64,000 nt of DNA from Promethearchaeota archaeon (GTDB lineage: Archaea; Asgardarchaeota; Lokiarchaeia; Sigyniarchaeales; SOKP01): contig JBHLNS010000001.1 in assembly GCA_048941285.1 (NCBI GenBank), positions 64,001-128,000 on the forward strand, read 5' to 3'. The notes below the pieces were generated by a model that worked only from the letters and a program-made list of their open reading frames with translations, made no database searches and had not been told where the DNA came from. The number at the start of each line of letters is the position of its first letter. The stretch's first letter is position 1. The position numbers and the translations under genes were made by a program. Positions 1 through 64,000 of the stretch are shown one piece after another.

Positions 1-20
1 AATAAATGGACTTTCAAATT

Positions 21-1226
21 ATGTGTGACACTTACGTAAGTTTAGGCACTTGGTCTAAAAATGGCGATGTGATTTTTGGTAAAAATAGTGATAGACCTGA
101 ATCGGAAGCGCAATTAATAACATATTCTCCACGAAAGACTTATTCTAATGGAGACGAATTAAAATGTACTCATATTTCAATACCACAAGTAAGACAAACA
201 GCTGAAGTTATTTTAAGTCAACCTTTTTGGATGTGGGGTGCAGAAATGGGGGCAAATGAGTATGGAGTAGTTATTGGAAATGAATCAATACAAACTAGAG
301 AACCTTTAAAAGATACCGGGCTTACCGGTATGGATCTTCTAAGATTGGGACTGGAGCGAGGAAAAACTGCAATGGAAGCTTTGAATGCTATTATTGGGTT
401 ATTAGAAAGCCATGGTCAAGGTGGTTATCACAGCTTATCACAATATAATTATCATAATTCATATCTTATCGCAGATCCAAATGAAGCTTATGTACTAGAA
501 ACTGCAGGTGATTGGTGGATTGTAGAAATTGTAAAAGAATTTCGCTCAATTTCTAACCACATATCAATAAGATTTAAAGGAGATATGAGAAGGAAAGGTA
601 TAATCCAACATGCTATTGAAAAGGGCTATTGTACGGATGATAACGAATTTGATTTCAAAATGAACTTTTCACTTTCCCGACTCCCAGAAAAGTTTCCGAT
701 AACTGATAGAGATGGATTTTCTTTAAATCAATTATCTTCAAATAAAGGAATAGTTACTGTTCCTATGATGATGGATTTTTTAAGAGCACATGAAGTTGAA
801 ATATGTAGACATCTTAGAAAAGACCAATCGGTAGGTTCTCAAATTTCTCTTTTGAGAAAAAACCCTAAGAAATCAATTCACTGGTTTACGGGTAGTACGA
901 TTCCATGTCTAAGTATTTATAAACCGTATGTTTTCCCAGTACAGGAGCAAAAAGTCATGGAATCAAAACCTTACACCTCTATAGATTCAAGCTGGTTTTG
1001 GATAAAGCATTTTAATTTTATAAATAAATATAAAAAACATCCAAAAAGAGATCTTCCTGAAAGAAATGAATATTATAAAAAACTAAGAAATATAGAAATC
1101 GAATTATTGAGAAGTGTAGATGCAATACTTAGTAAAGAAGAGAATATTTCAGAAAGTGAGTTTAATGAAATGATTAAGGTTATTAATGATGATGGATGGA
1201 AAAAATCAGAGGAATTAATCACATAA
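21..1226 (+). CDS. Peptidase C69 / secernin-like Ntn-hydrolase (paralog 1)
   Basis: N-terminal MCDT (nucleophilic Cys) at ATG 21; FGKNSDR and WMWGAEMGANEYGVVIGNE motifs. The ORF track start at 6 is probably too early. Confidence 0.9.
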   Translation: MCDTYVSLGTWSKNGDVIFGKNSDRPESEAQLITYSPRKTYSNGDELKCTHISIPQVRQTAEVILSQPFWMWGAEMGANEYGVVIGNESIQTREPLKDTGLTGMDLLRLGLERGKTAMEALNAIIGLLESHGQGGYHSLSQYNYHNSYLIADPNEAYVLETAGDWWIVEIVKEFRSISNHISIRFKGDMRRKGIIQHAIEKGYCTDDNEFDFKMNFSLSRLPEKFPITDRDGFSLNQLSSNKGIVTVPMMMDFLRAHEVEICRHLRKDQSVGSQISLLRKNPKKSIHWFTGSTIPCLSIYKPYVFPVQEQKVMESKPYTSIDSSWFWIKHFNFINKYKKHPKRDLPERNEYYKKLRNIEIELLRSVDAILSKEENISESEFNEMIKVINDDGWKKSEELIT

Positions 1227-2393
1227 ATGTGTGACACTCTTGTAGCTCTTGGAAATTCGACTAAAGATGGAACAGTAATTTTCGGTAAAAATTCGGATCG
1301 CCCTTTCAACGAAGCCCAATTAATATCTTATTCTCCTAAAACAAGGTATAAGAAAGGCGATAAATTGAAATGTACATATTTAGAAATTCTTCAAGTTCCT
1401 GTGACATATGCAATATTGTTGAGCCAACCTTTTTGGATGTGGGGCGCAGAAATGGGGACTAATGAGTATGGAGTGGTGATTGGAAATGAAGCCATACATA
1501 CAAAAGAACCACTAAGAAGTATAGGACTATTAGGTATGGATTTGTTAAGGTTAGGTCTTGAGAGAGGAAGAACCGCAGAAGAAGCAAAAGATATAATTAT
1601 CGATTTATTAGAAAAATATGGGCAAGGAGGTGGTTGTGCATATGATGACCCGAGTTGGATGTATCATAATTCATTTATAATTGCAGACCCTAAGGAAGCA
1701 TTTGTTTTAGAGACTGCTGATAAATGGTGGATCGTAGAAAACATCAAAAGTATACGGTCAATTTCAAACAGTCTTAGTATCCGGGGCATAGGAGACTACA
1801 GAAAGAAAGGTATAATTCAACATGCAATTAATAAAGGATACTGTAAAGATGACGATGAATTTGATTTTGCATTAAACTTTTCTGAATCCTCTTTCTCGGT
1901 TACACCTTCACCATATTCCAGAGGAGGGAAAACTAATTTACTACTTAACGAGAATAGAGGCAGAATCACACCAAGTTTAATGATGGAATTTCTAAGGGAA
2001 CATCAAGCAGGAATTTGTATGCATGGTGGTTTTGAATCAACTGGGTCTCAAGTTTCACACTTAAGGAATCATAAAGAATCAATTCACTGGTTTACAGGAA
2101 CAAATCTTCCCTGTGTAAGTATTTATAAACCATATAGTTTTCCTATTAAAGGTCAAAAAGTTTATAAGCCCGGGCCTTATGACCAGGTAGACCCTGAATG
2201 GTTCTGGTGTAAACATACAAAATCTAAACCAATAAATAAGAATATAGAACTCTTAAATATCGAAAAATCTATTATGTTCAAAATTCAGGATTTAATAAAT
2301 CAAGATAACAAAATTTCAGAAGAAAAACTCAATGAACAAATCTTAAAGTTAAATCTAAAAGCTTGGAATAAGTCTTATGAATTGTTAAGTTAA
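1227..2393 (+). CDS. Peptidase C69 / secernin-like Ntn-hydrolase (paralog 2)
   Basis: MCDTLVALG, FGKNSDR, WMWGAEMGTNEYG and ICMHGG motifs; abuts the paralog 1 stop codon. Confidence 0.9.
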   Translation: MCDTLVALGNSTKDGTVIFGKNSDRPFNEAQLISYSPKTRYKKGDKLKCTYLEILQVPVTYAILLSQPFWMWGAEMGTNEYGVVIGNEAIHTKEPLRSIGLLGMDLLRLGLERGRTAEEAKDIIIDLLEKYGQGGGCAYDDPSWMYHNSFIIADPKEAFVLETADKWWIVENIKSIRSISNSLSIRGIGDYRKKGIIQHAINKGYCKDDDEFDFALNFSESSFSVTPSPYSRGGKTNLLLNENRGRITPSLMMEFLREHQAGICMHGGFESTGSQVSHLRNHKESIHWFTGTNLPCVSIYKPYSFPIKGQKVYKPGPYDQVDPEWFWCKHTKSKPINKNIELLNIEKSIMFKIQDLINQDNKISEEKLNEQILKLNLKAWNKSYELLS

Positions 2394-2497
2394 TTTCAAG
2401 AATTTTTGAAGATTTAGTGATAATCAAAAAAACTTAATAGTTTTGGAATATTTTTCCTATTAATTTATTTTAAATAAAGGCTATTTAAGATTCAATA

Positions 2498-2791
2498 ATG
2501 TCATTGAATAAATTGGATATTTTAGGTATGGAAGGAGTTATTTCAAATTATAAACGAGGACGTCATACAGTACACCAGAAACACTGTATTATTGTATTTT
2601 CTAATATAACAACAAGAAAAGCTGCAAACAAACTTATTGGAAGAACTGTTGTTTGGAATACACCTACAGGTAAGGAATTAAAAGGAGTAATTACTCGGGC
2701 ACATGGAAATAACGGTGCTGTAAGAGCCCACTTTAAAAAAGCTGGAGTCCCTGGGCAAGCTTTAGGGAAAAAGGTAAAAATTATTAAGTAG
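2498..2791 (+). CDS. rpl35ae: 50S ribosomal protein L35Ae (eL33)
   Basis: G-I-NYKRG, LIGRTVVW and GVITRAHGNNGAVRAHF...PGQALG motifs. Confidence 0.93.
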   Translation: MSLNKLDILGMEGVISNYKRGRHTVHQKHCIIVFSNITTRKAANKLIGRTVVWNTPTGKELKGVITRAHGNNGAVRAHFKKAGVPGQALGKKVKIIK

Positions 2792-2951
2792 CCGTCTCGT
2801 TATTCTAGCTATTTTTTTTTCCTATCAATACCTAGATATTACATGATACTAGAATAATATAGCTTTTTTTATGTTTTGGATTTTCTTATTCTTCTGATAA
2901 AGCGATAATAAAGGTAAATAATATCTTATTTGGTTGGGTTTAAGCATTAAC

Positions 2952-4925
2952 ATGACAGAGCAAGTATGTAGATTTTGTCACAGATATGTAAAGTTAGCTT
3001 ATTATTGTGAAGAGTGCGGTTCTAGTTGTTGTTCTGAATGCCTACACGAAAAAAAAGTAGATTTCTTTATTTGTCAAGAATGTAAATCTAAAAATATAGA
3101 TTTTTCAAACTCTGAAAATAAGAAAATCTGTAAAGACTGTGGAGCAGAAAATGTAACTAAAGTAAATCAACGCTTAAAATCCTGCCCAAAATGCGACTCT
3201 CATCAAATTATTAACATTTATGAAAAAAAAGAAGAATTAGAAAAGAATTTTTTGGAGTTAATTAAAAATACGCGTTTATTTATTGAACCTTTAAAAGAGA
3301 TTCTTGAGAAATTGTATTTATTTCAGTCAAGAATCAAGGAAGTAAGAGATCCTCCGAATAAATATTATCATTTTCCTAAAATGGAATCAGATTTATTGGC
3401 TCTTTTTAAATTATTCAATTATATTCAAAACACCTTATTCGAAAAAATTAATATTCATTTTCATCAAGTAAATCAAAGCAAAGAATATTTTTTTGATATC
3501 TACGCCCAACCTAACTCAAATATAAATATTATTGAGGGGATTTTTGAAAACCTTTGTAGAAGTTACAGTTCAATAGAAGAATTCATTAAAATCAATTTAG
3601 AAACATTTATTGATGGCTTTGAAATATTTCATAAAAATCTGGAATTTATAGCTAAAGTTAGTCACTATTTTAAATCCTATAATAAAATTCTTAGACTAGC
3701 AGAAGGTGAAAAACCTGTTTATGCCATTCATGCTAAATTAACAAATGGTTTAAATTCACATGATAAATATAAGAAAGATAAGGGGATTTTGTTTATTACT
3801 AATTTTGATCTTTCATTTATACATAAATATGGAGTAAAGAAAAAAAAAAAGGAATTAATCTTTAAAGCTCCTGTTCAAGATTTAACAAGATTGAATGAAA
3901 AAGGTAAAGTCTTCAAGAAATTATATATCGAATTCACCTACGGAAAATATGAATTTACATTACCCAATAAAGCGGTGTCTAGAGTGATTGAATATATTCT
4001 TTTAGCAAGGTCATTTGATGAAACGACGATTTATGATGAAAAAACTGCAAAAAAACTTCAAAATATTGATTTGGATTTAAATGAATTTACTAATTTTATT
4101 GAGGAGAGTATTAACTCTTTTTTTAGTATAAAATGTCAATTTAATAAGAGTTTTGAAAATTCATACAATCAAAATAGGGATTCAAGCTATTTCTTTGGTG
4201 TTCAACCCAACCAATTGCAAAACAGTATGTCTCGAACACCTTCTCAATTTTTTAATCCTCAAAATAATGCTCAACCTTGGCTGAGCTATCCTTTAAATTC
4301 AAACTTAAATCAAAGGGTTAACAGGATTCCTTACTCACCCCCTAATCCTGGTCAATCATCTCCACTTATGAATAATCCTCAAACGCCAAATTATGATAAG
4401 AATAATGTCTTCTTACAAAATCTCTATAATTCCAATCAATACCAAAATTATGATTCACAAAGAATAAATTCAAATAATCCCTTAAATAACCACTTAAATC
4501 AACAGATCAATAACCCGATGATAAATGATCTTTATAATGTGAATGATTATTTCTTAAATAAGGAAGACATTTTCCAGGATTATAATAGAAATCATCTATC
4601 TAATTTGTTTGATACAGAGTATCCTTCTCAAGATAATTCATATAGGTATAAACAAAAATTGTTCAAATTAGATAAAGAAAAACATAAGAAAATGCTTGAA
4701 TTAGATAAAGAGAGGTATAGCTTGCAAGAAACGTTGAAAAAACTTGACAATAAATTTGATCAAGGTATTATTTCTGAAGTAGATTATTTTAAGACCTTCA
4801 AAAACCTTCAAAAAGAGATTTATCTAATTGAAAAAAAAATTAAAAATCTACAAGAAAACATGGAAGAGATTGAATCTCTCAGAAGAAGTAGCAGAAATTT
4901 TGATAAAAGGCGCTTTTACACCTAA
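2952..4925 (+). CDS. Multidomain protein: Cys-rich Zn fingers, PH-like domain, N/Q/P-rich low-complexity region, C-terminal steadiness-box-like helical hairpin
   Basis: Six CxxC pairs at the N-terminus; KGILFITNFDLSFI...KKLYIEF...KYEF PH-like pattern; C-terminal LQETLKKLDNKFDQGIISEVDYFKTFKNLQKEIY. ATG at 2952. Confidence 0.6.
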   Translation: MTEQVCRFCHRYVKLAYYCEECGSSCCSECLHEKKVDFFICQECKSKNIDFSNSENKKICKDCGAENVTKVNQRLKSCPKCDSHQIINIYEKKEELEKNFLELIKNTRLFIEPLKEILEKLYLFQSRIKEVRDPPNKYYHFPKMESDLLALFKLFNYIQNTLFEKINIHFHQVNQSKEYFFDIYAQPNSNINIIEGIFENLCRSYSSIEEFIKINLETFIDGFEIFHKNLEFIAKVSHYFKSYNKILRLAEGEKPVYAIHAKLTNGLNSHDKYKKDKGILFITNFDLSFIHKYGVKKKKKELIFKAPVQDLTRLNEKGKVFKKLYIEFTYGKYEFTLPNKAVSRVIEYILLARSFDETTIYDEKTAKKLQNIDLDLNEFTNFIEESINSFFSIKCQFNKSFENSYNQNRDSSYFFGVQPNQLQNSMSRTPSQFFNPQNNAQPWLSYPLNSNLNQRVNRIPYSPPNPGQSSPLMNNPQTPNYDKNNVFLQNLYNSNQYQNYDSQRINSNNPLNNHLNQQINNPMINDLYNVNDYFLNKEDIFQDYNRNHLSNLFDTEYPSQDNSYRYKQKLFKLDKEKHKKMLELDKERYSLQETLKKLDNKFDQGIISEVDYFKTFKNLQKEIYLIEKKIKNLQENMEEIESLRRSSRNFDKRRFYT

Positions 4926-5006
4926 AAAGTAAATTTCGAATTTTTTCATAGAATCTATATTTTTTTTATCTTATATTTATATTTTTATTATGATATTATA
5001 AATCAT

Positions 5007-6026
5007 ATGGATAAAGTGGATGGATTATTTACTACTTTAGTAGGAAGTTGGCCTTTAAATAATACATATAACAACATGGTAAAGGTATTCACTGATTTAA
5101 TCCAAATAGGCATCGATTTTCCATGCTACCCGCAACTTTTATCTATGAATTATCAATTCCTATCACCATTATCTAGAATTATACCTCCATTAAAAGAAGT
5201 TGATGATAAATTTTATTTATATGAGGATTTTGAGATACCAAAGGAACCAGTTGCTCTCGAATATGGGAAATTTATAATAGACTATTTTAATGAACATCAA
5301 GATCTTAAAAAATGTATTAGTGGTACAAAAGCTTGTTTAACTGGTCCATTTACTTTAACATTCGAAACTATATTAAAAAACTCTATTGCTAAAGGCTTAA
5401 AACCATTAATTTTCGAAGAACCACGAGCAGTGATGGTCGATTGGATCGTGGATAAATTTGCTGAAATTATAAAGCAAATTGGAGCTGCTTATAGTGAAAT
5501 GAAAATAGATATAGTTTCTTGTGATGAGCCAATTCTAGGATTGTTAGTAGGGAGGAAAGTTTTGTTTCACTCAGAAGACTTTATCATTAAAACTATCAAT
5601 AAGGCAATATCTGGAATAAAAGGATTACCGTCAATACACGTCTGTGGTAGAATAAGTCCCTATCTAAGAGATATTCTTTTAAATACAAATGTGAAAATTT
5701 TAGACCATGAGTTTTGTACGAACGAAGAAAATTTTAAAGTTTTTGAGAAAAAACATTTCGAAGGAACTGATAAATTCTTAGCAATGGGAACTGTTCAATC
5801 AAAGTTTGTGCCAATTAAAAATAAAAAAATTAATGATTATGTAGAAAAAGTTGATTTTCTTAAAAGTTATATAAAAAGAGGAATAGATCAATATGGAAAA
5901 GAGAATTTAATAATCAAACCAGATTGTGGGTTCTATCCTTTGAAAGTTTTCGGAGAAAATGATGGTTATAAAATAGCAATCGAAAAAGTGAAAAATATGG
6001 TACTCGCTTTGAAAGCGTTAAAGTAA
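5007..6026 (+). CDS. Cobalamin-independent methionine synthase catalytic-domain family (MetE/URO-D-like)
   Basis: TTLVGSWP, KACLTGPFTL, DEP, HVCG and PDCG Zn-binding motifs. Confidence 0.8.
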   Translation: MDKVDGLFTTLVGSWPLNNTYNNMVKVFTDLIQIGIDFPCYPQLLSMNYQFLSPLSRIIPPLKEVDDKFYLYEDFEIPKEPVALEYGKFIIDYFNEHQDLKKCISGTKACLTGPFTLTFETILKNSIAKGLKPLIFEEPRAVMVDWIVDKFAEIIKQIGAAYSEMKIDIVSCDEPILGLLVGRKVLFHSEDFIIKTINKAISGIKGLPSIHVCGRISPYLRDILLNTNVKILDHEFCTNEENFKVFEKKHFEGTDKFLAMGTVQSKFVPIKNKKINDYVEKVDFLKSYIKRGIDQYGKENLIIKPDCGFYPLKVFGENDGYKIAIEKVKNMVLALKALK

Positions 6027-6078
6027 TCATTTTTAAAATAAAGTAGCAGTAAAAGTAAAAGAAATTTATAAAAAAGAT

Positions 6079-6729
6079 TTATCCTTCCAGTTCTTTACGA
6101 AGCTTATCAATCTCATCTTTTAGTTGATCTTTTGATTTAATTTCAGCTTCTTCTTCTTCAAGATCGTATTCTGGTATATATTGGAGATCATCTGCAGGAA
6201 TTTCAGGCATGGCTCCTCCTTGTTCTAGAAGCATTTCTGTCTCAAGTTGATTTAATTCATCAGTAACATCAATTGCAAGATCAATTTCTGGGTCACCTGC
6301 TAAAATTTCTGCGGCTTCTTCAATCTCTGAGACATATGCCTCAGAATCCTCTGCAATTTCAGCAACTTTTGTAGGGGATGCCTTTGTAGCAATATATTCT
6401 AACTCATCTCTAATCCCTCCCATTACATCCCCCGTTTGAGAAATTAACATTCCTTCTTCTATCGCTTGAATTTGTCTTTCAATCTTTAGTCGGATGTTAT
6501 TACTTCGGTCAACTTTCGCCTGATATGCTTTATATTGTACTAAATATGATTTTGCGCGATCTTTTTCACCTCTTTTTAATGCAATTTTTGCATTTTTCCT
6601 ACTAATCTCAGCACGTTTATTATAATTTTTGTTCATCATGTTCAATTTATGGATATGTCCTTTAGCTTTTGCGACCAAATCATCTTTTTCTTTACTTTTT
6701 CGTGGAAAGAGTTTCTTTTTTAACCCCAT
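6079..6729 (-). CDS. Snf7-family ESCRT-III protein
   Basis: Basic N-terminal helices (AKIALKRGEKDRAKSYL), acidic C-terminal half (DELNQLE, MPEIP) and a terminal amphipathic helix. Confidence 0.8.
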   Translation of the reverse strand: MGLKKKLFPRKSKEKDDLVAKAKGHIHKLNMMNKNYNKRAEISRKNAKIALKRGEKDRAKSYLVQYKAYQAKVDRSNNIRLKIERQIQAIEEGMLISQTGDVMGGIRDELEYIATKASPTKVAEIAEDSEAYVSEIEEAAEILAGDPEIDLAIDVTDELNQLETEMLLEQGGAMPEIPADDLQYIPEYDLEEEEAEIKSKDQLKDEIDKLRKELEG

Positions 6730-6880
6730 TTTATCATTACACCATTTAGAACTTTAATTTATTATTATCTGATTTTATGAATTAAATAATGTTTCTAACT
6801 TAAAAATTTAATATTATTTGATATAATATAATAAAATAATTCTCATCAAAAAAGTTTAGCTAGACCAAAATTTAAGTATT

Positions 6881-7996
6881 ATGAAAAAAATTATTTTAGA
6901 CTTCGAATCTCAGACCTATCTATTAAAAGAATTATTACAAGAAGCCTTAAACAGAGATATTTTACATTTTTTAGTCTCTCAAGAGACATATAAGGAATTT
7001 GAAAACATTGAAAGGATAAACCTTTATTCTAAAAATCCTAAACTCCCTATAAAAAGTTTGGTTTATGAAGATGAAAAAATTATAGAAGAAAATATAGCTT
7101 TAAACACAATAACCGATAAAGAGATTGGTTATTTTACTGAATTAAAGTCTAAAAAAGATGAAGATAATATTGTAAGATTATCAAACACAAAATTTGTGGA
7201 TTTTATTATTGTATCAGCTAAGGATTGGAAGATAATACCTTTTGAAAATCTTATTGCCAATATGCATAAAAATGATACAGATTTAATAGCAATGGTTGAA
7301 TCAGTAAAGGAAGCGGAGCTCATGTTAAAAACGTTAGAAATAGGAGTTGATGGTATTTTAATAAAACCAAAAAGCGTCAAAGATATTATTGAATTAAGAA
7401 ATCTCTTTCTAACAAAGTTCAAGCTAAAATTAATTAAAGCGACTGTTAAAAAAATTCAAAATATTCCAGAGAGTGAAAGAGTATGTGTGGACACTACTTC
7501 CCTTTTAAATGTAGGTGAGGGATTTTTGGTGGGATCAACAGCTAAAGGATTTTGTCTTATTCATTCTGAGACATTTGAAACCCAATTCATCTCATCAAGG
7601 CCATTTCGAGTAAATGCGGGAGATGTTTCAGCATATATATTAGTTCCTGATAAAAATTCACAATATCTTTATCAAACGAAGTATCTCAGTGAATTAAAGG
7701 GCGGAGATCGAGTACTTGCTATTAATTTTAAAGGAGAAGTTAGGATTGTGTCTGTAGGAAGAGTTAAAATCGAAACTCGTCCAATGCTTCGATTTGAATT
7801 AGAAGCAATGGAGGGTAATAGAATAATTCTACTAAGTTGTGTTTGCCAAAATGCTGAAACTGTTCGATTGGTTGAATCGGATGGAAAAGCAAAATCAGTC
7901 GTTGATATACGGGTTGGAGATGAATTTCTTGTTCATATAGGCCCTGAAGCTTTGCATTTTGGAACTATAATTAAAGAAACCATATTAGAAAAATAA
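6881..7996 (+). CDS. aroB': 3-dehydroquinate synthase II (AroB')
   Basis: DWKIIPFENLIA, RVCVDT, RPFRVNAG, GRVKIETRP and QNAETVRL motifs. Confidence 0.92.
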   Translation: MKKIILDFESQTYLLKELLQEALNRDILHFLVSQETYKEFENIERINLYSKNPKLPIKSLVYEDEKIIEENIALNTITDKEIGYFTELKSKKDEDNIVRLSNTKFVDFIIVSAKDWKIIPFENLIANMHKNDTDLIAMVESVKEAELMLKTLEIGVDGILIKPKSVKDIIELRNLFLTKFKLKLIKATVKKIQNIPESERVCVDTTSLLNVGEGFLVGSTAKGFCLIHSETFETQFISSRPFRVNAGDVSAYILVPDKNSQYLYQTKYLSELKGGDRVLAINFKGEVRIVSVGRVKIETRPMLRFELEAMEGNRIILLSCVCQNAETVRLVESDGKAKSVVDIRVGDEFLVHIGPEALHFGTIIKETILEK

Positions 7997-8346
7997 TTCT
8001 GACATTTATTTCAAAGCTTAGAATTCTGTCACACTTTTAAAATTTGCTCGATGGTGCTTTGCTTCTATCATCTCCGAACCAATTTTGAACAAACTAAGCT
8101 GAAACATGCTCGAAAGTTGTTTTAATGAGATTTTTGATACTTTTCGAAATGGTTAAAAAAAGCGACTACAGCATCCTTTTTGCATTTTCACTATTATTTT
8201 CAATGGATTTTAAATAAACTTCTGAGCTTTTCATAATCATCAAATGTATATGATATCCTAGAAATTATGTAAAGCTTATAATTGTATTTTTTATATAATT
8301 ATATTAAAAATTAAATTATGAATATTAAAAACTGAGATGTATTGAT

Positions 8347-9603
8347 TTGACAACCTACTGGGCACCTTTACTTCACGTATATCAACCACCTACTCAAGAA
8401 ATTAAAATCTTAAAAAATATTGATAAGGAGTGTTATAAAGCACTGTTTTCCTTACTTGAAGAGCAAGAGACTGCAAAATTTTCTTTGAACATAAACGGTG
8501 TTCTTATCGAGTTATTAAATGAATATGGTTTAAATGATACAATTGAATTATTGAAGAATTTAGTGTCTGAAAACAAAATTGAAATTGTAGGAACAGCAAA
8601 ATTCCATCCAATCCTTCCTTTAATCCCCAAAAAAGAAGCACAACGTCAAATTCAGATGAATGAGGAAACAAATAGAAAAGAATTTGGCCGTTGGGATAAA
8701 AATGGTTTTTTTCCACCTGAGTTGGCAATTTCAGGAGCGGTTGCTAAAATAATTCGTCAATTAGGTTACAAATGGGTTATAATGAGTGGAATTGCGTGTC
8801 CTATAGATTGGCCATATGATAAAATTTATACATCTCCTAATGGACTTCAACTATTTTTTCGCGACGATATTCTTAGCAATAAAATCGCTTTTAAGAGTAT
8901 TGCAGCAACAGATTTTGTTAAAGATATTAAAATCATGCATAAAAACAAAGAAAAAGTTAATCCAACATATATTATAACTGCACTAGATGGAGAAACTTTT
9001 GGGCATCATATTAAAAATTATGAAAAGACTTTTTTAGGTAAAGTTTTTGAATTAATTGGCGAGATAGATGAGATCAAAACTATTTTTATTTCAGATCTTG
9101 ATCATCATTTTCCCATCGCAAAAAAAAAAATCATTCCACGAGAATCAAGTTGGAGTACAACTTATGAAGATCTTAAAGTTAATATTCCATATCCCCTCTG
9201 GAATCATCCCGATAATAGCGTCCATAAGTATTATTGGAAATTAATGAAAAGTTTGAATAATCTTATGAGTTTAATGGAAAAATTAGATCTAACAAAAGAT
9301 TGGGAAATAGAAAATTACTATAACACTGCTCGATATTTTTATGATCGTGGAATTTATTCTTGCCCAACATGGTGGGCTAATCCACCTAATAAAACTTGGT
9401 CTCCAAATTTAATTTATAAAGGAGTTGAAATATTAATGAGAGCTGCATTAAATGCTCAATTAGCATTAATTCATAGTGGTAAATCAGAGTTAGGAGAAGG
9501 ATATTTTGATTCAATTTCTTATTATCACGGGCTTTTATTAATGGAATTGAGTAACGTTACGAGAAAAAATTTCAAATTGTTGAGTAATAACAAAAACGAA
9601 TAA
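8347..9603 (+). CDS. Glycoside hydrolase family 57 protein
   Basis: LHVYQP, HPILPL, GFFPPELA and ALDGETFGHH GH57 conserved regions; TTG start. Confidence 0.88.
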   Translation: MTTYWAPLLHVYQPPTQEIKILKNIDKECYKALFSLLEEQETAKFSLNINGVLIELLNEYGLNDTIELLKNLVSENKIEIVGTAKFHPILPLIPKKEAQRQIQMNEETNRKEFGRWDKNGFFPPELAISGAVAKIIRQLGYKWVIMSGIACPIDWPYDKIYTSPNGLQLFFRDDILSNKIAFKSIAATDFVKDIKIMHKNKEKVNPTYIITALDGETFGHHIKNYEKTFLGKVFELIGEIDEIKTIFISDLDHHFPIAKKKIIPRESSWSTTYEDLKVNIPYPLWNHPDNSVHKYYWKLMKSLNNLMSLMEKLDLTKDWEIENYYNTARYFYDRGIYSCPTWWANPPNKTWSPNLIYKGVEILMRAALNAQLALIHSGKSELGEGYFDSISYYHGLLLMELSNVTRKNFKLLSNNKNE

Positions 9604-9606
9604 ACT

Positions 9607-9993
9607 TTATTTATTTTTTAAAATTAATCTGTTAAGCATTTTATTCCAATCCTCTAATTTTCGTACATACCAAGCAGCTGAGTCAATTTCTCCATTTTCA
9701 TGAGTAAATATAACCTTTAACAACGGCCTAAACACTGATCTGTGCATATGTGATTTTGGATTTGTAACCTGAAGAATAGATTTTATAGGAATTGATAACT
9801 CTTTCTTAGGTTTCCACATTCCAAAAAATAGTTCTACTTCTGTAAGTAACAATACACCATTTCCGCGAACTTTCCAAATTCCTGATGATTCTAATCCAAA
9901 GAAATTGGATATATCATCTGAGAGCAAAATGTTTTTATCGTTATATTTTTCATGTATTTCATTAATTCTTTTACTAAAAAATTTTTTAAGCAT
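9607..9993 (-). CDS. Hypothetical protein with PH-like fold
   Basis: RGNGVLLLT...LFF...LSIPIKSI pattern; ATG at 9993 preferred over the ORF-track start at 10044. Confidence 0.55.
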   Translation of the reverse strand: MLKKFFSKRINEIHEKYNDKNILLSDDISNFFGLESSGIWKVRGNGVLLLTEVELFFGMWKPKKELSIPIKSILQVTNPKSHMHRSVFRPLLKVIFTHENGEIDSAAWYVRKLEDWNKMLNRLILKNK

Positions 9994-10118
9994 AAGATAA
10001 TCAATTGAAAATGATATCCAACTAATTGAATAAAATGTAAGCAAAAATTATATAATTTCTAATTTATTTATTTTACAAGATAATATTATTAAAAAGACTT
10101 TTATTTAAGAACAGAGTA

Positions 10119-11177
10119 ATGTCAAAAGATAGCGATAAAAAGATTAAATATTGTGTCTTCTGTGGAGCTGATATTGCAGAAAGTAAGACTTATTGTCCTA
10201 ATTGTGGTAAATTAGTTATTAAGATTGAATCTGTGAAAAAAATATCCAAACCAAAATCAATCTCTAGGGTGGATATTTCAAGAAAGTGTCCTAAATGTGG
10301 TTCTATAATAACATCTAATATTTTAGATCAATGTCCTATATGCAATACAGAATTAGAAAAGATTTCTGAAATCAAAAAAACGATTGTCCAAAAGAAGCCT
10401 GGTTTAATTTTTACTAATAAAAAACTTGAACCTGAACAAAAATTTATTTTAAGGAAAGACACATGGAACCTAAAAGAAGGATTAAATGTTTTTGGAACCT
10501 GCTTTTATATATTAATGATTGCCTTTTTTTTACTAGCGACTTTTTCATACCAATTTGAATCAGCTCCGTTAAGTATTGAAGAAATTCTATTGACTCAAAT
10601 CCCTCTTTTACTCTTCGGCATATATCCAATATGGTATATTTATAGTAAAAAGCATAGCTTTACGAAATTAGGATTTCACTCTGAATCTAAAAAGATTGGT
10701 ATAGCAATTTTAATTGGTATTTTAGGTTCATTAATGTTGCTGCTATTTAACTTCTTTTCTGATTCAATAATTTATTTCATGTCAAATTTAGATCTAGATG
10801 TGTTTAATTTAACATCAGTTATTGAAGAATATAATCAACTCATTAGAAATTCTGATTTAACTTGGATTATACTTCTAATAATAACCTTATGTGCAAGAAC
10901 TTTATCAACAGAAATTGCATTTCGGGGTGTTTTACACAATACTTTAAAACAAAGATTTAAAAATAATTATATAGTCATTATCATCGTTGCTTTTGCTTAT
11001 TCTATTCTATTATTATTTTTTACAATTCCTTATGGAATTTACTATTTTATATTTAATTTTCTAGCATACATTGTACTTGGATTTCTATACGAGATCAATC
11101 AAAACATTTATAATACAATATTGGCTAGTGTTTTGTACAATATTACTTTAATTATCCTTACTTCTCTTGTATTTTAA
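10119..11177 (+). CDS. Double zinc-ribbon plus CPBP (CAAX-protease-like) membrane protein
   Basis: Four N-terminal CxxC pairs, several TM segments and a degenerate TEIAFRG motif (EExxFRG). Confidence 0.75.
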   Translation: MSKDSDKKIKYCVFCGADIAESKTYCPNCGKLVIKIESVKKISKPKSISRVDISRKCPKCGSIITSNILDQCPICNTELEKISEIKKTIVQKKPGLIFTNKKLEPEQKFILRKDTWNLKEGLNVFGTCFYILMIAFFLLATFSYQFESAPLSIEEILLTQIPLLLFGIYPIWYIYSKKHSFTKLGFHSESKKIGIAILIGILGSLMLLLFNFFSDSIIYFMSNLDLDVFNLTSVIEEYNQLIRNSDLTWIILLIITLCARTLSTEIAFRGVLHNTLKQRFKNNYIVIIIVAFAYSILLLFFTIPYGIYYFIFNFLAYIVLGFLYEINQNIYNTILASVLYNITLIILTSLVF

Positions 11178-11304
11178 CTTTTCATTACCCCCTCAATATA
11201 AAATTTAATAAAATATAGTAAATCAATAATCTCTAGATTTATTTTTTATTTTAACCATAGTTTTATTATTACGATTTAATCTAATAGGTTTGGAGTAAAA
11301 AATT

Positions 11305-12021
11305 TTGGGTAAACAAATTTATAGGAATAAGGGAAGTAAGGACAATATTATTATCTCTATCGCGGGAGTACACGGTGTTGGAAAAACTACAATTTTTAAT
11401 CTTCTTAAAAAAGATAAAAAAGTAAAAGAGAATAAAAAATTCAAATTTTTTCCTGAAAGGTATGTAAAAAAACCTCCTTTTCCTTTTGGTTCCTCGGATA
11501 AACAAATTGGTTTTAGGAGTGAACTTCACTTTCTTCAACAACTTATTAGACGAAATCAAAATATTGTAAATTTCGATAATAAATATAATGGTAGAATCAT
11601 AATTTTAGATAGAACTCCATTATGTGTTTTAATTTACTCTAAGAGTTTAAATTTAAAAGAGAAAGATTACAATCTTATTTTAGACACATATAATTCTATT
11701 GAATGGAAAGAGAATTATATTTTCTACTTACATGCTACACCAAATACAATTATGAAACGAATAGTTCAGAGGGGGTCCTTAGAAAAAATGAGAAGGGAAT
11801 GGAATGAAGACGATAAGGATTATTTGTTAAAAATCCTTTCATATTATAAACAATTCCTTTCAAGTAAAGAAGGAGTTTTTATTATCAATACAGAAGATTT
11901 AACTCCAGAAGCTGTTGTAATTGAAATGAAAGAACTTATAACCCAGTTATCAGGATATTCCTTCGACAAATTTGAACGATTATTATCAACTCAAATGAAT
12001 TTATTGAAATTTTTAAAATAA
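11305..12021 (+). CDS. Deoxynucleoside/thymidylate kinase family P-loop kinase
   Basis: IAGVHGVGKTT Walker A, ILDR motif and RIVQRG lid region. Confidence 0.75.
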   Translation: MGKQIYRNKGSKDNIIISIAGVHGVGKTTIFNLLKKDKKVKENKKFKFFPERYVKKPPFPFGSSDKQIGFRSELHFLQQLIRRNQNIVNFDNKYNGRIIILDRTPLCVLIYSKSLNLKEKDYNLILDTYNSIEWKENYIFYLHATPNTIMKRIVQRGSLEKMRREWNEDDKDYLLKILSYYKQFLSSKEGVFIINTEDLTPEAVVIEMKELITQLSGYSFDKFERLLSTQMNLLKFLK

Positions 12022-12120
12022 ACTAATAATAAAATATATTAAAATAGGCTTTCTATTTATACTTAAATTTAAGCTAAAAAAACATATAGAATCTAAATTG
12101 CAGTAAGATAGGTAATATAA

Positions 12121-13104
12121 ATGTCTACAATTGCAGAAGATATCCGTAAGAATATGATGCTTGTTTTAAAAGAGGAAGAAGAAAAAACTGATTTAGAAAA
12201 TCTCGCGGTTTTATCTCGAGTAGGAATGAAAGTAGCAAGCTCTACATCTTCAGAATTAGATGCTGATGCTACTTCTGCCTCTAGTACTGCATTAATAGAT
12301 TTAGGATTAAGGTTGAACCAAGCAACAGTTCATGGAGCATTAACTGAAATTATTTTGCATAATACATCGGGATATAGTATTTTGATGGCTATTAACGACG
12401 AATATATTGTATTTGGAGGGCTTTCTCGAATTCATAGCATTGGTTATTATTTAGGATATTTAAGAGAATTAGCAAGAAAATTAAATAGGCTTATTTCAGG
12501 AGATCAGTTAACTGAGATGATGCTTTCACTTGAAGAATCTGAAATAGAAAAGATCAAACAACAAACCTTAGAAGAAGAGGTTAAACCAATAATAAAACCC
12601 ACTATTAATCAAGATAAAGCTGCTTTAGACGATTTATTAGGATTTTTAGATGAATGGGAAAAAGGAGATGAAGAATTTGAAGAACTTGAACCAACAACCG
12701 AGAGTGGCATTGTGTCTATTCCAAAATCAGTAGGATTAGGACTTGAAAAAGAAGTAAAAGCAGTAGCGGTAACTCCCACCTCACAACTTGCAGAAACTTT
12801 ATCTACTGAAACTAAATTTAAAGTATATGAAGATGAAATCCCCCCAATCCCCCTTAATGACTATACTCCCATGGAAATAGATGAAGAGCGAACACCCAAA
12901 GAGAAACCATCTGTTTCAAAAAAACCATTACCAACTGAAAAGCAACCAATACTTGAAGAATTACCTTCCTTTGAAGAATTAAAACCTCCAGATTTTGAAT
13001 CCGAAGTTTCTGCTTCTGAATATGATACTGAATTTGTTTTAGAAGAAGAATCAGAGGCTTTAGGGTCCGTACTTCGTGATCTTGGATGGGAAGAAGAAGA
13101 CTAA
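12121..13104 (+). CDS. Roadblock/LC7-domain protein with long acidic, Pro-rich C-terminal tail
   Basis: N-terminal ~125 aa (LAVLSRVGMKVASS...GALTEIILHNTSGYSILMAI...LARKLNRLI) fit the roadblock fold; E/P-rich tail. Confidence 0.75.
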   Translation: MSTIAEDIRKNMMLVLKEEEEKTDLENLAVLSRVGMKVASSTSSELDADATSASSTALIDLGLRLNQATVHGALTEIILHNTSGYSILMAINDEYIVFGGLSRIHSIGYYLGYLRELARKLNRLISGDQLTEMMLSLEESEIEKIKQQTLEEEVKPIIKPTINQDKAALDDLLGFLDEWEKGDEEFEELEPTTESGIVSIPKSVGLGLEKEVKAVAVTPTSQLAETLSTETKFKVYEDEIPPIPLNDYTPMEIDEERTPKEKPSVSKKPLPTEKQPILEELPSFEELKPPDFESEVSASEYDTEFVLEEESEALGSVLRDLGWEEED

Positions 13105-13238
13105 AATTTTTGATTTCTTAAATCCCTTCATTTACTAATTTGAATCAAAATTACTTAATTTTAATAAACTTTTAAATACTTTTGTCTCTAATATTTATCT
13201 AAAATTAAGATTGATTCAGATATCTTTAAGAATTTAGC

Positions 13239-14567
13239 ATGACTGATATTCAAATAGCCCAAAAAGAACCAACTAAATTGAAAAAATTTATACTTTTTGG
13301 GACCCCTAGACTTGGCACTAATATACTTTTAACAATTGTTGATTTTGCCTTATTAACGCTATATAGTACTGGTTTTGAATTACCTGCGTGGCAAACTTTC
13401 TTAGCTACTAGTTTAGGAAAACTTAGTATAGCACTCTCTCAGTTTCTTTTAGGTTGGCTGAGCGATGCTAAATATACTAAATGGGGAAGAAGAAAGCCAT
13501 ATATAGTAATATTAAGTCCATTGCTAGGAATATCATTTATATTATTACTTATCCCTAATCGTTTTTTACCAATTTCAAATCAAACAGCTTTGTTCACCTG
13601 GTTATTAGTTTGGGATTTAATTTTTCAAGCGAGTTATGGGATCACATCAGTTCATAGTTCTTGGATGGCTGAACAGTTTAATGTTGGTGATCGACCTAAA
13701 GCTTCACAGTTCATAAACCTATTTATTTATCTCGGTGCAGGTGTGGGTCAAATTTTTACTCTGTTAGTATTAACTGATTTTGCCTCTAAAATAGAATCAA
13801 ATCCAAGCTCAGTACCTACTGAGTTCTTACTTGGTGTCTTAATTTTTGGAATAATTACAATTCAATTATTTTATATTATTGCATTATTGATGCCAACAGA
13901 ACCATATTATAAAATAGAATCAAATCTAGTTAGTAATTTAAAAGCTATTGTGAAAAATAAAAATTATTTATCATTTAATTTTATGGAAGGGTTTGCTAGT
14001 ATTGCGTGGTCCATTGTGACTCCAACAATGTTAGCTTTTTTAACAGTTGTTCTAACTTTTAGAGGATTGCAATTTATAATTGGAGGTTCAATAATTATAT
14101 TTGGCGTTCTATTATTCTTGTACCTTTGGAGAAAAGTTATCGAAAAGCTAGGCAAGAAAAAGAGCTTGTTATACTTGTTTCTTTTTGCAATAATAGTCTT
14201 ACCTTTTACTTTAATAAGCATTATTCCTATGGAGTCATATTTAATATATGGAATTATATTTATAATTGGTGTAGTTGCCTCTATTGGAGGATGGAATCTA
14301 TTCCCTTATATAATTTATGCAGATCTTGCAGAAGATGATGAAAAATCTACTGGGGAGTTGAAAGCAGGTTTGTATCGAGGGTTTTCTAGTATAATTCTAA
14401 ATATATTTCAAGCATTAGGCTTACTTTTTTCATCGTTTATAAGTTTTATTATAGGGGATTACCTATTTTATATCTGGTGGGGCCCTATTTGCTCTCTAAT
14501 ATTAATTGGAGCTTATTTCTTTTCTAGAAAGTTTATTAAAATTGATTTTGATTGGGAGAAAAAATAA
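13239..14567 (+). CDS. MFS transporter (GPH/Na+-melibiose-like family)
   Basis: GWLSD...TKWGRRKPYI motif, about 12 TM segments, and ADLAEDDE...AGLY motif. Confidence 0.85.
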   Translation: MTDIQIAQKEPTKLKKFILFGTPRLGTNILLTIVDFALLTLYSTGFELPAWQTFLATSLGKLSIALSQFLLGWLSDAKYTKWGRRKPYIVILSPLLGISFILLLIPNRFLPISNQTALFTWLLVWDLIFQASYGITSVHSSWMAEQFNVGDRPKASQFINLFIYLGAGVGQIFTLLVLTDFASKIESNPSSVPTEFLLGVLIFGIITIQLFYIIALLMPTEPYYKIESNLVSNLKAIVKNKNYLSFNFMEGFASIAWSIVTPTMLAFLTVVLTFRGLQFIIGGSIIIFGVLLFLYLWRKVIEKLGKKKSLLYLFLFAIIVLPFTLISIIPMESYLIYGIIFIIGVVASIGGWNLFPYIIYADLAEDDEKSTGELKAGLYRGFSSIILNIFQALGLLFSSFISFIIGDYLFYIWWGPICSLILIGAYFFSRKFIKIDFDWEKK

Positions 14568-14734
14568 CAGTAGAATGATTCAGATAATTCTTTTAATTTG
14601 ATTTATGTGCAATAATCAGAACATTTTATTAGTCTAAATATTTGGAATTTTTACACTCAATTAAATAATATAAAAATGAAAATTCACATTTTATATAAAT
14701 AACTCTAATTAATCTCTCCTTGAGTTTGGATAGA

Positions 14735-15784
14735 ATGTCTCTTCAAGAATTAGGAATCTCCCATAAAAAGATTAAAAAGAAATACGTGGAATACTTTAAT
14801 TTTAGAGGTGAAATTAAAGATATTCCTTCTAAGATCGAGGAATTGTATCAAAAATACAATAATCTTGCTGGTAAATCAGTAATTGCTGTTATTGATTTTG
14901 GAGTATACAGTGAAGGCGGAAAGGATATAGATCTTTGCTTTAATCTTAGTGACCATAAGAGACTTAATGATCTGGAAATCAAGTATCTTAATGAAAGTGA
15001 AGTATTATCAATAACTCATTATGGTACAATAAACACTGTAAATGAAACACTCCAAGTAATTAGAAGTTATTTACAAGATCATTTAGTATCTGGAACTAGC
15101 ACCCTAAGGCTTGTTTTCCATAAATATAATAATGTGAACCTCGAAGAAAATCAAATTGAGATTCAATACCAATTACATAAATGGGATAATAGATTAGAAA
15201 AAAGTATAGATAAAGTTCTAGGTAAAAAAACTAGAAATGAAATTATGAAAGATAGAGAGATACTATTCGCCGTTAACTCTTCTGCTGAGCAAAGATTACA
15301 ATGGCTTAAAGATACATTAATCCGAATTGATAATATAGCAGATGATTATAAAAAATATGAAATTATTTCTAGATGTGCTCATGATTTTTCTCAAAAACGT
15401 ATTAACTATATGAAAAGCATTTATCAAAAAAAGAGAGATATTGATGATGTTATAGAAGAAATGAATAAAGATTATACTTGGTATGAAAAACTCAAACGAG
15501 AGGGTAATATTATATATGTGAGTAAGATCCCTGTAAATCCAGAAGAATATGAAAAAGCTGAAAACATAGAGGAAAAAAAGAAAAATTATTGTCATTGTCG
15601 ATTCATCAATAATAATTTAGATAAGGGCATTTCTCCAACTTTTTGTTATTGCGGTACTGGTTGGTATAGACAACAGTGGGAAGGGATACTTGAAAAACCA
15701 GTTCGAATAGAGATCCTAAAATCTCTTTTAAAAGGGGATGATTTTTGCCAAGTAGCAATCCATCTCCCTCTAGATGACAATTAA
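14735..15784 (+). CDS. GyrI-like effector-binding domain fused to a Cys-rich V4R-like C-terminal domain
   Basis: SITHYG GyrI-like segment; YCHC, FCYCGTGW and LLKGDDFC in the C-terminal part. Confidence 0.6.
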   Translation: MSLQELGISHKKIKKKYVEYFNFRGEIKDIPSKIEELYQKYNNLAGKSVIAVIDFGVYSEGGKDIDLCFNLSDHKRLNDLEIKYLNESEVLSITHYGTINTVNETLQVIRSYLQDHLVSGTSTLRLVFHKYNNVNLEENQIEIQYQLHKWDNRLEKSIDKVLGKKTRNEIMKDREILFAVNSSAEQRLQWLKDTLIRIDNIADDYKKYEIISRCAHDFSQKRINYMKSIYQKKRDIDDVIEEMNKDYTWYEKLKREGNIIYVSKIPVNPEEYEKAENIEEKKKNYCHCRFINNNLDKGISPTFCYCGTGWYRQQWEGILEKPVRIEILKSLLKGDDFCQVAIHLPLDDN

Positions 15785-15845
15785 ACCTAGATAATTATAA
15801 AATAAAAAGAGATAAAAAATATAAACATTATACACCAATCAAAAT

Positions 15846-16085
15846 CTAATATCGTCTATCTTTTGAAATAATTTTCACATTTAAAGCTTCAGGACCCTTT
15901 CCTTTATTTGAGTCTTTAATCTCAAACTCAACTTCATCTCCAATATCCAATTTTTTGAAACCAGTCATATCAATATTCGAAAAATGAACAAAAACATCTT
16001 CTTGATCTGCAACACTTATAAAACCAAATCCTTTTTTTGCATCAAACCACTTAACAAACCCTTGATTCTTCTTCTTTTTTGCCAT
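15846..16085 (-). CDS. Cold-shock domain protein
   Basis: [15 protein letters not shown] (RNP1) and DVFVHFS (RNP2) motifs; GKGPEALNV. Confidence 0.95.
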
Positions 16086-16260
16086 GTATAACTCTCTTCT
16101 TTTTAATATAAAAATAAAAAAAATAAAACTTCTCTTGTTTTATTAACTGCAATATTATTAAAATTATATAAAAAAAGAAATTTTTATTTTAAAATTTTTT
16201 TAAACACCTTCTCTTCTTAGATAAAATCAATAAATAACAATATACTTAATTTATTTAAGT

Positions 16261-17619
16261 ATGATTTTCGATAAAGTTCTAGAAATATATCAGAAATATT
16301 ATATTTGCATTCATTGTCTTGGTAGAATGTTTTCTCTTTTAGGTACTAATACAACAAACTATGAAAGAGGTAGCTCTTTATTGCTATCGATCACGATGGA
16401 AAATCATAAAAATTATCTATCAGGAAATGAAGTTATTCAGAAAGAAGCAATTAATAATTTAAAATTATTAGCCAATAAGGCTTATTTTAAGCCAGCTCAA
16501 AAGGTTCTGGATAATGAAGGATTAGCAGAATTAAAAAACAATTCAAATCAAGAGTGTTATTTATGTCATGATATTTTTTCAAATATTAAAAATTATACTG
16601 CGAAACCAATCCAAATACTTAAAGAAATTGAATTTAATAGTTTTTTAATTGGATCAAAAATAGAGCCTCAAATCATTAACCAGGAAGATAAATTTAAATC
16701 TCAATTTAGCCTATTAGAAGCAGAATCTTTTAAAAGTCACTTTAATCGAGTATTAGGAAAACAATTAACTTTAATTTTAAATAAAAATCCTGAATTTTCA
16801 AATCCAGATGTATTAATGATATACTCCCTTGATTATGAAAATTATTCGATTGAGTTAATATTAAAATCCATCTTTATTTATGGGAAATATAATAAATTAA
16901 TAAGAGGAATCCCACAAACTCATTGGTTTTGCAAGAATTGCTCAGGAGCTGGATGTGAGCGTTGTAATTATACTGGAAAACAGTATGTGACAAGTGTTGA
17001 GGATCTAATAAGCCCAGAGTTTATTAATGAATCAAAGGCATCTGATTTGAAGTTCCATGGCGCTGGAAGAGAGGATATTGATGTAAGAATGCTAGGTTCT
17101 GGCAGACCATTTATTATCGAATTAAGAAATCCTAAAATTAGAAAATTAAACTTAGCTAATATACAAAAAAAAGTCAATAAAAACAATAAAAAGAAAGTAA
17201 GAATTTATAATTTAAAATATAGTAGCAAAAAGGAAGTAATAAGGCTTAAAAAGGAAGCTAAAAATACAAAAAAAGTATACAAAGCCATTATAAAATCTGA
17301 AAGTAAATTAAATAAAGAGGAATTTGACCAAAAAGTAATTCTTTTAAAACAAGTATTTGAAAACAAAAAAATACGTCAAAGAACACCTTACAGAGTATCT
17401 CATCGTCGATCTGATAAAGTGAGACAAAAATTAATTTATAATATTGAAGGAAAATTAATAAAACCAAAATTATATGAGTTCATGATAGAAACTCAGGGTG
17501 GAACTTATATAAAAGAGCTTATCAATGGTGATAATGGACGTACTTCACCATCTTTTTCGGAAATTTTTAATACTCCTTTAGAATGCAAAGAATTAGATGT
17601 TTTAGAAATTAATATTTAA
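16261..17619 (+). CDS. pus10: tRNA pseudouridine(54/55) synthase Pus10
   Basis: CIHCLGR Zn site, RGIPQT, FHGAGREDIDVRMLGSGRPF, QRTPYRVSHRR and GGTYIKEL motifs. Confidence 0.95.
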   Translation: MIFDKVLEIYQKYYICIHCLGRMFSLLGTNTTNYERGSSLLLSITMENHKNYLSGNEVIQKEAINNLKLLANKAYFKPAQKVLDNEGLAELKNNSNQECYLCHDIFSNIKNYTAKPIQILKEIEFNSFLIGSKIEPQIINQEDKFKSQFSLLEAESFKSHFNRVLGKQLTLILNKNPEFSNPDVLMIYSLDYENYSIELILKSIFIYGKYNKLIRGIPQTHWFCKNCSGAGCERCNYTGKQYVTSVEDLISPEFINESKASDLKFHGAGREDIDVRMLGSGRPFIIELRNPKIRKLNLANIQKKVNKNNKKKVRIYNLKYSSKKEVIRLKKEAKNTKKVYKAIIKSESKLNKEEFDQKVILLKQVFENKKIRQRTPYRVSHRRSDKVRQKLIYNIEGKLIKPKLYEFMIETQGGTYIKELINGDNGRTSPSFSEIFNTPLECKELDVLEINI

Positions 17620-17731
17620 TAATATCTCTATTTAAATTAATTTAGCTAAAATCATAAAATAAATAAATTATAATGCATAATTCTACTAAATCAATTTATT
17701 ACTTTTATAATAATCTAAAAGGTGTGTTGCG

Positions 17732-18037
17732 ATAGTAAAACACCACGGTTATCGTAAGAAAACGAGACATAAGCACAGGAAAAATGTTCGTAAGAGAGGT
17801 TTAGGTTCAGTTGAGAAATATCTAATTGATTATGATACAAATGATAAAGTGGATATAATTACTGATTCTTCACATCATAAACGAGGAATGCCTCATTCCA
17901 GATATCATGGACGTACTGGAACAATAGTTGGTCAAAGAGGACGCTGTTATTTAGTTGAAGTGAAATTAGGAAATTCTAAGAAGACATTAATAATTGGAAA
18001 GGAGCATCTTAGATTGAATTCTGTTTCTATAAAATGA
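17732..18037 (+). CDS. rpl21e: 50S ribosomal protein L21e (probable ATA start)
   Basis: The frame reads (I)VKHHGYRKKTRHKHRK...GMPHSRYHGRTG...EHLR. The conserved N-terminus lies upstream of the ORF-track GTG (17849), with no ATG/GTG/TTG after the in-frame TAA at 17711. Confidence 0.9.
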   Translation: MVKHHGYRKKTRHKHRKNVRKRGLGSVEKYLIDYDTNDKVDIITDSSHHKRGMPHSRYHGRTGTIVGQRGRCYLVEVKLGNSKKTLIIGKEHLRLNSVSIK

Positions 18038-18062
18038 AAAAGAAAAAAAGATATGATTTAGA

Positions 18063-18428
18063 ATGTCTGGCCGAAAAAAAGAAGAAAAAAGTGTTTCTAT
18101 TCCTGAAGTTAAGGAAATAATGGAAAATTTAAAAGATCAATTATTAGAAATTGATGCTGAAGAAGGAATGTCCCATTTTCAAGAAATTACTTATAATTAT
18201 GTGAATAAATTTGCGAAATATGATGCAAAAACTGCGAAAAAAGTAAAGAAATTATTAACCGACAGCTATGAAATTGAAGAAATTTATGCAATTAACATTA
18301 TTAACATTGATCCAAAAACAATTTTTGAGTTAAGAACGATGTTAGAAAAAAGCTTTACTGGTAAAACTTTAACAGATGACCAACTTTTAAAACTTCTCTC
18401 TCAGATTGAAGAACTAAAATCCTCTTGA
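18063..18428 (+). CDS. rpo4: RNA polymerase subunit Rpo4 (RpoF)
   Basis: VSIPEVKEI, TYNYVNKFAK and IINIDPKT..ELR motifs; canonical position after rpl21e. Confidence 0.88.
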   Translation: MSGRKKEEKSVSIPEVKEIMENLKDQLLEIDAEEGMSHFQEITYNYVNKFAKYDAKTAKKVKKLLTDSYEIEEIYAINIINIDPKTIFELRTMLEKSFTGKTLTDDQLLKLLSQIEELKSS

Positions 18429-18595
18429 ATTTAACAGTCTTAATTATGAAATGTTGATTGTTGGTTATTAGATCCGTTAAACTTATAAATTTAAATTATT
18501 TTAAATTCAATGAACAATCCCATCTAATTATGTAGTTTATCACAATGAAAATTTTGAAATGGTAATCGGAAAAGTTAAAAATAAAATATTCAGTA

Positions 18596-19240
18596 ATGAT
18601 GGAAAGAAGAGAGCGATACAGAGGTCCTCCACGCAGAAGAGATTATCGTGGTGGTCCGAAGAAGAAAAAGCAATTTATAAAAAAGTTTCGGGAAGTTATT
18701 ATCTTAGATATATTAATGCATGGGCATCCCGAAGAAGATAAACCTAGCTGGGCAAAGACCCCTATAGCTCAAGTCCTTACTTTTCCGGATTTCGTCCTTT
18801 ATGAGGTTAAGGTTAATAAAAATTCTAACATTGAAGTTCAAGAACATAAAACTTATGAAGAATTTTTGAACGAGGATAAATTAAGAGATGTCTTAAAAAA
18901 GATAGATTATGATGATTTAACAAATACTTCAAAAGCATTAATCCTGCCAATTCTTGAAAAAGAGGCAATGAAATATGAAGAAGAATTCATCAATTTCTTT
19001 AATAATTCTACATCTATTACTCCAAGAATGCATGCTTTAAAATTGTTACCAGGAATCGGGCAAAAACATATGTGGGAAATTCTTGAAGCAAGAGAGAGAC
19101 AGAAATTCGGAACATTTCAAGATATTGCCGATAGAACCAGTATTTCTAATCCTGCTAGATTAATTGCACAGAGAATAATAAAAGAACTTCAAAGAGACGT
19201 AAAGTATTATCTTTTTAGTAAGACTCAAAAATACGAATAA
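18596..19240 (+). CDS. DUF655 family putative RNA-binding protein
   Basis: FFN...ITPRMHALKLLPGIG HhH motif; canonical position between rpo4 and rsmA. Confidence 0.88.
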   Translation: MMERRERYRGPPRRRDYRGGPKKKKQFIKKFREVIILDILMHGHPEEDKPSWAKTPIAQVLTFPDFVLYEVKVNKNSNIEVQEHKTYEEFLNEDKLRDVLKKIDYDDLTNTSKALILPILEKEAMKYEEEFINFFNNSTSITPRMHALKLLPGIGQKHMWEILEARERQKFGTFQDIADRTSISNPARLIAQRIIKELQRDVKYYLFSKTQKYE

Positions 19241-19245
19241 ACATT

Positions 19246-20085
19246 ATGAATAATAAAGAAGTACAACTAATTTTAAAGCAATTAAATATAAAACCTAGTA
19301 AAAAATTAGGTCAGAATTTTATAATTGATAGTAATACAATAAACAAGATTATCAATGTTTCTGAAATATCTCAGAATGATGTAATTTTAGAAATTGGACC
19401 TGGTTTAGGAGGGATAACCGGAGAATTAGTAAATATAGCAAAAAAAATATATGCTATCGAAATAGATCACCGGTTATACTCTTATTTGAATGATAAGTTC
19501 TCCGTATACAATAATGTAGAAATAATTCAAGGAGATATACTTAAAGTTGAAGTTCCTAACCATAATAAAGTTATTTCTAATATTCCTTATACTATTACGG
19601 GACCAATTATGGAGAAGATGTTTTTCAGAAGATTTTCAAATGTAGGAATATTAGTCATTGAGAAAAGTATTGCTGATCGAATAGTTTTATTAACAGATTA
19701 TAAAAATTTCTCAAGAATAAGTGTAAGTGTAAATACATTCATGAAACCTATTTTAAAATTAGATATTTCTAGGAATAGCTTTTATCCTATTCCCAAAATC
19801 GCATTATCTCTGATAAAACTTATTCCTAGGGATGATATTAATCATTCCTTCTTAGATAAGGAATTTACTGAATTTTTTTTGAGATTTATTAGTGGGATTA
19901 TGCCTTATAAGAATAGAAATATTGCTAATGCTATTGAACTATTTTTTAAGACTCAAAAAAATGTTCAATTTATAAAGGAAGATATTCTTATGATTTTACA
20001 GAATAACAATATTGATAATAAAAAAGTATTCACCTTTGATATTGATGATTACACTAAAATAAGTAAATTGTTTTATCTAGAATAA
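19246..20085 (+). CDS. rsmA: 16S rRNA m6,2A dimethyltransferase KsgA/Dim1
   Basis: KKLGQNF, ILEIGPGLG, AIEID, SNIPY and FYPIPK motifs. Confidence 0.93.
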   Translation: MNNKEVQLILKQLNIKPSKKLGQNFIIDSNTINKIINVSEISQNDVILEIGPGLGGITGELVNIAKKIYAIEIDHRLYSYLNDKFSVYNNVEIIQGDILKVEVPNHNKVISNIPYTITGPIMEKMFFRRFSNVGILVIEKSIADRIVLLTDYKNFSRISVSVNTFMKPILKLDISRNSFYPIPKIALSLIKLIPRDDINHSFLDKEFTEFFLRFISGIMPYKNRNIANAIELFFKTQKNVQFIKEDILMILQNNNIDNKKVFTFDIDDYTKISKLFYLE

Positions 20086-20107
20086 GAATTAAAAATTTGT
20101 AATAATT

Positions 20108-20791
20108 ATGGCTCTTTTTACTGATCCAATAATTAATTGTGAATCTAAAAATGTTTATACTCCTTCTGATGATACATATCTATTATTAGATTATTTCAAA
20201 TCCCATATTGATTCTTTATCTTTTGATGGAATAAGGATAAGTGAGATTAAAAATATTCTTGATATGGGCACGGGAACTGGAATAATTGCGATTTTCTTTC
20301 AGTTAATAAAAATGGAATACCTAAACTTTGATCCAAAAATTTATGCTTCAGATATTTTAGATGAAGCAATAAAGTGTGCAGAATTGAATCAGAAATTAAA
20401 TGGAATTAATCATGAGTTAATTTTCCTACATTCAAATTTATTTAATTCTTTCCCAGATACTTTAAAGCATTCCTTTAATATAATTGTATTTAATCCCCCC
20501 TACTTACCATCTTCGAAATTAATCAAAGCGGGAGAAAAAAAAGATATTGATTATAGTTGGGATGGGGGAATTAAGGGATATGAAGTATTAATTAATTTTC
20601 TCAAGAGTGCTAAATTCTTTTTAACTTTGAAAAAAGAGCATTATATTTATTGTATTACTTCAAGTAGTTCAAATTCAAAAGGCATAGAAAAAAGAATCGC
20701 AGATTTAGGTTATAAAAACGAAATTGCAGAAGAAAAACATTTTTTCTTTGAAGATCTCTACTTGAATAGACTAAGATATAAGAAATACTAA
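20108..20791 (+). CDS. HemK2/N6AMT1-like release-factor glutamine methyltransferase
   Basis: VYTPSDDTYLL, LDMGTGTG, FNPPYLP, WDGG and FFEDL motifs. Confidence 0.88.
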   Translation: MALFTDPIINCESKNVYTPSDDTYLLLDYFKSHIDSLSFDGIRISEIKNILDMGTGTGIIAIFFQLIKMEYLNFDPKIYASDILDEAIKCAELNQKLNGINHELIFLHSNLFNSFPDTLKHSFNIIVFNPPYLPSSKLIKAGEKKDIDYSWDGGIKGYEVLINFLKSAKFFLTLKKEHYIYCITSSSSNSKGIEKRIADLGYKNEIAEEKHFFFEDLYLNRLRYKKY

Positions 20792-22068
20792 AAAGGTCGT
20801 CGATTTCGTCTTTTTTCTAATAAAGAAATGCCATGAGCATTAAGGCTCCTGGTTAAATTGTTAAATAATATATTAACTTCTGAGGATTTAAATACAGCTC
20901 TTCTATGTGCTTCAATTTGGGGGATTGGTAAACCATAATGTTCATTCAAACTTGATATTGGTAATAGAATCGAAGTAATTAAATCTGCTATCTCTGTAGC
21001 CTTTTTATATGAATGTTTTTCATCCATAAAAAATTCAATTCTACAAGGTGCATCATTTCGAGCTGTTTTAAGATAGAAAGCATAAAAGGACAGAGGGAAA
21101 TAATATGGAATTTCTTTTTTGATCCCTGTATCTCGTATTTTATCAATTTCTCTTTTACAATTAAAAATGCAGCTTCTTTCGGATTTATTCATTATTCTAT
21201 TAAATAAATCTAGATCTGAAAAATATTCCATTACTTTTCGATAATCTACTTTAATAAAATCAGTTAATCTTGAGTAATTAGGCTTTAATAACTGGATAGA
21301 TTCTCTTAATAGATGGCACAATGCAGAAGTCCTTGTATCCTTAATCGAACCAATTAATAATATCCCTTTTTCTTTACAATTTAAATATAATTTGTGATAT
21401 TCTCTTAATAATCTGTCATAGTTTTTAGAAATTTCAGGATCTTTAGAAAATACTAAATTTATTGGCATAATAACAATAGAACCATCAATTATTATCATAT
21501 CAATATCAGAGGATTTTTCAATCATATTATTTAAAAGGTTGATTTCCATGAATGTCATATCAATAGAGATTTTATTTTCAACGGCTATGTCGTCTTGATT
21601 AAATAAATTGCCTTGAACTAAATAATTATTAAAACCATTAAGATCAGGATAATATGCAATATTTGCAATATGATTTTTTTTAAAATAATATTTTACTGCA
21701 ATAGCCTTTAAGAATGAGAAATCTACATTTGCATATTTCTTTGTTACAGAACTTCCATCTACACTTACTACGTTTAAACCCCTAATATTTGCAGATTGAC
21801 CAACCTTTTTCAAAAATTCTTCTTTTATATAAAATTTGGGAAAATTAATAAATTGAGTAAAATCTAACTCATTCAAATTTTTAAGAATTATTTTAACAAA
21901 TGAATTCTTTATTTTTTCAAGTGCTAAATATTCTTCTACAATTAATTTAAGGTGATTATGGAGAAGTTGCTCTTTTGTTAAACCAACATTATTAATAGCT
22001 TTATTATCATGAGAGAAATTTTCTAGCTTTGTATTTTCTAAACTAATATACTTATCCCTAATTGTCAT
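20788..22068 (-). CDS. nurA: NurA-domain nuclease
   Basis: VSVDGS, IIIDGS, IGSIKD and YGLPIPQIEAH motifs. Confidence 0.8.
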   Translation of the reverse strand: MTIRDKYISLENTKLENFSHDNKAINNVGLTKEQLLHNHLKLIVEEYLALEKIKNSFVKIILKNLNELDFTQFINFPKFYIKEEFLKKVGQSANIRGLNVVSVDGSSVTKKYANVDFSFLKAIAVKYYFKKNHIANIAYYPDLNGFNNYLVQGNLFNQDDIAVENKISIDMTFMEINLLNNMIEKSSDIDMIIIDGSIVIMPINLVFSKDPEISKNYDRLLREYHKLYLNCKEKGILLIGSIKDTRTSALCHLLRESIQLLKPNYSRLTDFIKVDYRKVMEYFSDLDLFNRIMNKSERSCIFNCKREIDKIRDTGIKKEIPYYFPLSFYAFYLKTARNDAPCRIEFFMDEKHSYKKATEIADLITSILLPISSLNEHYGLPIPQIEAHRRAVFKSSEVNILFNNLTRSLNAHGISLLEKRRNRRPF

Positions 22069-22161
22069 AAACCTACAAAAAATAGAATTAATAATAATTA
22101 TAATGAGATCTTTAATTTTTTGATTTTTAAGTATTAAATTTCAAATAAAATATTTCATAAA

Positions 22162-22803
22162 ATGACTCTAAAATTAGGAGAAAATACTTGGATTTTAATC
22201 GGCTTAATGTTCTTAGAGGTTTCTTTTGTTGTTTTCCCTGCTTTAGTTTCCAGTAAATTGATGAAGACATCCTTTATAAATGAAATAAATGAGATGGGTT
22301 TTCAAAAAAATAAGAAACTGTTTATAAAAATAATCTCGGGTTTAGCTTTTGGTCTTTTATTTTTCTTTTTAAGTGGTGTTATCATCACTTTTTTTAGAGA
22401 TTTTATTGTAAGAAATTTATTCGGCAACGAATTTGTTGAGCTTGCTGAAATAGGAGCTATTGACACAGCACCTATTCAACCTAACCTAATGCAATTGGTT
22501 ATCTTAATAATTATCCAAATGATCATAACTGGGCCATGTGAAGAAGCCTTCTTCAGGGGATTTCTCATTAAAAAATTTAACCTCAAATTAAAATCTACCT
22601 ACTCAATTTTAATTTCATCCATTTTTTTTTCTCTGTATCATGTTCCACCGTTTTTAGTACCTTTACCGACGATTATAATGTTTTTTGGATATTATTTTAC
22701 TTTCGGACTTTTATTATCGTCTATTTTCATAATTTTCAATTATTCAATAATACCATGCTCTATTGCCCATTCCTTTTTTAATATCTTATTAATATTAATT
22801 TGA
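22162..22803 (+). CDS. CPBP family intramembrane metalloprotease
   Basis: EEAFFRG, FSLYH and IAHSFFN motifs. Confidence 0.88.
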   Translation: MTLKLGENTWILIGLMFLEVSFVVFPALVSSKLMKTSFINEINEMGFQKNKKLFIKIISGLAFGLLFFFLSGVIITFFRDFIVRNLFGNEFVELAEIGAIDTAPIQPNLMQLVILIIIQMIITGPCEEAFFRGFLIKKFNLKLKSTYSILISSIFFSLYHVPPFLVPLPTIIMFFGYYFTFGLLLSSIFIIFNYSIIPCSIAHSFFNILLILI

Positions 22804-22954
22804 TTTCAAGCAAGAAATTAAAATTTTTAAATTAGACAAAAATTAATTAATATTAGGTATATTAATATCATAAAATAAAATTTAATCTGCCTTAATACAA
22901 AATTTTAATCAATCTGCGTAGCTAACGAATAAAAACCGTAAAAATAATAAAATA

Positions 22955-23494
22955 TTGATTAGATTGACACAATACGATTACACGTTTAAAGTATTAATGT
23001 TAGGAGATGCTTCTGTAGGTAAAACATCTCTTACAATAAGATATATTTCGGGTTTTTTCCAAGAAGACTTGAAATTAACGATCGGAGTGGATTTCTATTC
23101 AAAGACAACTAATTTCAAAGATAAAAAAGTAAAACTGCAAATATGGGATTTTGGAGGGGAAGAACGATTTCGATTTTTACTCTCTCAATATTGTAAAGGT
23201 GCTAATGGTGCTTTTTTTTTGTATGATATTACTAATCAATTATCATTAAATCACCTTCCTGATTGGACACAAGTTATTAGAGAGCATTCAGGAGATATTC
23301 CAATAATGCTAATTGGCTCTAAGGTAGATCTTGATGAATTTAGAGTAGTTCCTAGAGATGACGGCATACTAGCAGCAAAAAAGTATAATCTCGCTTCATT
23401 TGTAGAATTATCATCGAAAACAGGAGCCAATGTTGAAAAAACTTTTAATGTAATGACTGAAATTCTTTTGAAAAAGTTTTCAAACGAGTTTTAA
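22955..23494 (+). CDS. Rab-like small GTPase
   Basis: GDASVGKTS (G1), TIGVDF, WDFGGEERF (G3), SKVD (G4) and SSKT (G5); TTG start at 22955 or 22964. Confidence 0.9.
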   Translation: MIRLTQYDYTFKVLMLGDASVGKTSLTIRYISGFFQEDLKLTIGVDFYSKTTNFKDKKVKLQIWDFGGEERFRFLLSQYCKGANGAFFLYDITNQLSLNHLPDWTQVIREHSGDIPIMLIGSKVDLDEFRVVPRDDGILAAKKYNLASFVELSSKTGANVEKTFNVMTEILLKKFSNEF

Positions 23495-23600
23495 ATCTTA
23501 TTTCTTTATCGCTATTCATATTATTATTTATTAATTAATAGACACATCTTTATAATACATAAGTTCATTAAATAACTATAAATAAATAGAGATAATACAT

Positions 23601-24134
23601 ATGGGAGATCCTAACAAAGAAGAACCTCCAAGACCTAAAGGATTGAATATAAACACCCAGGCACCATTGTTCGATACTATGGATATTTATGAAAATCCTT
23701 TGAATCTAAATGATCTTCTCAAGATTTATGATGGAGTTATGATAGACTTTTTCAGAGGAAATTGGTGAAGTCATTGTAAAAAACACTTAAAACTGCTGAC
23801 TGAAAATATATCTGAGTTTCAAAAAAGAAAAATTAAGTTAATCTCTATTGCCAGTGATAGTGTAAGGCTTTTAAGGAAATTCAAAGAAGAAAATAATTTT
23901 GATGTTGATATGATTTCTGATAGAGGTGCTAAAATAGCAAAACAATATGATGTTTACTGGTTTGCACCTGGTGGAGGAAAAGATTATAAAATAAAACAAG
24001 CAGTTCCCAGTAAATTCTTAATCGATAAAACAAACAAAATTATTTGGAAACATATAGGAAAAGATAAAACAGACAGACCTTCAATTGAAATGATGACCAA
24101 TATAATTGATAAATATATTAAAAATCCCCATTAA
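23601..24134 (+). CDS. Peroxiredoxin-like (AhpC/TSA, thioredoxin-fold) selenoprotein, 177 aa, UxxC motif
   Basis: ATG 23601 is open to a single in-frame TGA (23766-23768) in FFRGNW-U-SHC, then continues in frame into ORF 23910-24134; SECIS-like hairpin directly after the stop. Confidence 0.88.
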
Positions 24135-24136
24135 GA

Positions 24137-24173
24137 ATGATTTAAGTGTTAAAAAGTGAGACACTCAAGGACA
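24137..24173 (+). promoter_or_regulatory. Eukaryote-type SECIS element
   Basis: ATGA(T) core, stem TTAAGTGTT/GACACTCAA (8 of 9 pairs), A-rich apical loop AAAAAGTGA, closing (G)GA(C); starts 3 nt after the selenoprotein stop. Confidence 0.8.
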
Positions 24174-24285
24174 ACCTTGCGCGGGTTTTGGGATATTATA
24201 TTTTTTTTAATAAGATTAAAAATTTATAAAACTTCATTTTTGGAGAGTTAATTTATTAAAATTAAATGTTTTTTTAAAAACCATA

Positions 24286-24939
24286 ATGAAAATTTCATGA
24301 TTACAACCAGAAATAATAAGAGGAGATCTGCAGCATAATGTGAAAAAGATTCAAAATTTAATAAATAAAAGTAAAGGAGATTTGTTGGTATTACCAGAAT
24401 ATGTATTAACTGGGTCACTTGTAATGGATAGTAAAGCTAATGTTATAGAGTGGAGTAAAAAATCTGAATACGCAAAAAGTAACCTTAAAGTTCCTAATGG
24501 TAAAATTCTTTTACTGAATTTTTTAAAAAGGATAAATAATAGACTTTATAATATAATTGAGCTATTTCCAACAAGTGATTACCAAATAAAAGTCTACCCT
24601 GATGATATTGAAAAAAAAAATGGAATAAAATCTGGTAAAGAACATAAAATATTTGAATTCTTTAATAAAAAATTTAAAATTTTAATCTGTATGGATTTTA
24701 AATTTATTGATACTATTCCAATTGATAATATTGATTTTTTTATATGGATTTATCATTTTACAGAGGAAAATTATCCAAGAATGCTGAAATTATTAAAGTA
24801 TTATGTTAAAAATAAGAATATACCAATATTAGCAAGTAGCTTAGTAAGTGATAAAAACTGTGGATTTAGTACTTATATTGATAATAAGAAGGTTGTTACT
24901 TTATCTAATTTTGAAGGTATACTTGAAATAGAATTGTAA
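24286..24939 (+). CDS. Carbon-nitrogen hydrolase (nitrilase family) with in-frame TGA at codon 5; recoded or pseudogene
   Basis: MKIS*LQPEIIRGDLQHNVKKI..., DLLVLPEY (catalytic E), K and LICMD (catalytic C). ATG 24286 is in frame with the ORF-track GTG at 24340. Confidence 0.7.
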
Positions 24940-24954
24940 GAATTTTATATTAAG

Positions 24955-25137
24955 CTAATGATTAAATCTTACATATTTAATGTGCTTTTTGATTAAATTA
25001 TTATACCGAAATCCTGTTTCATATTTATTACCACACTTAGAGCAATAATATTGAGTGCAATTTAAACAGTTTTCACGATGTACAATATAGTCACTCATAA
25101 GATCTCCACACTTCTCACATTTTGTGCTTGATGACAT
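24955..25137 (-). CDS. Small Cys-rich (zinc-finger-like) protein
   Basis: Three CxxC pairs in 60 aa; ATG start. Confidence 0.5.
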   Translation of the reverse strand: MSSSTKCEKCGDLMSDYIVHRENCLNCTQYYCSKCGNKYETGFRYNNLIKKHIKYVRFNH

Positions 25138-25229
25138 AAGATAAAACTATGATCTAAAATCTATTTAAAATAAATAGGTAAGATGATTTTGTAATAAAAC
25201 AAAAAGTGGTTTTGGTAATTTTTATTTAC

Positions 25230-26075
25230 CTAAATCCTTCCTTGCTCAACTTTTACATAGCTAGCTTCCATATAAAATCCAAGAAAAATGACACCGAATA
25301 TGATTAAATCAATTACTTCTACTACATTTATATAAGATGTATTTTCCCCTAGAACACGTTGAAAAACAGGCCTTAATATCTGGGATAGTAAATATGCAGC
25401 AAACCCAATCATCAATATAAGAGAATTTACCTGAGAAAGGCGCTTGTTTTTATGTGAAAAAGCAAAAAGCCATACAATTACCAACAAAGAAGGGATTACT
25501 ACTGCAGGTAATAGAAAACTTATTGACAGTGTATTAGGAACTATTATTACAGCAGTGGATTCAACGATAACAACAATTATGACTATTAGTAAACTTGTTT
25601 TGTTTCTAGATGATTCGTCCCTAAGATTTTGAAACCTATCTCGTAATGAGAGCGAGAATAAGATCATTGTAATACTTAAATAAATCAATGAGAGTACTGT
25701 AAAAATGATAATAAAATACCTAATCTTAATAACAAATAAATTCAGTGGTTCTGTAAAGTATAAATAGGTGAAGTCAAAGAATAAATCAATCATTTTCCCA
25801 AACGTTAAAAGAATAAAAAAGATCGCAAACAAAAAAGGAAGATCTGAGAGAAATTGTGTCTCTTGTTTAAACCATTTGTAAAACATATACATTGAACTTC
25901 CCAGCAAAATCAGAATTCTGACTAAGACAATAATAACGACTAACTCCATTCCTTGAATTTCATTATAAGCTTGAATTATGATCGGGAGATTCAGAAAATA
26001 AAGCATAAAAATCAATATAAAACCTATTAAAGACCCTAATGAAAGCGCTAACTTGTACCAATTACTTTTTTTCAT
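25230..26075 (-). CDS. Polytopic membrane protein, unknown function
   Basis: About 8 hydrophobic segments in 281 aa. Confidence 0.7.
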   Translation of the reverse strand: MKKSNWYKLALSLGSLIGFILIFMLYFLNLPIIIQAYNEIQGMELVVIIVLVRILILLGSSMYMFYKWFKQETQFLSDLPFLFAIFFILLTFGKMIDLFFDFTYLYFTEPLNLFVIKIRYFIIIFTVLSLIYLSITMILFSLSLRDRFQNLRDESSRNKTSLLIVIIVVIVESTAVIIVPNTLSISFLLPAVVIPSLLVIVWLFAFSHKNKRLSQVNSLILMIGFAAYLLSQILRPVFQRVLGENTSYINVVEVIDLIIFGVIFLGFYMEASYVKVEQGRI

Positions 26076-26250
26076 TTAAATTAACCTCTTTTTAAAACTA
26101 AATTTAATCACCAGTTTTTTCTAAATTATTAATAAAAAGTAATCTCTTTTTTCATCAATCTATCACAAACTATCTTCGAGAAAAAGACCTAAACTCATAC
26201 AACGGATAAAAAAAAAAAAATTAGATTATTAAGAAAATATAATTTTTTCC

Positions 26251-26796
26251 TCACTTCTTAATTCTTTTAATTATAAGAACAACTAATCCAACTAAAAAAT
26301 ATGCTATGGCCGCAAATAAAAAACTAAACTTAAATAAAGCACAAAATGACGCCATAAAAGAGTTAATAACCGAAATTGAGGTCGGAGTCCCTAACATTGT
26401 TAATAAATTAGTATTTTCGATAACATCTAAAATCCCTGTTAAAAATGGTGTTAATGCAAAATACAAACCTATAGATTGGAGTTTACCCTCTGATTTCCTT
26501 AATACGAGTGTTATTAAACCGAATGACAAGGAAACATAACCCACTATAAATAAGAAATCCCAACATATAGCTATAAACTGACTTGCAATTCCTGCAACTC
26601 CCCATGTTAAAAATATTAACTCAACTTTATCTGGATTCCAAGCGAATTCGAAATCAAGAATCCCATATGTTAGTAAGCCAAATTCGATAGGAATAAAAAT
26701 TAGTAAATAGATTAATAACACCATCACTAAACCTATTATAACCATTAAAATCGCATATTTGTCTTTTGGAGACTTTTTAAGCCTGTTTAAAAACAT
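26251..26796 (-). CDS. Membrane protein, unknown function
   Basis: About 4 TM segments; DFLFIVGY and LDVIEN motifs. Confidence 0.7.
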   Translation of the reverse strand: MFLNRLKKSPKDKYAILMVIIGLVMVLLIYLLIFIPIEFGLLTYGILDFEFAWNPDKVELIFLTWGVAGIASQFIAICWDFLFIVGYVSLSFGLITLVLRKSEGKLQSIGLYFALTPFLTGILDVIENTNLLTMLGTPTSISVINSFMASFCALFKFSFLFAAIAYFLVGLVVLIIKRIKK

Positions 26797-26962
26797 TTTC
26801 TCTTCACATTATTATTAATCATAATTATGAATATATTCTGTTAATAATTTTATTTAAAATTAGCAAAATTCTTCATAGAAGTTAATTAAATAAAAGATGA
26901 ATAAAAAAAATAAAAAAAGCTGAAAATATTAAAATCGCATAAATAAAATCAATCTGTATGAA

Positions 26963-27169
26963 TTAGATTAATCCAATAGCGATTTTCATATCTGCAGCAG
27001 TAACTTTCTTTCTACCGGAGTGTTTTGCAATATCAAGCGCGCAACCAGTTAAATTTTTAGCATATTCCTCTAAATAATCCATTAATTTATCAACTGCGGC
27101 TCGGCTTACGATTTCCGCTCCGGCTTTTTTCATTAGAGCCCGTAATGGACTCCATGCAAATGCAGCCAT
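26963..27169 (-). CDS. Archaeal histone (HMf-like)
   Basis: SPLRALMKKAGA..VSRAA...AKHSGRKKVTAADM histone fold; GGAGG Shine-Dalgarno upstream. Confidence 0.93.
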   Translation of the reverse strand: MAAFAWSPLRALMKKAGAEIVSRAAVDKLMDYLEEYAKNLTGCALDIAKHSGRKKVTAADMKIAIGLI

Positions 27170-27682
27170 TTTTTTTTTCCTCCACTATAATTATATTTGT
27201 TTTTTAAATCTTTTTTTTAAAATGTATTTAAATTTTAATTAGTATTTCTTATATTTAAATGTGTTGGTTGATCATCCTTAATTCGATACTTCTGATCAAT
27301 CAAATACAGTCGACAAAAAAAATTGACGAAAAAAACTTATAAATTTTTTACTAGTCTTTTCAAATAACTAGAAATGGTTAATTTTTGATTTCAGATAACA
27401 CAATTATGGGATCAATACAATTAACTTTATTATATTTTGGTTCAATATATTAACCAAATCATTATAAACATGATAATAGATAAAAGATCAGGTATATAAT
27501 CGAGCCGAAAATCTACATAATAATAATTGTGAAGTATTAATAATTACCTTTCAAAAATATTAGATTTTAATTATTAATTTTTTTTAAATAAATTTAAAAT
27601 TTTAAGAAACCTTCCTAATAATTTTATTATAATTTACTTTAATTAGATTTAAGTAAAAGATATCAAATTCAAGTATATAAAA

Positions 27683-28753
27683 ATGAGTGAAATTAAACCA
27701 ATAGTTTTAGTTGTGTCTGATATTCATTTAGGTTCTTTGGATTGCAGAAGGGATTTGTTTATTCAATTTTTAACTAAAATTACTAATGGAACATTTGGAA
27801 ATAAATTACAAGCACTTATTATATTGGGAGATTTTATTGATTTATGTACCGATATCCCTAAGACCCTATTAGAAAGGAAAAAAATCCAAATTATATTCTC
27901 GCTTTTAATGGAAATTAAAAAAAAAATAAATGTCATTTTCGTACTTGGAAATCATGAAATCCCAGTTACGGGAGATTATGATCTAAAATTTAAAAGTCGA
28001 AAAGATAAGTTTCTAAAAAGATTTGAGAGTAGCAATTTCAATGAATTATTTGACAGAGAGTTTTTCTGTCAATATTTAATACTAAAAAAATCCAATAATG
28101 AGGATCTGCTATTATTATATAATTCACGAGATCAAATTGAAGAAAATCCTATTAATAAAGTTAGAATTCATGGTTTAGAATTAGAGAATGATTATGAATG
28201 TTTTATGACACATGGTTATCAGTTTGACAGTGATATATATCGGTTTTTTATAGGGCATATATGGAAATCCTTAATAACTAATAATAAGTTTGAGATCAAA
28301 GAGACTTATGATTACTTCTGGAATGAAGTTATAAAGAATGAAAGAAAGATTAAACCGATCACTTTTGAAAACATGAAAATGGAATTAGCTAGGTTAAAAA
28401 ATAAATCTTTAGAATTCATAAATATGCTTTTTACTGAGTTAAGTTATTTAGAATTTAATTTAATTAAAGCAAATATGCGTGTATTGAAAAATTGGCATCG
28501 AGCAAGTAAACCGGATTATTATTTTGATGAAATAAAATCTTTTTTTGAAAATAAACATTATAATTTTTCAAAAATAAATCATATTATTTATGGACATACT
28601 CATCACAGTGGAATGGCTTATGGAAATATTAACAATCAGAGAGTAGAGATAATTAATGATGGTGCTTGGCAACATGTGATCCCTTCTTATGTAGAAATTC
28701 TCATAAAAGGAGATTTAATATTAAGATCTTTTTCAAATGCAATTAAATCATAA
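27683..28753 (+). CDS. Calcineurin-like metallophosphoesterase
   Basis: SDIHLG, GDFID, GNHE, THG and GHTH motifs. Confidence 0.88.
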   Translation: MSEIKPIVLVVSDIHLGSLDCRRDLFIQFLTKITNGTFGNKLQALIILGDFIDLCTDIPKTLLERKKIQIIFSLLMEIKKKINVIFVLGNHEIPVTGDYDLKFKSRKDKFLKRFESSNFNELFDREFFCQYLILKKSNNEDLLLLYNSRDQIEENPINKVRIHGLELENDYECFMTHGYQFDSDIYRFFIGHIWKSLITNNKFEIKETYDYFWNEVIKNERKIKPITFENMKMELARLKNKSLEFINMLFTELSYLEFNLIKANMRVLKNWHRASKPDYYFDEIKSFFENKHYNFSKINHIIYGHTHHSGMAYGNINNQRVEIINDGAWQHVIPSYVEILIKGDLILRSFSNAIKS

Positions 28754-28879
28754 AAATTAAGAAAATTTTGAATCTTTTCAACTCTGATTTATTTTTAAAT
28801 GTTCAAAACCTATAAATCCAAGCTTTTATTTTTAAATAATAAGTTTATTTTTTTAAAGTATAATAAAACTATTAATCTC

Positions 28880-29488
28880 ATGTCTGAGCAGATACGTACT
28901 CCTTCTGAGATAAATGATAAAGAAAAACCAGTTTATATTTTTAAAATCACAATTTTGGGTCAGGAACGAGTAGGGAAAACGTGTATTGCAAGAAGATTAT
29001 GTTTTAATACATTTGATGTAAATACAAAAGAGACACTAGGAATCGAATTCTATACAAAAGATCTTCCGATTATTGTTGATGGAGAAGAATCATTCATTCG
29101 ACTTAGTATATGGGATTTTGGAGGACGTGAACAATTCAAAAAATTATTTCCTTATTATATTAACGGCGCTAATGGATTATTTATGGTTTTTAATCTTATT
29201 GATCTCCAAACATTATTAAGATTAGACTGGTGGTATGAAAAGCTTTCAGAATATAATCATGCAAATACACCAAGAATGTGTATTGGTGCTAAGAATGATC
29301 TTGTGAAAACTGCAGATGAAAAATCTAAAGTAGATGATTTAGTAATTAAAAGGTTTATGGAAAGACATGAAGAGAATGATTTTTATAAAACTTCTTCGAA
29401 AGAGGATTATAATATCAAAGTAATTTTTAAAGAACTTGTCATAAAAATATTAGAAAGAAATAAACTTGACTATGATAGACTAATTTAA
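28880..29488 (+). CDS. Rab-like small GTPase
   Basis: GQERVGKT, TLGIEF, WDFGGREQF, AKND and TSSK motifs; ATG at 28880 preferred. Confidence 0.88.
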   Translation: MSEQIRTPSEINDKEKPVYIFKITILGQERVGKTCIARRLCFNTFDVNTKETLGIEFYTKDLPIIVDGEESFIRLSIWDFGGREQFKKLFPYYINGANGLFMVFNLIDLQTLLRLDWWYEKLSEYNHANTPRMCIGAKNDLVKTADEKSKVDDLVIKRFMERHEENDFYKTSSKEDYNIKVIFKELVIKILERNKLDYDRLI

Positions 29489-29562
29489 AGAACTTTATGG
29501 GCTAGTTTTTAAAAGATCTCATTTTTTATAATATCAATACAATTAATTTGAGGATATTGAGA

Positions 29563-30642
29563 ATGGTTGAGATATTTCATGAATTAGATGGAGATCTTTC
29601 AATTTTAAATGATAAAACTATTGCTATTATTGGTTATGGAAATCAAGGAAGAGCCCAGGCCCTTAACTTAAGAGATTCTGGTTTAAATATTATTGTAGGC
29701 AATATTGAGGATCAATACCGAGATATTGCTTTAAAAGATGATTTTTCAGTCTTTACAATAAAAGAAGCTACAAGAAAATCAGATATAATCTTTTTATTAC
29801 TCCCAGATGAAATTATGAATGATATTTTTGAAAATTATATTAAACCAAATTTAAAACCAAAATCTTCAATTGTATTTGCCAGTGGATATAATATCGGTTT
29901 CAAATTATTAAAACCACCTGATAATATAGATGTAATGCTAATTGCCCCTAGAATGATTGGAGTGGGAGTAAGAGAAAATTTTTTGAAAAAAACAGGCTTC
30001 TTTAGTTTTATTGCCATTGATCAAGATGCTTCAGGGCAAGCTAAACAAATTCTACTAGCATTAGCTAAGGCTATAGGGACATTAAAAAAAGGAGCAATAA
30101 TGCTGACTTTCAAGCAAGAAGCTGAATTAGATTTATTTAATGAACAAGCATTCGGACCTGCATTTGGAAGGGTTCTATTAACAAGTATTTACACACTGAT
30201 TGATGCGGGATATCCCCCAGAAGCAGTTTTAATTGAAATGTATTTGAGTAATGAGATGTCGTATACATATAAAAAGATGGCAGAAGTAGGATTAGTTAAA
30301 CAAGTAGACTTTCATTCTCAAACAAGTCAATATGGTGCTATGAGTAGAGGAATAAGATTTAGAAAGCTCCCCCTTAAAGATAAAATGGAGACAATTTTAA
30401 AAGAAATTCAAAATGGAGAATTTACCAGAGAATGGGAAAAAAAAATCACTAAGTTGAAATTTAAAATGATAAAATTTTTGGCAACTAGGCAGAAAATTAA
30501 TAAATTAGAGAAAAAAGTGAGAAAAAATCTTAAATTAAAACTCTATGATATTTATGAAGAAGACGCACCAACAGAAGCCGAACTTGCTGAAATTGAAAAG
30601 ATTTCAGAAGAATTAAAAATATTTGAAGAATATTATAAATGA
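29563..30642 (+). CDS. ilvC: Ketol-acid reductoisomerase
   Basis: IIGYGNQGRAQALNLRDSG, LLPDE, DLFNEQ and SQTSQYG motifs. Confidence 0.9.
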   Translation: MVEIFHELDGDLSILNDKTIAIIGYGNQGRAQALNLRDSGLNIIVGNIEDQYRDIALKDDFSVFTIKEATRKSDIIFLLLPDEIMNDIFENYIKPNLKPKSSIVFASGYNIGFKLLKPPDNIDVMLIAPRMIGVGVRENFLKKTGFFSFIAIDQDASGQAKQILLALAKAIGTLKKGAIMLTFKQEAELDLFNEQAFGPAFGRVLLTSIYTLIDAGYPPEAVLIEMYLSNEMSYTYKKMAEVGLVKQVDFHSQTSQYGAMSRGIRFRKLPLKDKMETILKEIQNGEFTREWEKKITKLKFKMIKFLATRQKINKLEKKVRKNLKLKLYDIYEEDAPTEAELAEIEKISEELKIFEEYYK

Positions 30643-30653
30643 TTATTTCTAAC

Positions 30654-31616
30654 TTATATTAAGATAATTATTACACCCAAAATTGTTAATATGACTCCTA
30701 TAAAACCAAACCTTGATATACTTTCCTTATTTACAAGATAAGTTAATGGAAGTGCAAATAATGGACTTGTACTAGCTATTAATGAAACTATATTTGCCCC
30801 AGCCAAATGTACGGATTCAGTATATAGATATGCACCTAATGAAGTCCCTATGATTGAAGCAATTAATAGATACATCCATGAATGTAATGACTTCTTCTTA
30901 TAAGATGCATTGTTATTTTTTTTTAAAAAATAATTTTCTCTTAATACCATTGAACCTAAAATCATTAATGCAAATGGAAATCTTATAAGATTTCCTATAA
31001 CAGAACTTAGTTCTTTAATATGAATAATTAGATCTATTTGTAGTGTAGCAAATTGAATTAAAACAGCACCAATAGCCCACCCTATAGATGCAGTAAAACA
31101 AAATCCCATTGCTTTTATGTATTTTTTGCCAAAAATTTCTTTTATGAATAGATCTGAACTTAGAGAACTTTGCTGCTTTTTCTCAAAAGGTTTTTTTGAC
31201 TTTCCGATAATTATTACGCCACTACCGATCATAATTAGAGATAAAACCAGATTCAATTTAAACGGTTGATTAAAAAAGAATAGAGATAATATAAAGGTAA
31301 ATAGAGGAAATGTCATTGAGATAGCAAGTGCAATAGTAGTTCCTAATTCCTTCTGTGCTATAAAATACGCAGTATCTCCAATTACTTGACCGAAAATAAA
31401 GCTTAAAATTAATAACAACCATATTTCCCAAGGTATCATAAATATCAAATTTAATTGATTTAAGAATAGCACAATAAAAAAGAATGTTAGAGTTCCTATT
31501 GCTGTTCGAAAAAAATTTATAAAAGTTGGACTTACCTCATTTTCGGTCTTACGAAAAATAACATTAGAGCTTACAAATGTTAGCACTGCTGAAATTGCGA
31601 TAAGTTCTCCTAACAT
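30654..31616 (-). CDS. DMT/EamA family transporter
   Basis: Two EamA-like halves with about 10 TM segments; SPLFALPLTYLVNKESI. Confidence 0.85.
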   Translation of the reverse strand: MLGELIAISAVLTFVSSNVIFRKTENEVSPTFINFFRTAIGTLTFFFIVLFLNQLNLIFMIPWEIWLLLILSFIFGQVIGDTAYFIAQKELGTTIALAISMTFPLFTFILSLFFFNQPFKLNLVLSLIMIGSGVIIIGKSKKPFEKKQQSSLSSDLFIKEIFGKKYIKAMGFCFTASIGWAIGAVLIQFATLQIDLIIHIKELSSVIGNLIRFPFALMILGSMVLRENYFLKKNNNASYKKKSLHSWMYLLIASIIGTSLGAYLYTESVHLAGANIVSLIASTSPLFALPLTYLVNKESISRFGFIGVILTILGVIIILI

Positions 31617-31657
31617 TAATTACATAAAATAAAGAGAACATAAATTGTTTTGTATTA

Positions 31658-32266
31658 TTATTCTTTTTTACCCTTTTGATTTTCAATCTTTATTGTGAGT
31701 TCTGTATTACAATTATAACAAAATTTTGGGAGCGATTCAAACACAACTCCACATTTTGGGCAAATTAATTTTCCATCTTCAACAATGTCATTTAAATCTT
31801 CCAAATGTTGATTAGATTTAGATTCATGTATTTTTTTAATAATTAGAGAGAGGCTCGTCGAAAGAATAAATATTGTAACCCCAAGCAAAATTGTATGAAT
31901 TAAATGGAAACCAAAAAAAGAATTAAAATATATAGTTGAATATCTGGACAAAAAAATGTAAACAAAGAAATTAGGAAAGAAGAATGTTAATAAATTTATT
32001 GTGTAGGATTTTTTGAAATCATTATAAATAAATATGGGAATTAGCGAAACCGAGATCCATATAATATATATAAAAATTAACTTAGGTAATATATCAAATA
32101 AAGTGTAGTTTGCAAAAAATTGAACTATAACTTTTTGCTCAAAAGTTGTGTCGATATTAAAACTAAGATTAAATTGATAACCATAAAAATATATAATTAA
32201 ATTTAATATCAGAGTTTGAATTAAGAAAATGACAAGTTTTTTCCTAAAAACATCAATAATCTTCAT
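31658..32266 (-). CDS. Membrane protein with C-terminal zinc ribbon
   Basis: 4 TM segments, then CPKC...CYNC. Confidence 0.7.
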   Translation of the reverse strand: MKIIDVFRKKLVIFLIQTLILNLIIYFYGYQFNLSFNIDTTFEQKVIVQFFANYTLFDILPKLIFIYIIWISVSLIPIFIYNDFKKSYTINLLTFFFPNFFVYIFLSRYSTIYFNSFFGFHLIHTILLGVTIFILSTSLSLIIKKIHESKSNQHLEDLNDIVEDGKLICPKCGVVFESLPKFCYNCNTELTIKIENQKGKKE

Positions 32267-32371
32267 ATATAATTATCTAAATATTTTAAAAAATAAAACT
32301 CTTCTAAATAGATGATGAAAATAGTTTCACAAAAAAAAAGAAAAAAAATATTATTTCTAAATTCAATTTTC

Positions 32372-33865
32372 TCAAGTATTTTTTTTAATTATCCTCTTTT
32401 CTATTAATATGATGGTAATTCCGATTAACGAGGCTATAGTTAGAATCTCAATCTGATATCCTGGAATTCCGAGTTTTTCTATGACACTAAAATAAGCAGT
32501 AAAAACTGGATCATGTTGTAATGCTCCACCTTGTCCTTCACCATAGTCTGGATAACTTGTAATAAAGAAAGCCGCTGTTTTATTAGGTTGTAAGTCATTC
32601 CAAACTCGTTCAAAAGGAATTCCATTAACAAACCTATTAGTTTGATTAATTGCATAGCAACAGATTAAGCGTCCAAATTCACCAACTAAAGGAAGCATTC
32701 CAGATACAAACTCTATAAATTCATTATCAGCATTTACATCTAAACACTCATAAAGCACGTCTTTCTCCCCCATATCTGTTCCATTACGATGAGTTAAATG
32801 ATAGGTTGGTTTTTGACTAAATTTAAAATCAAACGCATGAGCTCCACCTAAGGTGGTTTCAACAGTAGTTAATCCAGTTTTGTGAACGGTAGCATTAATT
32901 TCACCAACTGCATGATCAGTTAATGACCAATCTTGTTCTGCCCATATAAATGACCAAGTACCTAAACACATTGCCCAATACTCTGGCATATACCCTTCTT
33001 CGCCAGGAAAGACTTCAACCCACGGATCTGTCTGATTATCTCTATGCATTAGCGTATCAAGTTTTCCTGTTTCATAATTTTGACTTAGAGTAGCAACACC
33101 TAATGCAGTATCAATATCTAGAGAATATTCGTAATATACAAATGTTTGGTTTCCAATTACCTGTGATCCATCGATATAAGACCCTGGATCAGAGTAATTA
33201 AAACCCCATTCAAACCCAAAGCCTGTTGGAGTATGGTTTATTTTAGGAACATAAAAGACTATATCAGTATAATTATAACCCCATTTATAACTCACAATTG
33301 AACCACTTACTGTGCGGTGCATATGGGTTATTTTAGTTTCAGGATTCGACTTAATTCCTACAATCTCTCTCAATTCTGTATTATTTGAGCCCATATAAAA
33401 AAATGGAGTAATTTCTTCACCATCTTCATATGCATCTGTATTATTTTTATCAGCAAATCCGAACCAAGCGCAATGCATTGAAGCAATATAAATTTCTGAA
33501 CCGTTTAGATAAGCATGTTGCCACCACATTTGTGCAGGTGTAGTATAAATTACACGTTCACCACCTTCTTCCAGTTCTTTGTCAATAAAAGCTAGCATAC
33601 CCATCTCAAAATTCCCTTCTTTCATCCATTTCATATTCCAGGTATTATCCTGCCAAGATACTTCGGGTCTTACTTCTGGATGATCCCAATGAGAATTATT
33701 ATAAATGTCCTCATCCCAATAGTTTTCATCAAATGTACGGTCATTAAAAGCATCTTCAGGATTTGGGGGGCCTTCTTGTGCCTTTGCATTAAACGTTATT
33801 AATCCCAATATAAGAATAAATCCAAAAATTAAAGTTAAAATTCTACTCTTGTGATAGGATTTCAT
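32372..33865 (-). CDS. Secreted/cell-surface protein with C-terminal IPGY-TM-basic anchor (Loki-CTERM-like)
   Basis: N-terminal signal peptide (..NAKA|Q); C-terminal HDP..., GIPGY, a TM helix and KRIIKK. Confidence 0.7.
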   Translation of the reverse strand: MKSYHKSRILTLIFGFILILGLITFNAKAQEGPPNPEDAFNDRTFDENYWDEDIYNNSHWDHPEVRPEVSWQDNTWNMKWMKEGNFEMGMLAFIDKELEEGGERVIYTTPAQMWWQHAYLNGSEIYIASMHCAWFGFADKNNTDAYEDGEEITPFFYMGSNNTELREIVGIKSNPETKITHMHRTVSGSIVSYKWGYNYTDIVFYVPKINHTPTGFGFEWGFNYSDPGSYIDGSQVIGNQTFVYYEYSLDIDTALGVATLSQNYETGKLDTLMHRDNQTDPWVEVFPGEEGYMPEYWAMCLGTWSFIWAEQDWSLTDHAVGEINATVHKTGLTTVETTLGGAHAFDFKFSQKPTYHLTHRNGTDMGEKDVLYECLDVNADNEFIEFVSGMLPLVGEFGRLICCYAINQTNRFVNGIPFERVWNDLQPNKTAAFFITSYPDYGEGQGGALQHDPVFTAYFSVIEKLGIPGYQIEILTIASLIGITIILIEKRIIKKNT

Positions 33866-34130
33866 TTTTATAGTGTCCTTTTTTCAAATTAAAGTTTATT
33901 TAAAATAACAAAAACAAATTTGTCTATTTAAATCTAATTGAAATTTAAAAATGCCCAAAACAGTAAAATTTTTAATATTTGCTATCTTTTAATACGTACA
34001 GTGGAAGACTCGTATTCTTATTTTTTTAATATGGCATATTATAACCATTATAAAGGATGTTTTCTCCCATGAATTGTGTTTCTTTTTCAAATTCTATTTA
34101 TGAAAGTATTATTTTGGAGGTATTTAGTTT

Positions 34131-37124
34131 ATGAGTTATACGTTTTCAAGAACAAAAATGATTGAAAAGATCAAGTTTGGACTTCTAAGCCCTGATGAAA
34201 TCCGAAAAATGTCAGCAGCCCGTATTATAACTGCTGATACATATGATGAAGATGGATTACCTATACCATCTGGATTAATGGACCAACGATTAGGTACCAT
34301 CGAACCTGGGCAACGTTGTCAAACTTGTGGGAATTTAGTAAGTAACTGTATGGGCCATTTCGGGCATTGTTAGAAACAATTAGATTCTAACGCCTAAATC
34401 GAATTAGCCCGTCCAGTTATTCATGTAGGTTATGCTAAAAAAGTCTTAAAAGTTTTACGTAGTATTTGTCCAGAATGTTCACGTTTGATGCTTACAGAGG
34501 AGGAAAAAGAGAAATTTAGAGTAGAACAAGTTAAACACCGAAAAATCTTTTTTGAAGGAGATGAAGACGCGGCAAAAATTGTCTTTAAACGAGCAAGAAA
34601 AGCAAAAAATTGCCCTTATTGCGAGGCAAAAAAGAAAAAAATAATTATTGAAAAGCCGACAACTTTTTATGAGGAAGAAGAAGGGAAAGGTTCACGGAGA
34701 ATAACTCCTATTGAAATATTAGAACGATTAAAAAAGATGAGTGATGTGGATCTTAGGATCCTTGGAATTTCTCCTGAAAATGCTCGTCTTGAATGGGTTG
34801 TTTTTACAGTTTTACCAATTCCCCCCGTATGTGCTAGACCCTCTATTACATTAGATAGTGGTATTCGATCTGAAGATGATTTAACACATAAATTAGTTGA
34901 CGTTATTAGAATTAACCAACGATTAAGAGAAAATATCGATGCTGGAGCACCTCATTTAATAGTCGAAGACCTGTGGGAGTTATTACAATATCATATTACA
35001 ACTTATTTTGATAATCAAGTATCTGGTATACCTCCTGCTAGACATCGATCCGGTAGAGCACTTAGAACCTTAACTCAGAGATTAAAAGGTAAGGAGGGAA
35101 GATTTAGAAGTAACTTGAGTGGAAAACGAGTCGATTTCTCTGCCCGTAGTGTAATATCCCCAAATCCTTATATTAGTATTAATGAGGTTGGTGTTCCAAT
35201 TGAAATCGCAAAAATTTTAACTATACCTACCAATGTTAATGATTGGAATATTGAAGAAATGAAACAGATGGTTTTGAATGGGCCTTTTAAACACCCTGGA
35301 GCAAATTATATTATAAGAAATGATCGTAGAAGAATTGACCTGCGATATGTCAAAAATCGGAAGATTATAGCTGACATGCTTGCTCCAGGTTTTACAATTG
35401 AGCGCCATTTAAATAATGGAGATTTAGTATTATTTAATCGCCAACCATCTCTTCATAGAATGTCGATAATGGCTCATGAAGTAAAAATAATGAAAGGAAG
35501 AACATTCCGGTTAAACCTAACAGTATGCCCGCCATATAATGCTGATTTTGACGGAGATGAAATGAACCTTCACGTACCTCAAAGCGAGGAAGCCCGTACA
35601 GAAGCAGAGCTATTGCTAAAAGTTCAAGAACATATACTGTCTCCAAGATTTGGTGGGCCAATATTAGGTGGTATTCAAGATTTTATTTCAAGCGTATTCC
35701 AATTTACAAGTAAAGAGTCTGTATACACTAAAAAGGATACTTTAAAATTGTTATATACTGGAGATGTATTTAAAAACAATCCTAAATTTAGCTTGGATCA
35801 ACTAACTCCTGTGTTATTTGACCCAGAACCAATGTATTCTGGAAAAGATATCTTCAGTACTTTATTTCCAGATGATCTAAATATTAAAGTTAAATCAAAA
35901 TTTTGTAAAAAATGTAAGGTATGTGAAAAAGAAGATTGCCCCTATGATGCTTATGTTGTAATAAAAAATGGAAATTTAATTACTGGAACTATTGATGAGA
36001 ATTCTTTTGGAGCTATGCAATCAAACAGTATTTTACAACGTATTATTAAGGATCATGGTAACGCACGAGGAAGAATATTCTTAGACAGTGCAACCAAGAT
36101 GCTATTATATGTTATTCGACAGAATGGAATGACAATGGGATTGGATGAAGTATATGTCCATGGTCATGCTTATGAAGCAATCCAAAAAATATTAGAAGAA
36201 GCAAATAAAGAATCTGAAAAATTAATTAACGCATTTTATGAAAATGATACAAAAATTCTTAGAAGAGCTCCTGGTCGTTCAATGAGGGAAACTTTAGAGT
36301 TAAGAATCCGCCAAGTATTGGCAGAAGCTAGAAAAAAAGCAGAAGAAACAGCAGCAGAATTCATTGGAGATGAAGCTCATTCTGTCATTATGACTAAATC
36401 TGGAGCTAGAGGTAATATATTAAATCTTGGACAGATGTCTGCTGTAGTAGGACAACAAGCAATTAGAGGAGAAAGAATTAATAGAGGATATAGTATGAGA
36501 ACGCTCCCTCATTTTAAAATTAATGATTTATCCCCTAAATCGCGAGGTTTTGTTTCTTCATCTTATAGAAATGGATTAAAACCAGAAGAATTCTTTTTTC
36601 ATGCTATGGGAGGAAGAGAAGGATTAGTAGATACAGCTGTAAGAACATCCACATCTGGATATATGCAACGTAGATTGGTAAATGCATTACAGGATATGGT
36701 TGTTGAAAATGATGGCACTGTTCGAAATTCTGATAAAAATATAATCCAGTTCTGTTTTGGAGATGACGGCATTGATGCAATGCACACTGATCATGGTGCT
36801 GCGGTGAACTTGGACGTTTTGTTATTAAAAGCAAAAGCTCTAAATGTTAATGAAGTGCGTGAAGAGATTAAAAAGGGCACTTCAACAAAAAAACTTGAAC
36901 CTAAGAAAAAAGATGAATCTAAGAAAAAAGATGAATCTAAGAAAAAAGATGAATCTAAGAAAAAAATAGCAGAAGAACCTAAATCTGAAGCAGAACCTGA
37001 AAAAGAAGAATTAGATGAAGATTTTTTAAAACAACAATTTGAACAAGAAACTGGGAAAAATGCAGTTTGGCGTGGTAAAGAAACCAATGCATACCTAGAA
37101 TGGAAAGAAAAAAGAATAAAATAA
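34131..37124 (+). CDS. rpo1N: DNA-directed RNA polymerase subunit A' (Rpo1N); join(34131..34367,34398..37124), 987 aa after removing a 30-nt intron
   Basis: Exon 1 ends CQTC...CMGHFGH; exon 2 starts [11 protein letters not shown] and contains [23 protein letters not shown] and [20 protein letters not shown] Shine-Dalgarno upstream of 34131. Confidence 0.95.
34368..34397 (+). other. Candidate bulge-helix-bulge/loop (EndA-type) intron in rpo1N mRNA
   Basis: 30 nt TGTTAGAAACAATTAGATTCTAACGCCTAA with in-frame TAG and TAA; 7-bp inner stem, 3-nt ATT bulge, 4-bp GGGC/GCCT helix, AAATC bulge and an exon-exon outer stem. Confidence 0.85.
36901..36965 (+). repeat. 18-bp coding tandem repeat (CTAAGAAAAAAGATGAAT x3.6) encoding KKKDES repeats in the Rpo1N C-terminal extension
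   Basis: Three perfect copies plus an 11-nt partial copy, read directly from the sequence. Confidence 0.95.
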
Positions 37125-37153
37125 AAAATTTTTAAAATAAAAGGAAGATGTAA

Positions 37154-38359
37154 ATGGCAAAAGTAACCCCAAAGTTTTTAGATGACCAGTTAAAAATCCT
37201 AAAAGAAGATGGTATTCCTGAAGATCTGATAGATAGAATAAGAGAAAAAGTAAAAGAAGAAGATTTAGAGGTAGAACAATTAGAATATCTCTTAAATAAA
37301 ATCTATATTAACTTTAATAATGCCATTGTAGAAACTTCAGAACCTGTTGGTACTGTAGCCGCACAATCAATAGGTGAACCCGGAACACAAATGACTCTGC
37401 GAACCTTTCACTATGCGGGAGTAGAAGAGTTCTCTGTCACACAAGGATTACCTCGGTTAATAGAAATCGTAGATGCGCGGCGCTTTCCAAGTACACCACA
37501 AATGTCTGTATATCTTGAAAAACCATATTCAGAATCTGAAGACAAGGCAATCGATGTGCATAATCGAATCGAACAAATTCGTATAGAACAAATTATTCAT
37601 GATATCGATTTAGATTTTGTAAATTGGAATATAGTAATTAACTTAATCCCTGAAATTTGTGAAAAAAAGGGGATTGACATTAATGAAATACCAGAAATTC
37701 TAAAACGTTATAAGAAGAAAGGAACAATAAGACGTGAAGGCAATTCTATTATTATCGATCCTGGTATAGAAGATCTACAAAGTCTCCAAAAATTAAGAGA
37801 AAAGATTCTAAAAAAGGTTGTAAAAGGAATAAGAGGTGTAAAAAGGGGTTTATTAACTCCTTCAGATGATGGAGAAGAATGGATAATTAAGACAGAAGGT
37901 ACTAATATGCAAAGTGTTATCCAAATTGAAGGAGTTGATGTAACGAAAACTGTATCAAATCATATCCATGAGATAGAAAAACTATATGGAATCGAAGCAG
38001 CACGCCAGATGATAATATTAGAATCTCAAAAAGTGCTTGAACAACAAGGATTAGATGTAGATTTAAGACATCTCTTGATTTTAGCTGATCTAATGTGTTA
38101 TTCCGGATCAATACAATCTATTGGGAGGCATGGAATCTCAGGTTCAAAATCAAGTGTATTTGCGAGAGCTGCTTTTGAAGTCACAGTTAATCAACTGCTT
38201 GATGCAGGTCTCTATGGAGAGGAAGAACGCCTTTTGGGTATTCCCGAGAATGTAATTGTAGGCCAAATTAGCCCTATCGGATCAGGCCGTGTTAATGTAA
38301 TGTTTGACCTAGACGCTAATTTAGAATTATTAAAAAAGAAAAAAAAAAGAGAAAGTTAA
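37154..38359 (+). CDS. rpo1C: DNA-directed RNA polymerase subunit A'' (Rpo1C)
   Basis: [18 protein letters not shown] trigger loop, [14 protein letters not shown] and ENVIVGQ motifs. Confidence 0.97.
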
Positions 38360-38461
38360 CCAAAAACTTTTAATTTAGATGAATTAACTTAAACGTGCCA
38401 AAAAAAAATTAAAAAAGTATCCTTCTTATTACTTATTATATAGAAACTGTTTGAATATACC

Positions 38462-38836
38462 ATGGCAAAGAGAAAAACTAAAAATTCCGTCGAGAAAGTT
38501 GATCTTAGTCGGAAAAAAACAAAGGAATTTGATGTAGACACCAATATTAAGGTAGCATATAAAACTGGTAAAATTATTTTTGGTAAGAGTCAAGTTCTTA
38601 AAAGTTTACATAGAGAAAATCCCTATAAAATGCTTATTGTAAGCGATAATTGCCCAAATGAATTGATGGATGAATTAGATAATTTTAATTATCTCCATAA
38701 AGACAAAATTTTTATTTATAAATATAAAGGTTCAAGTTGGGACTTAGGCTTAGCATGTGCTAAACCTTACATGATCTCTATTATAGGTGTAATTGATTTT
38801 GGAGATTCAGACTTAATTTCTTTAAAAACTAAATGA
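38462..38836 (+). CDS. rpl30e: 50S ribosomal protein L30e
   Basis: KTGKIIFG, DNCP, GSSWDLGLACAKPY and GDSDL motifs; canonical position. Confidence 0.93.
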   Translation: MAKRKTKNSVEKVDLSRKKTKEFDVDTNIKVAYKTGKIIFGKSQVLKSLHRENPYKMLIVSDNCPNELMDELDNFNYLHKDKIFIYKYKGSSWDLGLACAKPYMISIIGVIDFGDSDLISLKTK

Positions 38837-38867
38837 TATTAATAATCACTAGAGTTTTGATTTTTTC

Positions 38868-39344
38868 ATGTTAAAAAAAAATATAAAAATTGATCGGGAA
38901 GCAATGGAACTGATTTCACTATTTAATAATATCTCTGGTGCCATTATTAAAGATTGTCTTACCTTTAAATCTCCTGAAAATGGCTCTGAAATCATTATAT
39001 TTTTAGTAAAAGAAGAAGATGTTGGAAAAGCTATTGGTAAATCTGGTGAACACGTTAAAGATTTAAAGTCTAAACTCCAAAAAAAGATTGATGTAATTGC
39101 TTTCTCAGAAAACTTAAATAAATTTATTCAAAATATCTTACAGACTACAAAAAATACCATAATGGTTCAAAATATTGAAATAAAAGAAAATAGAAATCAA
39201 AAGAAAACGGTTGTAATAACTGTAAGGCCTCAAGATCGTGGAAAAGCTATTGGAAAGGATGGTTCCATGATAAGAAAAATTAAAGAATTAGTTTTAAGAT
39301 ATTTCGAAGTTGATAATGTAATCATTAATACTAAAAATATCTAA
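38868..39344 (+). CDS. nusA: Archaeal NusA (two KH domains)
   Basis: Two GKAIGKxG KH motifs; located between rpl30e and rps12. Confidence 0.92.
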   Translation: MLKKNIKIDREAMELISLFNNISGAIIKDCLTFKSPENGSEIIIFLVKEEDVGKAIGKSGEHVKDLKSKLQKKIDVIAFSENLNKFIQNILQTTKNTIMVQNIEIKENRNQKKTVVITVRPQDRGKAIGKDGSMIRKIKELVLRYFEVDNVIINTKNI

Positions 39345-39416
39345 AACCTACCTCCAACTATACATAAATTTTAAGTTTAAAGAAACATTTTTTTTCCTAC
39401 TAAAGTTAAAAAGTAG

Positions 39417-39857
39417 GTGTTATTAATAGCTCCTAAAGGGTTATATGCTGCAAGAAAACTTAAAATAGTCCGAAAAAAATACCGATGGTCTAAAACAAAA
39501 TACAAAAGAAGAAAGCTTCAATTAAAGAAGAAGGTAGACCCATTGGAGGGGTCATGCCAAGCTCTTGGGATTGTCCTACAAAAAGTTGGCAGAGAGAGTA
39601 AACAACCCAACTCAGCAATTAGAAAGTGCGTAAGAGTTCAATTAAAAAAAAATGGAAAAGGAGTAACAGCCTTCCTACCGGGAGACGGAGCTCTCAATTT
39701 TATAGAAGAACACGACAGAGTAATTGTTGAGGGAATTGGAGGAGCAAAAGGACGTTCCATAGGAGATCTCCCTGGGGTTCGCTATAAAGTGGTAAAAGTT
39801 AATGGAGTAAGTCTTGATGCACTTTTAGCTGGAAAGAAAGAGAAGCCACTCCGATAA
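39417..39857 (+). CDS. rps12: 30S ribosomal protein S12 (uS12); start GTG 39417 or ATA 39426
   Basis: [15 protein letters not shown] and [13 protein letters not shown] motifs. Confidence 0.97.
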
Positions 39858-39870
39858 GAGGTTATAAGAT

Positions 39871-40488
39871 ATGAGTAAGGATAAGAGCGAAATAAAATTA
39901 TTTAATAAATGGTCTTTTAAAGACATTACAGTTGATGATATTACACTTGAAAATTATATAAATTTAAAACCTATTATTGTTCCACATTCAGCTGGAAGAC
40001 ATGAACATAAAAGATTCTGGAAATCATCTAAAGTTTCAATAATTGAGAGATTTAATAATAGATTGCTTTCTCCTGGATTTATTAGTGGAAAAATTAGGGG
40101 TCATAAAAGTTCATATAATTCTGGTAAAAAATTCAAATTATTAAGAAGTCTCGAGGATGCATTCACTTTAATCGAGTTACTTACTGGCCAAAATCCAATA
40201 CAAGTCTTAGTAGATGCTATAATTAATACCGCACCTAGAGAAGAAACCACCAAAATTGCGATGGGAGGAATTAGTTATGCATCAGCAGTGGATATCGCGC
40301 CCCAGCGTCGAATTGATTTAGCAATCAAGTATCTTGTTCAAGCAATTGGTGCAAGATCTCATGGTAATGTTAAACAGTTTGAAGAAAATCTCGCTCAAGA
40401 ATTAATGTTAGCAGCAAATAATAGTCAAGAATCTCGAGCTGTGAAGAGAAAAGATGAAATAGAAAGAATTGCTGTTTCTGCGAGATAA
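39871..40488 (+). CDS. rps7: 30S ribosomal protein S7 (uS7)
   Basis: LFNKW, NPIQVLVDAI..APREE, AVDIAPQRR and ERIAVSAR motifs. Confidence 0.97.
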   Translation: MSKDKSEIKLFNKWSFKDITVDDITLENYINLKPIIVPHSAGRHEHKRFWKSSKVSIIERFNNRLLSPGFISGKIRGHKSSYNSGKKFKLLRSLEDAFTLIELLTGQNPIQVLVDAIINTAPREETTKIAMGGISYASAVDIAPQRRIDLAIKYLVQAIGARSHGNVKQFEENLAQELMLAANNSQESRAVKRKDEIERIAVSAR

Positions 40489-40553
40489 GATTTTTTCTTA
40501 TAATACTAATTTTGAAATAAATTGTACAAAAATAATAAAAAAAATTTAATTAT

Positions 40554-40712
40554 TTAGTTTTGGGAAGCCCCACAAATACCACAAAATTTAGCTTCTGGAT
40601 TTGAAACACTACCACATTCATGACAGAAATTAACTTGACTATTAGATTTTGAAATTTTTGAAATCGAAATAAGGCAAAAATAACTTATATTGGTGAGATT
40701 TAGAACCAGAAT
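40554..40712 (-). pseudogene. Small zinc-ribbon ORF or remnant with no canonical start codon
   Basis: Stop-to-stop frame encodes ...QVNFCHECGSVSNPEAKFCGICGASQN*; no ATG/GTG/TTG in frame. Confidence 0.45.
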
Positions 40713-40891
40713 TTATTATATATAAATAAAATTTTAGTTTGGAATTATTTCTTTTATAATTTTGTTTAGTATCACCCTCATATTATCTTTATTGATTGGT
40801 AAGCTAGAAAATTTCTAAATTTTTAAATAGTTAAAAAGAATATTATTTAGTTAAGCAGAATTAAAGAATCAGAACAGGGTCAATAAATAAA

Positions 40892-42865
40892 GTGGAAGCC
40901 GACAAAAACCATAAAATTTTAGAGAAGCAACTGAAAACTTTAGGCCAAAAGGTAAGGATTGACATTCTAAAAAAGTTAAAAAACACACAAACCCCCTTAT
41001 CATTCTCAAGGATACAAAAAGAAATTTTAGGAAATGAACTCACGTCAGTTAACTTGTCTTTTCATTTAAATAACTTAAAAAAATGTAAATTGGTTGATTC
41101 TTCTGAAGAAGGATATTCAATTACATTTTTAGGAGAACAAATTATAGATAAAATTCTATCTATTGAGCAAATTTTAAATGAGCAAAATCAAACAAGAATG
41201 ATCAGAACTTCAAAATATTCAAAAGAACTTTTTGATGCCAGTAAGATTGAAGAATATTTAGTTAATGAAGGTGAATTGGAACGTTATTTAGCTAGACAAA
41301 TTGCTCGCGAAGTAAAGGAACGTCTATCTAAAACTAATATAGAGTATTTAACTGCTCCTTTAATGAGGGAATATATTAATGCAATTCTGTTAGAAAACGG
41401 TTTAGAAGAAGTAAGACATAAGTTAACTCGATTAGGAACTCCTCCTTTTGAGGTAGCAAAATTATTTGATTCCCGTGAAAATGAGATCAACCCTAAGAAT
41501 TTTATTGAAAAATTGGGTTCTGATGTTTCAGAGCAATTTTTACTTCTAAATCTATTACCAAAAAAGTTAGCCGATTTATATCTATCTGGCGAAATTGCTC
41601 TTTTGCATTTAAATTATTGGGCGTTAAGGCCCTTAAGTCTCTATGTAGATACAAAAACCTTAATCAATTATGTTTTCAAGAAAGAAAAAATAGTTAAACA
41701 AAAAATTGAAAAAGATAATAATCATTCGGAATTTACTATTCAATTCTTAGATCTCTTATATTTATTAAAACAATTCTGCTCTGAAGATCTAGTCCTAGGT
41801 AATTTTAACAATCAATTCCTCTCTTCATTTCCACTCACCAAAGCAATTTCTTCTGACTTTTTTTTATTAACTTCTCAAATACTTAGATTTAATAATTTCT
41901 TTAATAAGAAAAAGCCCTCTCTAACACTTGAGTTCAATTATAAAGGGAGTTCTTTAAATCAGATTGTTATTGATGAAGCTTTTCTTAAATTATTAGATAA
42001 GAAATGTAAGGATCTTATCAAACCTTTATTTTTATTCGATTACTCATCTTTATTTCCTTCAAAGTTAAGAAGTAATAACATTTCTGATTTAATTCTTAAT
42101 AATTTCAAAGATAATGTAATATTATATAATAATATTTATTCAAATTTATTTAATTCAACCATAATCCAGATCCCGAATCCACAAATAAATCAAGTTATTT
42201 TAGATAAGATCTTAATTAATTTGCCTCTCATTTCAGTTCAAGCTAAGCAAAACGATGAAAAATTCTTTGAATTATTAATTGAAAAATTAAACGCTGTTTT
42301 TGAATTGTTTGACTATAAAGAGAAATTAGTACAGAAGAAATTAAGTTCGCTTGCGCAATGGGATTTGATTATATCAAATATTTTCAATAGTACTAAAAAA
42401 CTTGTATTTAAAAATGCTCTAAAATCTATTAGTTTTTTTGGTTTTAATGAAGCGGTTTTAAATCACTGTGGAATCGAACTTGATAGAACAAAGAGTAGTG
42501 AATCTTTTGCTCTAAAGATTTTAGCTTTAATGAAAAACACTATAAAGGAAAAAAACAATATCAGCGGAGATAATTTTGTTTTAAGTCAACCACATTATGA
42601 TTCCTATTTACAAGAATCTTGGCATAATGGTATAACACAATACAACCAAAAATTAAGGGGTTATTCCTCAAAGCTGATAAGAAATAATTCGAATCTATCT
42701 CTTAATAGAAAAATCAAGATATTTAAAAAATTTCAAAGAATTATAGACGAAGGCGCTTTATTTACGATTAAACTTAACAATGAAGAGAATAACGTAGATG
42801 AGTTTATAAAAATGATAATGGAATCAAAAATAAGTGCTGTCTCTTTACGAGATTGTATATGGTGA
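40892..42865 (+). CDS. ArsR-like wHTH plus ATP-cone plus degenerate class III ribonucleotide reductase (NrdD)-like domain
   Basis: RIDILKKL...LSFHLNNL...GYSIT wHTH; FDASKI...LTAPLMREYINAILLENG..RLG ATP-cone; INLP and GFNEAV NrdD remnants; no C-terminal RxxGY. Confidence 0.72.
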   Translation: MEADKNHKILEKQLKTLGQKVRIDILKKLKNTQTPLSFSRIQKEILGNELTSVNLSFHLNNLKKCKLVDSSEEGYSITFLGEQIIDKILSIEQILNEQNQTRMIRTSKYSKELFDASKIEEYLVNEGELERYLARQIAREVKERLSKTNIEYLTAPLMREYINAILLENGLEEVRHKLTRLGTPPFEVAKLFDSRENEINPKNFIEKLGSDVSEQFLLLNLLPKKLADLYLSGEIALLHLNYWALRPLSLYVDTKTLINYVFKKEKIVKQKIEKDNNHSEFTIQFLDLLYLLKQFCSEDLVLGNFNNQFLSSFPLTKAISSDFFLLTSQILRFNNFFNKKKPSLTLEFNYKGSSLNQIVIDEAFLKLLDKKCKDLIKPLFLFDYSSLFPSKLRSNNISDLILNNFKDNVILYNNIYSNLFNSTIIQIPNPQINQVILDKILINLPLISVQAKQNDEKFFELLIEKLNAVFELFDYKEKLVQKKLSSLAQWDLIISNIFNSTKKLVFKNALKSISFFGFNEAVLNHCGIELDRTKSSESFALKILALMKNTIKEKNNISGDNFVLSQPHYDSYLQESWHNGITQYNQKLRGYSSKLIRNNSNLSLNRKIKIFKKFQRIIDEGALFTIKLNNEENNVDEFIKMIMESKISAVSLRDCIW

Positions 42866-42905
42866 GAATTTGATATGAAAATAAAGAGATTTTATGAAAA
42901 AATTA

Positions 42906-43820
42906 TTATCCCATCAATTCGGCTAAAAGTGCTTTTCTCATGGGTATTCCATAATAAGTTTGCTTAAAGTAAATAGCTTTTTCTGAACTATCAACATCAG
43001 GAGAAATTTCTGTAATTCTTGGAAGTGGATGCAATAATCTAAAGTTATCTTTTGTATCCTCAAGATCCTCTTTTCTAAAGACATAAAATCCTTTAATTCT
43101 TTCATATTCTTCTAAATCCCCAAATCTTTCTTTTTGGATACGTGTCATATAAAGTACATCCAAAATATTTAATATTTTCCTGTAATTTGTAATTTCTTTA
43201 TACTTGACCTCGCGTTGTTGTAAAAAATCTTTATCTCGATTTCTCATTCTCAATTCCTTAGGACTTATGAAATAAATATTTATATTGAAATTTGATAAAA
43301 GAATTGAAAGTGAATGAACTGTTCTTCCATACTTAAGATCTCCCATCAATCCTATATTTAATCCATCTAAAGTACCAATCTCTTCCGTAATTGTTAATAA
43401 ATCCAATAATGCTTGAGTTGGATGTTCTCCACTTCCAGATCCCGCATTAATTATTGGGACTTTTGCAAATTTTGATGCCATTCTTGCGGCGCCTTCAAGT
43501 GAATGCCTTATAACTATACAATCACTATAATTTTCAACAGTCCTTATTGTATCAGCAATGCTTTCACCTTTTTTTATAGAAGAAACATCTCCTGAATGAA
43601 ATCCAATAACACTTCCACCTAGTCTATACATAGCAGATTCGAAACTAAGACGAGTACGAGTAGAGGGCTCAAAAAATAATGTAGCTAAAATTTTTCCATG
43701 AAGAAGATTTGAATTCTTAATCTCAATCATTTCTTTACCTTTCTTTAATATATATTCAATATCTTCTCTATCAAATTGCTTAGCACTTATAATTCCTTCC
43801 CTAAATTTCTCCTTAAACAT
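42906..43820 (-). CDS. pyrB: Aspartate carbamoyltransferase catalytic subunit
   Basis: FFEPSTRTRLSF, HPTQALLD, GDLKYGRTVHS, RIQKER and HPLPR motifs. Confidence 0.97.
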   Translation of the reverse strand: MFKEKFREGIISAKQFDREDIEYILKKGKEMIEIKNSNLLHGKILATLFFEPSTRTRLSFESAMYRLGGSVIGFHSGDVSSIKKGESIADTIRTVENYSDCIVIRHSLEGAARMASKFAKVPIINAGSGSGEHPTQALLDLLTITEEIGTLDGLNIGLMGDLKYGRTVHSLSILLSNFNINIYFISPKELRMRNRDKDFLQQREVKYKEITNYRKILNILDVLYMTRIQKERFGDLEEYERIKGFYVFRKEDLEDTKDNFRLLHPLPRITEISPDVDSSEKAIYFKQTYYGIPMRKALLAELMG

Positions 43821-43981
43821 TTATATTCTCAATCAATATGTTTTTATTAACATTATGTAAATAAGATTTAAATTATTTTTTATTTAAATGATGGCATTCA
43901 AAAAGAACCACCCAGAACTAATAAAATTTAAAATTTATAAATAATTATTTTAGTTAATTAGATAAAAACGGTTTGTTAAAT

Positions 43982-44263
43982 TTGAAATATCCTCGAACAA
44001 TACGAAGATACTGTCCTACTTGCCATTCACATCAAACGCATACCGTAGCTATATATAAGAAAGGCAAAGAACGTATGTTAAATCATGGACGTAGAAGAGT
44101 CGAACGGAAAAAACGAGGTTATGGGTCTTTTCCGAAAGAAATCTTTCACAAGAATGCAAAAATAAACAAGAGAACAACACCACTATTGGAATGTACTGAA
44201 TGTGGAAAAAAACAATATGCTAAATCATACCGAGTAAAACGTCTTGAATTGCAGGAAGCATAA
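43982..44263 (+). CDS. rpl44e: 50S ribosomal protein L44e (eL42)
   Basis: YCPTC..H.H, RKKRGYG and LECTECGK motifs; TTG start. Confidence 0.93.
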   Translation: MKYPRTIRRYCPTCHSHQTHTVAIYKKGKERMLNHGRRRVERKKRGYGSFPKEIFHKNAKINKRTTPLLECTECGKKQYAKSYRVKRLELQEA

Positions 44264-44277
44264 AAAAGTGAAAAATT

Positions 44278-44484
44278 ATGGTACATAAAAGAAAAGAAAA
44301 GGAACTTATCCCCCAACCAAAAAGTAGATTTTTACGTGTAAAATGTTTAAATTGTGGAAATCAACAAATTATATTTGGGTGTTCTGCTACTGATGTTGAA
44401 TGCTTAGTCTGCGGAAAAATTTTACTACAGTCTACTGGCGGCAAAGCTCGTATTCTCACAAAAATTTTAGAAGTACTTTCTTAA
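44278..44484 (+). CDS. rps27e: 30S ribosomal protein S27e
   Basis: [20 protein letters not shown]...[13 protein letters not shown]. Confidence 0.96.
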
Positions 44485-44495
44485 AATTCCGAAAT

Positions 44496-44851
44496 CTAAT
44501 TAAACTTAGTACTCCTAACCATATTCGCTTCATTACTTGTTAAAATATTTTGTATTTTAAATTTAGGATTTATGTACTTCACTCCTAAGTCGTTAAGTTT
44601 TTTAAAACTATATTAAAAGCTAATTGAACATCACTCTCTGTTTTTAAGCCGGTAAGAACCATTTTACCCGTAGAAAAAATCAAAATGGTTGATTTAGGGT
44701 TTTCTAATTTAATTACTAAGGGTGGAAATTTGTTGGGATCAAACTTGGCATTATCAAATTTATCAGCGAGTTTATTCAAAATAAGTTTTTCATTTAATTC
44801 AATACTGCCTGTTCCGACGATGTTTTCTATTTTATCAGTCAAGATCTTCAT
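44496..44851 (-). pseudogene. Single-repeat TATA-binding-protein-like gene; 0-frame stop at 44585, TBP-like sequence continues in the -1 frame to 44496
   Basis: IENIVG, FDPNKFPPLV...LIFSTGKMVLTGLK is one TBP repeat; the -1 frame reads LNDLGVKYINPKFKIQNILTS. Confidence 0.7.
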
Positions 44852-44978
44852 TTTCTCCTTATGATAATCTAAAATTTAATTGATAAGTAGGTATTGTAGC
44901 ATAATAGAACTAATCAAGAAAAAGAAAAATATATAAAATTTAGATATTGTGCTCTCTTGTGATTTTTTCTACAATTTA

Positions 44979-45440
44979 TTAAGATGATTTTTTACTCAAT
45001 ATTTCTTGAGCCGGAAGAGCTAGACCAATTACAAGAAGAGTAATTCCGACTACAAAGGTAACCATACTTGCTCCAATATATCCAATATAGATTTTATATA
45101 TGATAAATGTACTCCAAGAGATCCCACCACCTATAAGAATTGTGTACCACGACCATTTCTCAGCTTTACGATAAACATTTTGGTTTATTAAAACGATCAT
45201 AACTCCATTTGCTAAGAGAATGCAACCAACTAACTTTTTTGTTATAATATAAATCTCTGCAAATCTAGGATCACTAACTAAGTAATTTGGGTAAGTTGTG
45301 CCAGTATAATATGCAAAATCACTTACAAACATTATATCAGTTACAAATATCCAAAGTATTGCTATTATTATTGTATACATTCCCATAAATAGTATTAGAA
45401 ATGAACCAATCTCTAATTTCGATTTTTCCATCATTCTCAC
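44979..45440 (-). CDS. Membrane protein, unknown function
   Basis: 4 TM segments; YRKAEKWSW motif. Confidence 0.7.
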   Translation of the reverse strand: MRMMEKSKLEIGSFLILFMGMYTIIIAILWIFVTDIMFVSDFAYYTGTTYPNYLVSDPRFAEIYIITKKLVGCILLANGVMIVLINQNVYRKAEKWSWYTILIGGGISWSTFIIYKIYIGYIGASMVTFVVGITLLVIGLALPAQEILSKKSS

Positions 45441-45580
45441 TCTTATTTTTTATATAATCATTTAGTTATATTTTGATTATATTATTGGTTTTTTTTATAT
45501 TAATAATTAATCGTGAAACGAATCTTTCACGTAATATCTTTAATATCCAAGTAATACCTCTAATTAAAATAAGTGAGAAA

Positions 45581-45916
45581 TTATTCACGCCAAGTGAATT
45601 TACATTTAGTGCATTTAAAAAAGTGAGTACTTGGCTCATCAGAACTTCTTATTTGTACTTGCCAAGTTTCTGCTTCTAAATTTCTACATTTAGGACAATC
45701 TTTTTTAGTGATCGGATGAACAGTAATTTTATCATCCTCTGAGACTATCACCAAATTTTTTTCTAAAGCTTTTTTCTTCTTTGTGATGTTTTTTTCTATA
45801 TTAAGATTATTATTTTTTAGCTCTTGCTGATATCCACACTTACATATTAATAATAATTTTTCATCTAATTTTCTTTTGCGTAGAAGATTCGAACATTCTG
45901 GACAAAATTCAACCAT
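45581..45916 (-). CDS. tfs: Transcription factor S (TFS/RpoM family)
   Basis: FCPEC N-terminal ribbon; CPKC...QIRSSDEPSTHFFKCTKC..WRE with the catalytic DE pair. Confidence 0.92.
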   Translation of the reverse strand: MVEFCPECSNLLRKRKLDEKLLLICKCGYQQELKNNNLNIEKNITKKKKALEKNLVIVSEDDKITVHPITKKDCPKCRNLEAETWQVQIRSSDEPSTHFFKCTKCKFTWRE

Positions 45917-46078
45917 ATTGATTCTTATACCATAATTCAGTAATTCTTAACTTTAAAAAAGATTAAAGTTTAAAAAATTTTGTCCTAATTATAAAATTAT
46001 ATAAAAATTTTATATAAATGTAAAAAAGTTGTATAAATTCACTTTAATTAAAAAATCAATAATTTAAAATTGAGCTTT

Positions 46079-46435
46079 ATGGAGTTCAAGGAATTAATCA
46101 CTTTTTTAGGAACTAAAGATCTCAAAAAAACATCTAATTTTTACCAAAATATTGTAGGATTAACCCTTTATAAAGATCAAGGAGTTTGCTTAATATTTGA
46201 CATTAACAAACAAAGCAAGATAGGTTTTTGTGAACATATGCCAGTAATTTATGAAGGTAAAAGCCCAATTATTACTTTGATTACAGATGATGTAGATGGA
46301 ATATATGCTAAATTAAAGAATGCTGGAGTAATTATAACACAAAAACCTGAAATAAGTGAAAAATTCAAAATCTATCATTTCTTCTTAAAAGACCCGAATG
46401 GATACACAATTGAAATACAAAAATTCTTAGATTAA
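46079..46435 (+). CDS. VOC/glyoxalase family protein
   Basis: DLKKTSNFY...GL and FFLKDPNGYTIEI motifs. Confidence 0.85.
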   Translation: MEFKELITFLGTKDLKKTSNFYQNIVGLTLYKDQGVCLIFDINKQSKIGFCEHMPVIYEGKSPIITLITDDVDGIYAKLKNAGVIITQKPEISEKFKIYHFFLKDPNGYTIEIQKFLD

Positions 46436-46752
46436 TCCAGTTCTTTCTTGATATGATATAATTTTTGATAGTATTCAAAATTTAATTTATTCATGTCTTG
46501 AACAATATCCGCATTGAGTATTTTCTCTCCAGAGGATTGGAATTCTAGATCACCGATTACATTAATCAAATCATTTTCCTTAAATTTAAAATCATCAATA
46601 CTTATAGGATTAACAATTAAATCACCAGTTTCATCATTTAATATGATTTGAGCGTTACTTTTTATACTTTTGATATAACCAGTGACTTGGATTCGTTCAT
46701 CATCGATAGAAATATCCTTAATCATTCTTTGCCTAGCGTATTGAAAAGACAT
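46432..46752 (-). CDS. Single OB-fold protein (RPA small-subunit-like)
   Basis: RIQVTGYI..., LNDETG, INVIG and a C-terminal helix LNFEYYQKL; divergent from PCNA. Confidence 0.6.
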   Translation of the reverse strand: MSFQYARQRMIKDISIDDERIQVTGYIKSIKSNAQIILNDETGDLIVNPISIDDFKFKENDLINVIGDLEFQSSGEKILNADIVQDMNKLNFEYYQKLYHIKKELD

Positions 46753-46932
46753 TTTTTTTTTAAATATGGTTAATTTTAATATTTAATTCAAGGTTGAAAA
46801 TTTAAGATAAGTATAAATAATTAATTTAATACCTAAAATTGATATTATTAAAAGACTAATATCAAACATTATTAATAATGTGAATAAAACATATTTATCT
46901 TAATTATGATTCAATAAATATACTGAAAGATT

Positions 46933-47736
46933 ATGAGTTTTACATTAAAATTGGAAAATAGTCGCATATTGAAAGGAATAGTTGAAACTCTCGCGAGTAT
47001 TATTGATGAAACAGAGTTTCGAGTCACTCCTAAAAAGTTTACCATCTCAGCTATGGATCCAAGTAGAATTTGTTTATTAAAACTCTCAATTAATAAAGAG
47101 AATTTTGATGACTATCAATGCGATAAAGAATCAAAAGTTGGGTTAAACTTAGATGATTTAGATAAGATCTTAAAAAGAAGCGCTGCTAATGATTCTGTTG
47201 AAATTGATTTTAATGCAGCGGATCAGAAAATAAAAATAAAAATGCAGCGTGAAGGTACATCTCGTACAAGAACTTTTAGTTTAGCATTGTTAGATATTGA
47301 GATTGAAGAAATACCAATGGATAATCTTTTGAAGATAGAATATCCCTCAAAATGGGTAATTGAACCAGATTTCTTAGTCGAGGCAATAAAAGATGCTGAA
47401 ATCTATTCTGAGATCCTGAATATAATAGCAACAGAAGGACAAGGTTTAGTATTTAGCTCAACAGGGCAAATTGGTGAAATGGAATATCAACTTAATGAGG
47501 ATGATTTAATTGAGACAAATTTTAGTGGAACCAGTAGTGGTGCTTATTCTTTAACCTTTTTGAAGGCAATATTAAAAATAGCTTCCATCACTGAAAAGTT
47601 AGAAATATCTTTAAAAACTGATCACCCCTTGAAAATGATATTTAATCTTCTAGAAGGAGGAGAATTGAGCTACTTTTTAGCACCTCGAGTAGAAGAAGCA
47701 GAATTTGAAGATGATGATGATATGGATGAATTTTAA
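46933..47736 (+). CDS. pcn: PCNA sliding clamp
   Basis: AMDPSRICL, GLNLDDLDKILKR, YSLTFL and YFLAPRVE motifs. Confidence 0.96.
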   Translation: MSFTLKLENSRILKGIVETLASIIDETEFRVTPKKFTISAMDPSRICLLKLSINKENFDDYQCDKESKVGLNLDDLDKILKRSAANDSVEIDFNAADQKIKIKMQREGTSRTRTFSLALLDIEIEEIPMDNLLKIEYPSKWVIEPDFLVEAIKDAEIYSEILNIIATEGQGLVFSSTGQIGEMEYQLNEDDLIETNFSGTSSGAYSLTFLKAILKIASITEKLEISLKTDHPLKMIFNLLEGGELSYFLAPRVEEAEFEDDDDMDEF

Positions 47737-47889
47737 TTAAGTCCTCGTTTTATTACTTTTTAAAATAATTTGGATAGTTATAACTCATGAATCCTATTCT
47801 CTGAAATTTAAGATTCTTCTTATTAGGCGTTAAGAAAAGATTGAGAGCCTTTGATAATATTTTTTAGATAAAGGAGTTATATCTTATAT

Positions 47890-48864
47890 ATGGGGATACG
47901 ACAACGTCTTAAGGAAGCTACTCTAGTAAAAATTGGTCGATCACGGTACATGAAAATAATAGAAAAAGAAGAATTCATCGTAAATAATTATGAATGCATT
48001 TTATCCATTCCAGAATCACCTATACGATTTGAAATTCCTCTGGAAGTAATTAAACGTATTGAAGAAGGGAAAAATACCAAATTTTTCAGATTCAGGATTT
48101 TACCTGTTTTAATTGGGAGTATAAGGGGAATTCTAAAAGGATTTAAGGGAATAGTGAAAAATCCTTCTAATCCAAAAACAAAAATATCCGATAATAAGCT
48201 CCAAGAATTACAGGAATTCATTCTGTCATTAGGAATTGGGATGATTGGTTATTGCAAACTGCTTCCACAATATATTTTTCAAAATAAGGGAATTTTATAT
48301 AAAAATTGCATTGTTTTAATAATGGAAATGAATAAGGAGAAAATAGATAAAGCACCTAGTTACGATACTTTTCATGAAGTTCATCGCACATATAGGGATC
48401 TTGGAATAGCGACAAATAAGATCGCGAACTATTTGAGAAAAAATGAATTCGGAGCACATCCAGTACATCCTTTAAGTGGGGCAGTACTTACTCCCCCGCT
48501 TGCAAAAATCGCTGGTTTGGGGTGGCAGGGGCGTCATGGAATGATAATTACTCCTAAATATGGTCCAAGGATGCGGATCGCTACGGTATTTACCTCTATT
48601 GAGAATTTACCCTCCCCGATTGTTAATAACCATAGTTGGATAGAAGACTGGTGTAAAAAATGTGGAGTATGTATCAGTAAATGTCCTACATCCGCAATAA
48701 AAACTGTTTCAATTGAACAAGATAAAGGATTAATTAATCATATAGAAACTGAAAAATGTTTTCCTTATTTTGTAGAGAATCATGGCTGTTCGATTTGCAT
48801 AAAAGAGTGCCAATTCAACAAATTTGGATATAACGCAATCAAGATAAAACATCAATTAAAATGA
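47890..48864 (+). CDS. 4Fe-4S protein of the QueG/reductive-dehalogenase family
   Basis: AGLGWQGRHG.IITPKYGPRMR, CKKCGVCISKCP and C...CSICIKEC motifs. Confidence 0.78.
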   Translation: MGIRQRLKEATLVKIGRSRYMKIIEKEEFIVNNYECILSIPESPIRFEIPLEVIKRIEEGKNTKFFRFRILPVLIGSIRGILKGFKGIVKNPSNPKTKISDNKLQELQEFILSLGIGMIGYCKLLPQYIFQNKGILYKNCIVLIMEMNKEKIDKAPSYDTFHEVHRTYRDLGIATNKIANYLRKNEFGAHPVHPLSGAVLTPPLAKIAGLGWQGRHGMIITPKYGPRMRIATVFTSIENLPSPIVNNHSWIEDWCKKCGVCISKCPTSAIKTVSIEQDKGLINHIETEKCFPYFVENHGCSICIKECQFNKFGYNAIKIKHQLK

Positions 48865-49028
48865 GATTGATTATTATTAGAACTTTCCCTATTTATTATT
48901 TATTAGTTTGTTAATAGATTGATTAAAAATATCAGTAAACTAATTTACTCTTAATCTATTAAAGTTTAGTCCCATCATGTTTTTTAGATTATAATTATTT
49001 AATTTTAATAAAAGAGTATTTTAGGGCA

Positions 49029-50219
49029 ATGAGCGACATTTATGACTTAATAAAACGGTATCCTTGGCTCCCTTCGTTAAAAAAATATTATTCTGATACA
49101 GCCTCAAAAAATCCTTTAGATTTCCTAAATGATATCTTTTCATCTGATAAATCTACAGGCCTAAGAGAATGTATCTTAAATTTATTTACTGATGCTTTTA
49201 ATAATACTGAACTAATTTCTGATTATAATTTTGATGAAACAAATATTTATATTTATTTAATTCTAAGAATATTACTTTATGTTTTAAACGATAAAATTTT
49301 ATCAAATAGAGTCGCTAATATATACTCTAAAACTACTTACAATGAACTAAATAAAGAAAACGAATATAATTTATATTACATCTACAAAGACTTGGATTTA
49401 AATATATTATATGAAGAAAAACCTATTGTATATAAAAAAATTGTACTAAAAAACCAAGAACAAATTTATAGAACAAATTTTAAGATTTTTTTTATTGATT
49501 ATTTAAAATTGGCCTCTAACTTAAAAGACGAATACAGGAAATTAGTAAATAATGCCCTCCAAGGAGGTTATGTATATATTAAATCTGAAAGTCTTAATAG
49601 ATTACTACAGGAATATGTAAGAGCGAAAATATTGGCTCAAAATAATATAGATTCTAATAATATAGATGTTTTTAAAGAGAAATTGTTTGAAATACAAGAT
49701 TTTAAAGAATTATTTAACACAATTGTCGCGATTTGGGAATTAAAGAAAGATGAATTTGAATATTCGGTAGATATCACGTTTAAAGAGGGTCAAGACATGT
49801 CAGAAATCTTCCCTCCTTGTATAAAAGAAATAATATCTAAAGCACAAGAGGGACAGAATTTAATTCACACTGAGAGATTATTTATATTATGGGTTTTAAA
49901 TGCACTTAAATATCCAGAAGATAAAATTATTGATGTATTTTCAACACTACCTGATTTTGATCGAGAGAAAACTACATATCAAGTAAAATATGCAATTAAA
50001 AAGGGATATACTCCCTATTCGTGCAAATCTTTAAAATCGTATACTTTATGTATGGCAAATAAATATAAAGATAAATTATGCTTGGAAGGCTATTTATCAA
50101 AAAAGCTACAAGAGCAGAGGCAAATCTCTCATCCTTTGTTTTATATTCAATATAAGCAATTTAGTGCGTCATTTAAGACAAAATCTGAAAATAATATTAA
50201 TAATGATAAGGATGCCTGA
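49029..50219 (+). CDS. priL: DNA primase large subunit
   Basis: RYPWL, KLVN..L.GGYV, FPPCI, PDFDREKTTYQV and YTPYSC motifs. Confidence 0.92.
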   Translation: MSDIYDLIKRYPWLPSLKKYYSDTASKNPLDFLNDIFSSDKSTGLRECILNLFTDAFNNTELISDYNFDETNIYIYLILRILLYVLNDKILSNRVANIYSKTTYNELNKENEYNLYYIYKDLDLNILYEEKPIVYKKIVLKNQEQIYRTNFKIFFIDYLKLASNLKDEYRKLVNNALQGGYVYIKSESLNRLLQEYVRAKILAQNNIDSNNIDVFKEKLFEIQDFKELFNTIVAIWELKKDEFEYSVDITFKEGQDMSEIFPPCIKEIISKAQEGQNLIHTERLFILWVLNALKYPEDKIIDVFSTLPDFDREKTTYQVKYAIKKGYTPYSCKSLKSYTLCMANKYKDKLCLEGYLSKKLQEQRQISHPLFYIQYKQFSASFKTKSENNINNDKDA

Positions 50220-51492
50220 TAACAAATACTTAAAAAGACTTTTTCAAGCTTACTATAGAGAAAACCAATCTAAAATTCCAATACTTAGTCTTTTTGAAAA
50301 AAGAGAATTTGGATTTATTCCATGGGAGAAGCAAATAATGAATAGGCATATTGGTTTTACTTCCTCTGTCAATTTGAAAAAATACTTTATAAATAATACT
50401 CCAAAACATGCATATTCAAGTGGTTCACTCTTTCTTACACCAGAACATCAAGATATGCAAGAGAAAGGTTATCAAGGGTGTGATTTAATATTTGATATTG
50501 ATGTAGATCACTTTTATACTTCTTGCAAGGAACATCATGATATCTGGTATTGTAAAGAATGTGGCGAAAAGGGAAAGGGCATGGTAGAAAAGTGCCCGAA
50601 ATGCGGAAAATTAAAATTAAAAAGATTGAATTGGATTTGTGCAGATTGTTTAAATATTGCAAAAAGTGAGATTATTAAGTTAATTTATAACTTTCTAATT
50701 CCCGATTTTGACATTCCTATTGAAAAAATGAATATTGCTTTTTCAGGGCACCGAGGATATCATCTAAAAGTTGAAGATGAAAATATTAGAACATTATCTA
50801 GTGACGAGCGGAGAGAAATTATTGATTATATTACGGGGGAAAATATCTCACTCGAAATTTTAGGATTACAGGAAAAAGGAGGCAATATATTTGGATTTTC
50901 AAAAAATTCAATTGGTTGGCCTCAAAAAATTATCAAAGAAATTAATGGATTATTAAGTAAATCAAATATTGAAATCGAAACAATATTATCAGATAAAAGA
51001 AAGTTTAATTTAAGTCAAGGTCTTATAGAAAACTTTATAAATTTTAAAGATAACTTCCATCAGATAATTAGTAATAACCATAATAATAATTGGACATTAG
51101 TAGGCTTTAGTATGAATGCTTGGAATAAATTTTTAAAAACATTAATTGCTGAAATTGGAGTTGAAATTGACATACCGGTTTCAATTGATATTCATAGATT
51201 AATTCGATATCCTGGATCTTTGCATGGTACAACTGGATTTAGAGTTCAAGAATTATATCCAGATGATCTTGACGATTTTGATCCTTTAAATGAGTGGAAT
51301 GAAAAATTAGATCCAATAGTATTCAAAAGTAAAAAAGAAATTACTCAAAAAATAGAAATTGTTGAACCTGAAGTACCAATTACGAAAATAAAAGGGGAAA
51401 CTTATGGTCCCTATGTACAAGGAGAAAAAGTTGAAGTTCCTCACTATTTTGCTATATTTTTATTATGTAAAGGCGTAGCAAGAACTATTTAA
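50212..51492 (+). CDS. priS: DNA primase small (catalytic) subunit with Zn-ribbon insertion
   Basis: REFGF, DLIFDIDVD, FSGHRGYH and DIHRLIRYPGSLHG motifs; ATG 50212 overlaps the priL stop. Confidence 0.94.
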   Translation: MPDNKYLKRLFQAYYRENQSKIPILSLFEKREFGFIPWEKQIMNRHIGFTSSVNLKKYFINNTPKHAYSSGSLFLTPEHQDMQEKGYQGCDLIFDIDVDHFYTSCKEHHDIWYCKECGEKGKGMVEKCPKCGKLKLKRLNWICADCLNIAKSEIIKLIYNFLIPDFDIPIEKMNIAFSGHRGYHLKVEDENIRTLSSDERREIIDYITGENISLEILGLQEKGGNIFGFSKNSIGWPQKIIKEINGLLSKSNIEIETILSDKRKFNLSQGLIENFINFKDNFHQIISNNHNNNWTLVGFSMNAWNKFLKTLIAEIGVEIDIPVSIDIHRLIRYPGSLHGTTGFRVQELYPDDLDDFDPLNEWNEKLDPIVFKSKKEITQKIEIVEPEVPITKIKGETYGPYVQGEKVEVPHYFAIFLLCKGVARTI

Positions 51493-51552
51493 GTTAAAAA
51501 ATTTAAACTCAGAACACTTTCTTATTATATTAAACTGCATTATTCGATATTT

Positions 51553-52218
51553 ATGGATTTACAAAAAGAATATGAAAAACTGTATGAGCATTGGCAGAAA
51601 GAGTTTGAGAATCCTGAATTAACTGTGATAAATCAAGGAGATTTCACTAAATATAAAAAATTAGTAGATTTTATAAAGAATTATCAGGAAGAAGAAAAGG
51701 ATGATTTAAGGGATCAGATTTTAGCATCATACAAAAATAATATAAATTATCTATTTAAAGATTTATTTAAGATAAGAGAACTCAAAATAATAAATTCAGC
51801 ATTAACTCTTAAGCAAATTAATCTAAATAATCTAATTGAAGCAGAGAAATTACTTTATGAAAATTTAGTAAGTTCTATTAAAGGTTATAAAAAAGTAAAA
51901 GCAATTTCACTATATGATAAAGATGAAGTTCAGTACGATAATTTAATTGAATCAGAAGCGAAAGTAAAATCTACCATTGAAGATGCCCCTGTCTCTAAAG
52001 AAGAAAAAGCTTCTAACATTCTCGATTCCACTAAAAGGGATGATCGAGAAAAAATCAATTACACTCTTGTAAGATTTTTAAAGAAGACACCCCCTTTAGT
52101 AGGTATTGATCTTATTAATTATGGCCCTTTTGAAGAGGAAGATATCGCAAATCTCCCACAAAAAAATGCAAAAATCCTTATAATTGAAAAATTTGCTGAA
52201 AAAATAGAAATTGAATAA
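51553..52218 (+). CDS. GINS15 (Gins51) family replication protein
   Basis: RELKII A-domain; C-terminal B-domain LVRFLKKTPPLVGIDLINYGPFEEEDIANLP..NAKILI; follows priS. Confidence 0.85.
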   Translation: MDLQKEYEKLYEHWQKEFENPELTVINQGDFTKYKKLVDFIKNYQEEEKDDLRDQILASYKNNINYLFKDLFKIRELKIINSALTLKQINLNNLIEAEKLLYENLVSSIKGYKKVKAISLYDKDEVQYDNLIESEAKVKSTIEDAPVSKEEKASNILDSTKRDDREKINYTLVRFLKKTPPLVGIDLINYGPFEEEDIANLPQKNAKILIIEKFAEKIEIE

Positions 52219-52223
52219 AGCAG

Positions 52224-52409
52224 CTATTTAAACTTTTTATCAAACTCTTCTTTAAAATAGTCTAAGCGATATTTTGCATATTTATCGATTAATGAAAACT
52301 TTGGAGGTCTAGGGGTTATTAATTGACCTCCACAATAACGACATTTAGATTTAGGGTTGTGTAATCCATATCTATTACATTCTTTACATTTTTGGAGGTA
52401 TTTAGTCAT
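52224..52409 (-). CDS. nop10: H/ACA RNP protein Nop10
   Basis: KCKEC..Y.L, CRYCGG and PPKFSLIDKYAKYR motifs; follows aIF2a. Confidence 0.92.
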   Translation of the reverse strand: MTKYLQKCKECNRYGLHNPKSKCRYCGGQLITPRPPKFSLIDKYAKYRLDYFKEEFDKKFK

Positions 52410-52434
52410 AATTATAACCCTATGAGTAAATCAA

Positions 52435-53256
52435 TTAATCTCTAATAAATTCAAAAGTACCATTATATTTCACTACATTTTTCTCAATCGTCTCTAAAGC
52501 ATCGGATAAAATATTTTCAGCGTCTAAATAATCTTTTGAAACTACTTCTAAACGATAGAACGGGGCAGCAATATAATTAATATTAATATTCCTTGTCTTT
52601 TTTTGCTTTATCACTTTTAAAGCGTTTAAAAGAGATTCCTTAATATGATCAATTCCATTATCTGAAGTAAATGAAAGCTTAACCTTGCCAGATATGCTCA
52701 CTGTTGAAATACTTACATTTTCATCAATAATTTTCAATAGTGATGTTTTAAATCCCTCTGTTACCCCTTCTAAGCTGGATAATATTTCCTCACCATTTTC
52801 TTTTAGACCATCAACAGCTTCTTGATATGAATCAAATAAATCCAGTACTGGAAATCCTATTAATTCATAGGCTTCATCAAGAGTCATGTTAATTCCTTCT
52901 GTTTCTGTAAGAAATTGTAATAAATTCTCAAATTTTACTGCATATTTCCATTCTTTCATTCGGTTCTCTCTTTGGGCAGAATTTACCCTTCTTAATGATA
53001 AATCTACATGCCCCTTTTCTGCGTCAACCCTTAATACACGTAAAACTACTCTTTGACCAATTCGCACATAATTACGGATATTTTTGATCCATCGCGAACT
53101 TATTTCTGATATATGAATCATCCCTCGAGCATAATCTTCATGATCTAAACCATCAAAATCAATTAAATCAACATAAACATATTGATTTTGCACCTCTGTC
53201 ACCTTGGCAACTACAAATTCACCTTCACGAGGAAAGTTTGTTCTACTTTTTACCAT
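52435..53256 (-). CDS. eif2a: Translation initiation factor 2 alpha subunit (aIF2a)
   Basis: P.EGEFVV S1 domain, IHISEISSRWIKNIR, KGHVDLSLRRV and YIAAPFYR motifs. Confidence 0.95.
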   Translation of the reverse strand: MVKSRTNFPREGEFVVAKVTEVQNQYVYVDLIDFDGLDHEDYARGMIHISEISSRWIKNIRNYVRIGQRVVLRVLRVDAEKGHVDLSLRRVNSAQRENRMKEWKYAVKFENLLQFLTETEGINMTLDEAYELIGFPVLDLFDSYQEAVDGLKENGEEILSSLEGVTEGFKTSLLKIIDENVSISTVSISGKVKLSFTSDNGIDHIKESLLNALKVIKQKKTRNININYIAAPFYRLEVVSKDYLDAENILSDALETIEKNVVKYNGTFEFIRD

Positions 53257-53376
53257 TGTTGTGATAAGAATATTGGTTACTATTTATTTTTTTAAATTAA
53301 TTATTTGTATTAACGATGTATAATTTTTTACTTTTTTTATCTTTCATATAAAAAAGCAAATGAACAGTGATTAAAA

Positions 53377-53826
53377 ATTCCAAATTGGTTTATTCATAAT
53401 AAATGGGCTGAAAAAGCAGGTATTGACAAAAATGTAGCAGATCTAGTTAATAGAGCTTTAGACTATGGTTTCAATTGGGCGTTATATGAACAGAATAATA
53501 AGGAATTTGAAGATGAAGATAATGAGATTATTATTTCCCAACAACTAAAGCATTTCTGTGAAAAAGATAAAAATAAGAAAGGTTACATTAAAGCTGTGTA
53601 CTTGCATCATCTTTTAGATTTTTTTAAAGAAACACATGTTAACATTTATGATATTGACTTAGTATTCAATAGATTTTTACAAAATAAAGCTATTATTGAA
53701 ATTACTGACTCTGAGGGAAATAAAATGAATTTTCAAAGAGATCTGGAACAAATATTTAAATTACTAAAAGATAACAAAAAAGAATTATATGAAGATATAA
53801 AAGGTAAATATATCGAAGAAAAATAA
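53377..53826 (+). CDS. Hypothetical protein (probable ATT start, 149 aa)
   Basis: The frame is open from TGA 53368: (I)PNWFIHNKWAEKAGI...YLHHLLD. The ORF track only captures it from an internal GTG at 53596. Confidence 0.65.
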   Translation: MPNWFIHNKWAEKAGIDKNVADLVNRALDYGFNWALYEQNNKEFEDEDNEIIISQQLKHFCEKDKNKKGYIKAVYLHHLLDFFKETHVNIYDIDLVFNRFLQNKAIIEITDSEGNKMNFQRDLEQIFKLLKDNKKELYEDIKGKYIEEK

Positions 53827-53875
53827 AAAAAGAAAGCAGAGTGGAAAAAAACTTGATTTATAGTAAAAAATGATT

Positions 53876-55741
53876 TTAAAAATACTGAGAAATCCATTCT
53901 AACTCTAATTCTGCTAATTTTGAACTTGTTGGTATCCCATTATTGTTCCAACCCATCATTTTATAATAGGTGTTAATGGCAGTCTCAAGTTCATCTGGAT
54001 TAATAGAAGTTTCTGAAAGTGATCCCGAGGTATGAGGTTTGAAAAATCTTTCTGGTAACCAATCATCCTTTTTTTCTAAACCCTCCCTAATGTTGAAAGC
54101 TCTTGCCATAGTGGTAATCCTCTCTCCTGCTTTCATTAATTCCCAGGTCGTAGTATACCAACCTGTAACAGCCCTTAAAATCTCAGGCACATCAACATAA
54201 TCCCAAGGTAAGAAATAACATATTAATAAAGCATTATATAAATTACGCCAATTAGTAATATAAACTAATGCTCGAATCTTCTTTACTCCTAAATCATTAA
54301 TCTCGAGTGGCTCTAAAATTCCAATAGCACTATGAGCACCAATTGATCTTTCACTTGCAATTGAAGTATCATGCAAATTAGCCATATGTTCCGCACCAGT
54401 AGGTGAAATTGCATAGCCAACTCCTAATCCCTGTTTCAAACGAGGTTCATGCATGGGTATCTCTTGTCCTTTCACATGCATTGCGAACTTATCTGTCCCG
54501 TTTTTTATTTTTTCAGAAGCTCTTTTTACACCCTCAGCTAAAATATCACCCAAACCTTCACGTTTGCCAATCATTTCAACCATCTTCACCATGGTTTCAG
54601 CATTTCCAAAATTAAGTTTTAAACCATTTGTATCTTTATCAGATAAGATTCCATTCTCATAACATTCCATAGCAAATCCAATAGATACTCCTGCTGAAAT
54701 AGTATCTAATGAATACTTATTACACAATTCATTTGCTTTGCAAACTGCTTTTATATCCTCAACCCCACAATTAGAACCAAATGCTCCAATTGATTCATAT
54801 TCAGGACCACCATAAATTGGATTTACATTCCATGGTTCACCAATTTCAACGATTTTCTTGCACCGGACTGAACATGCATAACATGCTTCCATTTTTAAGC
54901 CAATTTCATCTTTCATTATACTAGGATCTAATGACTTTGCAGCAGAAAAATTGCCATCTCTAAAATTTCGCGTTGGAAGATTCCCAGACGTAGCAAATTG
55001 TTCCATTATAGCGCCCCCAGTTCCATATTGAAAATAACCCCTCATTGGCTTATATGCTAATTCATTAAACTCCTTTATTTTTGCTCTTAATTTTTCTTTA
55101 TCCTTAACTTCAAGTCGTTTATGACCTCTAACAGCAATAGCTTTCAAATTTTTAGATCCCATTACGGCACCCATCCCTGTACGACCTGCAGCATTTCTCA
55201 GATCGTTTATGACACAAGCGTAGCGTACTAATCGCTCTCCGCCTGGCCCTATTTGAGCTACTCGAATTAATTTGTCATTTAACTCTTTTTGTATAATTTC
55301 TTGTGCTTCTCCTGTTAGTTTTCCCCATAGATGACTTGCATCCCTTAATTCTGCCTCTCCTTCCTTTATCCATAAATAAACAGGCTTCTTTGCTTTTCCT
55401 TCTATGATTATTGCATCAAATCCCGCCTGTTTTAATTCAGCACCCCAATGACCTCCAACTTCAGCCTCACCAAAACCTCCTGTTAAAGGAGATTTGGCTC
55501 CAACACTGTTTCGACCTGTTCCAGGAATTGCAAATCCAGTTAAAGGCCCTGTAGCAAAAATTAACTTATTTTGAGGACCTAAAGGATCAGTACCTTTTGG
55601 AACTTCCTTTAAAAGATAATAAGCTACGAATCCTTCACCACCAATATATCGGCGGTAGAAATTCTCATCCGGATTTTCAATCGAGATCGCTCTATTTGTT
55701 AAATTAACGCGAAGAAAATTTCCAGTATATCCATTAACCAT
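53876..55741 (-). CDS. aor: Tungsten-containing aldehyde:ferredoxin oxidoreductase family
   Basis: KSPLTGG, AAGRTGMGAVMGSKNLKAI, CYACSVRC, GPEYE, DTIS and DWLPERF motifs. Confidence 0.92.
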   Translation of the reverse strand: MVNGYTGNFLRVNLTNRAISIENPDENFYRRYIGGEGFVAYYLLKEVPKGTDPLGPQNKLIFATGPLTGFAIPGTGRNSVGAKSPLTGGFGEAEVGGHWGAELKQAGFDAIIIEGKAKKPVYLWIKEGEAELRDASHLWGKLTGEAQEIIQKELNDKLIRVAQIGPGGERLVRYACVINDLRNAAGRTGMGAVMGSKNLKAIAVRGHKRLEVKDKEKLRAKIKEFNELAYKPMRGYFQYGTGGAIMEQFATSGNLPTRNFRDGNFSAAKSLDPSIMKDEIGLKMEACYACSVRCKKIVEIGEPWNVNPIYGGPEYESIGAFGSNCGVEDIKAVCKANELCNKYSLDTISAGVSIGFAMECYENGILSDKDTNGLKLNFGNAETMVKMVEMIGKREGLGDILAEGVKRASEKIKNGTDKFAMHVKGQEIPMHEPRLKQGLGVGYAISPTGAEHMANLHDTSIASERSIGAHSAIGILEPLEINDLGVKKIRALVYITNWRNLYNALLICYFLPWDYVDVPEILRAVTGWYTTTWELMKAGERITTMARAFNIREGLEKKDDWLPERFFKPHTSGSLSETSINPDELETAINTYYKMMGWNNNGIPTSSKLAELELEWISQYF

Positions 55742-55921
55742 AATATATCCTTATTTTTCAAATAATTTTAATTATATTTAGTTAAATTTCATCTTATTTA
55801 TATTTCTTATTTCTTGTAATCCTTTTTCTAAACATGTGAATATTTCATTTAGACTCTTCTAAAGTTTCATACTTAAGTCTTGAGAAAAAGTCAAATTAAA
55901 TCAATTTCAATGTATTTTTAA

Positions 55922-57013
55922 TTAATCAAATGGATATATACCAAGTTTAGCCCTTGGATCATTTTTTATTCTTTCTTTATAAAATGCGTAATCTTCACCC
56001 ATATAACCATTTTGGATCCATTCAAATGGTCTATTATCTAAGATCTCATCAATTTTCCTTAGAATATCCTTTGTTAATCTTACTTCTAAAGATTGAAGGT
56101 TTTCTTCAACCCTATCAGGGTGTCTAGTACCCATTAATGCACTACTTACGAAATGATTACTTAAAACCCACGCATATGCTAGTTGAGCCAAGGTAACCTC
56201 TATTTCAACGGCGATCTCTGACAATTTTAAGAATTTTTCAAATTTCGAAGCTTGTGGTTTTTGATTCTCATCTCCAATATACCTTAAAATTGATTTAATT
56301 TCTTGATCGCTTAGATCCTCCATTTTTTTTCCCTTATACTTTGAAGTGAACAATCCATCTGCTAATACCTTATAAGCAACTAAGCCTATTCCAGTATATT
56401 CAGCAGTGTATGGTAGTTCATATTCACCACTAAACCGCATCACTAGATTATATTTTACTTGATCACAGACTGGTCCACGTAATCCCAAATTTTTCGCTAT
56501 TCCCCAAGCCCTTTCCAGTTGAGAAGCAAACCAATTTGATGTCCCCCAATAAAGGATCTTACCTTCATCGATTAAATCGTTCATTGCCCTCACGGTCTCT
56601 TCTAGAGGGGTACTATAGTCATACCTATGGCAATAATATAAATCTAGATAATCTATATCCATCCGTTCTAACGTTTTATCAATAGCCTCTGAAATGTGTT
56701 TTTTACCTAAACCTCGGTCATTGGAATTCGAACTCATCGGAAAGAAAACCTTACTTGCTAAGACAAAATTTGTTCGATCATAATCCTTTATGAATTCTCC
56801 AATTATTTTTTCTGCTGGCCCAAATCCTCCATATATATCTGCACAATCAATATGATTAATACCTCCCTCCCATGCTTTCTTAAGGCAAATAAGAGCTTCT
56901 TCTCTTGAAACTGGATTATCAGTTGCATTCCATTGAGCCCCCCCATAAAATAATGACCCAAAACCAATTTCAGACACATACATCCCGGAATTTCCCAATT
57001 TTCTATACTTCAT
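55922..57013 (-). CDS. Aldo/keto reductase
   Basis: YRKLGNSG..VSEIGFG, DCADIYG, DYLDLYYCHR and GKILYWGTSN motifs. Confidence 0.92.
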   Translation of the reverse strand: MKYRKLGNSGMYVSEIGFGSLFYGGAQWNATDNPVSREEALICLKKAWEGGINHIDCADIYGGFGPAEKIIGEFIKDYDRTNFVLASKVFFPMSSNSNDRGLGKKHISEAIDKTLERMDIDYLDLYYCHRYDYSTPLEETVRAMNDLIDEGKILYWGTSNWFASQLERAWGIAKNLGLRGPVCDQVKYNLVMRFSGEYELPYTAEYTGIGLVAYKVLADGLFTSKYKGKKMEDLSDQEIKSILRYIGDENQKPQASKFEKFLKLSEIAVEIEVTLAQLAYAWVLSNHFVSSALMGTRHPDRVEENLQSLEVRLTKDILRKIDEILDNRPFEWIQNGYMGEDYAFYKERIKNDPRAKLGIYPFD

Positions 57014-57342
57014 AAAGGCTCATTATTCCTTCTTATTCAATAATCTAACTATTCTTTTCTTCCAAATTATTATAAATTTTTTTGTTAATTTATAGTTTGA
57101 ATTATTGAACTTCATCCGAAGTCCAAATTCAAGTTTTGAGTATTTATCTATATTCTAAATTGTTAATTTGTCGTTTGAAATTATTGCATTACAATCTTTC
57201 TTAAGACTCGATAATTTCGCTTAAATATAGTAAAAAATATAAATTCAACAACATTTACAATTAACATCTAATAAAAATAATTTAATATTAAATATTATAT
57301 TCAGAACAAATAAATCATAAAAAATTAAGGAAATTGATGAAA

Positions 57343-58635
57343 ATGGCTGATAAAGAACATTTAAATCTCGTAATAATAGGGCATATAGATCACGGGAAGA
57401 GTACGATGATGGGAGCTATGCTTATTGAAACTGGAGCAGTTACTGATAGAGAAGCTCGTGAATTGGAAAAATTGGCAAAAGAATACGACAGGGATTCTTG
57501 GTCATACGCTTTTGTCTTTGACAGACTTAAAGAGGAACGACAAAGGGGAATTACTATTGATTTAGCGTTTCGAAAATTTGAAACTAAAACCAAATACTTT
57601 ACAATTATTGATGCCCCAGGACATGCTGACTTCGTCAAAAATATGATAACTGGAGCGTCTCAAGCTGATGCTGCTATCCTTGTTGTATCTGGTAAAAAAG
57701 GAGAAATGGAAGTTGGGATCGCAGCTAATGGGCAGACTCGAGAACACGCTTATTTAGCACAAACCTTAGGTATAAAGCAACTTGTAGTTGCTGTTAATAA
57801 AGCAGATGTTTATGATTATTCCGAAGACAGATTTAACGAGTGCAAACAATCTGTTGGTGACCTTCTCAAAAGCATTGGATTTAAGGACGTAAAATTTATT
57901 CCAACAAGTGGGATGCAAATGCAAAATCTTTCAAGGAAAAGCGACAAAATGCCATGGTATGATGGTCCAACTTTGATTGATGCGATAGATCAATTTGTTC
58001 TTCCTGAAAAGCCAACTAACAAGCCTTTAAGAGTACCAATTCAAGATTGTTATAGAATTAAGGGAACAGGTGTTGTTCCTGTTGGCAGAGTAGAAACGGG
58101 AATTTTAAAGAAAGGAGATAAAATAGTTATCATGCCTACTGGGTTTCAAGGAGAAATTCGTTCTATTGAAATGCATCATGAAGAGATTCCACAAGCCATA
58201 CCTGGAGACAATATTGGATTTAGTATTAGAGGTATTACAATGGCAGATGCCAGTAGAGGAGATTGTTTAGGACATCCTTCTAACCCACCAACAGTAATTA
58301 CTCCAAATGGGAAATGGACGGGACAAATTATCGTAATCTGGCACCCTACTGCAGTTGCTCAAGGTTACACCCCAGTAATTCATGCTCACACTGCTCAAGT
58401 AGCAGCACGATTTTCTGCTTTAGTTAAGAAATTAGACCAGAAGACCGGTAGTGTAATAGAAGACTCACCTAAATTTTTGAAAAAGAATGAATCTGCTATT
58501 GTAGAGTTGACTCCGATTAAAAAAATGTGTCTTGAAAAATACGAAGATATTCCTGAAATGGGTCGATTTGCAGTACGTGACATGGGAAGAACTGTTGCAG
58601 TTGGTATAGTAAAGGATATTGTCACAGGAGCATAA
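57343..58635 (+). CDS. tuf: Elongation factor 1-alpha
   Basis: GHIDHGKST, ERQRGITID, DAPGH, NKAD and GRFAVRDMGRTVAVG motifs. Confidence 0.98.
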   Translation: MADKEHLNLVIIGHIDHGKSTMMGAMLIETGAVTDREARELEKLAKEYDRDSWSYAFVFDRLKEERQRGITIDLAFRKFETKTKYFTIIDAPGHADFVKNMITGASQADAAILVVSGKKGEMEVGIAANGQTREHAYLAQTLGIKQLVVAVNKADVYDYSEDRFNECKQSVGDLLKSIGFKDVKFIPTSGMQMQNLSRKSDKMPWYDGPTLIDAIDQFVLPEKPTNKPLRVPIQDCYRIKGTGVVPVGRVETGILKKGDKIVIMPTGFQGEIRSIEMHHEEIPQAIPGDNIGFSIRGITMADASRGDCLGHPSNPPTVITPNGKWTGQIIVIWHPTAVAQGYTPVIHAHTAQVAARFSALVKKLDQKTGSVIEDSPKFLKKNESAIVELTPIKKMCLEKYEDIPEMGRFAVRDMGRTVAVGIVKDIVTGA

Positions 58636-58882
58636 ATAACCCAATATTTGAAATTTTTTCTTATATTCTTATTTTTAATTGAAAATTTTTTATTTTAAAT
58701 CATTTACTTCAAATAATTTTTATTTCTTCATTTTTGGGAGACTTTAAGTTGACAAATTAAGTCAAAACGGTATATATATTTAAATTCTATCGGAATATTC
58801 CCATGATATAAGAATAATATTTTCATTTTTGAAGCTTTATTTGCCTTTTCTACATAAAAGGATATTATTTAGAAAAGGTTGA

Positions 58883-59362
58883 TTTAAGGTTCTTTCGACA
58901 AAAACAAAAATTTGTCTTTTAGGGTTGAATAATGTTGGAAAGTCGTCATTATTAAGTTTACTTCAAGGTCGCGAAGTATCGAATGAGAGAAATCCAACTG
59001 TTGGTTTAGAAATAGAAGATTCGGTTCTAAACGGAAAGAAAGTCAATATATGGGATTTTGGTGGCCAAGAAAGGTTTAGGTTCATGTGGGAGGACTTTTT
59101 AAGAGGAGCGGGATTAGCAGTTTTAGTCTGTGATTCTACAGAAGATAATATTAAGAAAACAAAAGATATTTACAAAAGAGTCTCACGTTATTTAGATACT
59201 AAAATCATTGCTATTGCTAATAAACAAGATCTTCCAAATGCTTTAAGTGCGAAAAAGGTTCAGAAAAAACTTGGAATTCCAACTTATGGAATGTCTGCAT
59301 TACGGTTGGAATTACGAGATAGAATGCGTGATATTCTTGAATACGAGATAGAAACAAGTTAA
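58883..59362 (+). CDS. Arf/Sar-like small GTPase; start codon uncertain (non-canonical)
   Basis: KICLLGLNNVGKS (G1), PTVG, WDFGGQERFR, ANKQD and SAL motifs. The first TTG (58925) falls inside the P-loop; the frame is open from 58883. Confidence 0.8.
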   Translation, partial: FKVLSTKTKICLLGLNNVGKSSLLSLLQGREVSNERNPTVGLEIEDSVLNGKKVNIWDFGGQERFRFMWEDFLRGAGLAVLVCDSTEDNIKKTKDIYKRVSRYLDTKIIAIANKQDLPNALSAKKVQKKLGIPTYGMSALRLELRDRMRDILEYEIETS

Positions 59363-59380
59363 ATAAACATGTATTATCTT

Positions 59381-59941
59381 TTAAATAATCTTTCCAATTA
59401 AGTGTGCCAACCTGATACATTCAGGGGTTTTAGAGTCAATACATGTTTTTTTTAAGAGTAATTCTGCTTGATTAATTTCAATGCCTTTTATATGGAAATA
59501 AATATCTGATAATCCTCCGGCTGTCTCAATTTGAGTATGAAATAAGCTTCCAGCATCAATTATATTTTGAATCTTAAATTTATAAGTATCTGGGAATTTT
59601 AGTTTAATTGCTTTTATCACCGAATCAATATCAACCTTCCTTTCATTAACAGCAATTATAGGTTTTTCTAATTCATAATAAATTTGATTTAGATTAATGA
59701 GGTTGAATCCTCCGAATGTAATACTGTGTGTTAATATATATTGAACATGTTTTTCATTTTCTTTTACCATTTCTATTAATTTTTCACTTGCATCGTTTCC
59801 ATCTATTTGGATTTCTGTTTTAATAATATTAACTGTTCGAACTCCTTGACATATAACTCCAATTAATTGAGTTGTTTTAGCTTTTGTCTTTAATTCAAAG
59901 GGTGCATCATCAATTCCAATTATTATAGGATTATCTTTCAT
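59381..59941 (-). CDS. DUF99 family (endonuclease V-like) protein
   Basis: IIGIDD, IDGNDA, ITFGGFN and PECIRLAHLI motifs. Confidence 0.88.
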   Translation of the reverse strand: MKDNPIIIGIDDAPFELKTKAKTTQLIGVICQGVRTVNIIKTEIQIDGNDASEKLIEMVKENEKHVQYILTHSITFGGFNLINLNQIYYELEKPIIAVNERKVDIDSVIKAIKLKFPDTYKFKIQNIIDAGSLFHTQIETAGGLSDIYFHIKGIEINQAELLLKKTCIDSKTPECIRLAHLIGKII

Positions 59942-59948
59942 ATTTTTA

Positions 59949-60401
59949 TTATTTGTTGGGTAGGAATTTTTTAATATGATTTAACAGATTAGTAAATGCT
60001 ATAGTAGCATTTCTAATCTCTTCAGTCCTATTATAGAGATCTCCCGAAAGATGGTCAACTAAAAAGTCTATAAATTCTTTTAAGTTCATTTTATTATTAA
60101 GATATACGTAAGCTACTAAAGATTCAACGGTATCAGCAAGATCATGAGCATTTGCTCTTGTTTTTGCGAAATTCTTCATATTGGCATTTTTTAATGCTGT
60201 TTCTAAAATTATTTTACTAACTTTTTTTCCCGTTCTAATAGGTTTTTTGTTTGGACTATTTTTCGTTAAATAAATAGATTTTGCTAAGGAATAAGCTAAA
60301 TTGACTATACCATCTCCAATTTTAGCTAGGCCTTTATCGGTACCAATAGCCTTTTGTGACTTGTTCAGATTTAAATCGGAAATTAAAAACTCATAATCCA
60401 T
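59949..60401 (-). CDS. Archaeal RNase III-domain protein
   Basis: LAKIGDGIVNL and LADTVESLVAYVYL RNase III-like signature residues. Confidence 0.75.
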   Translation of the reverse strand: MDYEFLISDLNLNKSQKAIGTDKGLAKIGDGIVNLAYSLAKSIYLTKNSPNKKPIRTGKKVSKIILETALKNANMKNFAKTRANAHDLADTVESLVAYVYLNNKMNLKEFIDFLVDHLSGDLYNRTEEIRNATIAFTNLLNHIKKFLPNK

Positions 60402-60458
60402 TAAGATAAGTTGAATTAAGGCATCTTATAAAGTTTTCATAAAAAAGAGAATAATGTC

Positions 60459-60953
60459 TTATGTAAGTTTTTTGAATACTTTTTGAACATCGAGAACTTC
60501 TTGTCTTAATGACTCAATTCCTTTATTTAAAATATCTTTAATCTTATAATTTTTTGAATTTTCAAGTCGTATGAAGATCTGAGCTGGGCTTATATTAGTT
60601 GCTTTATATGCGGCTATATTTACACCTTCAATATTTAATAAATGCTTCACAAGAATATTACAAAATCCATGAGATTGGCCTTCAACGATTAACTCATAAT
60701 CGTTTTCAGCTTTCCCTTTATTTAACTTTAAATTAAGATACTTATAATCAGGAAATCTAGGTTCTTCTTCTAATTCAAATTCTTCCTCTTCAATAATTTC
60801 GTCAGATGAGGGTGGAACAGCTTCTACTTCCTTTTTTTTTTCCACCTTGGGATAAACACTTTCAATCTCTTCATCATCTAATAATTCATCCCCAAATTCA
60901 TCAATTTCATCTTCATCTTTATCTTCTAATTTGACTGCTTTTTTTTTTGCCAT
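60459..60953 (-). CDS. rpo11: RNA polymerase subunit Rpo11 (RpoL) with acidic N-terminal extension
   Basis: ELIVEGQSHGFCNIL...GVNIAAY motif; context csl4-DUF2067-rpo11. Confidence 0.85.
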   Translation of the reverse strand: MAKKKAVKLEDKDEDEIDEFGDELLDDEEIESVYPKVEKKKEVEAVPPSSDEIIEEEEFELEEEPRFPDYKYLNLKLNKGKAENDYELIVEGQSHGFCNILVKHLLNIEGVNIAAYKATNISPAQIFIRLENSKNYKIKDILNKGIESLRQEVLDVQKVFKKLT

Positions 60954-61039
60954 TATTATAACTCCCAATGATAAGAATTTGATAACTTTAATAAATAGTA
61001 TTTAGAATAAAATAAATTTTTTATGGTTTTATATAAATC

Positions 61040-61258
61040 TCACAAATAACGATTTGCCAAATCTTTTAATCTTTCAGTTGCTAAATGTTGAAGATCTCTT
61101 GACCCAAAAAGAGTGATTTTTATACTTTTACCTTCAACAGAGACATTTAGATTTAAATAATTCACCTTTTTCTGCACATTTTCAAGAAATTTAATAACAT
61201 TATCCAAAGAACCACTATTATTATAGAAATGAATTACTTTTTTTCCTAACTTTCTCAC
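61040..61258 (-). CDS. DUF2067-like small protein
   Basis: 72 aa with IKITLFGSR; sits in the conserved slot between csl4 and rpo11. Confidence 0.6.
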   Translation of the reverse strand: MRKLGKKVIHFYNNSGSLDNVIKFLENVQKKVNYLNLNVSVEGKSIKITLFGSRDLQHLATERLKDLANRYL

Positions 61259-61293
61259 TTGATGAACACTCGTATCTTTTTAGTAATAAAAAA

Positions 61294-61905
61294 TTAGAAT
61301 CTTAAATTATCAGTAACATTTCCATAATCACTACTGATTTTCCTGCTTTCCACATTACCACATCGGTCACACTTTAGCTTGTTGTGCCCTATTTTTTTAA
61401 GTGGATCACCACAAATCACACAATCCGCATAAATAACTCCTAGATTTTTACCAGTTGTACTTAATTTATATTCATTATAATCTTGTTCTATAACACGAGC
61501 ACGTATTATATCAGTTATCTGAAATGCATCGCTAATTTTCTCTACATACCTGTCTGAAATCTGTGAGACATGTATATTGCCAAAATAACTTGAATTAAAA
61601 TGTATTTTTTCATTGATCGTATAAAAATTAATACCAACTGAGTATTGTCTCAAAAAAAGAATTGAACCAATAACAATATCTCCAATTTTTACAACTTTTC
61701 GATCTTCTTCTTGGTGTGTACTTATTTCTATTTTTCTTTCTTTGTTATTGATATTTATCATGCCTGATTTACTAGCAAAAATTTTTCCGTCTTTAGTAAA
61801 TGTAGATTGCTTATCAGGTAGGAATTCTTCAACTACTCCAAGTTTTTCACCCGTTAAGACGATATCTCCATCCTTTAGAGATTTCTTACTCAATAATATC
61901 AACAA
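61294..61905 (-). CDS. csl4: Exosome complex component Csl4
   Basis: IVLTGEKLGVVEEF, S1 domain (IHVSQIS, DIIRARVI) and LGVIYADCVICG...CDRCGNVESRKIS. Confidence 0.92.
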   Translation of the reverse strand: MLILLSKKSLKDGDIVLTGEKLGVVEEFLPDKQSTFTKDGKIFASKSGMININNKERKIEISTHQEEDRKVVKIGDIVIGSILFLRQYSVGINFYTINEKIHFNSSYFGNIHVSQISDRYVEKISDAFQITDIIRARVIEQDYNEYKLSTTGKNLGVIYADCVICGDPLKKIGHNKLKCDRCGNVESRKISSDYGNVTDNLRF

Positions 61906-62007
61906 TAGTTTTTTAATTTCTCAAACTCTTTCTACTTTAAGTAAATATTATTAAATAATATAAATAAATTTAATGTATTAATTCTAAAAGAGTAAACATT
62001 TTTTTGG

Positions 62008-62655
62008 ATGAAACTTAGCAAAAAAGAGCTTATCTCTATCATACAGAACACTGAATCGTTCAGCAGTCCTAAAATTGAATTAGAGCAATATTGTATCGAC
62101 GCAATTTGCGCGGTAGATATCATTTACTATGCAGGTTTTGAATATGACGATATTAATAAAGCGTTTATAATTGATTTAGGTGCTGGAACTGGAAGATTAT
62201 CTATTGCAAGTGCATTTTTTAAAGCTAGTTATGTTTTAAGCATCGATATAGATATTCCTGCTTTAGAGATATTAAAAAAAAATATTTTATATCTTGATTT
62301 AAACCATATAATCTTTCCAATATGTGCTGATATTGAATATTTTGAAATTTCTAGAAAATTTTTACCCAAAAATATGAAAATAACTACAATTATGAATCCC
62401 CCTTTTGGAGTTCAAACAAGATTTGCAGATAGACCCTTTTTAGGTAGAGCATTTAATTTTTCAGATGTGGTGTATTCTATTCATCTTAAAAATCCAAAGG
62501 TCCACAAATTTATTTCAAAATATGTAGATAAATTTAATTGGAAAATTGATAACATACTTCCTTTTAATATGGTTCTGGAAAGGACGTTTGCATTTCACAC
62601 ACAAAAAACAAAAGATATCGATGTGCTTGTATACCGATTTATTAAAAAACAATAA
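62008..62655 (+). CDS. METTL5-like (rRNA N6-adenine) methyltransferase
   Basis: PKIELEQY, DLGAGTGRL, MNPPFG, VVYSIH and FH motifs. Confidence 0.88.
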   Translation: MKLSKKELISIIQNTESFSSPKIELEQYCIDAICAVDIIYYAGFEYDDINKAFIIDLGAGTGRLSIASAFFKASYVLSIDIDIPALEILKKNILYLDLNHIIFPICADIEYFEISRKFLPKNMKITTIMNPPFGVQTRFADRPFLGRAFNFSDVVYSIHLKNPKVHKFISKYVDKFNWKIDNILPFNMVLERTFAFHTQKTKDIDVLVYRFIKKQ

Positions 62656-62688
62656 AAAGTTAAAGTTAAGAATAAAAAATAGTATTTA

Positions 62689-63993
62689 TTAATGGAAACC
62701 TTTCCACGAGTCTAACTTACTGGGATATTTTGCATTTTCTCCTAAAATCTCTTCTATTCTGAGTAATTGATTAAACTTACTTGTTCGTTCTGATCTACTA
62801 GTAGCACCTGTCTTCAGTTGTCCAGTACAAAGTCCAACCGCTAAATCTGCAATAAAGGTATCTTCTGTTTCACCGGAGCGATGGGAAACCATTACATTAA
62901 ATCCATTATCAAAAGACATTTTTGCAGCCTTTATAGCTTCAGTTAAAGTACCAATTTGGTTTACTTTAAGTAATAATGCATTCCCTGCTTTCTCTTTTAT
63001 CGCTTTCTCTAAAATATTAATATTTGTAACAGTTAAATCATCATCAACAATTTGAAGAGATTTATCAATTTTAGCAGTCATATTTGAGAAATTTCTGAAA
63101 TCTTTTTCATTAAATGGGTCTTCAATAGATTTGAATGGATATTCATGGATTAAATCCATATAGTATTCCAATAATTCCTCTTCAGATAGCTTCCGACCAT
63201 CAATATTGTAGGAACCTTCTTCATAGAATTCACTAGCAGCAGCATCCATCCCTAGTACAAAATCAATTCCCATGAGAAATCCTGCTTTTTCAATCGCTTC
63301 AATTATTATTTCCACAGCCTCAGAAGTTAAATTTAAGTTTGGAGCAAATCCTCCTTCATCGCCAACATTTATAGAAGAAGGGCCATATTTCTTTACCAAC
63401 AACTTCTTTAATGTTTGATATACCTCCGCAACATTTTGAATAGCATGTGAAAAAGATGTAGCGCCTATGGGCAAAACCATAAATTCTTGAATTGACAAGT
63501 TATTGCCTGCGTGTTCACCTCCATTTATAATGTTACAACAAGGAACTGGAAGTAAATAGTCGCTTCTACTTTTATTATATGCTAAATTATAAAGATATTC
63601 AAATAAAGGAATTTCAGACAATTCAGAAGCTAATCTAGCTATCGCTAATGAAACTGATAATATTGCGTTAGCACCCAAATTGCTTTTATTTTCCGTCCCA
63701 TCTATTAAGATCATTTCTTCATCTATTTTTTCTTGTTCTCTAACATCAAAACCTATCAATTTTTTCCCTAGAATTTCATTTACGTTTTTAACAGCCTTTA
63801 GTACATGTTTCCCCAAAAATGGTTTTCCCCCATCTCGTAATTCCAGCGCCTCTAAAACTCCTGTCGATGCTCCTGAGGGGACAGCTGCTCTTGAAAAGCA
63901 TTTCCCAGCAAAAACATCAGATTCAATTGTTGGATTTCCTCGAGAATCTAAGATCCATCTAGATTTAATTTTACTAATTTTAAAATCTGTCAT
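62689..63993 (-). CDS. eno: Enolase
   Basis: DSRGNPT, VPSGASTG, GDEGGFAP, LLKVNQIG and SHRSGETED motifs. Confidence 0.98.
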   Translation of the reverse strand: MTDFKISKIKSRWILDSRGNPTIESDVFAGKCFSRAAVPSGASTGVLEALELRDGGKPFLGKHVLKAVKNVNEILGKKLIGFDVREQEKIDEEMILIDGTENKSNLGANAILSVSLAIARLASELSEIPLFEYLYNLAYNKSRSDYLLPVPCCNIINGGEHAGNNLSIQEFMVLPIGATSFSHAIQNVAEVYQTLKKLLVKKYGPSSINVGDEGGFAPNLNLTSEAVEIIIEAIEKAGFLMGIDFVLGMDAAASEFYEEGSYNIDGRKLSEEELLEYYMDLIHEYPFKSIEDPFNEKDFRNFSNMTAKIDKSLQIVDDDLTVTNINILEKAIKEKAGNALLLKVNQIGTLTEAIKAAKMSFDNGFNVMVSHRSGETEDTFIADLAVGLCTGQLKTGATSRSERTSKFNQLLRIEEILGENAKYPSKLDSWKGFH

Positions 63994-64000
63994 ACATATC

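Follow-up and report, generated by a model that had tools for sequence, protein, structure and literature searches.

A putative bulge-helix-bulge intron in the RNA polymerase A' gene of an Asgard archaeon

The window is a 64,000-nucleotide stretch of contig JBHLNS010000001.1 from a Promethearchaeota archaeon (assembly GCA_048941285.1; contig positions 64,001 to 128,000, forward strand). It contains rpoA' (rpo1N), the gene for the A' subunit of RNA polymerase, in which 30 nt separate two coding segments (Table 1). The junction reads GGC CAT TTC GGG CAT TGTTAGAAACAATTAGATTCTAACGCCTAA ATC GAA TTA GCC CGT CCA. Translation of 34131-37124 places two stops in frame within the insert, TAG at 34371-34373 and TAA at 34395-34397. 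The uninterrupted open reading frames at the locus are 34131-34373 (80 aa) and 34485-37124 (879 aa, counted from the first TTG). According to a preliminary description of this DNA, the stop-bearing insert splits the motif GHFGH/IELARP and its removal leaves a single frame of 987 aa. Sequence and translation agree with the former statement and the codon count with the latter: 998 codons, less the terminal stop and 10 insert codons, leave 987 aa.

Comparison of exon 1 with the uninterrupted genes of two other genomes (G009 and G007) gave 98% identity over aa 1-185. Exon 2 is open, has no internal stops and is 86-94% identical to the sequences of 51 congeners. The source genome assembly (G000) comprises 101 contigs and is 94% complete with 3.4% contamination. 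A look for an intact rpo1N elsewhere in this genome, as the preliminary description had proposed, found no second copy. The exact 30-mer had no match in an independent assembly, in a metagenome scan that may omit near-identical records. In a search of 20 sequencing runs, run X1 held 0.70 of the sampled words and RNA runs X18-X20 held 0.05-0.12.

Table 1. Features of the rpoA' locus (window coordinates) and putative splicing genes of the source genome (contig coordinates).
Feature	Position	Strand	Remarks
rpoA' (rpo1N)	34131-37124	+	Reading frame of 998 codons
rpoA' exon 1	34131..34367	+	79 codons; C-terminal end CMGHFGH; from ORF list and translation
Candidate 30-nt BHB-type intron, site A	34368..34397	+	In-frame stops
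rpoA' exon 2	34398..37124	+	908 codons plus stop; starts IELARPV
Outer exon-exon helix h, 5' strand	34352..34361	+	8/10 pairs with 34401-34410
Central helix H, 5' strand GGGC	34362..34365	+	Pairs with 34392-34395; includes Gly wobble and first base of His codon
5' bulge AU|U	34366..34368	+	Predicted cut 34367/34368; agrees with protein-defined boundary
Inner helix h'	34369..34391	+	34369-34375 with 34385-34391; 9-nt loop 34376-34384
Central helix H, 3' strand GCCU (intron)	34392..34395	+	Helix 2: 100% of cells paired
3' bulge AA|AUC, 5 nt, relaxed	34396..34400	+	Predicted cut 34397/34398
Outer exon-exon helix h, 3' strand	34401..34410	+	From fold and 12-sequence pairing table
EndA paralogue	G000 C70:1942-2556	-	PF01974 and PF02778
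EndA paralogue	G000 C68:23972-24580	+	PF01974 and PF02778
RtcB	G000 C69:32455-33762		568 bits

The RNA around the insert (34340-34422) has a predicted folding energy of -29.9 kcal/mol, compared with -13.7 +/- 2.6 kcal/mol for 200 dinucleotide shuffles (z = -6.18); none of the 200 folded as well. The minimum free energy structure contains an inner stem GUUAGAA/UUCUAAC of 7 bp, a 5' bulge AUU and a 3' bulge of 5 nt, all as first described. The 4-bp central helix GGGC/GCCU of that description, with its G34362-U34395 pair, was not in this structure; instead, RNAfold gave a 3-bp helix, GGC/GCC, with G34362 paired to C34400. The 4-bp register is the one kept by relatives (see below). The exon-exon stem, said to have 8 of 10 pairs, was recovered as such in the row of the pairing table for the source genome.

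The archaeal splicing endonuclease EndA cuts after the second base of each bulge in the motif called bulge-helix-bulge (BHB). Here, the bulges lie on opposite strands and flank the 4-bp helix, and flanking helices h' and h are predicted, h' with 7 bp. Cuts two bases into each bulge would give a functional product, G-H-I-E, in a protein of 987 aa. The preliminary description held that cuts AT|T and AA|A restore H-I exactly; this is the sole cut pair within +/-6 nt to yield that mRNA. Moving both cuts by 1 nt altered the product to G-Q-I or H-F-E, again as anticipated. We also applied a strict BHB test, which demands all four pairs of H and the first three pairs of h'; the same cut pair was the only one to pass. 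The 5-nt 3' bulge marks the motif as relaxed (HBh'-like), as the preliminary description rightly held, and is present in 12/12 introns at this site, designated site A. At a neighbouring site, B, the 3' bulge is 3 nt and the motif canonical (hBHBh'). We know of no assay of an Asgard EndA on a substrate with a 5-nt 3' bulge.

Related species carry homologous or neighbouring candidate introns in rpoA' at three sites. In family f1 (Promethearchaeia), inserts of 30-85 nt were present in 17 of the 128 genomes with a match, and rpoA' was interrupted in 9/52 matched genomes of genus g1. Sister families of the same class had none (0/22 matched genomes). Most genus g1 genomes, and all 22 of the sister families, encode one uninterrupted A' protein. 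In total, there are 19 introns in 17 genomes, all within the first 85 codons; the remaining 908 codons were free of inserts in the matched genomes of family f1. A further 11 species-level genomes have inserts homologous to that at site A (30, 31 or 40 nt). So do 8 metagenome contigs, three of them with the 31-nt form of G152 and one with the 40-nt form of G096. When any site is counted, 16 other species-level genomes have inserts of this kind. Lengths of 31, 35, 40, 50 and 85 nt, and of the 30 + 35 nt pair described next, are not multiples of three, and every 30-nt insert contains a stop. Genomes G024 and G043 have two introns, of 30 and 35 nt, separated by a 4-nt micro-exon. A single 65-nt intron in these genomes was rejected; the product would read H-I-K-L and there is no BHB. 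The site C introns (G048 and G049) have 3/4 central pairs and were counted as relaxed.

Carriers are nested among genomes that lack the insert. An exon tree required 16 state changes for 16 carriers; this is a FastTree of one gene, with 85 rows after collapsing identical first 370 nt and with G103, whose contig ends, left out, and it cannot tell gain from loss. The scattered distribution implies that gain, loss or exchange of these introns is rapid. We also looked for co-conversion of the flanking exon, which would point to lateral transfer of an intron. Carrier G043 and its sister G012 are 97.8% identical distally, a value that drops to 83% over the 100 nt upstream. Across 13 carrier/non-carrier pairs, the drop in flank identity was -6.7 +/- 3.3 points, not distinct from the -4.5 +/- 5.2 points of 55 non-carrier pairs.

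The preliminary description had suggested aligning rpo1N across relatives; this revealed the patchy presence and absence set out above and, in addition, compensatory changes in the stems. The counts out of 17 that follow concern site A and site B introns (12 of them site A), with site C excluded. With cuts fixed by protein alignment, all four pairs of H form in 17/17. The BHB rule restores GHFGHIELARP in 17/17, including inserts of 31, 35, 40, 50 and 85 nt, through which translation could not proceed in frame; among genus g1 carriers of site A or B introns, the fixed rule did so in 7/7. Intron boundaries are unique in 10/12 site A introns. At the true cuts, 15/17 passed the strict test, as did 8 of 2,856 slid cut pairs and between 1 and 13 per 5,000 shuffled introns.

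Exon-intron and intron-intron pairs covary. For the 12 site A sequences, 88.4% of cells in the pairing table were paired, compared with 77.8 +/- 1.2% after shuffling (reached in 0/500 shuffles) and 34-49% after sliding. The third pair of H joins the wobble base of an exon glycine codon to the intron, and is A-U in six rows, G-U in three, G-C in two and U-G in one. In the inner helix (helix 3), 93.5% of cells were paired and 8/9 pairs change on both sides. In the outer helix (helix 1), 79.2% of cells were paired, with no pair changed on both sides; because both of its strands are coding, it is neither support nor refutation. Glycine codons in interrupted alleles were GGA (9), GGG (10), GGT (1) and GGC (0); those in uninterrupted alleles were GGA (18), GGC (15), GGG (10) and GGT (28).

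The source genome encodes two EndA paralogues and an RtcB (Table 1). One paralogue can be aligned over its whole length to PDB chain 3p1z_B (E 9e-35) and retains the histidine that is alanine in 3ajv_B; the other lacks this catalytic-type residue. Judged from these features, the two are the putative alpha- and beta-type subunits, as one would expect in an (alpha-beta)2 enzyme. Asgard archaea have an (alpha-beta)2 EndA with an L1 insert, a type that cuts relaxed motifs, according to the accessible part of PMC5829648. By gene content, the host has a predicted EndA for relaxed motifs and an RNA ligase, the relaxed cutting being taken from that part of PMC5829648.

Taken together, the 30 nt at 34368-34397 are very probably an archaeal BHB intron inside the rpoA' coding sequence; all tests possible with sequence data came out in favour of this reading. 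We infer that EndA cleavage and ligation would take place in vivo, as follows. In the pre-mRNA, exon GGGC would pair with intron GCCU to form the 4-bp central helix. The 7-bp intron hairpin would stack on one side of this helix and the exon-exon helix on the other, leaving the 3-nt bulge AU|U and the relaxed 5-nt bulge AA|AUC. An EndA of the two-subunit alpha-beta type would then cut two bases into each bulge and RtcB would join the exons to give GGG CAU AUC GAA (G-H-I-E). The excised 30-mer would probably be circularised by RtcB. On unspliced RNA, translation would end at the second intron codon.

Other accounts of the insert were weighed against a BHB intron. The insert might be real and stay in place, with A' made as two polypeptides (80 aa and a re-initiated C-terminal piece), or some other RNA-processing activity might remove it. 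The two open reading frames for such a split do exist, and archaeal RNA polymerase large subunits are already divided, into A'/A'' and, in some, B'/B''. However, the first start after the stops is the TTG at 34485, and its use would delete a 29-residue stretch that is near-invariant in all relatives. The inserts differ widely in sequence and hold no conserved ribosome-binding or start signal; the features that they conserve are exactly those of a BHB. Also against a split protein, none of the 22 sister-family genomes is interrupted, and in the same genus a single chain is encoded by most genomes. We consider this account very unlikely. A broken gene, whether a pseudogene, an artefact of assembly or binning, or an allele that is defective in the population sampled, would fit the 101-contig assembly with its 3.4% contamination, and several related assemblies break at exactly the insert. 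Conversely, the gene is essential and present in one copy, and each exon is intact and evidently constrained. Like inserts in a further 16 species-level genomes, and in 8 metagenome contigs, carry compensatory changes that keep the fold, and random damage would not preserve frame-restoring BHB cuts in 17/17. This explanation is more improbable still.

The least probable of these accounts, in our estimation, is that the mRNA retains the insert and ribosomes skip across it, by programmed translational bypass as in T4 gene 60 and the yeast mitochondrial byps. A short insert with a hairpin and an early stop is superficially like gene 60, and here the hairpin lies at the start of the insert and the stop is its second codon. 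Bypass requires matching take-off and landing codons, however, and none match: in the 12 site A introns and the new metagenome variants, take-off would be at CAU or CAC, whereas the introns end in the triplet UAA, UAG, UAU or CAA. Bypass also leaves unexplained the covarying 4-bp helix that joins the 3' end of the insert to the exon, and the paired inserts 4 nt apart in G024 and G043. Further element classes were discarded. Group I and group II introns are hundreds of nucleotides long, not 30, and a Rfam scan of 34100-34700 (E <= 1) had a miRNA family as its sole hit, with 17 bits where the gathering score is 230. For a MITE or insertion sequence, there are no further copies in the genome: with nine introns as blastn-short queries against the whole source genome, the best non-self match was 16 nt (E 0.05). 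An intein is at odds with the in-frame stops and with alleles whose lengths are not multiples of three.

Beyond rpoA', four other genes in the congener G006 have 30-nt inserts that contain stops and show a BHB where the protein sequence places the cuts. They encode a cis-prenyltransferase, a NAD synthase, a CinA-like protein and a LOR-domain protein. No second mRNA intron was found in the source genome by comparison with 2 Mb of G006, a census blind to introns common to both genomes, by a genome-wide scan or among strict candidates. The scan required all four pairs of H and three of h', a length of 15-130 nt and, on either side, an open frame of 80 codons or more. It returned 4,997 candidates; decoys, made by moving the 3' cut by 1-2 nt, gave 5,008-5,342. 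There was no excess at any length or helix threshold; the background is adjacent genes. Eight strict candidates were 28-32 nt long; seven resemble gene boundaries with start signals and only rpoA' stands. Several apparent differences were set aside. A 'split' on contig C15 of the source genome is a 1-nt frameshift in an A9 run, and 47 'extra' nucleotides in G006 are a gene boundary, HdrA and MvhD-like proteins being separate there and fused in the source genome. Poorly aligned stretches hold a 4-aa insert at C68 and the 3-aa inserts to which source-genome frames on C1 and C61 correspond.

A broader reading, towards which we are slightly sceptical, is that mini BHB introns, typically of 30 nt, are a mobile or rapidly turning-over class of mRNA intron in family f1 that occupies the most conserved glycine-rich motifs of protein genes, namely rpoA' (three sites) and the four genes of G006. 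Such introns might be present or absent between near-identical lineages, and might sit 4 nt apart, so that one must leave before the central helix of the other is complete. If so, the closest prokaryotic relatives of eukaryotes would routinely splice mRNAs with protein enzymes, and introns would spread site-specifically without an encoded homing endonuclease.

The pattern at rpoA' strongly indicates a tRNA-intron mechanism operating in the gene for the RNA polymerase catalytic subunit of an Asgard archaeon, from the lineage closest to eukaryotes. No published BHB intron in rpo1N was found in the literature searched, consistent with the view first taken of this insert, that no such case had been described. 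If the reading is right, gene callers would split or truncate an essential marker gene, and the polymorphic site would seem to be a place where assemblies break. Synthesis of RNA polymerase would hinge on the tRNA-splicing enzymes, and RNA processing would be tied to transcription capacity in a new way. The hot spot, with its three sites, 4-nt micro-exon and carriers among intron-less kin, would offer a natural series for the origin and movement of BHB introns. Alongside the four G006 genes, it would let one ask if protein-based mRNA splicing was common in the archaeal ancestors of eukaryotes.

The candidate intron resembles several known systems in part. Like T4 gene 60 and mitochondrial byps, it places a stop and a hairpin in a short untranslated insert within an essential coding sequence. 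Unlike these, rpoA' has no matching take-off and landing codons and the conserved pairing is between the exon and the 3' end of the intron. In HAC1/XBP1 splicing, Ire1 recognises stem-loops and tRNA ligase or RtcB joins the exons; Tanaka et al. reportedly dealt with RtcB and HAC1 in 2011. The proposed scheme is similar in that a protein endonuclease would remove an mRNA intron and a tRNA-type ligase would join the exons. The nuclease and motif differ, however, HAC1/XBP1 splicing is eukaryotic, cytoplasmic and stress-regulated, and no homology is implied.

Non-canonical tRNA introns with relaxed BHB motifs (HBh', hBH and BHL) are abundant in Asgard archaea and Thermoproteales, with multiple introns per gene and repeated gains inferred, in the accessible portions of bioRxiv 10.64898/2026.10.13.758758, PMC5829648 and PMC11291895. 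Those portions of the Asgard tRNA-intron papers make no mention of introns in protein genes. As far as the same portions describe them, the tRNA introns share with the rpoA' candidate the 4-bp H, the bulges, h and h', and would depend on the same enzymes. Unlike in tRNA genes, the exon half of the rpoA' motif must also encode an invariant protein motif, and unspliced RNA would give a truncated protein rather than a misfolded tRNA.

The nearest parallel in a protein-coding gene is the cbf5 intron, on which Watanabe (in 2002) and Yoshinari (in 2006) are said to have published earlier work. In the accessible part of PMC2738675, this pre-mRNA intron of Crenarchaeota (Desulfurococcales and Sulfolobales) is short and BHB-like and is cleaved by EndA, which in its hosts is hetero-oligomeric, and as of 2009 archaeal pre-mRNA splicing had been confirmed for no other gene. 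Judged against that text, the two introns are alike in being short, in a protein-coding gene, flanked by a BHB-like structure and gained or lost among related species (PMC2738675). The cbf5 intron is experimentally confirmed, whereas that of rpoA' is predicted from sequence. Although the two would work alike, the rpoA' intron does not belong to the orthologous cbf5 family; its host gene encodes RNA polymerase A', not a pseudouridine synthase, and its host belongs to the Asgard/Promethearchaeia phylum. Also unlike cbf5, rpoA' has three alternative sites within about 110 nt, with introns 4 nt apart in two genomes, and its introns are distributed far more patchily.

The rpoA' gene (rpo1N), encoding RNA polymerase subunit A', is interrupted in the source genome, G000, by 30 nt containing two in-frame stop codons. 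The best reading of the sequence is that EndA and RtcB would splice these 30 nt, as a bulge-helix-bulge (BHB) intron, out of an essential mRNA. A preliminary description had proposed such an intron, removed by the tRNA-splicing machinery, and all its coordinates, for insert and fold, proved correct by sequence, translation and folding. Taking out the insert leaves 987 codons. The segment 34340-34422 folds at -29.9 kcal/mol, against a mean of -13.7 for 200 dinucleotide shuffles (z = -6.18), none of which was as stable. The insert region has no match in Rfam and the insert no further copy in the G000 genome. Features are listed in the table.

Coordinates of the rpoA' insert, contig ends and inserts in other genes (unprefixed numbers are window positions; C, contig; L, locus)
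Feature	Location	Strand	Basis or G000 orthologue
RNA polymerase subunit A' (rpo1N, rpoA')	34131-37124	+	ORF translation
30-nt insert after codon 79	34368-34397	+	sequence and translation
In-frame TAG in insert	34371-34373	+	translation
In-frame TAA in insert	34395-34397	+	translation
Inner hairpin	34369-75 with 34385-91	+	computed fold
3-nt bulge AUU	34366-68	+	computed fold
Short helix GG(G)C/G(C)CU between bulges		+	computed fold
5-nt bulge	34396-400	+	computed fold
Long exon-exon helix outside bulges		+	computed fold
Contig ends at intron hot spot	G063:C290; G090:C8, C64; G092:C173, C309; G103:C17; G127:C12; G138:C11		
cis-Prenyltransferase PF01255, insert DG|NRRW	G006:C1 ~1505xxx	+	L258, C9:5284-6018
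LOR/zinc-ribbon PF04525, insert YWD|WGSG	G006:C1 1621948-1621977	-	L259, C30:60149-60880
CinA-like MoCF PF00994, insert SGGL|GPTFDD	G006:C1 ~1409xxx-1410xxx	-	L260, C39:23350-24144 (-)
NAD synthase PF02540, insert YGD|GGVD	G006:C1 ~2599xxx	+	L261, C51:36450-37235
NAD synthase, in-frame TAG and over-long match span	G042:C159:5958-6743	-	
NAD synthase, in-frame TAG and over-long match span	G006:C1:2599151-2599951	+	

The protein encoded by exon 1 is 98% identical to the uninterrupted genes of congeners (genomes of the same genus). Exon 2 is open for 908 codons and shares 86-94% identity with its counterparts in 51 congeners; none of these has a stop within it, and the only split matches (G014 and G048) lie at contig ends. 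The preliminary description had held that an intact second copy would count against the intron. None was found in a search of the whole G000 assembly (3.55 Mb, 101 contigs, 94% complete), where the sole other match was to the low-complexity tail (C15:2214-2357). This tail, at the A' C-terminus (36930-37124), is rich in lysine and glutamate and repeats KKKDES three times.

We surveyed 54 genomes of the genus, including G000. Among the 52 with an rpoA' match, 42 have GHFGHIELARP uninterrupted and nine have an interrupted gene; in one, the contig ends at the site. Three positions carry inserts. Site A, the G000 position following the His codon, holds 30 nt in G000, G069, G045, G024 and G043. Site B, 7 nt further on (...CAUAUAG|AG...), holds 85 nt in G021 and G059 and 35 nt in G024 and G043. 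Site C, ~105 nt upstream (DEDGL|PIP), holds 30 nt in G048 and G049. Thus G024 (L033) and G043 (L042), both on minus strands, carry A and B together, separated by a 4-nt micro-exon, AUAG. In a class-wide survey (161 genomes, 150 matched), interruptions were confined to the family of this genus, f1, with eight more carriers in five other genera. These have site A inserts of 30 nt (G142, G102, G111, G159, G103), 31 nt (G152) or 40 nt (G096), or a 50-nt site B insert (G100). None of the 22 matched genomes from six other families is interrupted. In total, 17 of the 128 f1 genomes with a match carry introns: 12 at site A, five at site B and two at site C. In at least six of the 128, a contig terminates at or close to the site.

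JGI metagenome contigs were scanned for sequence patterns in which an insert separates MGHFGH from ARPV. Eight contigs were retrieved, each with its insert at site A. Three have the 31-nt form and one the 40-nt form; there are also two new 30-nt variants. That these eight contigs carry site A inserts shows such insertions to be real parts of genomes in natural populations. Several records (L066, L063, L064, L092, L131 and others) have an rpoA' 89-94% identical to the genus under MAG titles naming other taxa (Nanopelagicaceae bacterium, Thorarchaeota, Odinarchaeota, Hermodarchaeota, Hodarchaeota). They look like mislabelled or mis-binned records.

Cuts were set from protein and nucleotide alignment alone, and only afterwards was the presence of a BHB asked. 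In 10 of the 12 introns at site A, any shift of the boundary would alter the mRNA. At the protein-defined cuts the 4-bp central helix (H) is fully paired in 17/17 site A and B introns, and splicing by the BHB rule yields GHFGHIELARP in all seven genus genomes with either intron. A strict test, requiring H 4/4 and the first three pairs of the intron-internal helix (h'), was passed by 15 of the 17 at the true cuts, by 8 of 2,856 alternative cut combinations at offsets of no more than 6 nt, and by 1-13 of 5,000 shuffles of each intron. In every site A intron, the exon-exon helix (h) begins only past a 5-nt 3' bulge. Hence, site A is relaxed and HBh'-like, its outer helix being displaced; the preliminary description had likewise called the G000 motif relaxed. 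Site B is canonical hBHBh'. Site C has 3/4 central pairs and a 9-bp h', and is therefore relaxed. In G024 and G043, two bases of the intron B central helix (AUAU/GUAU) come from exon upstream of intron A. Since this helix has one mismatch in unspliced RNA (AAAU), and is complete only without intron A, the sequences suggest that A would be removed before B.

Twelve 30-nt introns from site A, together with flanks of 16 nt, were aligned without gaps (eight genomes, four metagenome contigs). Paired cells made up 88.4%, against 77.8 +/- 1.2% with partners shuffled (0/500 reached 88.4%), a control that overstates significance because the sequences are related. Free of that kinship effect are the pair types and the control with partners slid by 1-3 columns, which paired only 34-49% of cells. 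The central helix is paired in 100% of cells; its third pair, joining the exon Gly wobble base to an intron base, is A-U in six, G-U in three, G-C in two and U-G in one. The inner helix is 93.5% paired, with both sides changed in 8/9 pairs. Both strands of the outer helix are coding; it is 79% paired with no double change, and is thus neutral on the intron reading. The Gly codon is GGA 9, GGG 10, GGT 1 and GGC 0 in interrupted alleles, site B included, and GGA 18, GGC 15, GGG 10 and GGT 28 in uninterrupted alleles, which take in two site C carriers.

These data bear on three other explanations. Ribosomes might bypass the insert, but the take-off and landing codons do not match. A' might be made as a two-piece protein, yet the first start codon does not come until 29 codons downstream. 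The gene might be dead, or the insert an artefact. None of the three explains the frame-restoring geometry or the exon-intron covariation.

The proposed introns are patchily distributed. A FastTree phylogeny was built from rpoA' exon sequence (85 distinct rows, 1,850 columns), leaving out every insert and the IEL codons; on it, the nearest kin of each carrier is intron-less. It requires 16 state changes for 16 carriers (site A 11, site B 5, site C 2), and intron-less sisters lie within ~0.04-0.05 substitutions/site of G045, G049 and G043. Because of these counts and close sisters, the introns must be lost, gained or exchanged over a short time scale, the tree being blind to which. Assemblies of six related genomes are broken in or next to the first ~100 rpoA' codons; our guess is that presence/absence polymorphism within populations may be the cause.

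To look for inserts beyond rpoA', stop-to-stop ORFs from G000 and from 2.0 Mb of G006, a congener assembled as a single contig, were searched reciprocally by tblastn. This gave ~1,320-1,350 ORFs with a clean match each way, introns common to both genomes being invisible. The rpoA' intron was the only G000-specific insert recovered. G006 has four 30-nt stop-bearing inserts, each within a conserved glycine-rich motif and uninterrupted in the G000 orthologue, on which Pfam assignments were made. At protein-defined cuts, H is 4/4 in three and 3/4 in one; h' spans 7-9 pairs in all four, never with more than two mismatches, and two are canonical hBHBh'. Stop-bearing NAD synthase inserts occur in two of 45 matched congeners (G006, G042); in G010 and G044 this gene has a TAA without extra length.

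Other differences emerged. In G000, a 1-nt frameshift in a nine-A run (C15 ~8060-8080), either an assembly error or real, splits a 370-aa gene intact in G006. HdrA-like and MvhD-like sequences form one G000 ORF (C31_-1_90, 1,162 aa) and two G006 genes (C1, ~1829600-1833140). G006 HdrA paralogues have an in-frame TGA opposite a G000 Cys (CR*GVNI vs CRCGVNI), as would be expected for selenocysteine.

G000 encodes RtcB and two EndA paralogues of ~200 aa, each with N-terminal and catalytic Pfam domains. The C70 paralogue aligns over its full length to PDB chains 3p1z_B (E 9e-35) and 3ajv_B (E 2e-33), which we take to be the catalytic subunit of the Aeropyrum pernix heterotetramer. It keeps a His where 3ajv_B has Ala, and has no gaps through the K-P-R loop region, presumably the crenarchaeal specific loop. 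The C68 paralogue lacks that His, as would a structural beta subunit. ARAGORN called 31 tRNA genes in G000, 19 with introns, a rough count because the program detects anticodon-loop introns only. Intron lengths were 9-78 nt, apart from a single, probably spurious, 1,953-nt call; non-canonical introns probably mask many tRNA genes. According to PMC5829648, non-canonical introns are cut by no enzymes other than the (alpha-beta)2 and epsilon2 types, and the EndA of Asgard archaea is (alpha-beta)2 with the L1 insert. A 2026 preprint on Asgard tRNA introns reports two EndA paralogues in 44/60 genomes and describes the substrate range as unmeasured (bioRxiv 10.64898/2026.10.13.758758).

A literature search of partial coverage, without supplements, found BHB introns published neither for RNA polymerase genes nor for any protein-coding gene of Asgard archaea, agreeing with the preliminary description, which knew of no rpo1N case. 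The 2009 cbf5 paper gives archaeal pre-mRNA splicing as confirmed, by then, for no other gene (PMC2738675), and in the reference list of a 2025 paper the cbf5 work is still the sole citation for protein-gene introns. The three-site hot spot in rpoA', the 4-nt micro-exon between introns A and B, and the uniform 30-nt inserts within conserved motifs of several genes all look new. In mechanism, the proposed rpoA' intron, whose splicing we infer, would resemble the crenarchaeal cbf5 intron and relaxed tRNA introns.
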